Source: Promethearchaeota archaeon
GTDB taxonomy: Archaea > Asgardarchaeota > Lokiarchaeia > Sigyniarchaeales > SOKP01
Assembly (NCBI GenBank): GCA_048937405.1
Contig: JBHLNF010000009.1
Location: 128,001 to 192,000, forward strand
Direction: 5' to 3'
Length of the DNA: 64,000 nucleotides
Part shown: piece after piece, positions 1 through 64,000 of the stretch
Layout of the letters: every line of letters starts with the position of its first letter
Numbering within the stretch: position 1 is the first letter of the stretch
Translations under genes and position numbers: made by a program
The notes under the pieces: model-generated
Told to the model about the DNA's origin: nothing
Seen by the model: the letters and a program-made list of their open reading frames with translations, nothing else
Databases searched by the model: none

Positions 1-78
1 GCTTTAACTTGTCCTCCTCTTAAGTTTTACTTTTGATTATTTTGTTAGGTACTTAATTATACGAAACGAAACATTTAT

Positions 79-98
79 ATAGTTAGGATCCCAACTAT
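79..98. promoter_or_regulatory. Palindromic operator overlapping the TATA box of the CC-peptide/hgcAB-like locus
   Basis: ATAGTTaGGATCCcAACTAT is a 20-bp inverted repeat with one mismatched pair; it overlaps the end of TTTATATA (74-81), which is preceded by purine-rich BRE-like CGAAAC. Confidence 0.55.
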
Positions 99-140
99 CA
101 ATTATCTAACAATTAAATATTAATGAGGTCCTAATTACTT

Positions 141-224
141 ATGGAAGATAAAGATAAAGAATGTTGTTCTGAAAAACCAAAAAATGATGAAGAGGAATCC
201 CATTCAAAGGAAGGATGTTGTTAA
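141..224 (+). CDS. 27-aa acidic Cys-pair micropeptide MEDKDKECCSEKPKNDEEESHSKEGCC (putative metal-binding; not in the ORF track)
   Basis: ATG at 141, TAA at 222-224, GAGGT SD-like motif upstream; two CC pairs; followed by a T-rich tract. Confidence 0.6.
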   Translation: MEDKDKECCSEKPKNDEEESHSKEGCC

Positions 225-383
225 ATTAACAGAATTCAATCAAAAGTAATATTGAAAAAATATAATCTCAAGTTTTTTATTTTTTTTTTGATTTATTCGA
301 TTGAAATTATAAATTTAGTATGACTGATTGTGAATAAAAATTAAAAAGTAATTATCCAAAATATCAAAATACGATAAATAGGT

Positions 384-2072
384 GTGAATAAAATAGCAGT
401 AGTCTACATGCGTAAATTGGAATTAGAACCTGAGACTTATGAATCAAAATTCACTGAACTTGCAAAAGGTACGAATATCAAAGTTCAGAATTGGATATTA
501 GAACGAATCAAAGCACCACAAATTATACTCGAAGTAGGGTGCGGTACAGGGACTCTTGCTAAAAAAATGGCCCTAAATGGAAATCAAGTCTTAGCAATTG
601 ATAAAAACTTACAAATGATCGACACTGCTATGAAAAATTTTCCTTCTGAACCCAACACGAAACTTTTATACCAAATAGGATCTATCACTGATTTACCTGC
701 TGAAGATAATTCTAAAGATTTGATTGTAAGTACTTTTATGCTTTCAGAACTTAGACCACTTGAACAACAAAATTTTCTGAGAAATGCTTGGAAGGTTTTA
801 AAACCGAATGGTCGGATGATACTTGCTGCAGAATTTGTCCCTTCAGGGATTTGGAAAATTTTATTTAACATTAAACGTTGGAAATACAAAAAGAAATTAA
901 GAAGACTCCGACTGCCGAGTACATTTGTAGTCAAATGGTTTTTCAATTATTTAGAGCCCATTGGTTTTAAATTAATGGCAGAAAAAAAATGGAATCATGG
1001 TTCTATTCGAGTTATTGAATTAAAGAAGATTCAGAATGATAATTTAAAAGAACCTGGTTATTATCGTCCTAAGCCTAAAAAGTTTAAAGGAATTCGGGCT
1101 CAAATGAATATTTATCGTTGTATTTTTACAGGACAGGTAGATCACATACCAATTGAGCCAGGGATTTACAAATCGGGGTCTCCTGATATGAATTCGCCTA
1201 TTCTTGTTACTGCTAATTACATTTATACATATATTAAATTAATGCGTGCTCTTAAAGGGATTGATGCTTGGGTATTATGTGTTGACTCAAATGGGATAAA
1301 TGTTTGGTGTGCAGCTCGAGGAAATAATTTTGGAAATAAGCAATTGATTGAAGTTGTAGAAGCAACTGACATCGCAGATGTCTCCAATAAGAAAACATTG
1401 ATTCTTCCTCAACTTTCCGCGGGAGGAGTTGCATCACCACTGATAAAAAGTGAAGCCCCAAATTTCAAATATAATATTCTATTTGGACCTGTATGGGCGA
1501 AAGACATCCCTAAATTTCTAAATGAACGCCCTACCCGAAAACCGGATAAGATGAAATTAGCTAAATTTACGGCTTCTCATCGTTTGCGTGCAGCCATTAC
1601 ACATACTACATTTTTATTACGGAAAATTTTCTTTTGGCCAAGTATTGTTCTAATATTAATTTTTCTTGGACTAAATATGGCAAGTATTATAGATGTGAAT
1701 AAACTATTGTTTATTGGTGAAATCTGGCTATGGGTTATTATAACAAATATATCCATTATGATTTTATTTCCTCTTACAAATTTTACACGAAAATTTATTA
1801 CTAAGGGTATTATTTATGGAGTTATTAACGTCTTTCTCTTAAGTTATATTTCTTGGCTTTTTCATACTTCACTACTTTTGATATTCTGGCAATCATTTTT
1901 TTATTTTTGGCTAGCATTTTTTTCTACTATGTCATATAGTGGGTATACTATGGCAACAAGTCCTCGAGAGATTCAAGATGAATATCCTACTTTCAGTAAA
2001 ATCAATATGATATTATTAATAATTGGCATTATTACTTTAGCTACAGGTTTCATCTTACCCTTGATATTTTAA
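384..2072 (+). CDS. Fusion of class I SAM methyltransferase + HgcA-like corrinoid domain + C-terminal transmembrane domain
   Basis: N-terminal LEVGCGTG SAM motif I; PILVTANY; DSNGINVWCAARG cap-helix-like motif; LILPQLSA; FGPV; about 4-5 C-terminal TM helices; probable true start ATA at 393. Confidence 0.85.
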   Translation: MNKIAVVYMRKLELEPETYESKFTELAKGTNIKVQNWILERIKAPQIILEVGCGTGTLAKKMALNGNQVLAIDKNLQMIDTAMKNFPSEPNTKLLYQIGSITDLPAEDNSKDLIVSTFMLSELRPLEQQNFLRNAWKVLKPNGRMILAAEFVPSGIWKILFNIKRWKYKKKLRRLRLPSTFVVKWFFNYLEPIGFKLMAEKKWNHGSIRVIELKKIQNDNLKEPGYYRPKPKKFKGIRAQMNIYRCIFTGQVDHIPIEPGIYKSGSPDMNSPILVTANYIYTYIKLMRALKGIDAWVLCVDSNGINVWCAARGNNFGNKQLIEVVEATDIADVSNKKTLILPQLSAGGVASPLIKSEAPNFKYNILFGPVWAKDIPKFLNERPTRKPDKMKLAKFTASHRLRAAITHTTFLLRKIFFWPSIVLILIFLGLNMASIIDVNKLLFIGEIWLWVIITNISIMILFPLTNFTRKFITKGIIYGVINVFLLSYISWLFHTSLLLIFWQSFFYFWLAFFSTMSYSGYTMATSPREIQDEYPTFSKINMILLIIGIITLATGFILPLIF

Positions 2073-2124
2073 AACAAATTAAAATAAATACAATAAAAAA
2101 ATAATATTAATATGAGAAAAAAAG

Positions 2125-2430
2125 GTGGTTAAAATTACATTAAAATCAAAATCAGTTAAAATGGCAATACTCATTCCAAAAATCTCAATTAATCCTGATT
2201 TATGTACGGGTTGTGGTATTTGTGGAGAAGTTTGTCCTTTTGGGATTCCAACTCCAGATGCAGAAGGGAAATATAGAATCAGTGAACCAGAACGTTGTAC
2301 GGAATGTTCTGCTTGTAAAAAAAATTGTCCTACAATGGCAATTCTCCTGCAAGAACAAAAAGGTTGTGGTTGTTTATGGAATGCACGTAGAGTTTCTAAA
2401 AATCCTCCAAATAACAGTTGTTGTGGATAA
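2125..2430 (+). CDS. HgcB-like 2[4Fe-4S] ferredoxin with Cys-rich tail
   Basis: CTGCGICGEVCP and CTECSACKKNCP motifs, then GCGC and terminal SCCG; directly downstream of the HgcA-like gene. Confidence 0.85.
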   Translation: MVKITLKSKSVKMAILIPKISINPDLCTGCGICGEVCPFGIPTPDAEGKYRISEPERCTECSACKKNCPTMAILLQEQKGCGCLWNARRVSKNPPNNSCCG

Positions 2431-2461
2431 GATCCACTTAAAATTCTTATTTTCTTACTAA

Positions 2462-3328
2462 TTAATATATAAATGTCTTCTTTTCCTTTTCTAGGAAGCT
2501 TTTCTTGATCAATAAATCCATTTCAGCATTTAACCAACAGAGTTCATCATAAGTACAGCTTGAATTAAACACTTCTCCTGCTTTTTGTTTTATATCTTCA
2601 ATAGAGGGCATATCAAGATTCATTTTCTGAATTTTTTCCGCTAACATCCAACATAAATCATTATAAGAGTATTTATCTAAGGAGAGAAAATAAGCTGCTT
2701 CTCTTATTTGCGTTTGTAGGTCAGGTTCTTCTGATGTTATCTCAATAAATTTTGGTTTAATTTTTCTATGTTCTTTAATTTGTTGTAACCAAGCTTCTAC
2801 ATCTGAAATTTCCTCAGTTTGAATTTGATCAGATGATTCTTCAAACTTAATGAATTTAACAGCACTATAGCTTTCATTTTCTCCTTTTTTTGCTTCCAAG
2901 ATTCTATGATTTTTGATCTGTTGGAACCATTGTACTATTCTCTCTTCTGAAATTCCTTCGAACGTAGCAGAATTCACACTCTCAAGTGGTGTCTCAAAAA
3001 CGAATTCAGGTCTCCGCTCTATTGTTTTGCCAGGAATATGTCCTTTTCTAAGATCATGTATCATCGCTAAAAAGGCACCATATTCTCTCTTTTGTTTCAT
3101 GATAAGTATTTTTGCAGATCCTCCTCTCTTTTTGTCAATATTCCTTGCAATCTCTGCAGTAATATCTTTTTTATTTTTTTTTACTTCTAATCCAACCCAA
3201 ATATAAATTGTATTTTTTTCCTCATCATCAACAAGATAAACATCATTTTCATTGAAAGGTAAACTGTCTATCTTTATCAATTCCCCATTATCGGCAATAC
3301 TGAATAGTTGCATTATTTTCACTCTCAA
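2462..3328 (-). CDS. Gelsolin-domain protein with C-terminal domain X (Asgard 1DGelX-like)
   Basis: N-terminal FNENDVYLVD..TIYIWVG gelsolin fold; C-terminal IREAAYFLS..YNDLCWMLAE / YDELCWLNAE duplicated helices. Confidence 0.75.
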   Translation of the reverse strand: MRVKIMQLFSIADNGELIKIDSLPFNENDVYLVDDEEKNTIYIWVGLEVKKNKKDITAEIARNIDKKRGGSAKILIMKQKREYGAFLAMIHDLRKGHIPGKTIERRPEFVFETPLESVNSATFEGISEERIVQWFQQIKNHRILEAKKGENESYSAVKFIKFEESSDQIQTEEISDVEAWLQQIKEHRKIKPKFIEITSEEPDLQTQIREAAYFLSLDKYSYNDLCWMLAEKIQKMNLDMPSIEDIKQKAGEVFNSSCTYDELCWLNAEMDLLIKKSFLEKEKKTFIY

Positions 3329-3478
3329 GTACTTTCTAATAATATAAAAATAAATGAATTTAAGATTTAAAAATCTTTTTTGCCTTCATGATTTTTAGAT
3401 TTCCTTAAGTTTTTTAATATGATCTCTATTATGTTCTTAAGAAATATTTATTTTATAAATTTCAATCACTTTTAAAAA

Positions 3479-4015
3479 ATGAGAAAAGATATGGCAGATA
3501 ATAAAGATTTCACTCCACAAGAATATGAAGACCTCATTAAAGAATTAATAAAGGAGAATGAACAACTTAAAAAGAAAATAGCTGAATTAGAACATCGACA
3601 TCAAGAATATAGAGTTCAAAGAGAGACAATAGATGCTCCTAAACCCGTTATCGAAACCCATGACTCTATAGTTGACATGTCACCACCTAAAATTACAGAA
3701 GAAAAATTTCAATCTGAAAAATTAGTTGAAAAACCTCCAATAGAAGAGGAGATCAAGCCTATTGAACAAACACATAAAAGAATCCATTCAGAATCGATTT
3801 TTTCTGAAAATGTAGCCCCTCTTGAAATGCATAAAGGAGACATTATGATAGGAGATTCAAGAAGAGAATGTCCTAAATGTGGAAATAAAAATAAGGCACT
3901 TATTCGAGAAACAGTAGATAAAACTCATATAATATGTAACTATCCCCGAATGTATGGAAAAAAATATCATTGTGGGGATTGTGGCGTAGAATGGCGAGTT
4001 CCAATAGAAATGTAG
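3479..4015 (+). CDS. Coiled-coil protein with C-terminal Zn ribbon
   Basis: N-terminal heptads; CPKCG...HCGDCG. Confidence 0.75.
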   Translation: MRKDMADNKDFTPQEYEDLIKELIKENEQLKKKIAELEHRHQEYRVQRETIDAPKPVIETHDSIVDMSPPKITEEKFQSEKLVEKPPIEEEIKPIEQTHKRIHSESIFSENVAPLEMHKGDIMIGDSRRECPKCGNKNKALIRETVDKTHIICNYPRMYGKKYHCGDCGVEWRVPIEM

Positions 4016-4169
4016 ATAAATTTTTTTACCTTTATATTACTTTTATTATTCCCATCTGAATCTTAAGATAACTGTAAAATTTTAAATAAAACATGTTCGG
4101 TTTTAACTTTAAATTATATTCTTCTTTATTATTTTTATATTATACACTAAAGATGAGATTATTAAAACT

Positions 4170-4496
4170 ATGAGTAATAAAAATATCAAGAAAGTAATCA
4201 TGAATTTAGACTCGCTACTCGATTATCAAAAAGATTCTGTTGTAAGTAGAGCTTTAATAAATAAAGATGTTGGTACGGTTACACTATTCTCGTTTGATAA
4301 AGGGGAAGGATTAAGCGAGCATACTGCACCATTTGATGCCTTGGTTTTCATTTTCGAGGGAAAAGCTGAAATAACAATCTCTAATGAGAAATTTGATCTT
4401 AAAAGCGGTCAACTTATTATAATGCCTGCAAATGAACCACATGCTTTATATGCTCCAGAAAAATTTAAAATGATGTTAATTATGATAAAATCTTAA
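4170..4496 (+). CDS. Cupin domain protein
   Basis: LSEHTAPFDA...MPANEPHAL cupin motifs. Confidence 0.9.
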   Translation: MSNKNIKKVIMNLDSLLDYQKDSVVSRALINKDVGTVTLFSFDKGEGLSEHTAPFDALVFIFEGKAEITISNEKFDLKSGQLIIMPANEPHALYAPEKFKMMLIMIKS

Positions 4497-4539
4497 ATAA
4501 TAAGATCCCTTTTATTATTTCATATTCTTTATATTATAT

Positions 4540-4698
4540 ATGTCAGAAAGAGAGATCTCTGAAGAGGAATTAGAGGAAAAATTAAAAAAAGCTCTTAATG
4601 CCAGTGAGAAAAAAAGAGATGTATTTAAGATTTTGAGAAGCGAAAAAGAGGCTTTAGAGATAAAAGAGAAGCGAATGAAAGAAAAATTCAAATATTAA
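4540..4698 (+). CDS. 52-aa charged helical microprotein (not in the ORF track)
   Basis: MSEREISEEELEEKLKKALNASEKKRDVFKILRSEKEALEIKEKRMKEKFKY; purine-rich coding bias within an AT-rich gap. Confidence 0.6.
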   Translation: MSEREISEEELEEKLKKALNASEKKRDVFKILRSEKEALEIKEKRMKEKFKY

Positions 4699-4733
4699 TT
4701 ATGGCTTAATTCTTTTTTCTTTATAAATTTAAA

Positions 4734-5969
4734 TTAAGCAGAATTTTTTTTTATATCTGTAATGATATGCTTGGAAAAAGTATATAAAAGCATTGTTACT
4801 ACAATAAAAAATACTGACGCTATCAATATAGCAAAATAAAGTGTTGTATTGTTATAATAATTTAAAAAAGGTGCAAGTGTTATTGGGACTAATGCTATCC
4901 CTGTAAAATATGATGCTGTTAAAGAACCTGCTAAAGCACCTCGTCTTTGGGAAGATAAAACTTGACTATAATAAGTTATTGATGTAAAGAGCATTCCTCC
5001 TGCTATTCCAGATAGAAACCAACCAAATGATAAAATTATAAATCTCTTTTGATTAGTTATATCTCCTATGGCTAAAAAAATAACAATTGAAGTAATTAGT
5101 ATTGTAGAACCCAAAAGTAAAGGTAGTTTTGGATCCTCTCTTTTTATTAAATTTCCTGTTAGAATCCCTGCTATAGCAGCTCCAATTCCCGCTAAACTTA
5201 AGATTAAACCTACAAGTAATAACGAGACATTTGCTTCTATAAGATTTTTCGAGGTCCAGATATTAATTGCTATATATGTATGAGATATTAAGAAAGCAGA
5301 AAGTATCATAAGAATAACTGGAATGCGACGCCATTCTTTTGATAATTGACTTAAAAAAGTACGAATTCCTAAATCCTTCACTTTCTTTTGAGGAGGTCTT
5401 TTAACCAAAATGAAATAAACTAAGCAAAAACCTGAAATCGTAATAAATATAATATAAATCCACTGCCAGGTTATATTCAGGATTATAAGAGTAGCGATTA
5501 ATGGACCTAATCCCACTCCTAAATTTGCACTAGCACTTAATAAACCCATTTTCTTAGCTACATTCTGCGAAGGGGTAATATCGATCATTAGAGCTATTAG
5601 AACAGGGTTAATAAAACCAAATCCTATTCCCCCTACTATATTAGCAATTATATACATCTCTAAATTAATTGAAAATCCTGCTGTCAACATCGCAATAGTA
5701 AATAAGATTAAACCCAATATTAATACTGGGATTCTACCTTTAATATCAGAAATCGCCCCAGAAAAGAGTTGCGTTATTGCAAATGGTATCATAAAAGAAG
5801 GAATAGCAATTAATAAATTATCAAGATTGACTTGAAAATACGAAGAAAGAACTCCAAATAAAACATTAATAATATTTCCTGTCATAGGACCTAACAGAAA
5901 TAACAAAAATATAACGAATTCAAGTAATTTTGAGTAGTAAGTAGATTGTTCTAGGGTACTCTGATACAT
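4734..5969 (-). CDS. MFS transporter
   Basis: About 12 TM helices; GAISDIKGR motif A. Confidence 0.9.
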   Translation of the reverse strand: MYQSTLEQSTYYSKLLEFVIFLLFLLGPMTGNIINVLFGVLSSYFQVNLDNLLIAIPSFMIPFAITQLFSGAISDIKGRIPVLILGLILFTIAMLTAGFSINLEMYIIANIVGGIGFGFINPVLIALMIDITPSQNVAKKMGLLSASANLGVGLGPLIATLIILNITWQWIYIIFITISGFCLVYFILVKRPPQKKVKDLGIRTFLSQLSKEWRRIPVILMILSAFLISHTYIAINIWTSKNLIEANVSLLLVGLILSLAGIGAAIAGILTGNLIKREDPKLPLLLGSTILITSIVIFLAIGDITNQKRFIILSFGWFLSGIAGGMLFTSITYYSQVLSSQRRGALAGSLTASYFTGIALVPITLAPFLNYYNNTTLYFAILIASVFFIVVTMLLYTFSKHIITDIKKNSA

Positions 5970-6209
5970 GTTTTCAATTATTGGTAATTCTTATTTAAAT
6001 TATTGTCTTTTAATTTAAAGTAAACCTATATGTATTATTAATTGATAAATGAATGGTTTAAATAGTTAAATAAAAATAGTAAAAGGATGTTAGTTATTAA
6101 ATAAGCTGTTTCTGAAGACTTAATATAGAAAACTCGAGACCTGTTCATTGAATATACTAATTATTTAAATATAGATTTGGATTTTCAAAATTTCGAAGAA
6201 GAATGATAA

Positions 6210-7763
6210 CTAAGGGGATATTTCAATGGGAATATTACGAATAGGTAAAATTACTTCAGTTTTTTCATTTTTAAAAAATTTTTTAAAAAATTCAGGATGT
6301 TCAGTATGGATTGGAATTAGTTTTTTGGGAACAATTTCATTTATAAATCTAATTAAATCATGAGGTTTAACATGACCTGACGCATGAATCCGGTATGAAG
6401 GCACACCAATATCTAACAAATCTGTTGATATAAATCTCTTATCCATTCGATATTCCTCTGAGTAGGGATCTACACTGGATGAAATAAAAGCACCTCGTAA
6501 GTTTTTAGGTATAAATTTCTTTATTGTGGCAAAATCTTGAATAGAGGTGATATATAAAAAAAACTTTTTATTCATATATTTTAAATCTTCTAGACTAATA
6601 ATCCGCTCATCATTTTCAATAGAATTTAACAACCGATCAAGATCCTTTTTCCATTGAAAATTACGTTTTTCATATGAGAGAATAATGATATTTTCAGTTG
6701 TAGTTAAATTTGGATCTTTCATTGAACGGTATATTGCCTTTTTATTCAAACGATTATAAAAATATGCGTCTTTATCAGAGATTATGTATTTCCAATTATA
6801 CTTTTTCGCAATATCTACATAAGTTCTAAACCGATCCCAATCTACTCTTTCATACTGAACAATGATATAATCAAATGGTATAATATTGAATAACTTTCTT
6901 AAATGCCTCTTTACTATCCTCTCAGATTCAATTGAGCCTTTATGTACGCTTGTTCCTTCACAAATCAATGCGATTATTTTTCCCCCTCTTTTAGTAAAAT
7001 CATTTAATTGTTTAGCTTTAGTTTTACTTATTTCTTTAACCTTTTTTATTAAATCTGCGGTCAAAAATTGAAGGTGACCATGCATTCTAAAATCTCCTGT
7101 ATAAACAATTATTCCCGCTGATGTGCATATAATAAACCCATAAGCAGCAGGAATAGAATGATCAACATGAATAGGATAAATTTCCATTTTTTTAAGTTTG
7201 ATAATATCACCTGTCCTAAATTTTATCCATTTTAATCCATATAAGAAATTTTCAAACCTTTGAGCTGAACTTCTTGAGCAGGCTTTAATAATTCTTTTTG
7301 TAACTACTCCTGTGTAAATTGGGATATTACGATTTAGAAATGATATTCCTCGATAATGATCTCTATGAGGGTGAGAAATTAAAACGCCATCAAGATTTGA
7401 AGGAGGATCAATCTTTTCTTTACATTCTCTTACTTTTTGAGGATATTTAAGTTTTTTATGATCAAAAATAAAATTGGAGGAATAAAGGTTCTTCACTGGA
7501 AGATCAATTTCTCTAGGTAATATATTATGATCTTTTAAAGCTTTAATTTCATTAATATCTGGAAAATTTGCTCGAAACATGGAAAAATCAGTAGTGTTGA
7601 TCCCAAAATCTAAAAGTAATTTTACATTATATCCGAAATCTTCCAAAAGAACAATATTACCTCCAACCTTGCATAAACCACCGAGGAAAGTTAATTTTAC
7701 TTTATTCTCCAAAAATTTCATCTTATTGGAATCTATAATTAAGCTGATCATAATCATTGACAA
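6210..7763 (-). CDS. MBL/beta-CASP ribonuclease (RNase J-like); likely start near 7721
   Basis: SHPHRDH, VDHS, YTGDFR, HASGH, PIHTE motifs. Confidence 0.85.
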   Translation of the reverse strand: MSMIMISLIIDSNKMKFLENKVKLTFLGGLCKVGGNIVLLEDFGYNVKLLLDFGINTTDFSMFRANFPDINEIKALKDHNILPREIDLPVKNLYSSNFIFDHKKLKYPQKVRECKEKIDPPSNLDGVLISHPHRDHYRGISFLNRNIPIYTGVVTKRIIKACSRSSAQRFENFLYGLKWIKFRTGDIIKLKKMEIYPIHVDHSIPAAYGFIICTSAGIIVYTGDFRMHGHLQFLTADLIKKVKEISKTKAKQLNDFTKRGGKIIALICEGTSVHKGSIESERIVKRHLRKLFNIIPFDYIIVQYERVDWDRFRTYVDIAKKYNWKYIISDKDAYFYNRLNKKAIYRSMKDPNLTTTENIIILSYEKRNFQWKKDLDRLLNSIENDERIISLEDLKYMNKKFFLYITSIQDFATIKKFIPKNLRGAFISSSVDPYSEEYRMDKRFISTDLLDIGVPSYRIHASGHVKPHDLIRFINEIVPKKLIPIHTEHPEFFKKFFKNEKTEVILPIRNIPIEISP

Positions 7764-7875
7764 AGCATTAAATAAATTTCTAGAAGAAATTAAATAAAGT
7801 AATCACTAAAGAATTTATTGCAATATTTTAGGGAAAGATATTTATTTATAAACATAAATTTGATTTATCAAGAAG

Positions 7876-9396
7876 ATGACATCTATACAAGTTTTTGATG
7901 GAAATGATACAATTGGTGGAAATAAAATATATATTGAAGAAAATGGTCATGGACTTTTCCTAGATTTTGGAATGAATTTTAATAAATATGGAAATTTTTT
8001 CCAAGAGTATATTTCACCACGATCTAAGCGAGGACTTCATGATCTCATAAATTTAGATTTAATCCCTAAACTTGATATCTATAGGAAAGATTTAATTCCC
8101 AAAGATTTAGATATTTCATCATACCCTTCATTGAATATAGAGGCTGTACTTCTTAGTCATGCCCATATGGATCATTGGGGAAATATTGGGTTACTCAGAC
8201 CAGACTATCCTATTATTGCCTCTCCTTCTACTATAATGCTTCTTAAAACAATATCGGATAGTTCTTCTTCTAAGCTTGGCTCTAATGTTGTATATTATTC
8301 TCTAAAAACACCAAAAGAAGATGGAAGGATTTTGGATTCCGATCGAAATAAGGTTATCGGTCGTGATTTTGTTTGTACAGATAATTTCTCAGAATCTTTT
8401 CATGATTTCTTTACATCAAATACTAAAAATCGGAAAAAGTTTGAAAAAGGTAATTTATCATCTCTAAAAAACTTCTCTTCTAATTTTGAAATTAATGCTT
8501 ATGAAGTAGATCATTCAATATATGGAGCAACAGCCTATATATTAACTGGTGATAATACTATTGTATATACAGGCGATTTTCGACTTCATGGAAAAAAACG
8601 AAAAAAAAGTGAAGAATTCATTAAAAAAGCTAGAGATGCATCTGTTTTGATAATCGAAGGTACTAGAGTTGCTGGTGATGATATTAATGAATCTGAAGAG
8701 ATTGTATATAATAATTGTTTAGAAAAGGCTGAGAAAGCTAATGGTCTAATTGTTGCAGATTTCACAGCACGTAATTTTGAAAGACTGGAAATGTTTAGTT
8801 TAATTGCTAAAAAATTAGGAAGAATTTTGATAATTACAGCTAAAGATGCTTATTTACTTTATGGTCTCAGAAAAGTAGATAATATTGATAGGATAAAAGA
8901 TTTAAGAGTCTATAATGATATGAAAATTTCAAGTAAAAATTGGGAAAAAATTCTTTTAAACATAGAACCTAAAATAAATTTTATAGATCCTTCCGAAATC
9001 TTTAAAGATCAAGAGAGATATATTATTTGTTTTTCGTTGTATGATATTAAAAATCTATTAGATATTAAGCCAAATAATGGATTGTATATTTATTCTTCCA
9101 GTGAAGCTTTTGAGGAAGAGTCAGAATTCGATTTCATTCGCTTAAGCAATTGGGTAAAATATTTTAATTTTGAAATTGTTGGATTTAACATTAATATGGA
9201 TAAACGCAAACTCAGACCTCAATTTACAAAAGGATATCATGCTTCTGGTCATGTTTCAAAATCAGACTTAATCAGAGTAATTGATAAAATAGATCCTGAT
9301 ATTATAATTCCTGTACATACAGATTATCCTCAATGGTTTAGTAAAAATTTTGAGAATGCTGTTCTTTTAAAGAATAATAAACTCTTTAAAATCTGA
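7876..9396 (+). CDS. MBL/beta-CASP ribonuclease (RNase J-like)
   Basis: SHAHMDH, VDHS, YTGDFR, HASGH, PVHTD motifs. Confidence 0.88.
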   Translation: MTSIQVFDGNDTIGGNKIYIEENGHGLFLDFGMNFNKYGNFFQEYISPRSKRGLHDLINLDLIPKLDIYRKDLIPKDLDISSYPSLNIEAVLLSHAHMDHWGNIGLLRPDYPIIASPSTIMLLKTISDSSSSKLGSNVVYYSLKTPKEDGRILDSDRNKVIGRDFVCTDNFSESFHDFFTSNTKNRKKFEKGNLSSLKNFSSNFEINAYEVDHSIYGATAYILTGDNTIVYTGDFRLHGKKRKKSEEFIKKARDASVLIIEGTRVAGDDINESEEIVYNNCLEKAEKANGLIVADFTARNFERLEMFSLIAKKLGRILIITAKDAYLLYGLRKVDNIDRIKDLRVYNDMKISSKNWEKILLNIEPKINFIDPSEIFKDQERYIICFSLYDIKNLLDIKPNNGLYIYSSSEAFEEESEFDFIRLSNWVKYFNFEIVGFNINMDKRKLRPQFTKGYHASGHVSKSDLIRVIDKIDPDIIIPVHTDYPQWFSKNFENAVLLKNNKLFKI

Positions 9397-9581
9397 TAAA
9401 AAACTATTAAAAATTGAAATTTAGTCCACTTATTTTTTTTAAAAATTAAAAAAAAGGGAATAAGTAAGATTTAAAATAATACTAAAAAAAGTTCATTAAC
9501 TTATTTTTATATATTTCATATCTTCCAAAATTCCTAATACTTAAATCCTTTGCTCTTTTATCTAATTAATAATTACACTTA

Positions 9582-9836
9582 TTAATAAAAAGACTTTCGG
9601 CCTTGAGAACTCGTTCGAGGTCCTTTTTCAATTACATTCACATTACTTGCTTGTGGTCCTTTTTGACCTTCTGTAACTTCATATTCTACAATATCTCCTT
9701 CATAAACAATCTTGAATTCGCCTTCTTCACCTTTTATAGCAGAATAGTGAACAAAAATATCAGGAGAACCATCGTCGGGAGTAATGAAACCATAGCCCTT
9801 TTTTTTGTTAAACCATTTAACTGTTCCTTTTCCCAT
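9582..9836 (-). CDS. cspA: Cold-shock domain protein
   Basis: [13 protein letters not shown] (RNP1), DIFVHYS (RNP2), GPQASNV. Confidence 0.93.
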
Positions 9837-10152
9837 TTAAAAAACCTGTATAAATTGGGATTATTAAAATTAAGTATTTCTTTGTAATAAGTTTATGCTA
9901 GACTCTTAAAAAAAGTAAAATTATACTCATTTTATTTCCAATAATAATATCAAATGAATATAAAAGATATAGTTTTTATAAAAAATACTTACAATATGAA
10001 TTTCAAAATTTTCAGATCAAATAGATTTTATACCACATTAAAATTAAAGCCTCGAGGTATTATAAAATAACATTTTTCGATTATTTGAAAAACTATATGA
10101 GGAAATTATAATTTTACACATTATCATTTTACTGATAATTTAAAATACAGAA

Positions 10153-11427
10153 ATGTTAAAAAGAATTCAAGACAAAAATATCCATGTCAATAACTCAAAA
10201 GTAATTAATCGGACATGGCCTTTATTTACAATTGCATTTGTAAGATTATTATATGTATCCATTTTTGAAAGAGCTTTAGCAAATTACCTTTATTTTGTTG
10301 TTGATATAAGCGCAAGTACTCTAGGATTTATAAGTTCCGTGGGTGCTCTTATATATATCGTTGGTCCACTTTTTGGGCAATTTATTACCAAGAAATATTT
10401 AGGGATTCGTAATGCACTCATTCTAAACTGTTTTTTAACAGTCGGATTAACAGGAGCACAAATTTTTTATCCTGAAGTGTGGTTCTTAATAATATGTCGA
10501 ATTTTATTAGGATTAGCAATGGGATTATTTTGGCCAAATTGCCTTACATTACTGAGTCAATGGCAAGGAATAGATAGTAAGGAGAAATCGAAGAAGAATT
10601 TTTCATTATTCAATCTTTCTTGGAATTCTGGTTATATTGGTGGACTTTTTCTTGGGTTTATATGGGCTTTAACTTGGAATGATTATTTTGCAATGATAAT
10701 GTCCTGGTTAATATCATTTATATTAATTCCTGTTGGATTTTTTTTAGAAAAAGATACAGAAATTGAGACTTCTGAAAAACTTATAATTTATCAATCAGAG
10801 GATCCCCTTTCTCATTTAGATATAAAAGAAGATTTATCTGTTAATTCTCACACACCTATGATTATATTTCCTATATTATTTTCATGGATAAGCATTATCT
10901 TTTTATCGATATCAAAACCCATTTTCATATTTGGCTATCCTGTGATTTTAAAAGCTTTTGGAGGTTCTTCGGCCCTAACTTATATTGTACAAGGCGGAAA
11001 TCAATTTTTCCAACTTTTAGGATTAACTTGGGTAAATTATATGAAGATACATACAAGAAAAATAGCGACATTGATAAGTATTTCTTTAGTGTCTTTGGTA
11101 GCTTTGACAATTTTCCTTGTAGATGATATCTTATATATAACAATAATTATACCATTTGTTGGATTGTTTTTAGGATTAGTCCACGGATGTGGGATGAAGA
11201 TCATGCTTGAGTACGGTACAGCAGAAAATACTTCAAAATATGCTACTATTAATGAGGTCTTAATAGGGATCGGTTTTGGATTAACTCCAATTGTTGCAGG
11301 ATATGTTGTGGAAGTGTTTATATATGGAATTCACGTTTTTGAAGTATTTTTTGGACTTATTGTTTTATTACCTCTTATATTTCTTTCTAGAAATGTTAAA
11401 CGGGGAAACCCAAAGAATGAAGAATAA
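10153..11427 (+). CDS. MFS transporter
   Basis: About 12 hydrophobic helices in a 6+6 arrangement with a central loop. Confidence 0.8.
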   Translation: MLKRIQDKNIHVNNSKVINRTWPLFTIAFVRLLYVSIFERALANYLYFVVDISASTLGFISSVGALIYIVGPLFGQFITKKYLGIRNALILNCFLTVGLTGAQIFYPEVWFLIICRILLGLAMGLFWPNCLTLLSQWQGIDSKEKSKKNFSLFNLSWNSGYIGGLFLGFIWALTWNDYFAMIMSWLISFILIPVGFFLEKDTEIETSEKLIIYQSEDPLSHLDIKEDLSVNSHTPMIIFPILFSWISIIFLSISKPIFIFGYPVILKAFGGSSALTYIVQGGNQFFQLLGLTWVNYMKIHTRKIATLISISLVSLVALTIFLVDDILYITIIIPFVGLFLGLVHGCGMKIMLEYGTAENTSKYATINEVLIGIGFGLTPIVAGYVVEVFIYGIHVFEVFFGLIVLLPLIFLSRNVKRGNPKNEE

Positions 11428-11448
11428 GTTATATCTCTATTTTATTGT

Positions 11449-11928
11449 TTAATCGGGATTTTTACAAATCAATTTGTCTAGATGGGTTGACAGTTCTGAT
11501 TCCAAACTTTGATTAACTGGATATCCTTTTTCTATATGTTCTGAAACGTGATTTCTTAAAAATAGTTCAAGATCAATCGATGTTTCTAATTTCTGTAAAA
11601 AAATATCATCTTCATAATTTGTATCTGTAATCCTAGAAAGGTACATATAAATTATTATACTTATAGCTTCCTCCAAATTCCTAGATCCGACTATTAGAGC
11701 ATAGTCTCCATCAAATAGTGATCCATGATAACTAAAGATATTTGTATTTCCCCATTTCTTAATCTTGTCCTGTAAAAAATTTAATACTCCAAGAATCTCT
11801 AAAGGTGATTTATCTGGGTTAAGTTTAAAGAATATACCACATTCAGCTTTTTGTTCATAAATAGTTAGTAAATTATTTATTTGAATTTTGAGTTTAACTT
11901 TAAATTCAGAAGAATTAATTTTTGACAT
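11449..11928 (-). CDS. Hypothetical protein
   Basis: 159-aa ORF filling the gap between genes; no motif recognised. Confidence 0.65.
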   Translation of the reverse strand: MSKINSSEFKVKLKIQINNLLTIYEQKAECGIFFKLNPDKSPLEILGVLNFLQDKIKKWGNTNIFSYHGSLFDGDYALIVGSRNLEEAISIIIYMYLSRITDTNYEDDIFLQKLETSIDLELFLRNHVSEHIEKGYPVNQSLESELSTHLDKLICKNPD

Positions 11929-12074
11929 ACAATATTATAAACAAATTAACAATTTCTATTATGATTTTCTAGCTTGAGTTATAAAAATGCAAAAATTTAA
12001 ATATTTACTAACAAAAATGTAAAATGCTTTAAAATTAAAACTTAATTATAAATAATTAGAGAGGTGATACCTAT

Positions 12075-12380
12075 ATGATTTTTATAACTACTCAATGGAT
12101 CCCATATCATAAAACTGAAGAATGGTTCAAATTATTTCAAGAAGTTCAAGGTAAATTTCCACCTTATATAAAGAAATGGCAAACTTTCGCTGCTCCTGAT
12201 AAAAATCGGGGAATAAAGGGTTATAATATTATCTTTGTAGAAAAAGGGAAAGCAGATGAAGCAGTAATCGAGGTTTCAAAATTGTTCACGCCATTCTGGA
12301 AAATTGAAGGTTTTTCAATGAAAACTGAGATGGTAATGGCAATGAGAGATGCGGTTAAGGTATTAGGTAAAAGTTTGTAA
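12075..12380 (+). CDS. Hypothetical protein (small alpha/beta)
   Basis: Strong SD GAGGTGA upstream; 101 aa. Confidence 0.75.
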   Translation: MIFITTQWIPYHKTEEWFKLFQEVQGKFPPYIKKWQTFAAPDKNRGIKGYNIIFVEKGKADEAVIEVSKLFTPFWKIEGFSMKTEMVMAMRDAVKVLGKSL

Positions 12381-12416
12381 TCAAGTAATAATCTACTAAT
12401 TCTTTCATTATTTTTT

Positions 12417-14480
12417 TTATTTTTCAAAATATTTTTCTATTTTAATAATCCAAGGATGATTATTAATATTTTCTACTTCATTATTTATATCCTCATCACT
12501 TCGTAAGTTTTTAATAAAAAGATCTAATCTTTCAAATGATAACTGCTTTAGATTTTTAAGATATAAGGATACTCTATTAATTAATTCTGTATTTAAACCA
12601 TCTGATTTAAGCTTACGGGAAAATATAATCTCGCTTATTAAAAGATTTATTAATTTGTTAAAATATTCAATAATATTTTTGTTTTCATCTCTTATAATCT
12701 CATTTTCATTTATATGGATCATTATATCTGCCAATTTATTAAAAACATCATATTCCTCAAGGAATTTGAGTGGTAATCTATTAATATTATTAACAGAAAT
12801 TTCTGTGGTTAAATGTGCTCCCAAATTAAATACAGAATCATAATAAAAGTTCATTACCTTTGAATTCATTAATAAGAGAAGATATTTAATACTAAATTTA
12901 TCATCTAAATTCTCCTTTGGGATTATAGCGATACAAGTACTTAAAGGATAATATTTCATATTGTCATAAGCTACAGTGAGATTTGAACTAATTGTTTGCA
13001 TGATTAATTTTTCAGGTTTTTGAAATATCGATTCATCCCGAGCCCTATGGAGGGCTTTAGGGTCATAATTCACATACAAACCATTAAAATCTATAAAATA
13101 ACGTCCAATATTTTTACCCCTAAGAGTTTTTTTAAACTTTTCACTAACTTTATGATCTTTTAAGAATTTTGTGTCGTTTCCAGTAGCTATACACGTTTTT
13201 GCTTCAAAATAGTCATTTAAAATAAAATCTTTATTATTTCTAATATAATTTATGATTTCAAGTTCATCATGTAAAAGTTCCAAATTAAAGTTATAATTTT
13301 CTTGCTTTAAGTAGATGTTTTGGGGTAATTCCTTGATTAAAATATCTTTAGATGTTATTATGTTTTGTTTATTAAAATTAGTTTTTATTTTGATTTTATG
13401 AGTTTTTATTGGAAGGGTATTTTTTATAAGAATAATAACGGCTTCGGCTGTTATAGAAGGAAAAGCTCCAGCTCCAACATCAATGATTTCTTCAATAGTA
13501 GTATGCTCAAGAAGAAATTTCCTTAGTAAATCATAATTATTAGATCTAATTATATTTTTATGAATAACAAAACAATTTATTGAAAATAAGTTGCATATAT
13601 TAATAGAGCGCTCAATAAAGATTCCAAATGTATTCATTAGACCTTTAGTGGTTTTATATCTTTCCTGGAATATTGCCTTCTCGAGAGGAGAGAGGTTTTT
13701 ATTTGAAATATACGGGGGATTTTCAATTATTATATCAAAACCTCCTCTCTCCATTATTTTTGGGAATTCATAGAACCAATGAAAAGGTTTTAATGTATAT
13801 AGCATTGTCTTTTCCTCTCTTTCTGTTAGATCCAATTTTTTTAAATCTTTATGGGTATGAAATAAATACTTAATTTCATCATAAAAACAGGCATTCAAAT
13901 CTTTATGATTTAAAGAAGTTATTTCTGATTTGTTAATGTAGCCAATTACGGCATTACCTAATTTTAAATTAAAATGTATATTTTGCTTATCATTATCCTT
14001 TTCATTATGAACCAAGTGTTTTATCGTAGCCAATAATCTTTTTTTTGTATTTTCAATTGCATCTTTTTCAATATCTACACCAAATAAATTACGCGAAATA
14101 ATTTCTTTTTTTATCTTTAAATTTGTCCAATTTATTATTCCTAGGCTTCTCAAATTAACCATATATTTTTCTATGACTTTTAAAGCAGCAATTAAAAGGT
14201 GTCCACTTCCAACAGCAGGATCTAATACTTTCAAATCCCTTAATACTTCAAAAACATATTCAAATTGTTCTCTATCAATTTTATCAATAGTATAAACTAA
14301 GGAACCTCTATTATCATTCTCTTTTCGAATGTATTTTTCAAATAATTCATCTATAGATATTTTATTTGTTGAAAATCTCTTATTAATTTTAGTCACAAGA
14401 AATTTATCTATTGTAATTTGAGCAATGTAATTAGTTAAATTTTCAGGTGTGTATACTCTTCCTATCTTCTGTGAATTCAT
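12417..14480 (-). CDS. N6-adenine DNA methyltransferase (Eco57I/TaqI-like, gamma class) with C-terminal target-recognition domain
   Basis: VYTP, VLDPAVGSG (motif I), FHWFYEFP...GGFDIIIENPPY (motif IV); no nuclease domain or partner gene seen. Confidence 0.88.
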   Translation of the reverse strand: MNSQKIGRVYTPENLTNYIAQITIDKFLVTKINKRFSTNKISIDELFEKYIRKENDNRGSLVYTIDKIDREQFEYVFEVLRDLKVLDPAVGSGHLLIAALKVIEKYMVNLRSLGIINWTNLKIKKEIISRNLFGVDIEKDAIENTKKRLLATIKHLVHNEKDNDKQNIHFNLKLGNAVIGYINKSEITSLNHKDLNACFYDEIKYLFHTHKDLKKLDLTEREEKTMLYTLKPFHWFYEFPKIMERGGFDIIIENPPYISNKNLSPLEKAIFQERYKTTKGLMNTFGIFIERSINICNLFSINCFVIHKNIIRSNNYDLLRKFLLEHTTIEEIIDVGAGAFPSITAEAVIILIKNTLPIKTHKIKIKTNFNKQNIITSKDILIKELPQNIYLKQENYNFNLELLHDELEIINYIRNNKDFILNDYFEAKTCIATGNDTKFLKDHKVSEKFKKTLRGKNIGRYFIDFNGLYVNYDPKALHRARDESIFQKPEKLIMQTISSNLTVAYDNMKYYPLSTCIAIIPKENLDDKFSIKYLLLLMNSKVMNFYYDSVFNLGAHLTTEISVNNINRLPLKFLEEYDVFNKLADIMIHINENEIIRDENKNIIEYFNKLINLLISEIIFSRKLKSDGLNTELINRVSLYLKNLKQLSFERLDLFIKNLRSDEDINNEVENINNHPWIIKIEKYFEK

Positions 14481-14600
14481 TTTTTATATATTAATATTTT
14501 ATAGAGATGAAATGATAATAATTTTGATTCTCTTTTTAATAAATATAATTGAGTTAATATGAATTATTAATAACAATATTACGATCCTAATCTAGCAAAT

Positions 14601-14819
14601 ATGGAAGAATTTAGCAAACTAGATAAAAAAATTCGAAATGTCTCTTTATTAGTAATATTAATTGCAATAATAATCATTATTTTTTGGATGATAAGTTATA
14701 TAGATTCTCCAGAAAATAATTCTCCATTATTAATGGCTATTGGTATTGCGCTTCTCCTCGGAGGAATATTATTATTTACAAAAGTTCAATATATTATTTT
14801 GATGAGGAAACGTTATTAA
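14601..14819 (+). CDS. Small 2-TM membrane protein
   Basis: Two hydrophobic helices. Confidence 0.65.
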   Translation: MEEFSKLDKKIRNVSLLVILIAIIIIIFWMISYIDSPENNSPLLMAIGIALLLGGILLFTKVQYIILMRKRY

Positions 14820-15109
14820 AAATAATCTGATATAACCAGACTGAAGCTTATTATTATATTATTAACGTAATTACTAACGGAAAAACTATACTGATCAATA
14901 ATATAATCCAAAACCAAAATGTCCCAAACATTTTAGTTTGTTTTTTATAATTATAATATTCCTCTTTAAAGCGTATTCCAACATCATATATTTCCTCTAA
15001 TTTTGCTTGAAAAAAATTCGCTATTAGAATTAAAGGAAAAATAAGAAATCCATCAATATTTATTCCTCTTAAACCAAAACCTAGCGATATGATGATTATT
15101 CCAAAATAT

Positions 15110-15300
15110 ATTGGATGCCTACAGAATGAGTGAACTACACACAGCCGAAAGGCTGTCGCTTCCTACGAGTGCGCAACCGCTTCTACTACGGGTTGGTCTG
15201 TATGTCGTAGAAAACCATTCCATCGTGTTAGGAATGATTCCTCGTTCACGGAGGATTCATGCGATAAGAAATCGAATTTATGTTTCTCTGATAAAAACCG
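15110..15300 (-). ncRNA. Predicted TnpB omegaRNA (scaffold overlapping the tnpB 3' end and right end; guide from flank 15110-15129); scaffold 5' boundary approximate
   Basis: Established TnpB architecture plus the right-end hairpin and TTCAC end seen here. Confidence 0.55.
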
Positions 15301-16579
15301 GATCATGATATTAATTGCTGAGTTGAGATCTCGGTCAATACGATTTCCACAATCACAAATAATAAATCTCTCAAAAATTACCCTATTTTTGAGCTTTCCA
15401 CATTTGCAGCAGGCTTTTGTAGTCTTGAATTCGTCAATTCTTATTACTTTTTTACCCATTTTTTCTGCTTTGTAGGTTAAGAATTCGACAAATCGAGACA
15501 AATAGCCTGTGTTGTGAACCGAATGGTTGAGTGTGTGATTTAACCTATTCTTTTTAGCATTACCCGTTCCTTTCTTCTTTTGAGCCATCTGTTTTACTTT
15601 TAAATCTCCAACAATAATCGTGTTCGCTTTGGTATTAGTTACAATTTGGTTTGAGAGCCAATGCTGGAAATCTTTCAGTTGATAAGCGCATTTTTTAATC
15701 ATCCGAAGCAGTTTTGAATGATACCAATGCCATTTATTACTGTATCTCTTACAATGATCTCGTTTTGAGTGGACTTCTTCTATTTTTTTTTTCCAATAGA
15801 GGTCTGCTCTTCTGTGAGTGAATTGTACTGAGTTTCCAGAAAGGTTTATCCCTACAGTTTGATTTATTCCTAAATCAATTGCTTGATAAGAGCGATTATC
15901 ATAATATTCAGGGACGTTGAGATCGTATGTGAGGGAAATATACCATCTCTCATCAGACTGAAAAAGTTCTATTTGCTTAATAGTCCCTTGAGGAATGAGA
16001 TGAGAGGGAACTTCAAATTCAAGTATGATATTCGAAGGATGTTTATGAGAGAAGATGATTGAACTCTCTTGTAATTTAAAACCAGATTGATTATAACAAA
16101 GGGTGGTGAAATACTTCTTCCCTTTAAATCGGGGGGATCTTGCATCTTTATCTCCCTTTTTCCATAACACAAAGAAGGATTTATAGTTTGCATCGAGTTT
16201 TTTCAGTACTGTCTGGAGAACTTTTGAATATACCCATTTATATTCTGGATATTTCTCTTTTAATTCCGGTAATGCTCTTGATTGGATAAGATAATTAAGA
16301 TAGCGACGTTTTTCTCGTGGAAGATCCTTATTTTTGTACCAATTTTCCATTCGTTCAGCTAACGCAAAATTATATAAGAGGCGACATTTGTCTGATAAGA
16401 TCCAAAGAAGGAGTTCTTGCTTTTCAGAAGGGAATATCCTAATTCTTTGCGTTAGCTTCATTTCTATAATGAGAGTACACCGCAAATTAAAAAAGAGGAG
16501 TGGATAAAGATTTAGTGATTTTTTCTTCATGCTCAATTCATCATCTCCCTAAAAGGAGGTGTATTCTTGAGCTTTTGTA
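15130..16579 (-). mobile_element. IS200/IS605-family element, tnpB only (IS1341-type), 1450 bp
   Basis: Inserted 3' of TTTAT with no TSD; left-end hairpin GCTCAA..CACCTCC/GGGAGATG..TTGAGC; right-end hairpin ACAGCC-TTTC-GGCTGT ending in TAGTTCAC. Confidence 0.92.
15163..16461 (-). CDS. tnpB: RNA-guided endonuclease TnpB (likely start MKLTQRIRI at 16461)
   Basis: HTH_OrfB-like N-terminus (RIRIFP..LLYNFAL), PRFKG, RuvC-I AIDLG, Zn finger CCKC..CDC, RuvC-III DRDLNSAINI. Confidence 0.95.
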   Translation of the reverse strand: MKLTQRIRIFPSEKQELLLWILSDKCRLLYNFALAERMENWYKNKDLPREKRRYLNYLIQSRALPELKEKYPEYKWVYSKVLQTVLKKLDANYKSFFVLWKKGDKDARSPRFKGKKYFTTLCYNQSGFKLQESSIIFSHKHPSNIILEFEVPSHLIPQGTIKQIELFQSDERWYISLTYDLNVPEYYDNRSYQAIDLGINQTVGINLSGNSVQFTHRRADLYWKKKIEEVHSKRDHCKRYSNKWHWYHSKLLRMIKKCAYQLKDFQHWLSNQIVTNTKANTIIVGDLKVKQMAQKKKGTGNAKKNRLNHTLNHSVHNTGYLSRFVEFLTYKAEKMGKKVIRIDEFKTTKACCKCGKLKNRVIFERFIICDCGNRIDRDLNSAINIMIRFLSEKHKFDFLSHESSVNEESFLTRWNGFLRHTDQPVVEAVAHS

Positions 16580-16975
16580 ATAAATTCCATTTGTTAATAA
16601 TTTGCTAACAGTATCTTTGGCTCCAACCACTCTACGCATTAAAATAGTCCTTAATAATATTAATATTCCTAAAATCATTAATATTAACCCTAGAATATCA
16701 AACCATCTTACATTAAAAGGATCTTTAAAAATTGAAGGTTTTTGAATTATTTCCTCTTCAGAAGGAATTATCATTGGCGCATAGCAAAAGAAATTAAAAA
16801 GAATGACTGAAATAATGTTAATAGTGGTGTTTTCTAATATTTCCGTATATTTATCACGATTTTTAAGAAAATAAGCAAATATCATTATAAGAACAAATAA
16901 ACTTCCTATTAGGCTTAATCTAAATATCCATAATATCGACATTTTGTTCACCAAATTAATTTTTTATCATGTAAT

Positions 16976-17587
16976 TTATTCTTTTATTATTTTGAAAGGT
17001 AAATATCTTCCTACTCTATTTTTGTAGTTTTTATAATCATCGCCAAATCTTTGAAGTAGAAATTTTTCCTCATCGATGGCTTTTGAATTAAAAGTAATTA
17101 TATTAAAAATAGCGATTAATAAGACAATTATAGTTGGAATTATTAGAAAAGAACCGAAAACAAGTAAAAATACCCCAAAAACGATAGGGTTTCTCATAAT
17201 TCTATAAATTCCTGTAGTAATAAGCTCAGTTTCGTCTATAGGGAGTTCAATCCTAAAGTTAATCCCAAGTGCTACAATTCCCAATATTTCCAATAAAAAT
17301 CCAAATGAGATAAGAATCATCCCAGTTATAATAATCATGTCATTCGATAAGAAATTTAAATGCCAGAAAGTCTCAATTAAATTATTGAAAAATATATATA
17401 AGATAATCAGAACTAACCATAAGAATATCGATACCGAACTAAACTGTGTCAATATAGCAGATCCCTCATGAGTACCATGAGGATTACTACCGCTTTTTTT
17501 TACTACTATAAGAGGCCAAATAAAGCCAATAATAAATAACAATATAGAAATAATAAAAAATGTTTTAATATAGATTGTATCGATAAT
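16976..17587 (-). CDS. ICMT/PEMT-family membrane methyltransferase (probable ATT start at 17587; track start 17542)
   Basis: LITTGIYRIMRNPI, DEEKFLLQRFGDDYKNY..RVGRY; SD GGTGA 6 nt before ATT. Confidence 0.85.
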   Translation of the reverse strand: MIDTIYIKTFFIISILLFIIGFIWPLIVVKKSGSNPHGTHEGSAILTQFSSVSIFLWLVLIILYIFFNNLIETFWHLNFLSNDMIIITGMILISFGFLLEILGIVALGINFRIELPIDETELITTGIYRIMRNPIVFGVFLLVFGSFLIIPTIIVLLIAIFNIITFNSKAIDEEKFLLQRFGDDYKNYKNRVGRYLPFKIIKE

Positions 17588-18023
17588 TTCTTCTCACCAC
17601 GTTTTATCCTATTACCTATTTTCTGTATAATTTAGAAATTTAACCATCCTATTGATAAGGGAAGAAATAACTCTATCCCGATCCGCTTCTATCTTATTAA
17701 TAAATCTATCAGAATGCATTATATTTAAGTCTTTTAGTCACACCTAATTTATCTAAAAAAATATTTGTGAAGGGATAATGTTAAAGGATAATCTATGAGA
17801 TTTATGAATGAATAAATAAATATTTGTGTTCTCCAATTCACTTTCCATACACTAATCTTTCTATTATATCTTAAAAGTATCAATCCAAAAGAAATTAATA
17901 TTTCATAAAAAGAGAAATTGATAAAATATCTTTTTCTTCTGACTCAACAATTCAATAGATTGTTTTTATTTGAGTACTAATTTCGAGTATTTAAAATTAT
18001 TATTAATTTTAAAAATGAAGATT

Positions 18024-18704
18024 TTAAAATATGTAATTATCCCCAACACAGACTCGCTTAAATTGATACGGATATTTTTCCTTTATAAGATTGTAATATT
18101 GTGAACAATGACAGGCCCCAATAAAATCAATATCTTCTAAATAAAATAAATCTTTAAAACCATGAAATCCCCCTATTATTGCTTTAATTCTGGAAATATT
18201 CTGAGTTTTTATGATAAATTTTTCTAGACCCGGATGTGCACAACCAACTAATACAACAAATTCATTATCCTCAGTTTTTAGAAAAACTGATTGCTCTGGG
18301 ATAAAACTTCCTTTGATTTGTCCTGAAATAAAGAGATTTTTTTCAATTTCGATCATTTCTGAACTCCCATAGATTTGATTATTTGGAAATGCATCTGAAA
18401 ACCCTTTTTCCTCATCATTTGGAACATAAACCTTGATATTCGAATTAATTTGTAATATATTTACTAAACCACCTGTATGATCAAAATGGGCGTGGGAAAT
18501 AACTATGTTGCTTATAGCTGAAATTTCAACATTGAATTTTTTAATATTATGGATTAGAATATCTCCATTTCCTCCAGTATCAAATAAGGTAAAATTTTCT
18601 GTGAAATAATTATATATTAACACTGAAAATCCAAAACCAGGTAAAAATTCCGGTTTGTGGCATTTATTATCAAAAACAATATAGATTTTAAATGATTGGT
18701 TCAT
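18024..18704 (-). CDS. MBL-fold metallohydrolase
   Basis: LFDTG, SHAHFDHTGG, GCAHPG, GGFH, CHC. Confidence 0.88.
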   Translation of the reverse strand: MNQSFKIYIVFDNKCHKPEFLPGFGFSVLIYNYFTENFTLFDTGGNGDILIHNIKKFNVEISAISNIVISHAHFDHTGGLVNILQINSNIKVYVPNDEEKGFSDAFPNNQIYGSSEMIEIEKNLFISGQIKGSFIPEQSVFLKTEDNEFVVLVGCAHPGLEKFIIKTQNISRIKAIIGGFHGFKDLFYLEDIDFIGACHCSQYYNLIKEKYPYQFKRVCVGDNYIF

Positions 18705-18906
18705 TTTTATTCAAATTTAATTTTTACTAACAATAATTCTATAGTTACTATTAGTCTAACTATAATGGAAATTTATTATATACAATGTAATCTTTCCTGT
18801 TGTACTAATCCAGCTTTCTTTAAAATTATTTAAACTATCTCAAAAGATCATAAAACTATTAAATTTAAATCCCCCTAGTTTATATATAATTTCAATTTAT
18901 TTCAGG

Positions 18907-19437
18907 TTGAGAACAAAAATTCCTTTCTATAAAATATGCATATGCGGAGACTTTAGTGTAGGCAAGACTACATTACTTCACCAATATTTGCAAAGGAGAT
19001 TTACCCCAAATGTTGGTTCGACAATCGGATCCAATTTTTTCGCAAAATATATTAGAATTCCCAATATTAAAGATACTTTTACTTTGCAGATATGGGATTT
19101 AGCAGGACAAGATCGCTATAAGTGGGTAAGACATGAATTTTACAAAGGAGCAAAGGGAATTGTATATGTTTTTGATTTAACAAGAAGGAACACCTTCGAA
19201 AATATTAAAAAATGGAAAGATGAAACTGAGAAAGTTCTTGGAAATTTATCAAGTGTACTTGTTGGAAATAAACTTGATTTAATAAATTCTGGAAATAGAA
19301 TAGTTGAAAAACGAGAAGCAGAGAGTTTAAAAAAGAACATTTCTGCCTGTGAATATTTTGAAGCTAGTGCGAAAATAGGTACTAGTGTAGAAGAATTCTT
19401 TTTGAAATTAGTATCACATATATATAAAACATCCTAA
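18907..19437 (+). CDS. Rab/Ras-like small GTPase
   Basis: GDFSVGKT, TIG, WDLAGQ, GNKLD, EASAK (G1-G5); no C-terminal Cys. Confidence 0.93.
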   Translation: MRTKIPFYKICICGDFSVGKTTLLHQYLQRRFTPNVGSTIGSNFFAKYIRIPNIKDTFTLQIWDLAGQDRYKWVRHEFYKGAKGIVYVFDLTRRNTFENIKKWKDETEKVLGNLSSVLVGNKLDLINSGNRIVEKREAESLKKNISACEYFEASAKIGTSVEEFFLKLVSHIYKTS

Positions 19438-19543
19438 ATACTCTTAAAATTAAGTTATGAGAGAATTAATAGGTGAATACTTAATTTATTCATTGTTTGA
19501 ACCTTAAAAAAAACTATAAAAGTAATTAGTTCTTCGAATAAGA

Positions 19544-20380
19544 TTAAAAGAAAATAAACGATTCTAAATTAAGTAATCCAAATCCACTTTCTAATAATTC
19601 ACCCAAGCGAGAAATAAAACGGGTTGCAGGAGCTCCATCTACAACGTCATGATTAATTAAAACTGTAACTGCTAAATAGTCTCTAATTTCAATTTTTTCC
19701 TCAATTACACCTGGTTTTTTAGTTATTGCTCCAATACCAAAAGCTAGAGGGTGAGTTGTTGTTGGTATTGGCCATCCGTGAAGTTTTCCAAACATACCTA
19801 CCGAAGTAACTATGATGGTTCCCATAAGTTGCTTGATTTTTCTTGGATCTCTAAATTTATTCTTTAGAAGGAATGTTCTAATGAATTTCGGTAAAGCCAC
19901 ATATGTCTTTACATTTTTCTTCATACTGTGATTTCCTAATACTGTTGCTTCGCTAATTTTTTCAGATTGAGCTCTCCTAATTTCTTCATTGATTTGTTTA
20001 ATTGTTTTTTTATTGGTTTGTCTAATGATAAGTGGTATAGGAGTCTTTACTCCTTCAATTGTCCTCTCAATACTTACAGAAATATCAACATCCTCGAATT
20101 GGATGATCTTATTCTTTCCCATCATCATAGAATGAACTTCCTTATATTCACTAGCCGCTTGTCCAACACATTTAAGAAACCATGCAGTAAATGATATTTT
20201 TTCTCCAGTGTTCTTTTCATGTTCCTGAATTTTCTTCCTACCTTCTGTTACATCAAATTCAATTAAACCTTTTACATAATGCTTTTTTGCGCCTAATGAT
20301 AGGAAGTCTAGAGTAGGGATTCTAACTTTTGGGAATTCGATAATCTTATAGTGACCGATATTGCTTAATTCTTTCATCAT
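19544..20380 (-). CDS. Stand-alone 2-oxoacid dehydrogenase E2-type acyltransferase catalytic domain
   Basis: GTIIVTSVG and NHDVVDGAPA (HxxxDG); no lipoyl domain. Confidence 0.88.
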   Translation of the reverse strand: MMKELSNIGHYKIIEFPKVRIPTLDFLSLGAKKHYVKGLIEFDVTEGRKKIQEHEKNTGEKISFTAWFLKCVGQAASEYKEVHSMMMGKNKIIQFEDVDISVSIERTIEGVKTPIPLIIRQTNKKTIKQINEEIRRAQSEKISEATVLGNHSMKKNVKTYVALPKFIRTFLLKNKFRDPRKIKQLMGTIIVTSVGMFGKLHGWPIPTTTHPLAFGIGAITKKPGVIEEKIEIRDYLAVTVLINHDVVDGAPATRFISRLGELLESGFGLLNLESFIFF

Positions 20381-20641
20381 TAATGGTTTTTTTAAATTGA
20401 AATTAATTCTATGATAGTCTAGATCCTACAATTTATAAACTTGATCTAGCAAATAAATACCAATTTTTCTTATTTTATTAGTTCAATATTCTTTTCTTTC
20501 TCTATTATCAAGCATTTAAATAAATTGCCTATATAGTCGTGTTGTATCAATATAGAAAAGAAAATATTATTAGCAATTATGTTCTAAACTTTATTAGAGT
20601 TAATCAAAAAATACCTTTTTGAATAACAAAGCGATAAGATC

Positions 20642-22063
20642 ATGGATTCTGAAACAGAAGAATTACTTATAAATATAGCAAATAAAGCACATTTAGATGA
20701 GGGTATCGAGGGAATTAGATCAATACTTCTAACTATGTATCGCTTTCCTTTTCTTAAAAATAAAAAAGTATCTCAAAAAACGGGAATTGCGATTCCCGCT
20801 CTTGCGGCTGTTAGAGGTGAATTAGTAAAAGCGGGTATAATTGCAGATAAAGTTTTTCTCGGAGAGAAGGGAAAGATATGGGTTACAAAGAATTTAAATT
20901 TAACTTTCGATTATGATCCTTTTCCTAATGGAATTAATTTTGATCTAGATGATATTCCAGAAGAATTTTTATATTTAAAAGAGATAGAAAGCCATCTAAA
21001 GGAACGACCAAGAGCAGAATATGCTCTTGATCAATCACATGCAAACTTAATGACGATTTTAAAAAGAACTTTCTATTTGATTAAAAAAGGTGATATTGAA
21101 GGAAGAAAAATAATTTTTCTCGGTGATGACGACGCAACTTCGATTGCAGTCGCGTTAACTGGATTAGCAAAAGAGATCACTGTTTTAGACATCGATGAGC
21201 GAATTTTAGATTTTCTTTCCAATGTAATTTTACAAAAATCATTGAAAAATTTTAATATTGTTCACCATGATTTAAGAAATCCAAGTCCTAAAGATATTCA
21301 AAATAATTATGATGTTGTTATAATGGATCCTCCTTATACAAATGAGGGATTACGTTTATTTTTAAAGAGGGCTAAAGAAGTGCTTAAATCATACATCAAT
21401 ATTAACGGAAAATTATATCCTATAAATGGAAAGAAATGTTTTCTATGTTTTGGAAATAAACCCCCGAATGATACATTAAAAGTACAATTATCAATATTAG
21501 ATCACGGATTTATTCTCAAGGAAATGATTCCTAATTTTAATCACTATATAGGTGCAAGTATTATAGGACAATTTAGCCATCTTTATTACTTACAAACATT
21601 AACAACTTCAAGTACTCCATTTAATTATAATTATGATTCACAACCACTCTACACTTCTGAATTAAAAAATGGAAGAAATATTTCTTTTCGACCCATTGGA
21701 TATCATTTCACAGGAGAAATGCGATTTAATTCTATTGATCTACTTATGGACAATAAAGCAATATTTCAAGCATTTCTAGAATCACTTACCTCAGCATATT
21801 TAGCAATTGTTGATATTTATAATCATAATTACTATCCTTTTGGATATAGTGTGGTTGCAATATTAGAAACAAGTCATGCTGCTGTTCATACTTGGCCAGA
21901 ACATGGATATGTCAGTATAGATTATTTTATATGTGATGAATTTCAGAAGGGAATAAAAGCTCTTAAGATATTAAAACAAATACTTAACCCAAAAAACGCC
22001 AAATTCTTTTATATTGAACGTGGTAAAGAATTAACCGAAAGTTATAATCCTATTGAAATTTAA
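20642..22063 (+). CDS. Branched-chain polyamine synthase BpsA-like domain fused to a C-terminal pyruvoyl S-adenosylmethionine decarboxylase domain
   Basis: FLGDDD, DIDERI, DLRNP, DPPYT (BpsA); GYSVVAILETSHAAVHTWPEHGYVSIDYFIC...ERG (AdoMetDC). Confidence 0.87.
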   Translation: MDSETEELLINIANKAHLDEGIEGIRSILLTMYRFPFLKNKKVSQKTGIAIPALAAVRGELVKAGIIADKVFLGEKGKIWVTKNLNLTFDYDPFPNGINFDLDDIPEEFLYLKEIESHLKERPRAEYALDQSHANLMTILKRTFYLIKKGDIEGRKIIFLGDDDATSIAVALTGLAKEITVLDIDERILDFLSNVILQKSLKNFNIVHHDLRNPSPKDIQNNYDVVIMDPPYTNEGLRLFLKRAKEVLKSYININGKLYPINGKKCFLCFGNKPPNDTLKVQLSILDHGFILKEMIPNFNHYIGASIIGQFSHLYYLQTLTTSSTPFNYNYDSQPLYTSELKNGRNISFRPIGYHFTGEMRFNSIDLLMDNKAIFQAFLESLTSAYLAIVDIYNHNYYPFGYSVVAILETSHAAVHTWPEHGYVSIDYFICDEFQKGIKALKILKQILNPKNAKFFYIERGKELTESYNPIEI

Positions 22064-22132
22064 GGTTAAAGAAATAAAATTTATATTTAAGAATTAAAAA
22101 TTTTATTAGAACTCTTCAAATTTGATTTTAAA

Positions 22133-22960
22133 TTAAAGATCCTCTAATCCTTTTATATTAAGTGGTGATCGTGGAGTCGTTCTGAGATATTTTACAGCAG
22201 GATAGCCTAAGATGAATGCTCCAAGAACATGCCCTTCTATTCCTAAAATATCCAGAATTCCCGGATTTCCCGCAATTGAGCCTTGAAGTCCTCCCATCCA
22301 GCAAGTTCCTAATCCGAGACTTTCAGCCGCTAGCATACCATAAGTTATTGCTATTCCTGTATCATTTCCCCTTAAAGTCAGTAAAGTCATGTTTTTTTGA
22401 ACTGTTTCGTAATATAGTACTATTAAATGTGGTGCTCCGAAAAAAACAGGATCTCTGTTTATTGATTTATAATATTCTATCGCTTTTTCAGCGGATTCAA
22501 ATCCCCCATATAAATAAGTAGTTTTTAATACTTCAGTACTCAACTTACTTAATTTTTCTTGGTCAGAAATAATAAGATAGCGCCACATTCGATTATTAGC
22601 TCCACTGGGAGCATATCTCATTGCTTCAAAGACTTTATTTATTAATTCTTTAGGAACCTTTTTCTTCTTATAACGTCTGACTGAACGTTTTGCTCGTAAT
22701 AATTGAAAAAGTTTATCATATTCTAGAAGTGTTTCAGGCGTATCAATTCCAGGATAAACGTCAATATCATCCATATCCTTGGTTAGAATAGCATTTTCAG
22801 GACAAATCGCTATACAATGTCCACACATAATACACGGTAACATCTTCTCATTAAATCCAATATCCCCATTTTCCATGACGTAAAAAGGAGGACGTCTACA
22901 TTCTTGTAAGCAAAGTTTACACTTTGTACACTTTTCTTGATTTATACCTATTATTGACAT
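22133..22960 (-). CDS. Nitroreductase family protein with N-terminal ferredoxin
   Basis: Two CxxCxxC motifs; KRSVRRY; APSGAN; LGLGTCW. Confidence 0.9.
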   Translation of the reverse strand: MSIIGINQEKCTKCKLCLQECRRPPFYVMENGDIGFNEKMLPCIMCGHCIAICPENAILTKDMDDIDVYPGIDTPETLLEYDKLFQLLRAKRSVRRYKKKKVPKELINKVFEAMRYAPSGANNRMWRYLIISDQEKLSKLSTEVLKTTYLYGGFESAEKAIEYYKSINRDPVFFGAPHLIVLYYETVQKNMTLLTLRGNDTGIAITYGMLAAESLGLGTCWMGGLQGSIAGNPGILDILGIEGHVLGAFILGYPAVKYLRTTPRSPLNIKGLEDL

Positions 22961-23183
22961 TTTGTTAACCTTTTTTTTTAGTTATTAAATTAATAATTTA
23001 TTAAAAGGTTGTACTCTGATGATGTTAGTTATTAAGAATTAATTATCATTATCAAAAATATTACTCCAAAAAAGATTCTCCTGTTTAAAATTTCTTTTAT
23101 TATTTTTTATAGTCTAATTCACTATCTTTTTTTCTATTTCGATAAAAAAATTTACAAACATTTATATATGAAAATGAATATTT

Positions 23184-23231
23184 TTTTTACAGTAAAAATT
23201 TTTACAGTAAAAGAAATTTTTACTAATAAAA
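23184..23231. promoter_or_regulatory. Tandem palindromic operators TTTTTAC-A-GTAAAAA upstream of the ArsR-type gene
   Basis: Copies at 23184-23198 (perfect), 23199-23213 and 23217-23231 (degenerate), lying between the TATA (23161) and the start codon. Confidence 0.7.
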
Positions 23232-23234
23232 TAA

Positions 23235-23660
23235 GTGAGTTTTATGGCAAAAAAAGAAGAGAAGAAAAAGAAAAAACCAATGTTTGATAAAGTGGGACTT
23301 GTTTTTAGGAGTCCTGTAAGGGCAGATATTTTAAGGGAATTAGCTGAAAATCCTCAACGACCTACAGAAATTGCCGAAAATATAGGGCTTCAAAAACAAA
23401 ATATTAATTATCATTTAAATGCTTTAAAACGGGGAGGTATAGTAAAAGTTCGGAAAGAGGAATATCCCGAAGCAGAAATCCCAAAAGGAAAAGGTAAAAG
23501 GATTAATGGAGTAAGTAAAAACGGAAAGGTAAAAGTAGTTCAAGGAGTAGAACTTACTAAAAATGGTAAAGATATTGTAAATAAGTTTATAAGTCCACTT
23601 TATGAGGATAATTTGCCAAAAAAAAACGAACGTATAAAAGAAAAAAAGGAGGATGAATAA
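23235..23660 (+). CDS. ArsR-type winged-helix regulator
   Basis: SPVRADILREL..PTEIAENIGLQKQNINYHLNALKRGGIV. Confidence 0.85.
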   Translation: MSFMAKKEEKKKKKPMFDKVGLVFRSPVRADILRELAENPQRPTEIAENIGLQKQNINYHLNALKRGGIVKVRKEEYPEAEIPKGKGKRINGVSKNGKVKVVQGVELTKNGKDIVNKFISPLYEDNLPKKNERIKEKKEDE

Positions 23661-23662
23661 GT

Positions 23663-24697
23663 TTGAAAAATGAAGTTATAAAAATTGTTAAAACCATATT
23701 TGAAAATCCACTAAGCTATCTTAAATTTGATATACCTCAAGTTTATAAAAATATGACAGTTATCCCCATCATTGTTCAAGATGATAAATTTATTGAATTT
23801 ATTAATATCAAAGAAGCAGAAGAACTAGAATTAATCGAAATTGTTGAAACAGAATCGGTTGGTCAATTGGAAGTTAAAAATAAAAGTGATACACAAGTAT
23901 TAATTCCATTTGGAATGACGGTTCATGGGGGAAAACAAGATAGAACCATATGGGAGCCTATTTTATTACCTGTAGGAGGAAAACAAAAGATAGTTAGTAA
24001 GAATCCAGGAACTGTTAAAGAAAAATACACAATCCCTGCTAAATGTGTGGAACAATCAAGATGGAATTATAAAAAAAATCCAGGTTTTAAATCATCAAAT
24101 ACAAGACTACATCCTAATGTTGCTTATGAAGCTATTTCAGCGGCTGGGCAAAATGCAGTATGGAATGAGATTCAATCACATAGATATGAAATGAATTACC
24201 TCCCATCTATTGCTCCTACTCAAAGTTACCTTGAAATGACAAAAGAATCTGAAAAACAAACAGGAGATCTTATTAAGCATTTTATTAATATAGAAAATCA
24301 ATGTGGAATTGCAGTGTTTATTAATGGAGAATTTATTGGCATAGAGTTTTATGCAAATCCTAATGCATGGAAAACAATGAGTAAAGATATTCTCACAGCT
24401 TTTTCCATTGAAGCATTAAGATTTATGGATAAACCTAAAAAAAGGGTTACTGAGTTTCATGATGAACTTCTAAAATTTTTACCAAAATTAAGTTTCGAAT
24501 ACACTACTAGAGAAGGAATAGCTCTTGGAAATGTAGTAGAATTTAGTTCTACGGATAATAAATGGCGCGGAATTACACTAGTACATGATAAAAATATGGC
24601 ACAATTTTACTTGGTTTCAAAACGAGGTGGTTATCAAGAGAAACCTCGTTCCAATATTCAATTCCAAACCGTAATTGATCAAAGATATCAAGTTTAA
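23663..24697 (+). CDS. ARPP-1/DUF6569-like protein
   Basis: GGKQDR, CVEQSRW, QNAVWNEI, QCGIAVFING motifs. Confidence 0.75.
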   Translation: MKNEVIKIVKTIFENPLSYLKFDIPQVYKNMTVIPIIVQDDKFIEFINIKEAEELELIEIVETESVGQLEVKNKSDTQVLIPFGMTVHGGKQDRTIWEPILLPVGGKQKIVSKNPGTVKEKYTIPAKCVEQSRWNYKKNPGFKSSNTRLHPNVAYEAISAAGQNAVWNEIQSHRYEMNYLPSIAPTQSYLEMTKESEKQTGDLIKHFINIENQCGIAVFINGEFIGIEFYANPNAWKTMSKDILTAFSIEALRFMDKPKKRVTEFHDELLKFLPKLSFEYTTREGIALGNVVEFSSTDNKWRGITLVHDKNMAQFYLVSKRGGYQEKPRSNIQFQTVIDQRYQV

Positions 24698-24902
24698 GCA
24701 AAAATCTAAATTATATTACTTTTTTTTTATATCTTGTTTTTCGTTATGTTGATACAGAATCAAAAAACTTTAAGAATTAATAAAAAAGCTGTGTTGTATA
24801 CAATATTTGTATACTTTAAAAATGGTATAGAATAAATTAAAATTAAACTTATCAAACACTATAAATTAAAGTAGAAATATTCTATTAAAAAATTGAATTT
24901 AT

Positions 24903-26276
24903 ATGGTATATTTTCAGATTAGTCCTGTAGGATTTGATTGTGGAATAAATAAAGACGAATGTCAAAGATATCCAGATTTCTGTAAAGAGTGTGTAGAAGA
25001 ACAGCTTCATAAAATTGGTTTATACCTAGATCAAAATTTAAAGATTACAATGATTGATTCAGAAGAAAAACGTATCAAGGTATTTAAGGATTTAATCTGG
25101 CAAACCTTTTTAGATGTTCTAAACATTAAACACATTATATTAATGACAAAAGATTCAGGATTACCAATAATAGATTATCCACTTTCAGGTGCTGGTATAA
25201 ATATTGAATTATTATTAGGATTTATACAAGCAAATATAACTTTTTCTGAAACAGGGACGACAATTAATGATAATTCCAAAAGTGGAAAAGATAATCCCTT
25301 TTATGAGTTTCATTATGAGACTTTCAATATTTTACTAAAAAACAGAGAACAAATTAGGATTTGTTTAGTTTTAGATCATAAGGCTTCTGATAGTCTGAAA
25401 AATCTTGTTATTGAGTTTTTAAATGAATATGAGTCAAGATATTTTGATAAATTAGAGAGATTTATTAATACCAAGAAGCTTGAATTCGAAGATACAATTG
25501 ATTTCATAATTGACACTTTCAATATTAAATTGGTCTTTCCTATGACTCTAACCCATACATTTTTACCAAATACATTAGAAGCAATCAAAAAAAATCCTAT
25601 ACAAAAAGCTATAATCGATTTTGCTAAACAATTATTAGCTTCAAAGCACTTCTTTTTTATTATCAATTTAATTGATGAAGTTCAAAAAATTGTACATATT
25701 GAGGCTAAAAATATACTTTACGAGATATATCAACTTTTAGAACAAAATAGTATATATCCAACGACAATTGAGATAGCTGAAGATAAGGTTCTGAAATTTC
25801 ATGAATCAAATGCAACACGATTAGCCAGTAATGAGCTTATTTCTCCAATTATTGCTAATGATGATGCTATTAATGAACTGAAAAAAAAAGCTCAATCAAT
25901 GAGTGAGGAAGAAGTTAGAAAGGCAATATCTGCTTATATTAAAAAAGCTCAAACTGCTGAAAAATCTTTAATATACAAGGAAGCTCTACGAGAATATGAG
26001 AGAGCTTTATATTTAGCAACTGGTTTTGATTTTAAGGAAGAAATTGGGCGAATATCATTTTCCGTCTTAGAACTTGATAAAAAGATTAAAGAAATGGATC
26101 TTGAATATGCCTTGATTGCTGCTGAAAAAGCTGAAAAAAAGAAAGACTATATAAATGCTATTAATTACTATAAACAAGGATTAAAGATTCTTAGAGATGT
26201 CCAAGATTTCAATGGAAATGAAAATCGAATTAAAAAATTAGAAAAAAAGATTTTAAACCTCCAAAAGCATTTGTGA
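24903..26276 (+). CDS. Soluble protein: Cys cluster + longin-like domain + wHTH + TPR/MIT-like helices
   Basis: C..C..CxxC N-terminus; NIKHIILMTKDSGL..LLGFIQA; C-terminal AEK..Y..A..Y..A repeats. Confidence 0.7.
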   Translation: MVYFQISPVGFDCGINKDECQRYPDFCKECVEEQLHKIGLYLDQNLKITMIDSEEKRIKVFKDLIWQTFLDVLNIKHIILMTKDSGLPIIDYPLSGAGINIELLLGFIQANITFSETGTTINDNSKSGKDNPFYEFHYETFNILLKNREQIRICLVLDHKASDSLKNLVIEFLNEYESRYFDKLERFINTKKLEFEDTIDFIIDTFNIKLVFPMTLTHTFLPNTLEAIKKNPIQKAIIDFAKQLLASKHFFFIINLIDEVQKIVHIEAKNILYEIYQLLEQNSIYPTTIEIAEDKVLKFHESNATRLASNELISPIIANDDAINELKKKAQSMSEEEVRKAISAYIKKAQTAEKSLIYKEALREYERALYLATGFDFKEEIGRISFSVLELDKKIKEMDLEYALIAAEKAEKKKDYINAINYYKQGLKILRDVQDFNGNENRIKKLEKKILNLQKHL

Positions 26277-26355
26277 TGTGAAATTACTTAATATAACTTA
26301 TTAAAACTTTCTTGCTGGTTTATAGGATAATTATTTTCTCCGGATAGACGTGAGT

Positions 26356-29300
26356 TTAAGTCGAAGGCACTATCATTTTTTTTTCTAGAATTGATTCAAG
26401 AGCGTCTATTACTAAATCTTTATTCTTTTCATCAACCAGTTCTACTACGTCTGGTAAATAAAATTTTTGTTTGCCTTTAGATATTGAATAAATGACATTT
26501 AAAAGACGATTTTGCATTTTACTTAATTCAGCTTCTTCTTTAACTTTTGCAATATGTTGGGGGCTGTTTAATTGGTATAATTCTTTATAAGGTAAGTCAA
26601 AATATTCCTCAATAATTGAAGGCATTATTTTTTCAAATTTCGCAATATTTCCAGTCCAATTCGCTAAATCTTCTGAAAACTTTAAATCAGTTGCTAATAA
26701 AAGATTTTCTAATTGACTTACAAATCTTTCAGAAGCTTTATCTTTTAGAATGAAAATTGCTCGTAATTCTTTATAATCACCTATAAGAAATTGGAATTGG
26801 TTGAAATCAAGTTCAATTAGATTTTCAATATTTTTCGCTGTTCTTAATTTAGTATCTTCTTTTATTATTACATCTTTTCTTACAATTTCTTTACTGATAG
26901 TTGTGATTGCATGAATGAATCCAGAAAGTAATTCTTTTCTGTACTTTTCTAAGGCATAATAACTCTTTAAATATAAGTATAGACCACTTTCCCTTTGAGC
27001 AACTAAAATTGCTTCAATATTCATGAGATCTTTATATTTCTGAGTTCTTTCTAATAATTTTGATTGAAATTCTCTTTTTTTTGGTAAAATTATATAATGT
27101 CTTATACCTATAATGCTTAATATACCAACAAGAACAAATATGCCAGCAAATAATATCCAAGTTAAATAATTTGGACCTGGTTCTTTAGAGACAATGATAA
27201 TAAATGAAGTTTTAGTAGTCTTATATATATCTCCCTCAATAAATATATTAAGTGTCAATGTGTAAGTTCCTTCTTTAGTATTTTCTGGTATACTTATTTT
27301 TGCTTCATATGTTCCATTACCAGTATATTGAAATTCATTCAAATTATATTGCAAATCATAATAAGAAACATTTGCATTTTCAATAATATTTCTAGTATTA
27401 TATTCAGTAAGTTTAATAATAAGATCAGTAGATTTACCTGCAAATATTTCAAGTGAATTGTTAAAGCTAATTGTTTTAATATTAATCTCTATTTGCTGAA
27501 CTGTTATTGTAACATCACTAGAAAATTTGAAATAGTTTTCCTTTTCAGCAGTAACTATGAAATGGTGAATTCCAATAGATAATTCGCCCGGATTGAAAAT
27601 TCTAGAGTATTGCGGAATATTGTGATATAACGATTCAGAAGTATTTGAGTCATTTACCAGAACTGTAGCACCATCAATATAACTTTTTGTCATAAAATCT
27701 ATATAGCGAACTGTAATGTTTAAAGATTCATTCCAGACTATTGATATGGATCTGTCAGATGTTTTTTCAATCTGATTCAAAAAAATTTCCAAAGATGTAG
27801 ATTTTGGTAATATATTTACATTAACATTTTTAAAAGCAGTTTCATATCCAGGATGATCTACTTGAATTAGTAAAGTGTAAACATCTAACGATAAGCCTTC
27901 TGTTGAACATTCTACAATAAAACCGCTAGGCGTTAGTTCAACATCATAAAATGAAGACCATGTTATATTTAATATAGCTTCTGTAATTATTTCACTTGAA
28001 CTTTCAACCATATAATTCACTTCTAAAGAAAAATTCTCAGTAGAATGAACATCAATAAAAGATTTATTCACATTTACTATTGTAGGAATTGGATGGACTG
28101 TTAATGAAATATAAGCAGATGTCGAGCCATAATTAGTTTTATTTGCAAATACTTGAATTGTGAAAGTTTCAAGAGTACCTTGAGTAGGTACATCATAAGT
28201 TGAAAAATTGAGAATATATGTACCTTCGATAGTATCATTTAATATTTCGTATGGTTTATGCCAATCAGTTGAAATATTGGTTTTTCCAGGTATTAAAGTA
28301 TGTGTAAGTGCTCCAGTTACATTTACATTACAGATTGCATAATCGTTTGAATTAGCATTTATTACTGTACTAGGGACTTCTAATGCAAGTGGTTGTTCAA
28401 TTATTACTAAGACAATTAAGTTATTAACAGATTGATTCTCAAAATAGATTTTTGAAGCATTAAAAGAGAAAAAGTAAGACCCTATCGCTAAACTACTTGT
28501 ATCCACTTCTGCTGCGTAAATACCCGATCCAAGATAAGCCATTGTTCCAGAAATTCCACCATGTAATGTTCCATTATAAGTTACTGTTGCATAGTCAATA
28601 TATGTATTACAATCATAATCAGTGAAATTAACTTTTATTAAAAGTGGATCTCCGGATATACGCTCTATATATGAATCTACAGCTACCAGATTAGTATGAT
28701 GCCATACAATGAAATTAAAATTTGAGTATCCTACTTTATCCCTATCGATATATGATTGATTATTTGTCCATAATAGATTCACTTCATAACTGCCAATGGT
28801 CATGTTTTTTCCAACCGTAAAATCACCAAATAGAACTTCATATGAGGTTAACTCTTTGTTAGTACTCCAATATATAGTTCCATTAGGAAATTTGATGGTA
28901 CAGTTTACATAGGTATTTTCATAAGGTATTGTATCGTTTAATGTCATATTAATTTGAAAAATATCCCCTAAAGTAATGTTTGATTGTTGGATATAATGAG
29001 TTTCATTCCAAACATTAATTCCACCTTGAGTAATATAATTTCTGCTAACCGCTCTGATTTCCCATAATCCTGACGCTAATACCCCCACCGGTATTTTTAA
29101 AGTTTCAGATCCAATCCCAATACCTATACAACTATCGTTTTTTTCCACATCATATCCATCTAATATAGAAGTAATATCCCAATCACTGGGTTTTTTGATT
29201 TCAACCCAATTATTTAAATAGCCATACGGAATAGAAAAAGAGCAATCAGTTTTCCAATTAATCTGATTATCAATTTCATAAAAAGATCCATCTAATCCTC

Positions 29301-30366
29301 CGATAGTTGAATTAAAAGTTTTAACAGCCACCGAGCTAATTGTTATATTATAAATTTTCAATTCTTCGGTGATTGTGTCATTTTTCGAGATTGTGAATAT
29401 AACATCACTAGTTTGAGTTCGACTTCTTTCAACATCAATAAAGGCTACACCCTTACCAGAAGTAATATTTTGATAGGAATAATTCATATTAAATTCAACA
29501 TCTTTAGCTATGATTAAGTTCGGTATGTTAGATTCAGTCCATACATTAAATTCGATATCATCAAAATATATTTTTTGATCTTTACTTGGCGGAGTAGCAC
29601 CAATATCACTTTCTACATTAAGACCTACCCTTATTGTCACATTTTCAGGCAATTGTTGATCATAATTAGAAAGATCATAAGTAACTTTCATTTCAGTCCA
29701 AAAACCTGGTGCTAAATTATATAGAATTTCAGATTTGTTTATCTCATTTTCTCCTATCATAATTGAAATAAACGTACTTATATCATCGGAAGGGTTGAAT
29801 AATTGGGATTCCATATAATAATACATGGAAAGACTTGCTAAGGTATTTGTGACAGAATTTTCTGAAATAGTTAAATTTTCTTCAAAATAACTAATATCTC
29901 CTTTAGAAAAACTTTGACCTTTTTTAATTGTGATTCCTACACATTGTTCCTCATCAATTGTTTGCCAAGGTTCTTCAACAAAATTAGAATTGTTTGTGTA
30001 ATATTCCCATGGGTTTTTACTTGAAGGGAAAGTACCATTGATGACCCTCTGCTTATAATGTGATACTCCATCATAATTTATTGTTACATTTTTAGAAATC
30101 CAGTCTTCCAATAAGGTGAAACTAATATTTTCTGGTAAAGACGTAGGGAAAATTGTATTAGAGATTGTGGCATGTTGAGAAATTAATAATGGTTTAGAAT
30201 TAGGTCCGTTTGAAGAGAGTTTGGGATTGTCAAAATCATTCAAATTGGTAAATAAATTTTCATTTGAATCTGGATTGAAATTAAAAATATAAATAAAAAT
30301 AGAAATACACAACAAACACGATAACACAATTCCAACTTTTCTTGCTTTTTTATAAATAATAATCAA
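26356..30366 (-). CDS. Large single-pass surface protein with beta-rich extracellular region and cytoplasmic longin-like/wHTH domain
   Basis: N-terminal hydrophobic signal/anchor, many NxS/T sequons, TM LTWILFAGIFVLVGILSIIGI, then NIEAILVAQRESGL..LLSGFIHAI. Confidence 0.8.
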   Translation of the reverse strand: MIIIYKKARKVGIVLSCLLCISIFIYIFNFNPDSNENLFTNLNDFDNPKLSSNGPNSKPLLISQHATISNTIFPTSLPENISFTLLEDWISKNVTINYDGVSHYKQRVINGTFPSSKNPWEYYTNNSNFVEEPWQTIDEEQCVGITIKKGQSFSKGDISYFEENLTISENSVTNTLASLSMYYYMESQLFNPSDDISTFISIMIGENEINKSEILYNLAPGFWTEMKVTYDLSNYDQQLPENVTIRVGLNVESDIGATPPSKDQKIYFDDIEFNVWTESNIPNLIIAKDVEFNMNYSYQNITSGKGVAFIDVERSRTQTSDVIFTISKNDTITEELKIYNITISSVAVKTFNSTIGGLDGSFYEIDNQINWKTDCSFSIPYGYLNNWVEIKKPSDWDITSILDGYDVEKNDSCIGIGIGSETLKIPVGVLASGLWEIRAVSRNYITQGGINVWNETHYIQQSNITLGDIFQINMTLNDTIPYENTYVNCTIKFPNGTIYWSTNKELTSYEVLFGDFTVGKNMTIGSYEVNLLWTNNQSYIDRDKVGYSNFNFIVWHHTNLVAVDSYIERISGDPLLIKVNFTDYDCNTYIDYATVTYNGTLHGGISGTMAYLGSGIYAAEVDTSSLAIGSYFFSFNASKIYFENQSVNNLIVLVIIEQPLALEVPSTVINANSNDYAICNVNVTGALTHTLIPGKTNISTDWHKPYEILNDTIEGTYILNFSTYDVPTQGTLETFTIQVFANKTNYGSTSAYISLTVHPIPTIVNVNKSFIDVHSTENFSLEVNYMVESSSEIITEAILNITWSSFYDVELTPSGFIVECSTEGLSLDVYTLLIQVDHPGYETAFKNVNVNILPKSTSLEIFLNQIEKTSDRSISIVWNESLNITVRYIDFMTKSYIDGATVLVNDSNTSESLYHNIPQYSRIFNPGELSIGIHHFIVTAEKENYFKFSSDVTITVQQIEINIKTISFNNSLEIFAGKSTDLIIKLTEYNTRNIIENANVSYYDLQYNLNEFQYTGNGTYEAKISIPENTKEGTYTLTLNIFIEGDIYKTTKTSFIIIVSKEPGPNYLTWILFAGIFVLVGILSIIGIRHYIILPKKREFQSKLLERTQKYKDLMNIEAILVAQRESGLYLYLKSYYALEKYRKELLSGFIHAITTISKEIVRKDVIIKEDTKLRTAKNIENLIELDFNQFQFLIGDYKELRAIFILKDKASERFVSQLENLLLATDLKFSEDLANWTGNIAKFEKIMPSIIEEYFDLPYKELYQLNSPQHIAKVKEEAELSKMQNRLLNVIYSISKGKQKFYLPDVVELVDEKNKDLVIDALESILEKKMIVPST

Positions 30367-30571
30367 CTCTTAAGCTTAATTCTTTAATAATCTTAACCTG
30401 CTTAATTTATTAACTTTAAATCAATTATACCTATACAAATAATTAAATTTTCAAATTATAAATTATATGTTTCTTTGATATCCTATTATTCTACTGAAAA
30501 AAATTACTTTTTTCTTTGTAACTAAAAACCCTAAAATACCTCAGATACTAACTATACAAATTAGTTAACAG

Positions 30572-31165
30572 TTAAAAATTTTTTGATATTAATTTTTGAC
30601 CTTCACTAAGAGCTTTTAGATTCAGTTCTAATCCTTTTCCTAAGAAATATTCCTTTAATGAATTTTCAACTATTTCTCTTTTTATTGGTAAGAATTTTAA
30701 AATATAACCCAAAATAACAATATTCATCGTTTGTAAGTTTCCAAGAGAGTCTACAGCAATTTCATGAGCAGGAATAAAATAAATATTATTTGAATTTTCA
30801 TACAAAGTATCTAATAAATACTCTAATGAGGGATAGTCTTTATCAACCTCATGCTTCTCATAAGTACAGATTATTAAATTAGTACTTTTATCTGTTTTAG
30901 CAAAATTCAAAACGTCCAATATAGTACATTCTTCTAAAGCTAATATCATATCTGCTGTTCCTATCATTGGTATTGGAGCAAGAAGTTTATTTCCAAAACT
31001 AAGAAAACAAGTTACTTTTCCCCCTCTCTGACTAAGACCATGAGTTTCAGACGTAATGACTTTATATCCCTCAATTCTTAAAGCATTCCCTAAAATTTGT
31101 AATAAACTGACTAATCCTTGACCCCCTAAACCAGTAAGCACTATCCTATAACTGTGAATCTTCAT
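30572..31165 (-). CDS. iorB: Indolepyruvate:ferredoxin oxidoreductase beta subunit
   Basis: GLGGQG, ETHGLSQRGG; follows iorA. Confidence 0.88.
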   Translation of the reverse strand: MKIHSYRIVLTGLGGQGLVSLLQILGNALRIEGYKVITSETHGLSQRGGKVTCFLSFGNKLLAPIPMIGTADMILALEECTILDVLNFAKTDKSTNLIICTYEKHEVDKDYPSLEYLLDTLYENSNNIYFIPAHEIAVDSLGNLQTMNIVILGYILKFLPIKREIVENSLKEYFLGKGLELNLKALSEGQKLISKNF

Positions 31166-31167
31166 TT

Positions 31168-33111
31168 TTACTCCTCCTTCTCGATTGCTTTATTTGGGCA
31201 AATTTCTTCACATATCCCACATCCTAGACATAAATTTGGATCAATAAATGCAAATTCTTCTTTTGAATCAATGGCAGGACATATTAATTTATTATAACAT
31301 AGCCCACAATTATTACATAATTCAGGATTAACATATCTTATCGTTGGAGCCTCTCTTTTAATTGTTTTTTGTTTACACTCATCCCTAATAAGAATAACAT
31401 GCAATCTTTTATTTTCTATCACATCAACTCCTTTTTCATAAATAAGTTTTGTTAGATTTGATAAATATTTTTCATCAGCATTTTCATAATGATTAATTGT
31501 AGTAATACTCGCACCTGTACCATGTAAGAAATCTTCCAAATTTATTGCTTCTTTTGATGGTCCCTCCTTATAGTAACGGGTATCACTCCCTGGATTTGGT
31601 TGTTGTCCTGTCATTCCAATCCATCCATTATCTAGTATTAAAACTAAAATTGGAGTTTTATTATATATTCCATTTATTAGCGCAGGTATTCCAGAATGAA
31701 AAAAAGTTCCATCACCAATAATAGCTATATTAAGACTTTCGCTTGTTCGAGCAACTCCTTGAGCTAAGGCAATACTAGAACCCATACAATATTTAACATT
31801 AGCAAAAGAAAAAGGAGGTAAAGCTAAAAGTGTATAACATCCAATATCTTGATAAAAATAAATATCTTTTCCTTTTTTTAATTTGATTTTTTTAACAGCT
31901 TTTTGTAGAGCATATCCTGTTGTTCTGTGGGGGCATCCCGCACATAATACGGCTTGTCTTGCCATTAAATTATACTTTTTCTTATTAATTTGCCCTAAAT
32001 CTATTTTTGGTTTTAAATTTATTATTTTCACTAACGCTAGAGCAACTTTGGTAGGATTTAACTCTCCTACCATAGATAATAAAGTACTTTCTTTAGAGTA
32101 TGAAAATGGGTCTTTCCCATGAATTTTTACATTAATTCTATTTTTTTGGGCAATTGCAAGTATTTGTGTTTCAATAAAGCTGTCATTTTCTTCAATTACA
32201 AATATCTGTTTAAATTTCCTTAAAAATTCAACCACTTTTCTTTCTGGAAGTGGATTTATAAAGCCAATCTTGAGTATTGGAGCTTCAAGTTCTAAAAAAT
32301 CTAAGGCTTCATTTGTATAACTATATGATACACCACAGGTGATAATTCCTAAATCATATTGATTTTTTGAGTTTTCATTTACAATTTTGTTCAATGAACT
32401 ATTTTCTGACATCTCTAATGCTCTTTTAAGCCTATTATATATTTGGTCCTCTTTTAACTCTAAAAAATAAACTCTTGAAGCAACGTTAACTTCCTTAGAT
32501 AAATCAAAGTTCTCTTCCATCCCTGAAGGTTTTATCTCTCCAATTACCACATTACTTCTGGCATGAGAAATCATTGTAACAGTTCTTAGAATAACTGGAA
32601 GTTTCAACTCTTTTGAAATATTGAATGCTTCTTTGGTAAATTCCAAGCATTCCTGAGGATTACTCGGTTCTAACGCCGGGATTTTAAAGATTTTTAAGAA
32701 ATAACGTGAGTCCATTTCTACAGCACTCGAATACTGCTGAGGATCATCTGCAACTAAGATGACCATAGCAGAATTCTCATTCTTCGGACGTGTAGTAGCA
32801 AGAGCAAATAATGGATCAGAGGCAACATTCAATCCTGCATTTTTCATTCCTACCATAGCTTTTGCTCCTCGAGCATAAGCAGCACCTGCAACCTCTAATG
32901 CAACCTTTTCATTGATACTACACTCTACCCATCTCATTCCCACTTCTCTAAAAAATTCTATAAAATTCTCTCCCACTTCTGAGCTTGGTGTACCTGGATA
33001 AAAAGTATAAATATCAATCCCGCTTTCTATAGCACCACGTACTATCGCTTCGTTCCCAAGAAAGAATTTTTCTGTCCCCGGTTTACCCTTTACAATTTTA
33101 TTATAACTCAT
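31168..33111 (-). CDS. iorA: Indolepyruvate:ferredoxin oxidoreductase alpha subunit (start 33111 preferred over 33150)
   Basis: LGNEAIVRG, YPGTPSSE, NEKVALE, LCAGCPH, DIGCY, GDGTFFHSG, MTGQQ, C-terminal ferredoxin. Confidence 0.93.
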   Translation of the reverse strand: MSYNKIVKGKPGTEKFFLGNEAIVRGAIESGIDIYTFYPGTPSSEVGENFIEFFREVGMRWVECSINEKVALEVAGAAYARGAKAMVGMKNAGLNVASDPLFALATTRPKNENSAMVILVADDPQQYSSAVEMDSRYFLKIFKIPALEPSNPQECLEFTKEAFNISKELKLPVILRTVTMISHARSNVVIGEIKPSGMEENFDLSKEVNVASRVYFLELKEDQIYNRLKRALEMSENSSLNKIVNENSKNQYDLGIITCGVSYSYTNEALDFLELEAPILKIGFINPLPERKVVEFLRKFKQIFVIEENDSFIETQILAIAQKNRINVKIHGKDPFSYSKESTLLSMVGELNPTKVALALVKIINLKPKIDLGQINKKKYNLMARQAVLCAGCPHRTTGYALQKAVKKIKLKKGKDIYFYQDIGCYTLLALPPFSFANVKYCMGSSIALAQGVARTSESLNIAIIGDGTFFHSGIPALINGIYNKTPILVLILDNGWIGMTGQQPNPGSDTRYYKEGPSKEAINLEDFLHGTGASITTINHYENADEKYLSNLTKLIYEKGVDVIENKRLHVILIRDECKQKTIKREAPTIRYVNPELCNNCGLCYNKLICPAIDSKEEFAFIDPNLCLGCGICEEICPNKAIEKEE

Positions 33112-33280
33112 AGGTATTAAAAAAAAAAAATCGTAATTTATGATTAACAAAGACCATTATTGCTTATAATTTATCACGTTAAGAATTATATCTTACCTGA
33201 CTAAATTTTTATGGATTAGTCAATCTAAATATCTTGATTAATCAATACTATTTATAAGAATTATTTAATTTTAAAGAAGC

Positions 33281-33928
33281 ATGGAATTTTTAATTATTTT
33301 CATAACATATGGGCTTTTATTTCTTGGTGAACTTGGAGACAAGACACAGTTAATTGTATTTAATCTAGCTTTAGAATATAAGAAGTTTTATAAAGTTGGA
33401 ATAGGAGTTACTCTTGGATTTGCAGTTTTGGTAACAATCGGTGTTTTTTTCGGAGTAGTTATTACTCAATTTGTCCCAATTTTCATAATTTCAATAATTT
33501 CTGGAATCGTATTTATCACAATAGGGATTTTAGAAGCAACAAATATCAAGAAACTCTATCTAGAGAGAAATTCTAAAGATCCTAACATTGCAAATAGTGA
33601 AAATAACCAAGATAGTATTGAAGATAAGAAAGAAATACCATCAATATTATCAAAATTTAAAAATAATCCATATATTGCGGGTTTTATATATATATTTTTA
33701 ATGGAGTTAGGAGATAAAACCCAAATTTTAACAATTACTCTTGCTTCCCAATATGGACTCCCTCTTGAAGTATGGTTAGGATCTTTTTTCGCTCTAATTT
33801 CTGTGGCATGGATAGGAATTCTTTTTGGAGCTTTTATTTCTCAAAAGGTGTCAAAATTTTATTTAAAATTAATTTCTACGTCAATTTTTATTTTTGTTGG
33901 GATCTTAATCTTAATAATTTCTTTATGA
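33281..33928 (+). CDS. TMEM165/GDT1 (UPF0016) cation transporter
   Basis: Two ELGDKTQ motifs. Confidence 0.93.
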   Translation: MEFLIIFITYGLLFLGELGDKTQLIVFNLALEYKKFYKVGIGVTLGFAVLVTIGVFFGVVITQFVPIFIISIISGIVFITIGILEATNIKKLYLERNSKDPNIANSENNQDSIEDKKEIPSILSKFKNNPYIAGFIYIFLMELGDKTQILTITLASQYGLPLEVWLGSFFALISVAWIGILFGAFISQKVSKFYLKLISTSIFIFVGILILIISL

Positions 33929-34160
33929 ATTCTTTTTAATCTTTATTCTAGTATCATTGTTTGGGGTCGAAGAAATAAATAAAATTAATTTTAAAATATT
34001 TATATAAATCAAAATAATTTTTCTTATCACTTGATTATTCTTATTTTACTAAAATGTAAAAAATTAAGTTAAATATTTATATCCGTACTTTTTAAGATTC
34101 CTTACGTAATGAAATCTTATTAATAAATGAAATAAAATTTTTGAACTAAGGTAATTAAAA

Positions 34161-35783
34161 ATGAGATTTAGAAAAGACAAAACAACTACTATCTTTCTTC
34201 TAGTATCGTTAATATCAATTAGCATCATAAATAGTAGTTTTATCTTATATAAACCTACTAGAGTTTCCAAAAATCAAGAAACTGATGAACTAATGTATGA
34301 AAATCTTAAACTTTCATTAATTCAAGATTGGAATACATCTTGGGATATCGGAGATAACGAGTATGGATATGGTATTGCTGTAGAGGAATCAACTGGAGCA
34401 ATTTATGTTACAGGATATAATGAATCAACTGAAAGTGACGTGGTTTTAATAAAATATGATAACAATGGAGAAGAGCTTTGGAATGTTACATTCGATAACG
34501 GAGATAATGAATTTGGATATGATGTAGCAATAGATTCTTTGGGAAATGTTTATGTTGCGGGTGCAAATGGAACTTTTTATCCTTATTGGGATGTTCTTCT
34601 ATTAAAATATAATAGTTCCGGTCATTTCGAATGGGCACGATCCTGGAGTAGACAATTTGATGATGCTGCTTGGAGTATAGATATTGATACTGATAATAAT
34701 ATTTATTTGACAGGAACCACATATACAACTTCATCTGATTTATTAATATTAAAATACGATAGTTCAGGGAACTATAAATGGAATTCAACTATTTATGCTC
34801 CAGAATCACAAGTAGGCTATGATCTTGTTTTAGATTCAATGAACAATATTTATATAGCAGGGATTAATGGATCAATAACGACAGAATACGATGTATATAC
34901 AGCAAAATTCGATAGTTCTGGAAATCAAATATGGAATCAAACATGGGGACAATATGGATTAACGGATCAAGGATTTGGCGTAGCACTTGATTCAAATAAT
35001 AACGTTTATGTAACAGGCAAAACTGAGAGTTATGGTGCAATTGTTTATGATTATATCACCATTAAGTACGATAATGATGGCAACTGGAAATGGAATCAAA
35101 CGTGGGGAACAAATTGGGAGGATATGGCACAAAGCATTGCAGTAGACTCTGATAATAACATATATACATGTGGATATACGACAATGTGTAATGTAAGTAT
35201 AGTAAAGTATAGTAATTCTGGAGATTTGATATGGGAGAAAACTTGGGCTAATAATTCTATTTATGAATATTGGTGGAACGATATGGTTATTGATTCTTTA
35301 GACAGGATTTATATTACAGGCTATAATCGTACAGATTCATTTGGAATTTATGATATTTTTACAACTAAATTTTCAATTGAATCTCCCGCAAGCTTTAATT
35401 TAACTGCGGATTGTGGAGCTATAGATGATGACGGTATTTTCAATCTAAACTGGACTTTAGCTCCAAGAGCAGTCAATTATTCGATTTACCAATATAATAC
35501 TTATATCTCTGAAATCAATGATACTTTAACATCAATAGTGAATCAGACCCAAGCATTATCTCTTCCATTAAGTGGGTATTCTAATGGTACTTATTACTTT
35601 AAGGGTGTAGCATTCAATATTTTTGGAAATAGTTCTTCAAATTGTATTAGTGTAGCTGTCGAGATTCCTCCTGAAGATGAAGAAACTGAACCTTTTATAC
35701 CAGGCTATAATTTGATGTTTGTGATAATTGGATTTGCTGCTATAGTTTCGATTTTAATATATCGACGATTAAAATTAAAATAA
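34161..35783 (+). CDS. Surface SBBP-type beta-propeller protein with IPGY-TM-basic (Loki-CTERM-like) tail
   Basis: Repeats D..gN.YvtG....D...KYd..G...W..tw; C-terminus IPGYNLMFVIIGFAAIVSILIYRRLKLK. Confidence 0.85.
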   Translation: MRFRKDKTTTIFLLVSLISISIINSSFILYKPTRVSKNQETDELMYENLKLSLIQDWNTSWDIGDNEYGYGIAVEESTGAIYVTGYNESTESDVVLIKYDNNGEELWNVTFDNGDNEFGYDVAIDSLGNVYVAGANGTFYPYWDVLLLKYNSSGHFEWARSWSRQFDDAAWSIDIDTDNNIYLTGTTYTTSSDLLILKYDSSGNYKWNSTIYAPESQVGYDLVLDSMNNIYIAGINGSITTEYDVYTAKFDSSGNQIWNQTWGQYGLTDQGFGVALDSNNNVYVTGKTESYGAIVYDYITIKYDNDGNWKWNQTWGTNWEDMAQSIAVDSDNNIYTCGYTTMCNVSIVKYSNSGDLIWEKTWANNSIYEYWWNDMVIDSLDRIYITGYNRTDSFGIYDIFTTKFSIESPASFNLTADCGAIDDDGIFNLNWTLAPRAVNYSIYQYNTYISEINDTLTSIVNQTQALSLPLSGYSNGTYYFKGVAFNIFGNSSSNCISVAVEIPPEDEETEPFIPGYNLMFVIIGFAAIVSILIYRRLKLK

Positions 35784-36091
35784 TTTATTTATACCTTTTT
35801 TTTATTTTTGGTTATTGTCAACTTTTTTTTAGTGTAGTTATTACTCAAATTATTATAATTTTTAGGGATTTCATGTTTCTATCTCTTTTAGGACATAGTT
35901 TATAACTATAATGTTAAAATTCTGCAAGATACTTTAATGTTAAAAGAAAATTTTATGTAAAAGATTATATCACAAATTTCTTGAAAAGTCAATATAAAAT
36001 AAAATAAGTTTAATGTTAAATTATATCTATTAATATGTGTGAAAAAGGATTTAGATAAAATCAAAATCAAGTTGATTTTATTTTCTTAAGT

Positions 36092-36445
36092 TTATTGTTC
36101 AAAAGCTTTCTGTTTTTCAATCTTTTCTTGAGTAATAGCTTTTAACTCTTTTTGTAGAATTTTGAGTTTTTTCTGATTCAATTTTTTAAGTTCTTTCTTT
36201 AAAGGTTGTGCCGCAATAATCAAATCTCTCTTCCTTTGTTTGAACACTTTCTCTCTCGATTCCCATTCTTTAAATACCTCTTCAATCTTATAAAATTCAT
36301 CACGAATTACATTTAATTTTGACTCAATCTCATTGATCTTAGGGTCATATTCCTGATTTATCCGGGTAATAATATATTGTTCCTTTTTCTTTGCTCCTTC
36401 TTCGATTTTTTTAATTTGGTCTTTTAAGGTATTATCAATTTCCAT
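36092..36445 (-). CDS. Coiled-coil protein (paralog of 49779-50171)
   Basis: QI....AK.KE.Y...RIN.E.D.KI.E.E shared between the two. Confidence 0.75.
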   Translation of the reverse strand: MEIDNTLKDQIKKIEEGAKKKEQYIITRINQEYDPKINEIESKLNVIRDEFYKIEEVFKEWESREKVFKQRKRDLIIAAQPLKKELKKLNQKKLKILQKELKAITQEKIEKQKAFEQ

Positions 36446-36554
36446 TGATTTTTATTTCACCAATTATTTTTTCTTTAATCCTTTTATAATAATATTATTA
36501 TAAAAAAATTCTTAATTTTTTATGCATTAGAACAAGTTTAAAAAAATAAAAGAA

Positions 36555-37022
36555 TTATTGATTTGAATTATGTGCTTTTTCTTCTGATTTAATATTTTTT
36601 TGGGAGAGTTCTTCAAATCTGGGTATTAATATTATCATAATTCCACTTCCAATTGCTCCACCTAAAGCTCCAAATAAAAAACCAAAGAGTATTATCAAGA
36701 TAAGAATTATTAAACCATAACCTAAACCTCCAAAGATTAATCCTGCAAATTGATCCAAATTTGTATAAAAATTCTTTGCTATCATTAAATAAATTAGATA
36801 GAAAATCCATACTAAAGAAACACCAAGAGCTCCACAATATATCCCCCGTCGCATAGTTTTATTGAATAATCCTCCTATTATACCAGGAATTATAATTAAT
36901 TGCCAAATTTCAGCATAAGTCAGAGCAAATGTTAGAAGTCCTGTAATTATAAATGCAATTAGGAAATTTCTAGTATCTGGATTTACAACTAATTTGGTCA
37001 TTTTTATTTTAATTCTTAGCAC
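36555..37022 (-). CDS. Membrane protein, Gly-rich TM helices
   Basis: About 4 TM helices; overlaps the end of the acylase gene. Confidence 0.75.
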   Translation of the reverse strand: MLRIKIKMTKLVVNPDTRNFLIAFIITGLLTFALTYAEIWQLIIIPGIIGGLFNKTMRRGIYCGALGVSLVWIFYLIYLMIAKNFYTNLDQFAGLIFGGLGYGLIILILIILFGFLFGALGGAIGSGIMIILIPRFEELSQKNIKSEEKAHNSNQ

Positions 37023-39753
37023 CTCCTCTTTTCTCCTTAAAATCCCGAAATTTAGAACGAATTAAGTCCCTTTTATAGTATCCAACTACAATAATTACGA
37101 TACCTACTGTAAATCCTACAATTAAGGATGTTGTCAAAATAATTATAAATTCTGGATCTTCTTTATTAAGAAATCTAATTCGTGATTCAACATGGTTTTG
37201 TGGATAATCTTCCCAGGAATCATAGAAATATTGTTGATGATATTTACCTTTCAAAAATAATTCTTCAAGTTGATCAGAATAATGCTTAGAGTTTGATATA
37301 GCTCTTTGTCCAGAAGGGATTGCACTCCAACAATTTTGTAAATCACTAAAATCAACTATGAATCTTTCAGATGCTCCCCATCTGGCATAACCAATTCCAT
37401 CTCTGATACTCACTCCTGATGGATTAACTGTATATCCTTCTCCATCTCCTTCATATGGACCTCTGTTAAGACTATCAAATCCAGGAAGTAAATGAGGAAA
37501 AAGAAGCTGATGCATATCCCCCCATCTCCAAGAATTGACATCACTAGTACCATAGAATTCTAAAAGAGATTCTATTGTGGAATCCATAGCTTTTATAATT
37601 ATTTGGGATCTATTTTCTATCTCGGGTGTGTTTATATCATCAAACCATTTAGAAGTTGGTTCATCTCGAGTTAATCCCTCTAGTACATTTAATGGTGGAT
37701 TCATGGGAGCATCAGCAGCATCAAATTCATCATTAAAAGTGTAATTTTCATAAAAATCTCGCCATTTACGATAAATAGTGGGGGCTGATAAATCTTTATC
37801 CATATCATAATTCCAATTCTTTAATTGAGTTAAAACTTCTTGAATTATTTTTATTTTTTCAGAAGAAGGTAAATTTTCAATTTCATCAATAAGATAGGGA
37901 ATAAAGGCTCTTGCTGGAGTTGATTTGACGTCTAATTGAATTTCTTTCATTCTTTCAATCCCAACTGTTCCATCTGCAGAATTATTAAGTAATTCATTGA
38001 TTCTTCTCCCCCTATAACCTGAACTATAACTAGATTGAAGAGCATATTTTTTATATTCTGGACCAGCTACTATTTGATTCGCTGATTGTATATAATGTTG
38101 TGATGAATTTTCAGTGTGTGGTAATTCTTCAAATGGAATATAGTCTATCCATTCTCCTTCACCATTAGATCCATTATATGGTAATGTACCATTACCTAAA
38201 TATCCTAAAGCTATTAAGCTGTCATCTCTAATTGGCACTAATCCAGTAGGTCTCATAGCAATAGTACCATGTACATCTGCATATACGTGATTCTGTGCAG
38301 GACAATGAAAATCTCTCGAATATTGATTGAATTGAGTTCTATCTGTCGCATGATTATAACCATACAATGCTAAAAACTCTCTAGTGATGTTATTTCCTGT
38401 CCATTTGGGTGCTAATACAATTTTTTGTGAATCTAATGAATCAGGAACTGCATCATCAAGAAAATCATTAAGAACAGGTCCATGTACAGTATCTTTAACC
38501 GTAAAAATCTGAGATCCTTTATCTTTAACATTAATAGTATAATTCCTAGTAGTATAAGGGATTTCTGTATTATTATAAATATAATGATTATCGTCGGTTT
38601 CTTCATAGTAATACCAATCCATAACATCATAGCCAGTGTTTGTAAATCCCCATGCTACGTATTCATTATGGCCAACTATAACTATATTGGCACCTGCAAG
38701 AGTAAATCCATAGACATTTAAACCTGTATCTTCAGTAATTAAATGAGCCTCATACCATATTCCAGGCATGTTCCATGCTAAATGCATATCATTACATAAA
38801 ATTGGTTTACCTGTACTACTTTTCACACCATCAACAACCCAATTATTTGAGCCAATCGTATTCTCTTCTTGAAGTTCTAGTAACGTTTTTTCTGAAGGGA
38901 TCTTCTCGATATCATTTAAAAATTTAGAAATAGTATGCATAACACTTGAACTTATCTTTAATGGACCACCATCATAGATGAGTTCCGAACTATCATTATA
39001 GCTACCATAATTAGGGCATATAGGCACCTGACCATATGTTGCATATCCAAGTAATTCAGTGTAATTAGCACTTCCAATTCCCTCAAAAGTTTGTAATCTA
39101 TACAAATCATCATAACCCCATGTAAGCATTTTAGCCATATATTTATCAAAACATAGTGTATCTATTGGTTCCCATTTTGTAGGTTTGAATCCTAATATTG
39201 CGTATTCTATTGGGAATTCACCTTGATGAGACTTGATATAATGATTTACTCCATCGGAATAACTCTCAAGTAAATTATAAAAATTATTTTCCCCTGCTTC
39301 TTGACTTAATTTCATATCATCAAGAGTTTTTTCTGCCCAATATTCCATTCCCATAGCAAGATTATACTTATCCTCTTCAAGAGCCAATTCACCAACAATT
39401 TCAGAAAGTTTTCCTCTTACATTCCTACGTGCTATATCCATTTGAAATAATCGATCTTGTGCATGAACATATCCTAAGGCGAAGCTAAGATCTTCTTCAG
39501 TAGACGCATAAATATGAGGTATACCCCATTCGTCGCGATAAACGGTAACAGAACTATTCAATCCTGGAAAGTATACAGTTTCATGTTCTGGAACTTCTCC
39601 TGGAACATTCCAAAGACCTCTTCCAGGAAAAAGGATATTTCCAAGTGGTGCTATTATACTTATAAGTGGAATTGAGAGAATTGTCATAATAATGACAGTT
39701 ATAAAAATAGTAGTAACTAACTTTCCTATATTTTTTTTATTTTGAATTCTCAT
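37009..39753 (-). CDS. Penicillin acylase family (peptidase S45) Ntn hydrolase, with hydrophobic segments at both termini
   Basis: RDEWGIPHIYA, AQDRLFQMD, GSNNW, NDMHL, HGP, SAN. Confidence 0.93.
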   Translation of the reverse strand: MRIQNKKNIGKLVTTIFITVIIMTILSIPLISIIAPLGNILFPGRGLWNVPGEVPEHETVYFPGLNSSVTVYRDEWGIPHIYASTEEDLSFALGYVHAQDRLFQMDIARRNVRGKLSEIVGELALEEDKYNLAMGMEYWAEKTLDDMKLSQEAGENNFYNLLESYSDGVNHYIKSHQGEFPIEYAILGFKPTKWEPIDTLCFDKYMAKMLTWGYDDLYRLQTFEGIGSANYTELLGYATYGQVPICPNYGSYNDSSELIYDGGPLKISSSVMHTISKFLNDIEKIPSEKTLLELQEENTIGSNNWVVDGVKSSTGKPILCNDMHLAWNMPGIWYEAHLITEDTGLNVYGFTLAGANIVIVGHNEYVAWGFTNTGYDVMDWYYYEETDDNHYIYNNTEIPYTTRNYTINVKDKGSQIFTVKDTVHGPVLNDFLDDAVPDSLDSQKIVLAPKWTGNNITREFLALYGYNHATDRTQFNQYSRDFHCPAQNHVYADVHGTIAMRPTGLVPIRDDSLIALGYLGNGTLPYNGSNGEGEWIDYIPFEELPHTENSSQHYIQSANQIVAGPEYKKYALQSSYSSGYRGRRINELLNNSADGTVGIERMKEIQLDVKSTPARAFIPYLIDEIENLPSSEKIKIIQEVLTQLKNWNYDMDKDLSAPTIYRKWRDFYENYTFNDEFDAADAPMNPPLNVLEGLTRDEPTSKWFDDINTPEIENRSQIIIKAMDSTIESLLEFYGTSDVNSWRWGDMHQLLFPHLLPGFDSLNRGPYEGDGEGYTVNPSGVSIRDGIGYARWGASERFIVDFSDLQNCWSAIPSGQRAISNSKHYSDQLEELFLKGKYHQQYFYDSWEDYPQNHVESRIRFLNKEDPEFIIILTTSLIVGFTVGIVIIVVGYYKRDLIRSKFRDFKEKRGGAKN

Positions 39754-39989
39754 TAGTGAAATTCTCTTTTTTTTTACTTTTTTTTGATAAATAAGATTAA
39801 TTACATTACAATTTCTATGAACTAATATAAAAAAGTTTAATTCTTTTCTGAAATATTTGACTTTTTAAGTGAAAAAAATAAGATGAGACATTTTCTTCTT
39901 TCTTTATTTTCAATTTTTTAAGTTCATATTTATACGTTAGATTCATTTTATAGAATAAATATCAAATATAATAATAATATGTTTTAGCT

Positions 39990-40871
39990 ATGTTAGAAAA
40001 TACTAAAATAATTGTGGATCTTGAATCTTGTACTAAATGTAAGGCATGCGTGAATGTATGTCGGCATTTCATTTTTGAGTCAGATAATTTAAGTTTTGAT
40101 AAAGAGGCAGATGAATTTTGTATTGAGTGTGGAAAATGTGTTGCTGTTTGCCCTGTTAATGCTATTAAACTCAAAATTCATAAAGACGAAATTCTTGAGG
40201 ATGTTCCTACTGATGAATATATACCCTCTTTTAAGACTTTATCTAATCTTTTCAAAATACGAAGGTCGAGAAGACAATTTAAAGATAAAAGTGTTCCAAA
40301 AGAATTAATTGAGAAGATATTGAATGTAGCAGGGAGATATTCTGCAACAGGGCATAATGAAGAAAATGTATATTTTACTATTGTTCAAGATTGTGAAACA
40401 TTAGAGAATCTTACTAATGAGATAAATAATCAGATTAAGGGACTGGTAGAATCATTTGAAGATCCTCAAAGAAAAAAATTCTTAGAAAAATCCTTTCCCT
40501 CTAATATCATTGACAGATTTAAAGATATTCTCCCTACATTTAAAAGAATATTAAAAAGAATAGAACTTGGTAAAGAAATTTGGCGTTGGGGTGCAGAAAT
40601 TATAATAATCCATTCTCCTAAGACTTCAATGACATTAAAAGATAATTGTGCCTTAGCAGCGTGCCAGATTATGCTCGCTGCTGAAACATTAGGACTAGGT
40701 ACTTGCTCCTTGGGTTTTATGACTAATTTCTTTTCAACATTAAGATCAACAAGAAAAATTGTAAATCTCCCAAGAAACCATGTTGTTGGTTATACATTGG
40801 CAATTGGATACCCAAAAGCTCAATATCATAGAATTCCTGCTCGAAAACCTCTTAAAGCTACATGGCTTTAA
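39990..40871 (+). CDS. Nitroreductase family protein with N-terminal ferredoxin
   Basis: CTKCKAC, CIECGKCVAVCP, RRSRRQF, LGLGTC. Confidence 0.9.
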   Translation: MLENTKIIVDLESCTKCKACVNVCRHFIFESDNLSFDKEADEFCIECGKCVAVCPVNAIKLKIHKDEILEDVPTDEYIPSFKTLSNLFKIRRSRRQFKDKSVPKELIEKILNVAGRYSATGHNEENVYFTIVQDCETLENLTNEINNQIKGLVESFEDPQRKKFLEKSFPSNIIDRFKDILPTFKRILKRIELGKEIWRWGAEIIIIHSPKTSMTLKDNCALAACQIMLAAETLGLGTCSLGFMTNFFSTLRSTRKIVNLPRNHVVGYTLAIGYPKAQYHRIPARKPLKATWL

Positions 40872-40980
40872 AAAATTAATGCGTTGCTTAATAATCCAAA
40901 TATTTATTCCATTTTTGTTTTATATTGCTATTAGAGATTATTTCCAAGAAAAAAAAGATCCTCAAATAGAAAAAAGAGGA

Positions 40981-43065
40981 TCAAAATTGGATTTCAGTCC
41001 ATAAAGCAGGATGATCTGATTCAGGCACATTTATATACCGGGTCTCTAATACGGTAAAACTAGACGAAACGAAGATATAATCTATACGATCTGATAAATC
41101 ATAACTGCTACCATCTACACCTCGAGAAGATGCAGTTACCCAAGCATCCTGTAATACTGCGACCGACATATTATAATAAATCGTATTATTTCTAAAATTA
41201 AAGTCACCCATCGAAATTACATTTGTCTTGCCACTAATACGATTCATTAATGCATCCATATGAGCTTGTTTTACGTCAGCACTACCAGATGGGTGATTTA
41301 CATACACATTAAAGATTAAAGTACCTACTTTAATTTGTACCTCAGTTGTTCCTACTTCATCTTCATCGCTATATGTAAAGAAAGTCACTGGGTTAATAAT
41401 TGGATACCGAGAAAGAATTGCAGCTCCAAATGTCCCTGTGACTGTTCTTGGTCCATAAAAAGAATAATAGTTTAACCGATTAGCAAAGTAACGTACAACG
41501 TCAGAACTACCATGCGACATTCTTGCGGTATCACATTCTTGCAGACCTAAAATATCTGGATTAACATCTTCAATAATAGCTAATTGGTTATCATAGTTTT
41601 TCTCTCCTTCTATATCTACGCCTTGCTGAAGATTATACGTCATTACGGTAAGATTTGTTATACTGCTTGTATCTTGTGCTTTGGATCGTAATTCCCAGCT
41701 TAATACTGACACAGTAGTTCCAATCAGTAGAACCACTAATAATGAAGCCAATATTCTTTTATCACGTGGATTAGTAAATATTTGCTTGAATTTTAGCAGA
41801 TCTTTCTTGAAGATAGCTTTTCCCATAATTGGTATTGCGATTCCGACTAATAGGAATGGAAGCCAAAATAAGTTACGAAATAATTGACTTACAGGATCTA
41901 TATAACCCCATACATTTGTAAATATCAACATAAACATGACTAAAATGAAAAAAAGGCTCCCAACAACGAATCCTGCTCCAATTTTTGAAGGTTTTGGTTG
42001 TTTTCTTACAATTTCTCGACTTAAAAGCGTAAAATCGATAAATACTATTGGTATCAATGCAATCATTATAATCAATGGAATATAGTACTGTATACCTAGT
42101 GGATGATTTATTACTACTGGAGCAGAATCTGGGCTAACTGGAAAAGGAAAAGTGTGAACTGCTATTGTAAGAACAAGCGATGTTATAAATAGACCATTCC
42201 ATATCCATAATATTTTTGAATTTAATTTTCCAAGAATCCCTGGTTTAAATGATAAAATGGTTATAGTTAGAGAGATCATAATAGCAACAGCAATAGAAAT
42301 TGTTATGTAATCTCCTTCCGTCCATCTTGAAATAACGGTGGGACTAATAAATGCAAAATAAGTCAGAGTTAATATACTCATCAGTCCAAGCGATAGTAGT
42401 TTAACACCTTTAAATCTACTTTTTCTACTTGAATCTACTTCCTCTGGAGAATTTGATTTTCCCTCATTTGCAGGATTCGACGTTTTATCTTTCTGATTTT
42501 CCATTAAACGATTTACTATCAATAGAATACCTATAATCCCTAAAATCCATCCAATAAATTGAAAGTAACTATAGATAGAAATATCATAGGTTGAATTTAG
42601 AGCCCTTAAAGTTATTGAAAGCAAAATTGCTGAAGCAAGCCCTATACTAAGTTTCAAACTAATCCTCCCTTCATTATCGTCATTTTGAGATTTCATCGAT
42701 TGAAGGTAATATAGAGGGAAAAACAACATAATACATCCTACTCCCAATCCTGATGTTATGATTTTACTAGCAGAATCCAATAGTGGTGAAATTAAACGCA
42801 TAATTATAGCTATTATAGCAACAACTTCTAGAAAATAATCTGGAATACTACGTCGAAATCCTAATAAGATTAAAGGTGATAATAAGAATAAAATTCCTGC
42901 AGCTTTCTCATCAAGACTCAAATTTAATAAATCTAACATGTAAACTGATTCAATTAAATCCCCTAGTAACTGAAAGAAGAATAAGAATAGCACCGTTAAT
43001 AAAGCAATATCAGAATTAAAATTTCTAATAAAATTTTTTATAGATTCCATAATTAGTGAATTCAT
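40981..43065 (-). CDS. CWH43/PGAP2IP-like polytopic membrane protein with C-terminal EEP (DNase I-like) domain
   Basis: More than 10 TM helices, then MTYNLQQG, LGLQECDTAR, YGP...GAAILSRYPI, GDFN, RIDYIF, SDHP. Confidence 0.85.
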   Translation of the reverse strand: MNSLIMESIKNFIRNFNSDIALLTVLFLFFFQLLGDLIESVYMLDLLNLSLDEKAAGILFLLSPLILLGFRRSIPDYFLEVVAIIAIIMRLISPLLDSASKIITSGLGVGCIMLFFPLYYLQSMKSQNDDNEGRISLKLSIGLASAILLSITLRALNSTYDISIYSYFQFIGWILGIIGILLIVNRLMENQKDKTSNPANEGKSNSPEEVDSSRKSRFKGVKLLSLGLMSILTLTYFAFISPTVISRWTEGDYITISIAVAIMISLTITILSFKPGILGKLNSKILWIWNGLFITSLVLTIAVHTFPFPVSPDSAPVVINHPLGIQYYIPLIIMIALIPIVFIDFTLLSREIVRKQPKPSKIGAGFVVGSLFFILVMFMLIFTNVWGYIDPVSQLFRNLFWLPFLLVGIAIPIMGKAIFKKDLLKFKQIFTNPRDKRILASLLVVLLIGTTVSVLSWELRSKAQDTSSITNLTVMTYNLQQGVDIEGEKNYDNQLAIIEDVNPDILGLQECDTARMSHGSSDVVRYFANRLNYYSFYGPRTVTGTFGAAILSRYPIINPVTFFTYSDEDEVGTTEVQIKVGTLIFNVYVNHPSGSADVKQAHMDALMNRISGKTNVISMGDFNFRNNTIYYNMSVAVLQDAWVTASSRGVDGSSYDLSDRIDYIFVSSSFTVLETRYINVPESDHPALWTEIQF

Positions 43066-43256
43066 TTTTAGACTTTATAAATATTCTCAACATTATCTAC
43101 TCATTCCCTTAATTCGACTTTTATAAGAATTCACTAATTTTTGGTTTACAAATACACTTATAATGGACAAAGATCATTGATAAAGAAGTTATACATCCAT
43201 TAAAAAAGAGTTTTTCAATATATTTGAATTTCTTTTAAGTGAAGGCTAATTCTACA

Positions 43257-43646
43257 TTATAATAAATTATCTAATATTCTATCTACTTTTTCTTTAATAT
43301 TCAATTTAGCAGTACTAGTATCTTTTAAAACTTGTTTTGTTTCAATAAAAATGTTTGTACTTAAATTTTTCATTAGTTTTAGATCCTTTTCACCTTCAAT
43401 AATATACACAAAATAAATTACTTTTTTATGATTTCCTAACAACTCTTTCGTAATTATGGTTATTTCATAATTGTCACCATATGTAATTGTAGCAATATCT
43501 TCTCTGAATAATTCTTTTCCTATTGCACCTATAGCTGAAATCAAACCACTGAAAATAGTAGGCTCAATCTGACCAATTTTCGGATCTATTTTTTGAGAAT
43601 AGAATGGATATCCTGTAGAATCGCAAATTAATACTGATTTTATCAT
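43257..43646 (-). CDS. Stand-alone longin/roadblock-like protein
   Basis: IKSVLICDSTGYPFY...IFSGLISAI..IGKEL pattern. Confidence 0.65.
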   Translation of the reverse strand: MIKSVLICDSTGYPFYSQKIDPKIGQIEPTIFSGLISAIGAIGKELFREDIATITYGDNYEITIITKELLGNHKKVIYFVYIIEGEKDLKLMKNLSTNIFIETKQVLKDTSTAKLNIKEKVDRILDNLL

Positions 43647-44103
43647 TTGTTATTAAAAACCTTGATTTATATTCTTGGTACTTTTTTATATTTATACCTA
43701 GAATATATTTTTCATTTTTAACTTTCAGCTTTTATATAATTGTTAGAGTTATTTAGTAGTATAAAACAAATATGTTCAAATTTGATAAATTAGCATGAAA
43801 ACAAAATTTTAAGGAGATATATATTAATTTTCAGTTAAACTTTTTCGATAGAAATGAGAGTATGAAGAAAATATATTTAATCAAGAGCAGTAAAATGAGT
43901 AAAATGAGTTAAGATTAGTTTAACCATTATAAAATCTTAATAAATACTTATTAATTATTTTTAAATAAAAAGAAATTACTTTTAGCAGCTCAGTGAGAAA
44001 TTATAAATAGGTGTACTATTAGATAAATGAATAGACAATCAATTAAAACAAATATAATTAAATAAAAATCAAAAAAGTCTGAATTTAGTATGGGTGATTA
44101 GAG

Positions 44104-44622
44104 TTGAGTCAATTATTTATTTTTTTTATTTTAGGAGGTGTGATTTTTGTTATTTTTTTCATCTTCATTGCTTGGCTTATCTTAAAAATAAGAAAAACAA
44201 TAAAAAAGAAGTATCTTCCAAAGATAGCTACTAGCTTTAAATGCCTTGATGGACATATTGTAAAATCAAGAGGAGAATTAATTATAGACAATCATCTTTA
44301 TCGCCTTGGACTTGAGCATAAATATGAGGATACAATTAAAATACGAGGTAATCTTCTAAAATATGATTGGTATCTACCAGAATATGAGATTTATATAGAA
44401 TATTGGGGATATTTTGGAAAAGATTATATGAAAAGAAAAGAAGAAAAACTTGAATTATATCGAAAAGGAAAAATCCATCTAATTTCAATAGAAGATATAA
44501 TGCTTGAAGATGTTTATTCAAATCTAGAAAGAGAATTAACCCAAATTATAAAAATAAATAAGTATAATCCAGAGAAAAAATATTGCCCAAATTGTGGAAC
44601 TGAATTAGATAAAAGATTTTAG
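44104..44622 (+). CDS. Membrane-anchored PD-(D/E)XK-like nuclease domain protein with C-terminal CxxC
   Basis: N-terminal TM; DGHIVKSRGELIIDN..DWYL..IYIEYWG; CPNCG. Confidence 0.7.
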   Translation: MSQLFIFFILGGVIFVIFFIFIAWLILKIRKTIKKKYLPKIATSFKCLDGHIVKSRGELIIDNHLYRLGLEHKYEDTIKIRGNLLKYDWYLPEYEIYIEYWGYFGKDYMKRKEEKLELYRKGKIHLISIEDIMLEDVYSNLERELTQIIKINKYNPEKKYCPNCGTELDKRF

Positions 44623-44639
44623 ATGAAATTAACGTCTTT

Positions 44640-45431
44640 TTATCCTTTCTGATTTATAATATCTTCGATCGTAATATCAGGATGATGATATCTTTGAGTT
44701 TTTAAAGATTTTTCACTGAATTGAATAGATTTTTCAGGACAAAAATTAATGCATGCTAGACATAGTTGACATCTGTGTTGCCATTTTGGTTTCCCATCGA
44801 CTAATAAAATATTATTTACAGGACAGATTTTCTCACAAATCCCACAACTAGTGCATGTATCGTCTGAATAGAATGATTTATCTTTCTCATTTACGGTCTC
44901 AAAAAATTTCATGTTAAATCTTTCACTGTTAGTTACATCTCTTTGTAAGATCTCTGGAGTTACATTTTCTTTTCCAAGATTTACAGTTTTAGAGATAAGT
45001 TCAATTTTTTCGATTGCTTTTTTGAAAAACTCTTTTTGTTGTTTTTCTGAGTGGATATCAAATCCAATAATATAATTGTTTGGCATGGTAATATAAAATC
45101 CCGCATGAAGCTTTTTTGATTTTTTTTTTAATATTCTATCCAATTGTTGTAAAGGTTGCTCATTAATACCTCCTGCATTCGTTACTACAGTAAAGAAATA
45201 GTTAGAATTATCAAGATCTATTCTATTTATGAAATCAGCAACTATTTTTGGTAATCCAGAATAATAAAGTGGAAAAATAAAGCCGACTTTTTTATTTTTC
45301 GATTTAAAATTCTCTAATTCCCATACCTTTGCAATAGGGATAAGTAATGAATCTTCAATTTTATTAGAAAGCTCTTTAGCAATTTTTAAAGAATTTCCTG
45401 TGCCAGTGAAATAATAAATTTCTGTTCCCAT
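44640..45431 (-). CDS. EFR1-type flavodoxin-ferredoxin fusion
   Basis: YFTGTGNS, MPNNY, two 4Fe-4S motifs, RYHHP. Confidence 0.9.
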   Translation of the reverse strand: MGTEIYYFTGTGNSLKIAKELSNKIEDSLLIPIAKVWELENFKSKNKKVGFIFPLYYSGLPKIVADFINRIDLDNSNYFFTVVTNAGGINEQPLQQLDRILKKKSKKLHAGFYITMPNNYIIGFDIHSEKQQKEFFKKAIEKIELISKTVNLGKENVTPEILQRDVTNSERFNMKFFETVNEKDKSFYSDDTCTSCGICEKICPVNNILLVDGKPKWQHRCQLCLACINFCPEKSIQFSEKSLKTQRYHHPDITIEDIINQKG

Positions 45432-45722
45432 ATCTTTCTTTACACTCTTTAAGGTTATTTAGTATTTTAAAATTTCAAATCGTTTGTCATATATTTTTTT
45501 ATATTGTTTATTTCAAATAGATTTTGTGTATTAGTCTTACCAAGATACAGATTAGTATTATTATATTTGAGATTTTTTACTATTTATTCTTTATAATATC
45601 GTTTATAAATATTAATTGATTAATTCTCAAATGGAAATTAGAATCAGCAAAGTTTGTAAAAGTAATCAAAAAAAAGAGATATTCTAAAATTTGAAAATAT
45701 TAGAATAAAGACTTTATTTATT

Positions 45723-45827
45723 TTATTTTTTAGCTGGTGCTTTCTTTTTAGCTGGTGCTTTCTTTTTAGCTGGTGCCTTTTTTTTAGCTGGTGCTTTCTT
45801 TTTAGCTGGAGCTTTCTTTTTTGCCAT
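45723..45827 (-). CDS. 34-aa histone H1 tail-like basic peptide MA(KKKAPA)5KK
   Basis: ATG at 45827 with GAGGAG upstream, TAA at 45723-45725; variation among the five 18-bp repeats is synonymous in this frame. Confidence 0.8.
   Translation of the reverse strand: MAKKKAPAKKKAPAKKKAPAKKKAPAKKKAPAKK
45726..45821. repeat. 18-bp tandem repeat, about 5 copies
   Basis: Unit TTTTTAGCTGGTGCTTTC on the + strand. Confidence 0.95.
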
Positions 45828-46123
45828 ATTTCAATTCGTCTCCTCAATTCTGCCTAAATTAGTTGAATAAATTAATTTTTGTTAACTATTGATAGATTTG
45901 TATTTAAACATTTCTAATTTATCTTATTCCAAAGTTATTAACTTAATTATATTTTCTAATAAAAAGCATTTTTATAATAATTCGGTTTTATTTTAATTAT
46001 TTAAATGAGCAATGAATTAAAATAAGAAAAATAAAACAATCTGAAATTGATTTAACATGTGTAATCGAGAAGTTGGTTTAAGAAAATATTTGTTATAATT
46101 AAATATGAAATAAATTGATAAGA

Positions 46124-46444
46124 TTACTCGCGATTACGTATATCTATAATTTCAATAATTTTAAACTCCTCATCAAAAATAAATTTATCATGATAATGCT
46201 CAGTATAATACTCATCCATTTCTGGAGTATGCAGAAATTCTGTTTCTGTATAAATATCATATTTGCATGTGACTTCAAAAATTAATTTGTCTTGGAAGAT
46301 CAATTCTTTTGGTTTACCTAATTCAAATTTGATTAATGATCTATAAGAAAGATGATCACTTCCCTTTCTACTATGCTCTCCTAAATTACGCAACTTATGA
46401 ATCTCTTTTTTTATAAGATTTTCTAATTTATCGAAATTTGACAT
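46124..46444 (-). CDS. Hypothetical protein
   Basis: 106-aa ORF; its 5' end is duplicated at 47399-47464. Confidence 0.7.
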   Translation of the reverse strand: MSNFDKLENLIKKEIHKLRNLGEHSRKGSDHLSYRSLIKFELGKPKELIFQDKLIFEVTCKYDIYTETEFLHTPEMDEYYTEHYHDKFIFDEEFKIIEIIDIRNRE

Positions 46445-46491
46445 AAAAAATAAAATAAGAAAAATAGTAAATAATATAGGTTTGTATCAAG

Positions 46492-47301
46492 TTAGTTTTT
46501 GTTCACATAGTCCAGAAAAGCCTTTACAACCATGTGAAATTTTGGATCAGAGACAGCAGTAATGTGATCTTTTCCTTGAATTTGAAAATAGCAAGCACCA
46601 GGTACTAATTGAGCTATTAAAGTTCTATCTCCCATTATTAAGTCTTCAGATCCTAAAACACCCATAACTGGCACATTGATTTTTTTAATAGCTTCTCTCT
46701 TTTTGTCATTTGGTAGGGATGAGACTCCCGGACCTAGACCACCACCCTTTAAAACGGCAGCTAAAGCATCAAAATCTTGTAAATGGGAATCCTTATAAGC
46801 CCCAATTATTTGTCGGAATCTCAAAATAGCGGGATTTTTTATATCATCAATATTTTCTGTTTTTAAGCCCTCTATCCAATTATCGATCAGTTGTTTAGTA
46901 GCGGCTCTTTCTTTATCTCCTGGAAACGATAGTGCAAATCCTCCAAAAATAGCACTTATAAAGAGTTCTTGATTTCGAAGTAAAAGCTCCATCATTAGCA
47001 TCGATCCCATAGAATAACCGAAAAAATTAGCTTTCTTAATGGATAAGTGATCAAGTAATTTAAGGATATCATCAATCAAATGGTCTCCATATTGTGTAGG
47101 ATCTTTAGGTTTATCACTTTTCCCATGCCCACGACAATCTATAAGTATTAATTTATAATCATCCTTTAAAACATCCACCCATTTAGTTTCTCTCCAATTA
47201 CCATCTATATTTGCCGCAAACCCATGAATCAGAATCACTGGTGGCCCTTCTCCTTCAACTTCATAATAAATTTTAATTCCATCATTATTAAAAAATGGCA
47301 C
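46492..47301 (-). CDS. Alpha/beta hydrolase (copy 1, GTG start)
   Basis: HGF, DCRGHG, GYSMG nucleophile, KDH. Confidence 0.92.
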   Translation of the reverse strand: MPFFNNDGIKIYYEVEGEGPPVILIHGFAANIDGNWRETKWVDVLKDDYKLILIDCRGHGKSDKPKDPTQYGDHLIDDILKLLDHLSIKKANFFGYSMGSMLMMELLLRNQELFISAIFGGFALSFPGDKERAATKQLIDNWIEGLKTENIDDIKNPAILRFRQIIGAYKDSHLQDFDALAAVLKGGGLGPGVSSLPNDKKREAIKKINVPVMGVLGSEDLIMGDRTLIAQLVPGACYFQIQGKDHITAVSDPKFHMVVKAFLDYVNKN

Positions 47302-47398
47302 TTTTTTTGTTCCTCATAAATTTTTAGGTTTTAATATTTATGTTATTTATATTTCCATTTAATATAGTATTTCTTAAATCTGTTCTTCAATTCAAGAA

Positions 47399-47464
47399 TT
47401 AATTTAATTTTCTTAATGGAATCTCTTTTTTTATAAGATCTCCTAATTTATTGAAATTTGACAT
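47399..47464 (-). pseudogene. Truncated duplicate of the 46124-46444 5' end
   Basis: MSNFNKLGDLIKKEI vs MSNFDKLENLIKKEI, then a stop after 21 aa. Confidence 0.75.
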
Positions 47465-47514
47465 AATAAATAAAACGAGAAAAAAAAGTAAATATTATAG
47501 AGGTTGGTATCTCT

Positions 47515-48324
47515 TTAGTTTTTGTTTACATAAGCTAAAAAAGCTTTTACAACCATGTGAAATTTTGGATCTGAGACAACAGTAATATGATCTTTTCCTT
47601 GAATTTGAAAATAACAAGCATCTGGAACTATTTGAGCTACCAAGGTTTTATCCCCAGGAATGAAATCATCAGATCCTAAAACTGCCATGACCGGCACATT
47701 GATTTTTTTAATAGCCTCTTTCCTTTCATCATTTGATTGGGTTGAATCGCCCTGAACTAAAGAACCACCCTTTAAAACGGCAGCTAAAGCATCAAAATCT
47801 TGTAAATGAGAATCTCTATAAGCCCCAATTACTTGTCGGAATCTCAAAATAGCGGGATTTTTTATATCATCAATATTTTCTGTTTTTAAACCCTCAATCC
47901 AATTATCTATCATTTGTTCAGAGGTGGCTCTTTGTTGATCTCCTGGAAACGATAGTGCAAATCCTCCGAGAATAGCACTTATAAATAGTTCTTGATTTCG
48001 AAGTAAAAGTTCCATAGTTAGTCTCGATCCCATCGAATAACCGAAAAAATTAGCCTTTTTAATGGATAGATTATCAAGCAATTTAACGATATCATCAACC
48101 ATATGTGCTCCATACTGTGCAGGATCTTTAGGCTTATCACTTCTTCCATGCCCACGACAATCTATAAGTATTAATTTATAATCATCCTTTAGAACATTTA
48201 CCCAATTAGTATCTTTCCAATTACCATCGATATTTGCTGCAAATCCATGAATCATTACCACAGGTGGTCCTTCGCCTTCAACTTCATAATGTATTTTAAC
48301 TCCTTCATTATCAAAAAATGGCAT
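47515..48324 (-). CDS. Alpha/beta hydrolase (copy 2)
   Basis: Same length as copy 1, with long identical stretches. Confidence 0.92.
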   Translation of the reverse strand: MPFFDNEGVKIHYEVEGEGPPVVMIHGFAANIDGNWKDTNWVNVLKDDYKLILIDCRGHGRSDKPKDPAQYGAHMVDDIVKLLDNLSIKKANFFGYSMGSRLTMELLLRNQELFISAILGGFALSFPGDQQRATSEQMIDNWIEGLKTENIDDIKNPAILRFRQVIGAYRDSHLQDFDALAAVLKGGSLVQGDSTQSNDERKEAIKKINVPVMAVLGSDDFIPGDKTLVAQIVPDACYFQIQGKDHITVVSDPKFHMVVKAFLAYVNKN

Positions 48325-48421
48325 TCTAATTTTACCTCACAGATTTTTTAGATTAAACTTTAATGTTATTTTATTATTTTTATCTTTATTTTTTGTCATA
48401 TTTAATGTTATACTATTTACA

Positions 48422-48664
48422 TCACTTAATTTCTGATTCAAGGTTTAATTGGATCAATTTATTCCTTAGATATAATAAACTAATTCCAATTGATAAAAGT
48501 ATACTTCCACTTATCAGTAATGACCAGCCATCATAAATATAATACCAATCTATCTCTCTAATGACAATATAGAATGTAAAAATACCCAATATCGAAAACA
48601 CTACTCCCAAAAATAGAAGGACATTTTCAATTGGATTTTTCAATTTTTGAGTGTATTCTGACAT
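48422..48664 (-). CDS. Small 2-TM membrane protein
   Basis: Two hydrophobic helices. Confidence 0.65.
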   Translation of the reverse strand: MSEYTQKLKNPIENVLLFLGVVFSILGIFTFYIVIREIDWYYIYDGWSLLISGSILLSIGISLLYLRNKLIQLNLESEIK

Positions 48665-48835
48665 AATTTCATCTTTAGATTATATTTAAATTTAATTGAA
48701 TTTACCGAAAAATATAATTAAAGAGAATTAAAAAAGATTATTATAAAATTGATGGTTAATAGGAAAAATTGTAGGAAATGAAGCTTTATAAGGAATATCT
48801 CATCTAGAAATAAAAAAAAAGGAAGGAATAATTTC

Positions 48836-49024
48836 TTAATTATCCTTTTTAACTATATATGGATATTCATCTATGTATTCAAACATATTTGGAAATTTAA
48901 GTTTCCATCCACGAGTCTTTAGAATTTTTTTTTTAAGTTTTTGTTTATGAATTACTTTTCTACTTACTCTATTGCGTGGATATTTTTTTTTCTTTTTCTT
49001 TTGTTTTTGATATATTACTGACAT
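48836..49024 (-). CDS. 62-aa Lys-rich basic protein
   Basis: Poly-K N-terminus; SD GAGGTG upstream beyond a hairpin. Confidence 0.6.
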   Translation of the reverse strand: MSVIYQKQKKKKKKYPRNRVSRKVIHKQKLKKKILKTRGWKLKFPNMFEYIDEYPYIVKKDN

Positions 49025-49054
49025 GTTAATCCGTCATTTCGGATTAACCACCTC
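49025..49054 (-). promoter_or_regulatory. Hairpin between SD and start codon, containing an MTD* mini-ORF
   Basis: GAGGTG-GTTAATCCG-AAATGA-CGGATTAAC-ATG; perfect 9-bp stem. Confidence 0.55.
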
Positions 49055-49778
49055 ATCTTCTACTTTTAATGTTCTATTTATATGAATAAGATATGGAAAT
49101 TTAATAAAATATGTTTTAATTCATATAAAATAATTATATCTAAAAACTCATAAAAATTTATCATTATATAATAAGATAATAATGAGAATTATATTTAAGC
49201 TTTATTATATTGGAGGAAGTTAATGTAGGCCCAAAAATAATTAATCTATCAGTCAATAATTAGGTAAATCACGATTATTGTAAGAGATTAACCTTACTAT
49301 GTCATTATATAACATATCAGATTTGTGTATTGTTGATATATTGAGATGCATTTTTACTATGCTATATAATAACCTAAGTAGATTGTTAACCTGCCTAATT
49401 ATTAAAAAACCTAGTGAATGCCTTTTCCGGAGTAGCCTTCAGGGGCTACGTGTGCGTTATTGACATTGATAATGAAAGGCAATATTTTCTATTCTAGAGA
49501 TAAAATTAGGGCTATATAAACTGGATAGACTATATAAAAAATAACAAACTCTTCCAATATAATGATTGTCTATAATCATAGGTATCCAATCTTAAATAAT
49601 CTGGTTAAATTATTTAGAGTATATCGTAATAAAAGATTTTTTCGGTTTTTTAATTTTCTTATAGATATTTTCAAATAATCTAAAATTCAAATTTATTATT
49701 CTACATTAAAAAATTTAGGAACTATAAAAAATGTCAAGAATAATTTAGGAGTGCAATTATTTACGAATTAATTTACAG

Positions 49779-50171
49779 TTATTCTTTAAGCCTTCCTAAT
49801 TCTTTTTCCAAACGTTTAATCTTTCGATCAATACCCTTCGATTTAAGTTTCTTTTCTTTAAAAATTGCTTTTAATTGCTTATTAATTTCTCTTTCTTTAT
49901 TATTTTTCAGAGTATTATATTTTTTTTCCAAGTCTTTTACAATGGGCATCATTCCTTTTTTATTTTCCTCTAAATCATTTATACTTTCAATAATTTCATT
50001 AAGTATTGCTTGTTCTTTCCTTAATTGATCCTCCACCTCACTGATTTTTAGATCAAATTCTTTATTTATTCTATCTCTAACATAGACTTCTTTTTGTTTT
50101 GCAGTTTGTTCAATTTGTTCAATTTCTACAGCAATCTTATTTATTTGATCTCGAAGTTCTTCATCTGACAT
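49779..50171 (-). CDS. Coiled-coil protein (paralog of 36092-36445)
   Basis: Heptad pattern and shared motif. Confidence 0.75.
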   Translation of the reverse strand: MSDEELRDQINKIAVEIEQIEQTAKQKEVYVRDRINKEFDLKISEVEDQLRKEQAILNEIIESINDLEENKKGMMPIVKDLEKKYNTLKNNKEREINKQLKAIFKEKKLKSKGIDRKIKRLEKELGRLKE

Positions 50172-50395
50172 TTTGATTTTCTTTATTATTATTTTTTTTC
50201 TGCTCTAGTAATTTTATAGATTTTTGATCTTATATAATTTTAATTTTGATGAATTACATCTTAACAGAGGAAAAGCATGAGGGCATTTTTGCAATATATT
50301 TTAAGTAGAAATTATTACTATAAGAATTTAGATTATATAAATAAGAGAAATTAATGACTGTTTTGTCAATTTTTCCATATTCTTTATCTTCATGC

Positions 50396-50496
50396 TTTAC
50401 GTGCGTAAAATTTTAATAAGTTTTATAAATTATAACGAGTTCATAATAATTTAAGGCTATTATTTACTAATATAGAAGAGTATTTACGTACGTAAA
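50396..50496. promoter_or_regulatory. Two 14-bp palindromic operators TTTACGTRCGTAAA
   Basis: TTTACGTGCGTAAA at 50396-50409 and perfect TTTACGTACGTAAA at 50483-50496, flanking a TTTTATAA box near 50421. Confidence 0.72.
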
Positions 50497-50585
50497 AAAA
50501 TACAATAGTTTAATAAATAAAGAACTTTTTAAGTAAAAAAGCAAAGAACAAAACAAAAAACGATAGAATAAGGTAAAAATTAAAT

Positions 50586-51371
50586 ATGGCACAGAAAGCA
50601 ATTCCTGAAGTTGATAGAGAATGGTCTAAAATCTCTTTCAAATGGAGAAGATTGTTACCGATAAAAAAAGACAGACCACCCTCACCAATAAGGTTTGAGG
50701 CTGATGAAGAAGTTCTTGAGGAACTTGTAGATCGATCCAATAAGATCATAGATGAATTAATTAAAAAATCAAAAATGAATGCTTCTGGTCACGCAAAACT
50801 AATAACAACAGATAAAATTGTAATAGATCCACGCGTACGGTGGAAGTGTCAGATTCCCATCTGTTTTGGTTTCGGAACGAGTATTAACTGTCCTCCACAT
50901 TCTCCAACAACAGAGCAAATGAGAGAAATTATTAGTTGCTATAAACATGCAATTTTAGTTACATTTTATCCCCCAAAAAAGAACCATGTATTCCCTAGTA
51001 TTCTTCTAGGGGTTCAAGGAGATGTTAACCTATTAAATCAGATGGTCGGAATGATAGAAGGGGAGGCAACATATATGGGATATTATCTCGCTATGGGATT
51101 TAAAGGAGGTCCTTGCGTTGGTTGTGGATTTTTTTCACCTGAATATTTTAAAGATATAATGCAACAAAAAAAAATACCAACATGTCCTACACTAAACGGT
51201 GAAATGTGTCGACAATATTTAAGAGCTCGACCAGCCTTAGAGGCATGTGGAGTGGATAGTTTTGCTACAGCGGTAAAGTGTGGTGAAAAGGCACCATATG
51301 TAATCAATCCGGAACATCCAGATGAGTCAATTCCATTTGTTGTTTGGCATGGCATTATTTTTGTAGTATAA
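50586..51371 (+). CDS. DUF2284-like Cys-rich metal-binding protein
   Basis: DPRVRWKCQIPIC..NCPPHSP; GGPCVGC..C..CR..ARPALEACGVD. Confidence 0.8.
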   Translation: MAQKAIPEVDREWSKISFKWRRLLPIKKDRPPSPIRFEADEEVLEELVDRSNKIIDELIKKSKMNASGHAKLITTDKIVIDPRVRWKCQIPICFGFGTSINCPPHSPTTEQMREIISCYKHAILVTFYPPKKNHVFPSILLGVQGDVNLLNQMVGMIEGEATYMGYYLAMGFKGGPCVGCGFFSPEYFKDIMQQKKIPTCPTLNGEMCRQYLRARPALEACGVDSFATAVKCGEKAPYVINPEHPDESIPFVVWHGIIFVV

Positions 51372-51411
51372 TAACATTAATTAGTAAGAAAGTAAGGAGG
51401 AAATAAGAATT

Positions 51412-52080
51412 ATGGAAAATGCAATTACAATTGAAGAAAAAAAAAAATCTAAAGATAATTTCCTTTATATCGATAGGATTGTTGAAGCTGTTACTTCACT
51501 TGACTTTTTTTCAATGAAAGAAACGATAAAGCAAGCAATAGATGCTGATGTTCCAATAATCGAAATTGTTAAAAATGGTATCTTAAAAGCATTGGATGAA
51601 TCAGGTGAGATGGGGCTAATTTTAGCAGCTGAAGCTCTAGAGGGCGAAGTTCAAAGTGTTGAAGAGGAAGATAGGCTAGACTTGTCGGAGAGTAGGAACT
51701 ACAATGGAAAAGTTGTTGTAGGAACAATTGAAGGTGATATTCATAATTTGGGTAAAAGTATACTGATTGCTTTAATGAAATCTTATGGTATGGATATTAT
51801 TGACCTTGGAATAGATGTAACGCCTGACAAATTTGCAGAAGCAGCTCGACAACCAGATGTAAAGGTTGTTGGTATTTCCTTCCTGCTTTCTTCAGCAGAA
51901 CCTGCTATAAGGAGAGCTATGACAGTATTAAAAAATGGAGAGTTTTCATCAAAAATAAAGGTGATTTTGGGAGGTGCTGCAGTATCACCTGAAATCGCCG
52001 AAGAGACAAAAGCAGATGCATATGCTACCGATGCTTTACAAGGTGTTAATATTATTGATAATTGGTTAAGGAAAGAATAA
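51412..52080 (+). CDS. Corrinoid (B12-binding) protein of a methyltransferase system
   Basis: GDIHNLG (DxHxxG), DLGIDV, GISFL, LGGA. Confidence 0.92.
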   Translation: MENAITIEEKKKSKDNFLYIDRIVEAVTSLDFFSMKETIKQAIDADVPIIEIVKNGILKALDESGEMGLILAAEALEGEVQSVEEEDRLDLSESRNYNGKVVVGTIEGDIHNLGKSILIALMKSYGMDIIDLGIDVTPDKFAEAARQPDVKVVGISFLLSSAEPAIRRAMTVLKNGEFSSKIKVILGGAAVSPEIAEETKADAYATDALQGVNIIDNWLRKE

Positions 52081-52181
52081 TTCCTTAATACCCCATCAAA
52101 CTTTTTTTTATTTTAACGAATTTATTAATGAAGTAAAATTCTGTTTTACTAAGAGAATTAATCGATATATGATGTTTTTAT

Positions 52182-54191
52182 ATGACTAATGCGAGAATTA
52201 CACTTATATTAGAACCAATATCTAAACGAACAAATGTTAAAGAAGGTTCTACAGTATATGAATCACTTTTAGCGTTGAATTTCCCCATGAGTGCTTTATG
52301 CGCAGGTAAGGGAACATGTGGAAAATGTCTAATTCGTGTTCTAGATCCTAATCCAAAAATTTCTAACCCTACAGAACAAGAGAAAAAAATATTAGGTAGT
52401 CAAAAATTATCAGAAGGATTTAGGTTAGCATGCCAAACAAAAATTCTTGGAGATTTAAGAGTCTTTTTAACCGATTCATTAATTTCGAGAGAAACAAGAA
52501 TTATGGTTGATGCTGGTTTAGAGGCTCTTGGAATAAAAGAGAAAGATAAAATCCAACCAGCAATTGCTTCTCAAGTACTTATGATAACCCCAGCAGATTT
52601 AACAAATCCTAGAAATGATTTATCTGGTTTAATTGAAAGTATTATTAAAAATAATAGTACTTATAGTATAAAGGAAGATCAGCCAACATTTCACGTAAAT
52701 GATATCTTACATTCTATTACTCAAAAATTACCACATATTATGAGAAAAGATAATGGTGAGGTTACATCCCACTTTAGAAAGTTTTCGATGGAAGATACAT
52801 GGACTCTCTATGATATTGACGCTGGAGATAAAAGTAAAGAAATTTTTGGACTAGCAGTCGATATTGGAACTACTACTATTGTTGGATATTTAATTTATTT
52901 AAAAACAGGAGAAATTGTTGCTATTTCTGCAATGTTAAATCCTCAAGTAGCTATCGGTGAAGACGTAGTATCACGAATTACATATATTGTGAAAAATGAT
53001 GCAATTCAAAAGGCTAAAGACTTGGTTATTAGTGCCATCAATCAAATTATTGAGGATTGTTGTAATAAAGCGAATATTAATGTATCATGTGTAAAAGATA
53101 TTTCGATTGTAGGAAATACAGGAATGCATCATATTTTTTTTGGAGTTTCACCAGAATTTTTAGCAACTTCACCTTTTCCTCCAGTATTTAAAGCCCCAAT
53201 TAATGTAACTGCTAATAAACTAGGAATAAGATGCAATCCAAATGTAAATGTATATTCTCCACCTGTTATAGCCGGTTATGTAGGAACGGATACAATTGGC
53301 TGTATAATCTCATCAAAAATTTACTCATATGATAAATACACTCTCTTAATTGATATTGGAACTAATGGGGAACTTGTTATAGGAAATAACAAAGGATTAA
53401 TCACAGGTTCTTGTGCTGCAGGTTCAGCACTCGAAGGTGCGCATATTTTACATGGAATACGAGGTTCCGAGGGTGCAATTGAATCAGTGACTATAGATCG
53501 AGATACTTTAGAACCCTCAATTGGTGTAATAGGAAATATTATCCCCCTTGGAATATGTGGTTCAGGACTAATTGATTCAATAGCCGAAATGCTAAAATCA
53601 AATATCATCACAAGAGCAGGGAAATTTAATAATAAATCAGATAAAATAATAAATCATCGTCGTGTCGTAAAAAAAGAAGATGGATATCATTATATCTTAT
53701 ATAAAGAAGAGTGGGATATTGAACAATTTCAAATAAATAGTAGTGATACCAATATAAAAGAAATATCAATCTGTCAGAAAGATATTAACCAGGTTCAATT
53801 AGCAAAAGGTGCCTTTTTAAGTGCAGCTAATTTATTACTTGAGATGGAAGGTAAAAGCAATGAATCTCTAGATCAGATTATTCTGGCAGGAGGTTTTGGA
53901 ACATATATCAATAAAGAGAATGCTGCTTTTATAGGACTATTTCCTGAAGTTGATAAAAGCAAAATATTCCAGATTGGAAATGCCGCTGGAATTGGTGCAC
54001 AAATGTTTATAAAAGATATTGAGCAGAGAAATATTGCAAATAGGATTGCTCATGAAGTAAAATATAGAGAAATTGCATCATCACCATTATTTCAAAAGGA
54101 ATATACTTTCTCTCTTTACTTTCCTCATTATAATCTAGACAAATTCCCCTTATTAAAACCAGAATATGACAAAATACCTTTAAAACAGTAA
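52182..54191 (+). CDS. RACo/RamA-type ASKHA reductive activator of corrinoid proteins
   Basis: N-terminal 2Fe-2S CAGKGTCGKC..RLACQ; DIGTTT, GEDVVSRI, DIGTNGE, GICGSG, QLAKGA, AGGFG, GNAA. Confidence 0.92.
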   Translation: MTNARITLILEPISKRTNVKEGSTVYESLLALNFPMSALCAGKGTCGKCLIRVLDPNPKISNPTEQEKKILGSQKLSEGFRLACQTKILGDLRVFLTDSLISRETRIMVDAGLEALGIKEKDKIQPAIASQVLMITPADLTNPRNDLSGLIESIIKNNSTYSIKEDQPTFHVNDILHSITQKLPHIMRKDNGEVTSHFRKFSMEDTWTLYDIDAGDKSKEIFGLAVDIGTTTIVGYLIYLKTGEIVAISAMLNPQVAIGEDVVSRITYIVKNDAIQKAKDLVISAINQIIEDCCNKANINVSCVKDISIVGNTGMHHIFFGVSPEFLATSPFPPVFKAPINVTANKLGIRCNPNVNVYSPPVIAGYVGTDTIGCIISSKIYSYDKYTLLIDIGTNGELVIGNNKGLITGSCAAGSALEGAHILHGIRGSEGAIESVTIDRDTLEPSIGVIGNIIPLGICGSGLIDSIAEMLKSNIITRAGKFNNKSDKIINHRRVVKKEDGYHYILYKEEWDIEQFQINSSDTNIKEISICQKDINQVQLAKGAFLSAANLLLEMEGKSNESLDQIILAGGFGTYINKENAAFIGLFPEVDKSKIFQIGNAAGIGAQMFIKDIEQRNIANRIAHEVKYREIASSPLFQKEYTFSLYFPHYNLDKFPLLKPEYDKIPLKQ

Positions 54192-54270
54192 TATTAAAAA
54201 AGAATAAGATTTATTTTTACGTTAGGAATTATAAATTTACAGGAGTAAAATATTTTTTAAGAATTATAAA

Positions 54271-56076
54271 ATGAAAATTGCTAAGGGTAAGATTTCAGAG
54301 AAAAAATCGGGCAATCCCAAATATTCTACCTATTGGGTTTATATACCAAATAAAATAGTTAAAGATAGTTCTTTTCCTTTCAGAGATAAAGAAGAAGTAA
54401 TGATAGAATTAAAAGGTGAAAGCTTAGAAATTCGAAAGGTATATAATCTAAGTGATCTCACAAAAATGTATGATATTGAGGCTGCTACTATAGCAAATCT
54501 CGTAGAAAGTAAAGCACTCGTTAATAAAGACAGACCATTTCTATATTTTAAAGATAAAGTTTTTACATATGACGATGTTAATACAATTTCTAATCAAATA
54601 GCTAATGGACTTATAACACAAATTAAAAAATTAAAACTAAAGAATCCTAATATTTCTATGCTATTTCCAAATTGTCCAGAAGCACTCCTTTGTTGGTTCG
54701 GTGTTGCAAAAACTGGTATTAAGTTTGTACCATTAAGTTACTTATTTAGAGGAGATTTGTTAGAATATGTGTTGAAAAATAGTAATTCTGAAATATTAAT
54801 TATAGATTATAAATATTTTAAAAATATTGAAGAAATCTATAAAAAATTGCAAAAAATACGCAAAATATATATTTTCAATGCACCAAATGATTTTAAATAC
54901 GTAGGGAAATATGCAAATTTTTCAGAAATCTTATCTGACAATTCAAATAGTCCTAATATCCATATTTATAGTTATGATCCTCTTGAAATAATGTATACAT
55001 CAGGAACTACAGGAAAACCTAAAGGGGTAATTTATAGAAATTATTTTGCTCTCTCAGGAATCAGTATTGGAAATCAATTAGAACATTTAGGATTTGGTAG
55101 TGACTCCAACAAATTTTACTGTCCTTTACCATTATTTCAAGGATTAGAAAGGTATTTCTTGATAATTCCAATAATGTACTACAATGGTTCAATTATTATA
55201 GCTGAAAATTTCAATCGTTCAACATTTTGGAATGATGTCGAAAAGTACAAACCTGATGGTTTTTGCTATTATGCTGCACATTTGATAAGCTTAGTAAATC
55301 AGCCACCCTCGAAAAATGATAGAAATCATTCAATTAAATATGCCATAGGTGCTGGAGCTTTACAAGAAATATGGGAACCTTTTGAGAGGAGATTTGGGAT
55401 TCAAATAATTGAAATGTGGGGTTTAGTTGAAGGTATTGGTTTTACAATTAATATTGTTGGATCTAAAGGTGGTAAAGTAGGTTCTGTTGGAAAACCTGCT
55501 CGAGGTGTTGAAATTAAAATTGTTGATTTAGAAGAAAATGAACTGCCTCCCGGACGAGATAATGTTGGTGAAATTTGTGCTAGAACTAAACTTCCATTTG
55601 AACTTGAATATTATAACTTACAAGAGGAGACTGTTACAAGAATAGGAGAAGATAGATGGGTTTTCACAGGTGATTTCGGATATATTGATCTTCAAGGTTT
55701 CTTATACTATTTGGGAAGGAGATCTGATATGATTCTCAGAGAAAATGAGATGTTTTTTGCAGTAAACATCGAAATAGTTGCAAATTCACATCCAGTAATA
55801 GTTGAAAGTGCTGTTTTTGAGGTTCCTGATAAAGACTCCTCAGAAAAAAACATAAAAATATGTGCGGTTATTCAAAAAGGAGCTTCAATAACTCATAAGG
55901 AGTTTTACAAGTTTTTACAGCAAAATTTGGCTTATTTTATGGTTCCAAGATACATAGAATTTAAAGAAGAATTACCAAAAAATGCAAATGAACTAATTCA
56001 AAAATTTATTCTAATAAATGAATGGGTTTCAGGTAAATCAGTAAAAAACACTTATGATATGATGAGCACCAATTAA
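54271..56076 (+). CDS. AbrB-like DNA-binding domain fused to a CaiC-like acyl-CoA ligase (ANL) domain
   Basis: N-terminal YWVYIPNKIVKDSSFPF..EEVMIEL..SLEIRK; YTSGTTGKPKG, TGDFG, GRRSDMI; the A10 Lys is absent. Confidence 0.8.
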   Translation: MKIAKGKISEKKSGNPKYSTYWVYIPNKIVKDSSFPFRDKEEVMIELKGESLEIRKVYNLSDLTKMYDIEAATIANLVESKALVNKDRPFLYFKDKVFTYDDVNTISNQIANGLITQIKKLKLKNPNISMLFPNCPEALLCWFGVAKTGIKFVPLSYLFRGDLLEYVLKNSNSEILIIDYKYFKNIEEIYKKLQKIRKIYIFNAPNDFKYVGKYANFSEILSDNSNSPNIHIYSYDPLEIMYTSGTTGKPKGVIYRNYFALSGISIGNQLEHLGFGSDSNKFYCPLPLFQGLERYFLIIPIMYYNGSIIIAENFNRSTFWNDVEKYKPDGFCYYAAHLISLVNQPPSKNDRNHSIKYAIGAGALQEIWEPFERRFGIQIIEMWGLVEGIGFTINIVGSKGGKVGSVGKPARGVEIKIVDLEENELPPGRDNVGEICARTKLPFELEYYNLQEETVTRIGEDRWVFTGDFGYIDLQGFLYYLGRRSDMILRENEMFFAVNIEIVANSHPVIVESAVFEVPDKDSSEKNIKICAVIQKGASITHKEFYKFLQQNLAYFMVPRYIEFKEELPKNANELIQKFILINEWVSGKSVKNTYDMMSTN

Positions 56077-56113
56077 AATGGATTAAAAGTTTATCAGTTA
56101 TTTAGGGTCTGAT

Positions 56114-56587
56114 ATGGTTAAAATAAAGAAAGAATTATTATCTCCATGTGGCTTATATTGTGGAGTTTGTGCGGTTTATCTAGCACATATTTCAAACGAT
56201 AATGATTTTAAAAGAAAATTATTTCCTACTTTTAAGAAATGGGGTGCTAAAACCATTGAAGATATTGCTTGCACTGGATGTCTATCTGATGATATCATAT
56301 TTCCGTTCTGTCAAACGTGTTCTATAAAAAATTGCATAAAAGATAAGAATATAGAAAGCTGCAGTCAATGTAATGGATTTCCTTGTGATATTATAAAAAA
56401 TTGGCCCAGTCCAGAAGGCAAGCAGATCATGATGAGAGAAATACCTATTTGGCGAGAGATTGGAACAGAAAAATGGATTGAAAAGATTGAAAATAGAAAT
56501 ATGTGCCCAGAGTGTGGTGCTATTAATTATCGCGGAGTTAAACAATGTTTCAAATGTCAAGCGTCCATTAATTTTACAGAAATATGA
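56114..56587 (+). CDS. DUF3795-like Cys-rich protein
   Basis: PCGLYCGVC..CTGC..C..C..C..CSQC.GFPC; C-terminal CPEC/CFKC. Confidence 0.8.
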   Translation: MVKIKKELLSPCGLYCGVCAVYLAHISNDNDFKRKLFPTFKKWGAKTIEDIACTGCLSDDIIFPFCQTCSIKNCIKDKNIESCSQCNGFPCDIIKNWPSPEGKQIMMREIPIWREIGTEKWIEKIENRNMCPECGAINYRGVKQCFKCQASINFTEI

Positions 56588-56652
56588 AAAAATCTTAAAA
56601 AAAAATTGATAAAAAATTCTAAACTAAACAGAAAAAGTTATCACCATTAGTT

Positions 56653-57135
56653 ATGCTAAATAAAATAAAATTCCAACCTATATCTGAATTTAATCCTGGA
56701 ACTATTTGTAATATATTAAATCAAAGTTATGTTGGTTCTCCATACGAAAATGAAAAACATATATGGGCAGATTTCGATAATGAATCATATAATAATCCAC
56801 AAACTGTTGGCAGGTGTGTTTTTATAAGTATAATGAGTAACAAAATTATTGGTTTAACTTCATATGATCCAAGACAGAAACCATTAGGGATAATTGGTCA
56901 TAACTGCATCTTACCAAAATACCGAAGAAACGGTTATGGTAAAGAGCAAATATTAGAAATAATACGAATATTAAAAATGAAAGGTTTTATTGAATTAAAA
57001 GTTACTACTGATGAGCATCCTTTCTTTATTCCTGCTCAGAAAATGTATTTATCTTGTGGATTTAAAGAAGTCAGTAGACGACAAAATAATGAACTATCTG
57101 AATATAAATATATTGAATATAGACAGGAAATATAG
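56653..57135 (+). CDS. GNAT acetyltransferase
   Basis: ILPKYRRNGYGK motif A; AQKMYLSCGF. Confidence 0.85.
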   Translation: MLNKIKFQPISEFNPGTICNILNQSYVGSPYENEKHIWADFDNESYNNPQTVGRCVFISIMSNKIIGLTSYDPRQKPLGIIGHNCILPKYRRNGYGKEQILEIIRILKMKGFIELKVTTDEHPFFIPAQKMYLSCGFKEVSRRQNNELSEYKYIEYRQEI

Positions 57136-57240
57136 TACTATGAAAAAGTTCTCTAATCATTTATCGTGGAACCAAACACTGTTATAAAAGTCAAGGTCCT
57201 ACAATTAATTTTATAACAAAATTTCAAGGTGTTATTTATA

Positions 57241-57408
57241 TTGAAATGTATATTCTGTGGTAAGGAAGCTAAAATTCGAGGATCTATGGGAGATTTCTGC
57301 ATGGAATGTTATAAAGAAAGATTTCAGGAAAACTATATATTAACTGAGGGACCAAGTTTTGATGATTCGGGATTAAAATTTATGGCAAAAAAAAGAAAAT
57401 CTTCTTAA
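57241..57408 (+). CDS. 55-aa Zn-finger microprotein (not in the ORF track)
   Basis: TTG start with AGGTG upstream; MKCIFCGKEAKIRGSMGDFCMECYKE... Confidence 0.65.
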   Translation: MKCIFCGKEAKIRGSMGDFCMECYKERFQENYILTEGPSFDDSGLKFMAKKRKSS

Positions 57409-57576
57409 ATAAGTTAGAATTGCATAAAACCTAATGTAGTCTGTATAGATTAGGAGGTATCGAAATCGCACTATAAATAAAAAGTAATTTAAACGACAAT
57501 ATATTAGCAAAATATAGTAATTTGAAAATCACTAGAATTGTTTTAGTGATAATTATTTTTATTAGGAGGAAATATT

Positions 57577-58098
57577 ATGAAAGAAATACCTGATTATGAA
57601 AAGTATCCAGTTAGCGAGGAAGAAATGGGAAAGCGTTATAAGAATTGGACTAAAGCCTTGGCTCGGATGGCAGTGTTGCTTTATACAGTAGGTAAGGAAG
57701 TCGGAGGCGAAAAATTCGTCGAAAGACTTAAGGAAGAAAATCGAGAAAGGGGTAAGAGAGATGCGGCAACAATAATGAAAATAGTAGGTTGCAAACCAGA
57801 GGATTTCAAGGATTGCATGAAGATTCCCAAGATGGTTGATTTCATAGATGATAGATATGCGAATTTCTGGGATGGGTATGTTGAGAACACACCTAAAGCT
57901 TTTGAAAAAGAACTCTTTACGTGTCCAGTTACGGAACCATGGTCGATGGCCCCTGAACTTTGCGAAGTATTAATTGGTGAATCTCTTAGAAGCTTTGCTA
58001 AAGCGCTAAACCCGAAGTTTAAAACGGAAGGGTTCACAAAATTACTTACCAAAGGTGATAAATGCTGTCGATACAGGATTGAGTTGGAGGAAGATTAA
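57577..58098 (+). CDS. L-2-amino-thiazoline-4-carboxylate hydrolase-like (V4R-related) protein
   Basis: TCP...W...C....LLTKGDKCCRY; SD AGGAGG. Confidence 0.72.
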   Translation: MKEIPDYEKYPVSEEEMGKRYKNWTKALARMAVLLYTVGKEVGGEKFVERLKEENRERGKRDAATIMKIVGCKPEDFKDCMKIPKMVDFIDDRYANFWDGYVENTPKAFEKELFTCPVTEPWSMAPELCEVLIGESLRSFAKALNPKFKTEGFTKLLTKGDKCCRYRIELEED

Positions 58099-58267
58099 AT
58101 TTTTAGCAAGAATGCTTATATTTGTTATTCAGAAATAAGTATGAAAAAGATGATTTACTTAGATTGAAACTTTACTTCTAATTTTGGAAATTTTTATGAA
58201 TTTCCAAAAAATATTAATTTTTTTTATAAATAAACAGGTAAAAGAAAGTATTACTTTCAATTTATTA

Positions 58268-59152
58268 TTATGATTTGATCTTATTGCTATTAGCACTTAT
58301 TGCGTCTACTATCTGTCCTAAGACTTCACGAGGAAGGCTATGACCCATTCCATCTATAATTAATAGTTCTGCGCCAAGTATTGTCGATGCAATTTCTTTC
58401 CCTGCTTCAACAGAGTTAAATGGATCTTCCTTACCATGAATAACTAAGGTTGGTGCTTTAATTGCGGAGATTTTCGGTTGAATATTACCAGGCACTGACA
58501 TTGCTGCCAATTGGCGAGCTATTCCTTCAGGGTAATAACTTCTGTCATATTCACTTGTTCTATATTCCTTTCCTTCGATTTCGTCATAATTATAATTACC
58601 GTAAATTAAACTATCGCGTTTTACCATTTCTTCTATATATGCTTCTCGCTCAGAAGGAACAGGTGCAAAAAATTGAGCCATGATCTCTGGTTTTGCTTGA
58701 GGTAAAGAAGGATTACCTGTGGTACTCATAATCACAGTTAATGACAACACTCGAGTTGGATGTCTATAAGCTATAATTTGTGCAATCATACCCCCCATGG
58801 AAGCACCGCAAATGTGTGCTTTATCAATATTCAAAGCAGTTAATAATCCAACAGCATCATCAGCCATATCTTCTAAAGTATATGGGATATTTGGTATTTC
58901 TCCACGATTATAAGCAGCAGCAATCTCCATCATGTCTGGGATACCTGCATTATCAAATTTTGTTGATAGACCAACATCTCGATTGTCATATTTAATGATA
59001 AAAAAGCCTTTATCTACAAATTTTTTACATATATCATCTGACCAAGCTATTAACTGACTACCCAAACCCGCAATCAATAAAATTGGCTTTGACTGTGGAT
59101 TACCTAGAGTTTCATATTCAATCTCTATCTGGTTTACATTTGCTTTTGGCAT
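58268..59152 (-). CDS. Alpha/beta hydrolase
   Basis: DNRDVGLS, GASMGG, HGKED, GMGH. Confidence 0.92.
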   Translation of the reverse strand: MPKANVNQIEIEYETLGNPQSKPILLIAGLGSQLIAWSDDICKKFVDKGFFIIKYDNRDVGLSTKFDNAGIPDMMEIAAAYNRGEIPNIPYTLEDMADDAVGLLTALNIDKAHICGASMGGMIAQIIAYRHPTRVLSLTVIMSTTGNPSLPQAKPEIMAQFFAPVPSEREAYIEEMVKRDSLIYGNYNYDEIEGKEYRTSEYDRSYYPEGIARQLAAMSVPGNIQPKISAIKAPTLVIHGKEDPFNSVEAGKEIASTILGAELLIIDGMGHSLPREVLGQIVDAISANSNKIKS

Positions 59153-59582
59153 TAAAACTCTTTCTTTATTTTAAAATATTCATAATTTATATATTTCTAA
59201 TAATAGAAAATTGAAATAATATTATTTTGCCTTTTTTTTTAAAAACAAATAATTTTAAAAGTTATCAATTTTCCTCTTTAAATTCTTTTTAAAAAAAAAA
59301 ATAAAAATCTGACTACTCTATTTTCTTTGAGAACTTAAAAATTCAGAAATAAAAGATCTATTAGAATAAGGTAGTGATCAATACTTTAAAACGAAAAAGA
59401 AAGTATGAAAAGAGCTTGGGAGTTAATGTAAAAAATTTGATATATAACTTATTATATTGCTCCACATATACATTTTCACCTATTTGGAGGAAAATGAAAA
59501 TTTAAGTCTACAAAAAAAAAGAAAGGAAAAAGAAATACTGAAAATAGAAACTATTCAGTTTCTTTTAAAGTTTCACCTAAAA

Positions 59583-61601
59583 TTAGGTTACTACGACCCT
59601 CACACGACCAAGATTATGAATTCGTGCCCATTTAGTTTCAGGATCACCTTGTCTATTCAACGATGCTCGAAGCACAGGGAAGTAAGTGCCAGGTTTGGAG
59701 AAAGTATAAGTAGTTTTCACCTCTACACGAGTACTCTTAGTATCGTTAAGCTGCTCTTTGACCGGAAAGTCACCAACGCCTTCGAAATCCCATTCTGCAC
59801 CGACTATAAAACCTGCATCTGGTGGTGCTTCGATAATCCCAGAGAATTCAACCGTTTCCCCAACTGCGAGATCTACACGTTCACCCCCATTTACAGTAAG
59901 GTTGACCACTGGTTGCACTCCCTTGCGTTCCTCAGCGGTTGGTGGCACTATCACTTGCCCATCTACTACTTTATATGTGGTGCTCGTTGGAGGTACTATA
60001 CCTTTTTCAGCCCACGCACTCACATCGCGCAGCGCTTGTTGCAACACACCCCCATAATTAATAATTCGCGTCATTATTGATGGACGGGAGTCAAGCGGAG
60101 TGACTCTTGGTGGTGTATGCATTGCATGGTCAACATACCAGAGTCGGTAATTATTTTCGAATTTATCTCCTAATACCTCTTTTACTTTCGAACGATACCA
60201 ATCAGCCTGCCAAGGATAGGCGGCTTCGTCCATTAAGCAATTTACCGCAATCATCTTACCCTTAAACTTGCCACTTTGGACCGAACCAGAACCCATATAG
60301 GCATGACGCGGACCTAGGATTTCGGGTCGTTGTGGGTACAATGGTTTACCATCGCCGTCTCGAAACTGGTCCCAAACCTTATATTCAGGTAATGGTATCT
60401 GATGGCGATGATAAGTTTGAGCAGCAAGATAATTAGAATTATCAATCAGCACTTTATCACCCACCTTGATACCTCCTAAATATGGATAGTTATCTTCACC
60501 ATAGGCCAACATTACCGTATTACCGAACGCTGCAATAGCATAAGCCACTCTACCCTCTGCTTCACCACTTTTTAAAAATAATGATGCTCCCTGTAGATCA
60601 GCCGCAGTTACGCTTTCTAATACTAATCCTGCTGGGACTTCAATGTTACCTGCTTGTCCTGCAGATATTGACAATGATTGACCCATTTTTCTAATATCCT
60701 CAGGCATAATAAGTTTGGTGATTGTTGTTTCATGTTGGATCCGAGCGCGCAGGAGTGATTCGGGCGGATCTGCGCCGAGATAGCCTGGCACTTTCCAAAA
60801 ATCCTCAAAGTATGTGGGATCCCAGTTAATCACTATATCAAGGAGTGTGGTTAAGACTCCGGTATAGCCAAACGCTATCATCTTGTAATTGAACCAAGCT
60901 CTTGGTGGGAATCCCATCTTAGTCACTTCGGTAAGTGCTTCTCGTTCCTCTTCATTTAAACCAGCGTACATGTCTCCACTGCCACCAGGTTCTACCGCAT
61001 CGATTATGGAGGGAATTTTATCTTTCAATATACGCATCGCATGGGCCTGCACAGAGAAAACATTGATCATGGCCATTGGTGATGCATGAATAAATGGAAC
61101 TACACCATCCCAAACGCCTTCTGTGCTTTCAATACAGCTGATAGTCTTATATCCTCCACCGCTACCACCCCATGCATAACCATAGGCACGATGGGGACCA
61201 TACATTTTAGAGGCTACAACACGCGAGTATTTTGCTACTGCCGCACTGGTTCGATATCCTGCGATAGTAGGATCTTCGCCAGGAAACATGTCCTTCCTTC
61301 CTAAATTTGATTCCACAAAATACGCACCACTCTCGAAGACAAAACCTAACGAGTAACTGGGCTCGGATACTTCTGGTGATTGAGCAACCTTCTCGTTCCC
61401 CGATATCGCCATAATATATTGGAAGAATCGACCCTTATATTGTTCTTTTGGTGGGAAGTAGAATGAGAATAGGGCATCACTACCTTTAAATCCACCATGG
61501 ACATATCTATAACGTACTGGCTCATCCCGCCACTCATCGATATCTATAAAAGGTTCGGTAAAAAGAGGATCGCTTGCATCAAAAGTCTCAACACTTTCTA
61601 T
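59583..61601 (-). CDS. Tannase-like alpha/beta hydrolase with C-terminal PKD-like domain; N-terminus extended to ATA at 61601
   Basis: WGGSGGG nucleophile elbow; frame stays open 63 codons upstream of 61412 (DPLFTEPFIDIDEWRD..RYVHGGF); SD GAGGTG; elevated GC. Confidence 0.75.
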   Translation of the reverse strand: MESVETFDASDPLFTEPFIDIDEWRDEPVRYRYVHGGFKGSDALFSFYFPPKEQYKGRFFQYIMAISGNEKVAQSPEVSEPSYSLGFVFESGAYFVESNLGRKDMFPGEDPTIAGYRTSAAVAKYSRVVASKMYGPHRAYGYAWGGSGGGYKTISCIESTEGVWDGVVPFIHASPMAMINVFSVQAHAMRILKDKIPSIIDAVEPGGSGDMYAGLNEEEREALTEVTKMGFPPRAWFNYKMIAFGYTGVLTTLLDIVINWDPTYFEDFWKVPGYLGADPPESLLRARIQHETTITKLIMPEDIRKMGQSLSISAGQAGNIEVPAGLVLESVTAADLQGASLFLKSGEAEGRVAYAIAAFGNTVMLAYGEDNYPYLGGIKVGDKVLIDNSNYLAAQTYHRHQIPLPEYKVWDQFRDGDGKPLYPQRPEILGPRHAYMGSGSVQSGKFKGKMIAVNCLMDEAAYPWQADWYRSKVKEVLGDKFENNYRLWYVDHAMHTPPRVTPLDSRPSIMTRIINYGGVLQQALRDVSAWAEKGIVPPTSTTYKVVDGQVIVPPTAEERKGVQPVVNLTVNGGERVDLAVGETVEFSGIIEAPPDAGFIVGAEWDFEGVGDFPVKEQLNDTKSTRVEVKTTYTFSKPGTYFPVLRASLNRQGDPETKWARIHNLGRVRVVVT

Positions 61602-61811
61602 AATAATACACCTCTTTTTTTTTCTAATTTAATTTATAATTTTTGATTCTATTTTTCATTATTTAAAGTATTTGATTTTATTATCAAATCAGTTTAAATA
61701 TAATTTATGGCAATATACCATAAAATTAATAAAAAAAGAATATATTTTTATTTAATAAACTTAAGCTTGAATATTCAAGTCATAAAAATTTTTTAAAAAT
61801 ATTACTTAAGA

Positions 61812-62459
61812 ATGAAAAAATTAAAAAAAATCGTTCTAAAAATACCTTTAGATCCAAAATATGAGGCATTCTTTGATCTATGGGAAAAATATGAATTGTT
61901 CCAGATACACCGTCAAGATGATAATCAAATCTCTGTCACACAGAAAGTAAAATTCAAGGATCATAAAATGCATCCAAAAATGTTGGAAGGTAAAAATTAT
62001 GGGATTTCGGATGTAGAAGTAATAGAAGAGAATACGCCAAAAAATGAATTTATTTTCTTTTGTAAGTATAGTTGGGTTAAGGAAACAAAAGTACTCCTCG
62101 AAAAACTAGATCTGATTATCGAACCTCCAATGATGATATTTCAAGATCGTCTTTTAGTAAGTGCTATAACAGATAGTAAAAATATCGACAAACTAATTGA
62201 TACCCTGGATTCCTATTATGAAGGAGAATTGGACATTCTAAGCATATCTCATATACATCTTAATGATAAAAATCTTTTTTTAAAACTAACAGACCGTCAG
62301 AAAGAAATTATTTATTATGCTGTTCAACATGGATATTTTGAAATACCTCGTAAAATCGATTCAAAGAAAATCGCTAATCATTTTAAAATTTCTCAGAGTG
62401 CACTATATGAACATTTGCGAAAAGTAGAGAGAACAATTTTTCACTCAATATTTAGTTAA
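61812..62459 (+). CDS. HTH_10 (Bat-like) transcription regulator
   Basis: C-terminal LTDRQKEII..A...GYFEIPR....IA..F.IS.SAL.EHLRK. Confidence 0.88.
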   Translation: MKKLKKIVLKIPLDPKYEAFFDLWEKYELFQIHRQDDNQISVTQKVKFKDHKMHPKMLEGKNYGISDVEVIEENTPKNEFIFFCKYSWVKETKVLLEKLDLIIEPPMMIFQDRLLVSAITDSKNIDKLIDTLDSYYEGELDILSISHIHLNDKNLFLKLTDRQKEIIYYAVQHGYFEIPRKIDSKKIANHFKISQSALYEHLRKVERTIFHSIFS

Positions 62460-62516
62460 AAATTATTATAATTTTACAATAATTATTAAATATAAATTAT
62501 TAGAAAAAGAAATATC

Positions 62517-64000
62517 ATGCAGATATTGAGTTTAACACCTGAAGAGCTTCGGAAAAAAGTCATTAGCCGTGGCATCCGTAATATCAAACGTGGAACTGCT
62601 GATGATGATTCCAAGCGGGGTATGTTTCGACCAGAGATTCGTTTGGATTTACAGAGATCTAGGTTGATGACAGAATCTTATAAAGAAACCGAAGGACAAC
62701 CAATGGTTCTACGTCGTGCTAAGGCATTGGCCAACATTTTGAACAATATGGGCATCTTTATTCGAGATTATGAAAGGATTGTTGGTTATCAGACAGCAGA
62801 TCCTAACGGTATTTTTCATCCAATTGATCAGAACTGGAAATCACCACAGCGTTTAGTTAATAGCGAAGCCGGTAAAACTCTACTTGATGAAGCAGGGAGA
62901 AAGGAACTTGATGAACTTTGCGCTTATTGGAAGGATAAATCAATAAGCGATCGTCATAAGGCGATGCTTCCTGAGCATTTAAAAAAATATTGGACGTATG
63001 AGGGAACATTTCTCTGGACTCAGCTTTCTGAGTTGGGTATTCCGAATTATGAAAAAATATTCAAACTTGGATTAAACGGATTAATTTCAGAAATTAAATG
63101 CAAAATGATTGAATTGGATCAAGAAATTCCAGTAGATTACGTAGAGCAAAAAAACTTTCTAAGGGCTGCAATAATAACGCTAGAATCAGTGATCAAATTT
63201 GCAAATCGCTATGCTGTTTTAGCTAAGAAATCCGCCAACAAACAAGAAAACAACCAACGCAAAAAGATTCTAGAAGAGATTGCCAAGACTTGTCAATGGA
63301 TTCCAGCTAATCCTCCGAGAACATTTATCGAAGCAATCCAGTTCTTCTATTTTATCCATCTGGTGCGTTATCTGGAATATTCCACACTGGGGATTGGTGT
63401 TCGAATTGACAAGGTATTTGGGCCTTATTATGAAAGAGATTTAAAGGAAGGACGAATTAGCAAAGAAGAAGCGCTTGGAATTTTACAGCTACTTTGGGTC
63501 AAACTAAACGAACTCGGGCTGGTGTATTCCCCCACTGTAAGTTCTGTATATGGTGGTGTGGCATCTCTGCAGGCAGTAACCATTGGCGGAACAGATGACA
63601 TGGGTAAGGATGTGACAAACGACCTAACCTATTTAACCATGGAAGCAGCAAAATCATTAAAAATAATCGAACCCAGTATAGCTTTAAGAATTCATGAGGG
63701 AACACCGGACGAAGTCTATTCCAAGGCAATTAACGTCATAAAAACCGGTATTGGGTATCCCTCCTTGTTTAATGATGAAGCTTTAATTCCACTTTTCGAA
63801 CATTGGGGTGTTCCATCTCATGATGCTAAGCAATATGCTGTCAGCGGCTGCGTTTACATTGAGATTCCAGGAAAGAACATTGTTCGTCGATCGGTAGGCT
63901 ATTTTGTATTACCAAAATGTTTATGGTGGGCGCTACATCAAGGTGTAAACCCGAAAACAGGTGAACAGCATGGAGCCCGAACTCCCGATCCTGCTACCTT
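62517..64000 (+). CDS. Glycyl radical enzyme (PFL family), runs off the window end; not in the ORF track
   Basis: ATG at 62517 (MQILSLTPEE..); TESYKETEGQPMVLRRAKAL, PRTFIEAIQ, VTIGG, GYPSLFND, active-site loop SGCVY. Confidence 0.9.
   Translation, partial: MQILSLTPEELRKKVISRGIRNIKRGTADDDSKRGMFRPEIRLDLQRSRLMTESYKETEGQPMVLRRAKALANILNNMGIFIRDYERIVGYQTADPNGIFHPIDQNWKSPQRLVNSEAGKTLLDEAGRKELDELCAYWKDKSISDRHKAMLPEHLKKYWTYEGTFLWTQLSELGIPNYEKIFKLGLNGLISEIKCKMIELDQEIPVDYVEQKNFLRAAIITLESVIKFANRYAVLAKKSANKQENNQRKKILEEIAKTCQWIPANPPRTFIEAIQFFYFIHLVRYLEYSTLGIGVRIDKVFGPYYERDLKEGRISKEEALGILQLLWVKLNELGLVYSPTVSSVYGGVASLQAVTIGGTDDMGKDVTNDLTYLTMEAAKSLKIIEPSIALRIHEGTPDEVYSKAINVIKTGIGYPSLFNDEALIPLFEHWGVPSHDAKQYAVSGCVYIEIPGKNIVRRSVGYFVLPKCLWWALHQGVNPKTGEQHGARTPDPAT

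Follow-up and report, generated by a model that had tools for sequence, protein, structure and literature searches.

A CpaM-like methyltransferase fused to an HgcA-like corrinoid protein and paired with an HgcB-like ferredoxin in a Lokiarchaeia archaeon

The window, 64,000 nucleotides from a Lokiarchaeia genome, opens with a putative promoter region followed by genes for a short cysteine-rich peptide, a long fusion protein and a ferredoxin. Every sequence feature that an earlier, sequence-only reading had named here (fusion, ferredoxin, CC peptide and operator) was found at the locus, which is laid out as follows.

55 to 60, forward strand: upstream half-site GTTAGG of the operator, kept in each of six sister intergenic regions that were aligned
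74 to 81, forward strand: archaeal TATA-like box TTTATATA, a putative promoter read from the sequence
79 to 98, no strand assigned: palindromic operator ATAGTTAGGA/TCCCAACTAT, an inverted repeat and presumed MarR site
141 to 224, forward strand: gene for a predicted 27-residue CC...CC peptide (MEDKDKECCSEKPKNDEEESHSKEGCC), a conserved open reading frame
273 to 289, forward strand: oligo-T tract between the CC peptide gene and the fusion gene, with an TATTTTTTTT block kept in six loci
384 to 2072, forward strand: CpaM-like methyltransferase fused to an HgcA-like corrinoid and membrane protein (profile matches, homologues, AlphaFold2, tree)
399 to 1025, forward strand: class I SAM methyltransferase domain of CpaM type, residues 6-214 (profiles, conservation, fold)
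1089 to 1559, forward strand: HgcA-like corrinoid-binding domain, cap helix with Cys309 (PF03599, HgcA and HgcAB_like profiles, fold)
1572 to 2066, forward strand: membrane domain of five predicted helices, residues 397-561 (AlphaFold2; the HgcA profile reaches residue 553)
2125 to 2430, forward strand: HgcB-like 2x[4Fe-4S] ferredoxin of 101 amino acids (NF040864 match, motifs, linkage)

The fusion frame extends from a GTG at 384 to 2072 and encodes 562 amino acids. The true start is likely to be the ATG at 408, giving 554 amino acids, because this is the length of an identical database entry (P0001) and Met9 does not vary among 31 homologues. As first proposed, a SAM methyltransferase, an HgcA-like corrinoid domain and a transmembrane domain are joined in one polypeptide, and AlphaFold2 models the whole of it with a pLDDT of 87.7 and a pTM of 0.84.

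The methyltransferase domain carries the motif LEVGCGTG and matches Pfam Methyltransf_11 (4.7e-18); G52, C53, G54, G56, D73, D112 and E122 are invariant across the 31 homologues. Against the CpaM model NF043040 the fusion protein scores 129.9 to 132.8 bits, short of the cut-off of 180, and the domain is 30% identical to the CpaM of the same genome in an alignment that begins at residue 4. In keeping with CpaM, its class I SAM motifs are intact and it is physically fused to an HgcA-type corrinoid protein. Its fold resembles class I methyltransferases that include the lipid and quinone enzymes phosphatidylethanolamine N-methyltransferase, Coq5 and UbiG. When a complex of the methyltransferase domain and the HgcA-like part was predicted with SAM, it scored 0.20, where the mark is 0.32, a value that counts neither for nor against an interaction.

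C-terminal to this domain, residues 240-346 match PF03599 (49.9 bits) and residues 255-553 match HgcAB_like NF043039 (181.4 bits; cut-off 285 not reached). HgcA NF040863 gives 172.6 bits (174 in the genome search) against a cut-off of 275, and the top fold match is the HgcAB model 9a0b_A. As in HgcA, the membrane domain lies C-terminal to the corrinoid domain. The cap helix, NVWCAARG at nucleotides 1299-1322, is invariant from N306 to G313 in the 31 homologues; it keeps the cysteine of the HgcA motif N(V/I)WCA(A/G)GK and replaces GK by RG, which is invariant in the clade. This substitution and the ferredoxin's CTECSAC in place of C(M/I)ECGAC bear out the departures from canonical HgcA and HgcB motifs that had been noticed at the outset.

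The HgcB-type cysteine tail ascribed to the ferredoxin is likewise present, as GCGC and SCCG. The protein has two CxxCxxCxxxCP motifs (CTGCGICGEVCP and CTECSACKKNCP), an extra cysteine after cluster 2 within GCGC(L/I)W, and a terminal cysteine pair in the C-terminal SCCG. Among NCBIfam families it matches HgcB NF040864 best, at 54.9 bits and below the cut-off of 99. A homologue lies within 200 nt downstream of the fusion gene in 67 of 68 sister loci, and both GCGC and the terminal cysteine pair are kept even in distant subtypes.

Ahead of the gene set, the predicted operator proved to be a conserved palindrome, an inverted repeat of 10+10 nt with 90% complementarity that occurs once in the 4.47-Mb genome; a reversed-pattern control gave no hit. 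Its AGTTAGGnnCCTAACT part is kept in sister loci with the neighbouring TTTATATA box, which reads TTTA(T/A)ATA in six loci, and the GTTAGG half-site recurs at the marR promoter. The gene directly upstream of the window, at contig positions 127535-127999, where the earlier reading had proposed to look for an ArsR, encodes a MarR with cysteine pairs, which is presumed to bind the palindrome. Across sister loci MarR and ArsR substitute for one another beside the CC peptide. The peptide gene is preceded by a Shine-Dalgarno-like GAGGT at 125-129 and is present in all 15 sister loci with a fusion identity of at least 72%, a single subclade among the 60 loci. In sister alignments both CC pairs are invariant, indels stay in frame and the third codon position varies most. 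Neither the peptide nor proteins c5, c8 and c11 matched any Pfam or NCBIfam family. The oligo-T tract that follows is possibly an archaeal terminator or attenuator. A neighbouring FMN_red protein was considered as an ArsH and rejected: no ArsH model appears among its NCBIfam matches, of which the top one reaches 27 bits.

Full-length fusions in uninterrupted frames of matching length are present in more than 120 protein clusters (NCBI, JGI, ENA and Logan), in at least 80 species-representative genomes and, within the same family, in about 29 genomes; the best 80 loci of a contig search all come from uncultured MAGs. NCBI labels the proteins only "methyltransferase domain-containing protein", and some 548-residue Hodarchaeales fusions are already named CpaM there. 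The genome of the window also carries an unfused CpaM (255 bits) paired with an HgcAB-like gene. Among 201 Asgard genomes, the unfused CpaM-family hits that we inspected by hand have an HgcA-like match directly downstream, except for one (G134:C1), for which none is listed, and three that are truncated where the contig stops. The other CpaM-family hits lie in long open frames of about 550-670 amino acids, most of which match the fusion protein over its whole length. Relatives show CpaM beside an AB fusion, CpaM-A-B in one chain, and CpaM-A beside B, which is consistent with these being parts of one machine.

To place the family we combined profile scores with a maximum-likelihood tree. By its corrinoid domain the protein belongs with the HgcA superfamily and not with CdhE, an outcome on which the original interpretation had depended: the CdhE gamma model NF003195 gives 70 bits against a cut-off of 306 and matches the corrinoid domain alone. 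In the tree the fusion protein falls in its own clade (99/96), outside the true HgcA (GK) clade (92/100, long stem). The order of the three main clades is left undecided by the tree, and we call the family sister of neither HgcA nor HgcAB-like proteins. With every curated model below cut-off and a clade of its own, the protein is, on sequence criteria, not a canonical HgcA.

The methyltransferase partnership is not new in kind, since NCBIfam already catalogues CpaM (NF043040) as the partner of an HgcAB-like fusion protein (NF043039). The latter is what Podar 2015, Gilmour 2018 and Lin 2023 describe as "fused HgcAB", with P. furiosus as an example. That pair and the locus described here share the same three modules in the same order and tight linkage. 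The breakpoints differ: here the methyltransferase joins the corrinoid protein, and a gene of its own encodes the ferredoxin, so that the protein has a CpaM partner and lacks the HgcA-like and ferredoxin parts in one polypeptide that define HgcAB-like proteins. The family also differs in its clade, in NVWCAARG, and in its context, which is either an ars operon or a MarR accompanied by the CC peptide. Literature searches ("CpaM" with "corrinoid"; Asgard, arsenic and corrinoid; hgcA-like and arsenic) found nothing on CpaM or on a methyltransferase-HgcA-like fusion.

Other known systems are related in part. HgcA and HgcB of P. mercurii ND132 share the corrinoid domain with its cap-helix cysteine, the membrane domain, the adjacent ferredoxin with its terminal CC and its cysteine beyond cluster 2, and a link to an ArsR regulator and arsenic; unlike them, the fusion protein has an added N-terminal methyltransferase and the ferredoxin reads CTECSAC. 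CdhE/AcsC (PF03599; 2h9a, 4djd) has a homologous corrinoid domain (E 4e-17, residues 242-379) but no cap-helix cysteine, membrane domain or methyltransferase, and the CdhE and CdhD of this genome are encoded elsewhere. ArsM, which works without a corrinoid, has a class I SAM fold and an arsenic-operon context, as does the fusion family. Its As(III)-binding cysteines are missing from the fusion protein, however, and NF008823 scores 41.5 bits against a cut-off of 263. The sole cysteine of the methyltransferase domain is the one in GCGTG, and ArsM-like metal binding by this domain was ruled out for lack of cysteines.

The orthologues point towards arsenic. In sister loci they are surrounded by ArsR, ACR3 and small cysteine-rich proteins. 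We counted regulators and pumps in the 60 species-level sister loci with enough upstream DNA. An ArsR/SmtB gene lies upstream of the fusion gene in 33, an ACR3 arsenite pump lies within 200 nt upstream in 25, all of them among those 33, and 13 have no metal regulator. The 33 ArsR loci are not independent, because most of the arsenic linkage reflects shared gene order in a single family; ArsR adjacency also occurs at two loci (L054 and L064) of a remote Asgard family whose identity is 33%. Nearly all of 15 aligned ArsR proteins, from an earlier set of loci, carry CVC at what we take to be the As(III)-binding site of R773 ArsR. In this genome the ars locus holds ArsR, ACR3, c5 and c8 in the same order, without the fusion and ferredoxin pair, which by comparison has left the ars operon and now stands behind the Cys-pair MarR. 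Marker genes put the completeness of this genome at 100%, and no ArsM in it scored above cut-off. The hgcAB genes of P. mercurii are under an ArsR that responds to arsenic and SAH (bioRxiv 10.1101/2022.10.17.512643).

From the observed architecture, homology, conservation, gene linkage and ars context of the orthologues, we infer chemical steps, a substrate and a mode of regulation. The HgcB-like ferredoxin would reduce the corrinoid to Co(I), and the CpaM-type N-terminal domain would bind SAM and methylate Co(I) in the HgcA-like domain, with Cys309 of the cap helix as the putative axial ligand of cobalt. The ferredoxin, with its GCGC and terminal CC cysteines, would hold a soft, thiol-bound metal(loid), most likely arsenite, to which the methyl group would then pass. 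The 27-residue peptide would serve that metal(loid) as a small chelator or chaperone, and the Cys-pair MarR, acting at the palindrome, would keep the promoter repressed until it binds the metal(loid). We put the probability that the locus encodes a methyl-transfer machine of this kind, a member of the HgcA superfamily that is anchored in the membrane, depends on cobalamin and has its own methyl-loading module, at about 0.45.

Confidence differs among the parts. Loading of the corrinoid from SAM by the fused domain is somewhat more likely than not, and whether a thiophilic metal(loid) is the methyl acceptor we regard as an even question. Because the sister pairs sit inside arsenic-resistance operons, arsenic or a similar soft metalloid is favoured over mercury, which is the less likely substrate since the fusion protein lies outside the true HgcA clade; both observations agree with the original caution that the substrate need not be mercury. 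Arsenic specifically is proposed tentatively, at odds somewhat short of even. The lipid and quinone fold neighbours, the lack of metal-binding cysteines in the methyltransferase domain, the use of SAM by true HgcAB without a CpaM, the largely one-family origin of the arsenic linkage, the 13 loci without a metal regulator and the position of the pair outside the ars operon here count against the proposed machine.

The fused SAM domain might instead serve repair, as the AdoMet domain of MetH does, remethylating Co(II) reductively with the ferredoxin, while the working methyl donor, or the chemistry itself, is something else, such as a reductive reaction of the corrinoid like halomethane dehalogenation. 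MetH undergoes reductive reactivation through its AdoMet domain, which the link between ferredoxin and SAM domain resembles; its activation domain nevertheless has another fold. Purified true HgcAB methylates its own cobalamin with SAM in the absence of any CpaM (PMC11588087), so another function for the fused domain is conceivable, and heterologously expressed HgcAB has been reported to dechlorinate CCl4 (bioRxiv 10.64898/2026.04.26.720869). The arsenic-operon context lends dehalogenation no support, and linkage or fusion of CpaM to a corrinoid protein in nearly all checked cases suits a stoichiometric catalytic partner better than a repair module. We judge this explanation improbable.

An organic acceptor (a membrane lipid, a quinone, a small metabolite or the cysteine peptide itself) would fit the enzymes that the methyltransferase fold resembles and a fusion protein whose AlphaFold2 helices embed it in the membrane. 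It fits poorly with orthologues set among ArsR, ACR3 and small cysteine-rich proteins, and no biosynthetic genes lie near the locus in this genome; the peptide as acceptor is further weakened by its restriction to one subclade. Its chances are smaller again than those of a repair role.

A divergent but genuine mercury methylase, that is, a functional HgcAB, is a distinctly remote prospect. Such an enzyme would account for the HgcA domain order, in which a cap-helix cysteine and a membrane domain are followed by a neighbouring ferredoxin with a terminal CC, and true HgcA proteins score 120-140 bits against the fusion protein. Set against this are scores below the curated cut-offs (173 against 275 for HgcA, 55 against 99 for HgcB), the placement outside the true HgcA clade and the invariant RG of the cap helix, and Hg was not methylated by the P. 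furiosus fused HgcAB, according to Podar 2015 as cited in PMC10083202. An artefact of assembly or gene calling, a doubt that presence in other genomes was meant to settle, has a negligible probability; nothing was found in its favour, and we rejected it on the widespread same-length frames and the single confident AlphaFold2 model.

These sequences describe a real, widely conserved relative of HgcAB whose corrinoid protein carries a SAM methyltransferase of its own in the same chain. The role of HgcAB and its "HgcAB-like" paralogues is a standing question in mercury and metalloid biogeochemistry, and a covalently attached SAM methyltransferase backs, from independent genomic evidence, the 2024 result that the HgcA corrinoid is supplied by SAM. 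Because the pair is found again and again between ArsR/ACR3 and small cysteine-rich proteins, arsenic can be put forward as a concrete, testable substrate. Filters for NVWCA(A/G)GK and curated HMM cut-offs miss these genes, and under their generic NCBI label they go uncounted in surveys of methylation in marine sediment. More doubtful than arsenic as the acceptor is the full picture, in which Loki-type Asgard archaea would possess an ArsM-independent, cobalamin-dependent methyltransferase for arsenic or another soft metalloid, its HgcA-like corrinoid protein joined to a SAM loader, with a minimal 27-residue CC...CC chaperone and a thiol-sensing ArsR/MarR switch. If it is true, metalloid methylation would be the ancestral job of the HgcA superfamily and mercury methylation a side branch.

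The fusion gene lies in a 4.47-Mb genome of about 29% G+C and encodes a CpaM-type methyltransferase joined to an HgcA-like corrinoid and membrane protein; together with the downstream gene for an HgcB-like ferredoxin it forms the pair considered here. On contig C27 the window covers positions 128001-192000.

Features of the locus (window positions, strand)
74-81, +: TATA-like box TTTATATA, read from sequence
79-98: palindrome with arms ATAGTTAGGA and TCCCAACTAT, from inverted-repeat detection
141-224, +: 27-codon ORF for the CC peptide, MEDKDKECCSEKPKNDEEESHSKEGCC, with GAGGT ahead
273-289, +: oligo-T tract
384-2072, +: 562-codon ORF, the fusion gene
2125-2430, +: 101-codon ORF, the ferredoxin gene
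2462-3328, -: gelsolin-repeat protein of 288 aa, convergent with the ferredoxin gene

ATG 408 is the probable translation start of the fusion: the identical database entry, P0001, is 554 residues long, and Met9 does not vary among homologues. The operator suggested in a sequence-only reading of this DNA has a good candidate: the palindrome occurs once in the whole genome, and the promoter block (GTTAGG, TATA and AGTTAGGnnCCTAACT) is kept in sister loci. The same half-sites also surround a TATA-like box before marR. The gelsolin-repeat gene, an Asgard 'eukaryotic signature' gene with no relation to the module, is syntenic in 21 sister loci.

The three-part fusion proposed from sequence was confirmed by profile matches and fold prediction. 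Residues 6-214 form a class I SAM methyltransferase whose best curated NCBI match is NF043040, 'corrinoid protein-associated methyltransferase CpaM' (130 bits; cut-off 180). For residues 255-553 the matching models are NF043039 'HgcAB-like fusion protein' (181 bits; cut-off 285) and NF040863 'HgcA' (173 bits; cut-off 275). The acetyl-CoA synthase gamma subunit model, confined to the corrinoid domain, reaches no more than 70 bits, so that kinship with HgcA rather than Cdh is upheld. Across 31 homologues, with identity down to 31%, no variation is seen in the SAM-motif residues G52, C53, G54, G56 and D73 or in the cap helix N306-V-W-C-A-A-R-G313. AlphaFold2 run on this alignment gave one confident model (pLDDT 87.7, pTM 0.84) that contains a Rossmann domain and an alpha/beta domain for the corrinoid; residues 397-561 form five long helices. 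Its top Foldseek match was the deposited HgcAB model 9a0b_A; the remaining top matches were all class I methyltransferases, membrane lipid and quinone enzymes included. Neither a sequence-profile search of structures nor the fold search found an experimentally solved HgcA: by profile, CFeSP was the only structure found for the corrinoid part, and 9a0b_A, the sole HgcA entry found by fold, is a model, derived by coevolution analysis together with ab initio calculation of the structure.

An assembly artefact is ruled out by full-length relatives. Relatives from a word-indexed search numbered 575; the top 120 span 505-578 residues at 62-100% identity and all carry both Pfam domain sets; among the matches listed, close homologues all come from Promethearchaeota/Lokiarchaeia MAGs. 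Of 201 Asgard genomes sampled, 40 belong to the window's family, and about 29 of these encode a full-length orthologue (at least 54% identity); other families hold more distant forms (30-37%). A scan of species-representative genomes gave at least 80 loci, and an exhaustive representative search found this N-terminal methyltransferase in several lineages of HgcA-like proteins, one labelled Abyssubacteria and one labelled Anaerolineae among them. Some 548-residue Hodarchaeales proteins are already named 'CpaM' by NCBI. MAGs of the JBHL... deposit series are titled Hod-, Thor-, Hermod- or Odinarchaeota at NCBI, and record JBHLLP010000021.1 (58,409 bp, labelled Hermodarchaeota) corresponds to G049:C21, of the window's own genus in the GTDB-based sample; these labels are unfit as a basis for inferring wide distribution.

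For the phylogenetic question raised by the sequence-only reading, a maximum-likelihood tree was built with CdhE of the same genome as root (58 rows, 317 columns, LG+C20+F+G4 PMSF). The fusion falls in its own NVWCAARG clade (support 99/96), all full-length members of which are methyltransferase-fused, apart from the long-stemmed true-HgcA clade (NVWCAAGK; 92/100); an HgcAB-like clade has support 92/81, and the tree does not settle in what order the three branched. In the work of Lin et al. (2023), Asgard sequences fell in a 'fused HgcAB' subtree after removal of 'the first 327 poorly aligned positions' (PMC10083202); the methyltransferase domain was probably in the removed part.

Judged from gene order, the METHYLTRANSFERASE partnership is general. 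About 30 kb past the window's end, the same genome carries a second, canonical module (C27:222148-223093) in which the stop of a true CpaM (219 aa, 255 bits) overlaps the start of an HgcAB-like gene, and the two are translationally coupled; the latter has the cap helix NVWCGACG (GINVWCGACGDDF) and is truncated by the contig end at C27:223093. When CpaM-family and HgcA-like matches were compared across the 201 Asgard genomes, the unfused CpaM matches that were inspected by hand were each followed, on the same strand, by an immediately downstream HgcA-like match, except for one with none listed downstream (G134:C1) and three cut by contig ends. The other CpaM-family matches belong to long open frames (about 550-670 aa), and most of these frames match the full length of the fusion as well. 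Four arrangements were seen.

CpaM beside a fused A-B protein
CpaM-A-B triple fusion, about 590-670 residues
CpaM-like protein beside A
CpaM-like-A fusion beside B, the form in the window

Such constancy of partners while fusion points shift is the signature, at the level of gene arrangement, of CpaM, A and B as one functional unit.

The ferredoxin has two [4Fe-4S] motifs and matches HgcB best (55 bits; cut-off 99). It bears the HgcB-type cysteine tail described earlier, with GCGC directly after the second cluster motif and SCCG at the C-terminal end; the GCGC(L/I)W motif and terminal Cys pair are conserved in every ferredoxin subtype examined. Every one of the 15 sister loci with fusion identity of at least 72% has the CC peptide, next to MarR in 13 and ArsR in two. 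An insertion of 15 nt and a deletion of 6 nt leave its frame intact, and both CC pairs are retained while the acidic linker drifts.

The ArsR suspected just upstream proved to be a MarR (C27:127535-127999), whose orthologues retain three cysteine clusters: (C)C near the N-terminus, CxC and GCC. Among 60 species-level loci for which 2.5 kb or more of upstream DNA was available, an ArsR/SmtB regulator precedes the gene in 33, MarR in 14 and neither in 13. In 25 of the 33, an ACR3 pump lies within 200 nt of the fusion gene (in L014 it scores 270 bits against TIGR00832; cut-off 283). Sister-locus ArsR proteins carry an N-terminal CxC(xxC) and a CVCELE motif, at what we take to be the As(III)-binding position of R773 ArsR (ELCVCDL). 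In a distant family (33% identity; L054, L064) the pair again has an ArsR gene ahead of it. Two small genes of no known family, c5 (CxC motif) and c8, lie downstream in 27 of 61 loci. In the ars-operon form they follow the ferredoxin (L014:7025-7673 and orthologues); c5 has in some cases a Cys-rich N-terminal extension, and c8 ends in ...QPDVGC. In the sister loci L077 and L078 a divergent ArsR replaces MarR beside the CC peptide, and the two regulators appear interchangeable at this promoter.

Two further genes lie upstream of the window. An FMN_red/iron-sulfur-flavoprotein-like gene (C27:124720-125301; L004:6720-7301), whose NCBIfam matches include no ArsH model, has orthologues between CC peptide and fusion gene in several sister species (L074, L075, L077 and L137). 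Divergent from marR, and adjacent to it in six sister loci, is a gene for a 193-residue protein of no known family with a GGGGG stretch and apparent hydrophobic membrane-spanning segments (C27:126737-127315; L004:8734-9315, -).

The genome's ars locus lies outside the window (C7:536001-556000, L069) and contains an SMC-like gene, c3, a 241-aa methyltransferase and these four genes.

L069:8556-8990, -: CVC ArsR
L069:9188-10243, +: ACR3
L069:10523-10804: c5
L069:10839-11195: c8

Gene order is that of sister species, minus the pair that there sits between ACR3 and c5. Because this locus keeps ArsR, ACR3, c5 and c8 without the pair, it is more likely that in the window's subclade the pair left the ars operon for a MarR-controlled site, gaining the CC peptide. 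Entry into the operon in other lineages is less likely, since the ArsR linkage of the pair is wider. A profile search found no ArsM above cut-off in this genome (100% complete by marker genes, 5.7% contamination). Its CdhE and CdhD genes show that corrinoids are in use. At L069:16088-17063, an AbrB-type protein matches NF040962 'HgcAB-associated protein HgcC' weakly (43 bits; cut-off 70); its gene runs into the first part of one for a 177-aa ArsM-like methyltransferase fragment (75 bits; cut-off 263).

The best-supported reading is that fusion and ferredoxin form a relay, in which a methyl group would pass from SAM to Co(I) of the corrinoid and then to a thiol-bound soft metal(loid), with the ferredoxin supplying electrons and a cysteine tail. 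The first half is supported by the methylation of cobalamin by SAM in purified HgcAB (PMC11588087). In P. mercurii, hgcAB has been linked with an ArsR and arsenic (bioRxiv 10.1101/2022.10.17.512643). On the other side, true HgcAB requires no CpaM, the fused methyltransferase domain has no metal-binding cysteines and lipid enzymes are among its fold neighbours; the arsenic context is largely synteny inherited within one family, and in the window's genome the pair lies outside the ars operon. A rival account makes the fused SAM domain one of repair type and the working chemistry something else, such as the halomethane dehalogenation reported for HgcAB (bioRxiv 10.64898/2026.04.26.720869); another would have an organic acceptor take the methyl group. 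A genuine mercury methylase is the least likely, because of the tree placement, HgcA and HgcB scores under curated cut-offs and a negative P. furiosus result, as cited in PMC10083202.

The CpaM/HgcA-like kind is already known: NCBIfam lists it, and published trees show part of it; our literature search found no paper on CpaM, on a methyltransferase-HgcA-like fusion or on its arsenic-operon setting. With the fusion, the native function of the HgcA superfamily becomes open to direct test.

Follow-up and report, generated by a model that had tools for sequence, protein, structure and literature searches.

The C-terminal domain of linker histone H1 combines a repeat composition of lysine, alanine and proline (K/A/P) with intrinsic disorder and a high positive charge, and kinetoplastid H1, which is devoid of a globular domain, is a precedent for a "tail-only" protein with linker-histone function. 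Among the bacterial proteins, chlamydial Hc2 (PF07382) consists almost wholly of Lys/Ala/Pro repeats, proteins of the Hc2 type condense DNA, and Pseudomonas AlgP is an H1-like nucleoprotein. The mycobacterial protein Hlp/HupB is a K/A/P-tailed HU with PAKKA-type repeats (PMC2409343). In cultured Loki strains, tailed histones of the HLoB type rank with the most abundant proteins; the HLoB.2 tail peptide AKKKTPAKK is methylated at K9, tail peptides are acetylated by LoHAT2 and deacetylated by LoSIR2b, and a free tail peptide is not mentioned in that work (preprint 10.64898/2026.07.02.735847).

The locus described here encodes a microprotein of 34 residues, MA(KKKAPA)5KK, that resembles the C-terminal domain of H1 in K/A/P repeat composition, charge and predicted disorder. 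It is 3-6 times shorter than that domain or kinetoplastid H1, has no winged helix and shows no detectable homology to them; its likeness to linker histones H1/H5, as a strongly basic, Lys/Ala/Pro-rich and presumably disordered sequence, is one of composition only. Hc2 and AlgP, with 100-350 residues, are also much longer, and the microprotein has no PF07382 match. With the HLoB tail it shares a Lys/Ala/Pro-rich, probably disordered sequence with Ala after Met1, and its start is near-identical to the published HLoB.2 peptide; unlike the HLoB histones, it has no histone fold and carries the motif 4-6 times, compared with a histone tail of 10-17 residues.

The microprotein gene and its expression signals

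The window, that is, the whole stretch of 64,000 nucleotides that was analysed (G000:C27:128001-192000), comes from a genome (G000) of 4.47 Mb in 29 contigs with 28.9% GC, a MAG of a Promethearchaeota archaeon of the Lokiarchaeia type (Asgard). An earlier note, made from the letters of this stretch alone, had singled out a peptide of 34 aa with 17 Lys and no acidic residues, which was confirmed on the minus strand. The following features were assigned to the locus:

45723..45827, minus strand: microprotein coding sequence, MA(KKKAPA)5KK, 34 codons plus TAA (ATG at 45827-45825, TAA at 45725-45723)
45727..45821, no strand assigned: tandem DNA repeat beneath the coding sequence, 18 bp x 5.3, TRF score 169
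45836..45845, minus strand: Shine-Dalgarno (SD) region GAGGAGACGA, with GGAG 16 nt before the ATG
45828..45880, minus strand: presumed A/U-rich, unstructured 5' leader, its extent deduced from the signals
45901..45916, minus strand: TAGAAATG + TTTAAATA, a promoter-like (BRE/TATA-like) element at -81 relative to the ATG
45668..45675, minus strand: T8 tract, likely an archaeal oligo-T terminator, 47 nt after the stop

Besides its 17 Lys the peptide contains 11 Ala and 5 Pro, with a proline at every sixth residue and no Asp/Glu, and a pI of 11.2, a mass of 3.6 kDa and a net charge of about +17 were computed for it. The TRF score of the underlying repeat is the maximum of the window, the runner-up reaching 64. 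The mechanical ORF list also yields a longer, TTG-started ORF of 67 aa in another frame (45644..45847, minus strand), which fits the earlier claim that the wrong frame had been called. The repeat units differ at four bases (GCA/GCT twice; AAA AAG vs AAG AAA), and all four differences are synonymous in the microprotein frame and residue-changing in the overlapping one. The earlier note had taken this as a mark of selection at the protein level, and comparison of orthologues bore it out: an ungapped set of 13 orthologues of 37 codons has 4/8/29 variable columns at the three codon positions, with a mean pS of 0.52, a mean pN of 0.044 and pN/pS = 0.084.

Searches with the peptide, with a profile and with a DNA pattern of SD plus start recovered stand-alone orthologues of 28-37 aa, all beginning with MAKK and present once per genome; the search of Asgard relatives that had been proposed as a check thereby found conserved orthologues at 31 unique loci. 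Every length difference among these loci is a multiple of three, i.e. only in-frame indels occur, and the copy number of the 18-bp repeat likewise changes in frame across species (4 or 5 units; 28, 29 or 34 aa). The stop codon is TAA at 28 loci and TAG at three. At three loci (L048, L062 and L091) an AAA-to-TAA change (Lys to stop) has produced forms of 31-32 aa; the six codons that formerly closed the ORF persist in phase beyond the new stop, which indicates that the length of the microprotein is only loosely constrained.

The signals around the gene are equally regular. GGAG stands at exactly -16 in 26 of the 31 loci, inside a conserved AAGGAGACGTA block, and a TTTA(A/T)A box, with (T)AGAAAT ahead of it, begins at exactly -81 in 24 of them. 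We take the TAGAAATG + TTTAAATA element of the window to be an archaeal BRE/TATA; the position of the box at -81 would leave a leader of roughly 45-50 nt, for which RNAalifold, applied to 23 orthologous leaders, predicted no pairs and no conserved structure. In all 31 loci the stop is followed, at a distance of 18-47 nt, by a run of six to 15 T (T6-T15), which occurs in 17% of random 80-nt windows from the same loci. Box, SD, leader and T run together predict a monocistronic transcript of ~200 nt, both of whose ends are placed from these signals, and the strong SD and the unstructured leader suggest high expression. This set of features (MAKK ORF, box, GGAG, oligo-T, single copy), which in the window occupies 45668-45916, is common to the 31 unique loci.

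Were the locus a non-coding tandem repeat whose open frame had arisen by chance, this would agree with the 18-bp periodicity of the DNA, and also with the finding that the exact sequences of six family members are all missing from a collection of 15 billion proteins, which does contain the tailed histone. Frame, start and stop are nevertheless kept at the 31 unique loci, variation falls at third positions with the low pN/pS given above, and the SD, the TATA-like box and the T tract are all conserved, and we regard a chance origin of the frame as practically negligible. From these comparisons we are highly confident that the microprotein gene is genuine, protein-coding and under purifying selection.

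Codon choice within the lysine runs follows a pattern of its own. In the microprotein family, Lys doublets are written AAA-AAA in 62 of 71 cases (60% genome-wide), and all-AAA Lys triplets account for only 14 of 123 (33% genome-wide; naive binomial p 4e-8, not corrected for relatedness), the commonest triplet spelling being AAA-AAG-AAA. Since all-AAA triplets are rare and AAA-AAA doublets common, AAG is placed where it interrupts runs of at least nine A, as would be expected if slippage in transcription or translation of this frame were selected against.

Distribution and genomic context

The gene was found in 25 of the 54 genomes of the genus, G000 included, in 7 or 8 of 42 genomes of a sister genus and in 1 of 5 of another genus, which amounts to about 34 of the 134 genomes of the family. 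The SD-plus-start pattern matched exactly once in each of 28 of these 134 genomes, and its reversed control not at all. Ten more copies are carried by low-GC sediment metagenome contigs. In the public genome collection, the orthologous loci belong to Promethearchaeota/Promethearchaeia MAGs, i.e. Lokiarchaeia-type Asgard archaea; a few of the contigs had been labelled Odin-, Thor- or Hermodarchaeota by their submitters, and the peptides of these are near-identical, at a GC content of 28-30%. The search of 399 Promethearchaeota genomes detected no stand-alone copy outside the family (f1), all matches beyond it being tracts within ORFs of 137-888 aa; the family to which the cultured Loki strains probably belong yielded no convincing match. 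The coding pattern had no match in viral contigs and thus gave no sign of a viral origin. A full-text literature search for the motif returned only papers on the HMGN2-derived F3 peptide and on mycobacterial Hlp/HBHA.

In the window the microgene is isolated, the next gene lying 290 nt downstream and 296 nt upstream, so that the earlier description of a gene standing alone with its own SD holds. Its neighbours are unrelated to it: upstream lies a gene for a 106-aa protein of no known family, which occupies the same side at 12 of the 31 loci, and downstream in G000 a gene for a flavodoxin/4Fe-4S protein. A further gene of the neighbourhood is the following:

43257-43646, minus strand: gene for a 129-aa protein, two genes further on from the microgene in G000

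This gene is found downstream of the microgene, in the same orientation, at 10 of the 31 loci and upstream of it at one more. Its product has no Pfam match, appears longin/roadblock-like by eye, and is 76% identical to its counterpart in G008. The local gene order that species have in common indicates that the microgene is chromosomal and vertically inherited, with local rearrangement. In two genomes, each at least 99% complete, the gene is absent and other DNA occupies the syntenic site, which argues that its patchy distribution is partly real; with its presence in about half of the genus, these absences also indicate that it is dispensable. Assembly drop-out was considered as a cause of the absences: four of the loci (in G014, G018, G065 and G066) sit within about 700 nt of a contig end, but the two near-complete genomes lack the gene at the syntenic site itself.

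Two other small basic or repetitive proteins were noted. In one genome (locus L165, G069 C16), the position that the microgene takes in other species, upstream of the 129-aa gene and on the opposite strand, is occupied by a gene for a 121-aa protein that opens with a long repeat of the Lys-Asp (KD) dipeptide type. Elsewhere in the window, 48836-49024 (minus strand) encodes a 62-aa basic protein with a pI of 10.4 and no Pfam match, in which a six-lysine run is encoded by a long A tract.

The arrangement of the locus raises the question of whether the ORF could be a regulatory leader peptide or uORF whose 17 Lys codons sense lysyl-tRNA and control a downstream gene via the T tract. Such a role would suit a short ORF rich in one amino acid with a T tract behind it, and the recurrence of the 129-aa gene downstream in the same orientation at 10 of the 31 loci. 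The downstream gene varies, however, from flavodoxin/4Fe-4S in G000 to a longin-like gene or an opposite-strand nitroreductase elsewhere, the leader has no conserved alternative RNA structure, and the peptide sequence is under strong purifying selection beyond its count of lysines. A regulatory leader is therefore very unlikely in our estimation.

Relation to the tailed histone and to other K/A/P-rich proteins

One of the profile matches in the genus proved to be not the microgene but the N-terminus of an archaeal histone of 84 aa, the orthologue of which in the source genome is:

C28:539982-540224 (= L025:1498-1743:-): tailed histone of 81 aa, PF00808

This gene agrees with the statement in the earlier note that the lineage bears histones. 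In the G000 histone a tail of 14 residues is followed by the fold, and residues 1-10 are the same as in the microprotein, as they are in 12 of the 16 tailed histones of the genus that were read; the N-terminus of the microprotein thus conforms to the HLoB-type tail motif Met-Ala-Lys-Lys-Lys-(Ala/Thr)-Pro-Ala-Lys-Lys. Tail length in the histones of the genus ranges over 10-17 residues, the tails differing in KKAPA-type units that keep the frame, and a tailed histone is present in about 44 of the 54 genomes. Judged by sequence, the closest relative of the microprotein is the N-terminal tail of the tailed histone (HLoB type) of its own genus, a likeness which, because of the low complexity, could be convergent. 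No PF00808 histone fold was found in the microprotein by Pfam, and the microgene does not share the highly conserved promoter and leader of the histone gene.

An origin of the microgene from a truncated tailed-histone gene found no support: no relic of the fold follows its stop (tblastn of the fold against the micro-loci gave chance matches only, E >= 0.8) and the 5' regions share only short AT-rich words, which leaves common descent of the two genes as a possibility.

The identity of the first 10 residues, together with the three SIR2 and three SET genes that G000 encodes, would suit a decoy or buffer, in which free microprotein competes for the acetyltransferases, sirtuins, SET methyltransferases or readers of HLoB tails and so tunes their modification instead of binding DNA itself. 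Co-occurrence with the tailed histone is not evident (the microprotein is present in 4 of the 9 genus genomes without a close match to the histone and in ~20 of the 44 with one), tail and microprotein sequences show no consistent co-variation, and a peptide of charge +17 would be expected to bind nucleic acid in any case; a decoy role is thus considered unlikely.

The description of the peptide as resembling the tail of H1 stood in part. K/A/P composition, charge and predicted disorder agree with it; on the other hand, a Pfam scan at E <= 10 gave only a sub-threshold match to DUF1388 (E 0.12) and no winged helix of Linker_histone, NCBIfam and PDB profile searches returned no usable match, and the histone tail is closer. 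The families of Hc1/Hc2 (PF07432 / PF07382) gave no match at E <= 10 either, nor did NCBIfam. We see no sign in the sequences of descent of the microprotein from H1 or of H1 from it, its low complexity barring homology tests. The further suggestion that the peptide is relevant to the origin of the H1 tail was not supported: stand-alone copies were found in one Promethearchaeota family only (399 genomes searched), a restriction that argues against a direct line to the eukaryotic H1 tail, and on present evidence the microprotein does not bear on the origin of histone H1.

Similar tracts recur outside the archaea. In the bacteria Litorivivens, Spongiibacteraceae and other Pseudomonadales, the coding pattern matched HU (PF00216), whose N-terminal tail it forms. 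HU proteins with an N-terminal K/A/P tail of 40-60 residues were noted at L067:6317-6772:- and at loci L058, L068, L072, L074, L075, L077, L080 and L087. These tails open like the microprotein, with MAKK followed by A/K-A-P and KKKAPAKK units; in HU the repeat is an extension of a folded domain that binds DNA, whereas the Asgard microprotein stands alone, and the likeness is almost certainly convergent. The pattern also matched a long all-repeat protein in a Gemmatimonadetes MAG. A profile search of 1.84 billion representative proteins gave four matches only, all repeat proteins of 181-234 aa: one with an S1 domain (the best match), one with SWIB, one Hc2-like repeat of 181 aa and one without a domain. 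This search is uninformative on small relatives, as a low-complexity profile of 33 positions cannot reach significance. The recurrence of the repeat as a polycationic appendage, mostly on nucleic-acid-binding proteins, supports action as a DNA- or RNA-binding tail and does not imply homology.

Two further occurrences were recorded. In a sister species, a Clp protease (PF00574; L010:1492-2220:-, G001 C402) carries a KKKAPA-type tail of ~25 residues at its C-terminal end, and a Dormiibacterota MAG of 71% GC contains a stand-alone K/A/P ORF of 28 aa (L089:1632-1679, minus strand), which may be an independent bacterial tail-only microprotein or a chance ORF.

Proposed function of the microprotein

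AlphaFold2 (AF2), run on the microprotein alignment, gave no secondary structure, with a pTM of 0.11 and a mean pLDDT of 67, from which we infer a disordered peptide with a charge of about +17. In our view the best explanation, with a probability of roughly 0.55, is a monocistronic gene for a foldless polycation of the histone-tail motif that binds chromosomal DNA or histone-DNA fibres, or possibly RNA, by charge; binding to DNA or chromatin, taken by itself, we put at about even odds. We likewise infer translation in vivo, nucleic-acid binding, compaction and modification. The microprotein would amount to the N-terminal tail motif of the genus's histone five times over without the histone fold, and removal of Met1 would leave a mature N-terminus AKKKAPAKK... 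matching that of the histone tail. Its binding to phosphate backbones would be non-specific, most probably to chromosomal DNA or histone-DNA fibres, where it would offset the charge of the phosphates and promote compaction or bridging, like the K/A/P tails of H1, HU and Hc2. Its lysines would be possible substrates of the enzymes that add acetyl and methyl marks to the histone tails of Loki and remove them.

The target of the peptide could also be RNA or protein, given that a Clp protease and an S1 protein, which binds RNA, also carry K/A/P tracts. In one such scheme, the microprotein would be a polycation associated with RNA or the ribosome, acting as a small, basic chaperone of RNA or as a peptide bound to ribosomes, and not a component of chromatin. 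The best of the 1.84 billion representatives has the same repeat on an S1 RNA-binding domain, many very small and very basic proteins are ribosomal, and the strong SD and unstructured leader would suit high expression; yet the gene is patchy within one family, unlike a core ribosomal component, and the peptide shows no Pfam or NCBIfam likeness to known small ribosomal proteins, for which reasons we consider this assignment improbable, though not to the degree of the leader peptide above.

A polyelectrolyte pair was also considered, in which a small, highly acidic protein neutralises or chaperones the microprotein, much as prothymosin-alpha neutralises and chaperones H1. A candidate partner in the source genome is:

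G000:C13:29409-29603 (= L135:1013-1204:-), minus strand: extremely acidic micro-ORF of 64 aa, rich in Asp/Glu/Trp, with a short basic N-terminus

An Hsp20-like gene follows closely downstream of this ORF, which carries a TTTAAATA box and the SD sequence AGGAGG and is the only small ORF of G000 with an SD and at least 40% Asp+Glu; matches to it with open frames of 47-69 aa were found in roughly 15-18 of the 54 genomes of the genus. The two genes are, however, unlinked, on different contigs, and their joint presence (10 of 15, against a baseline of 25 of 54) gives no clear association, which leaves such a pairing as a rather remote prospect.

Returning to the chromatin-binding polycation, a bolder form of it can be conceived, in which the microprotein is an abundant, diffusible "histone tail in trans" that is acetylated, methylated and deacetylated by the enzymes of the HLoB tails, so that its charge state sets the packing of Loki fibres. 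We offer this form as speculative and doubtful.

As the case of the microprotein shows, with six members of its family unlisted, annotation pipelines miss real genes of about 100 nt. A synthetic peptide of 33 residues would be a cheap handle on its possible roles in DNA compaction and as an enzyme substrate. A gene for the tail motif alone would add a new and very simple chromatin component to the picture of tailed histones in Asgard archaea and, if the tail were indeed to act in trans, it would represent a primitive, modification-controlled function like that of a linker histone, which would have arisen in Asgard archaea independently of H1.
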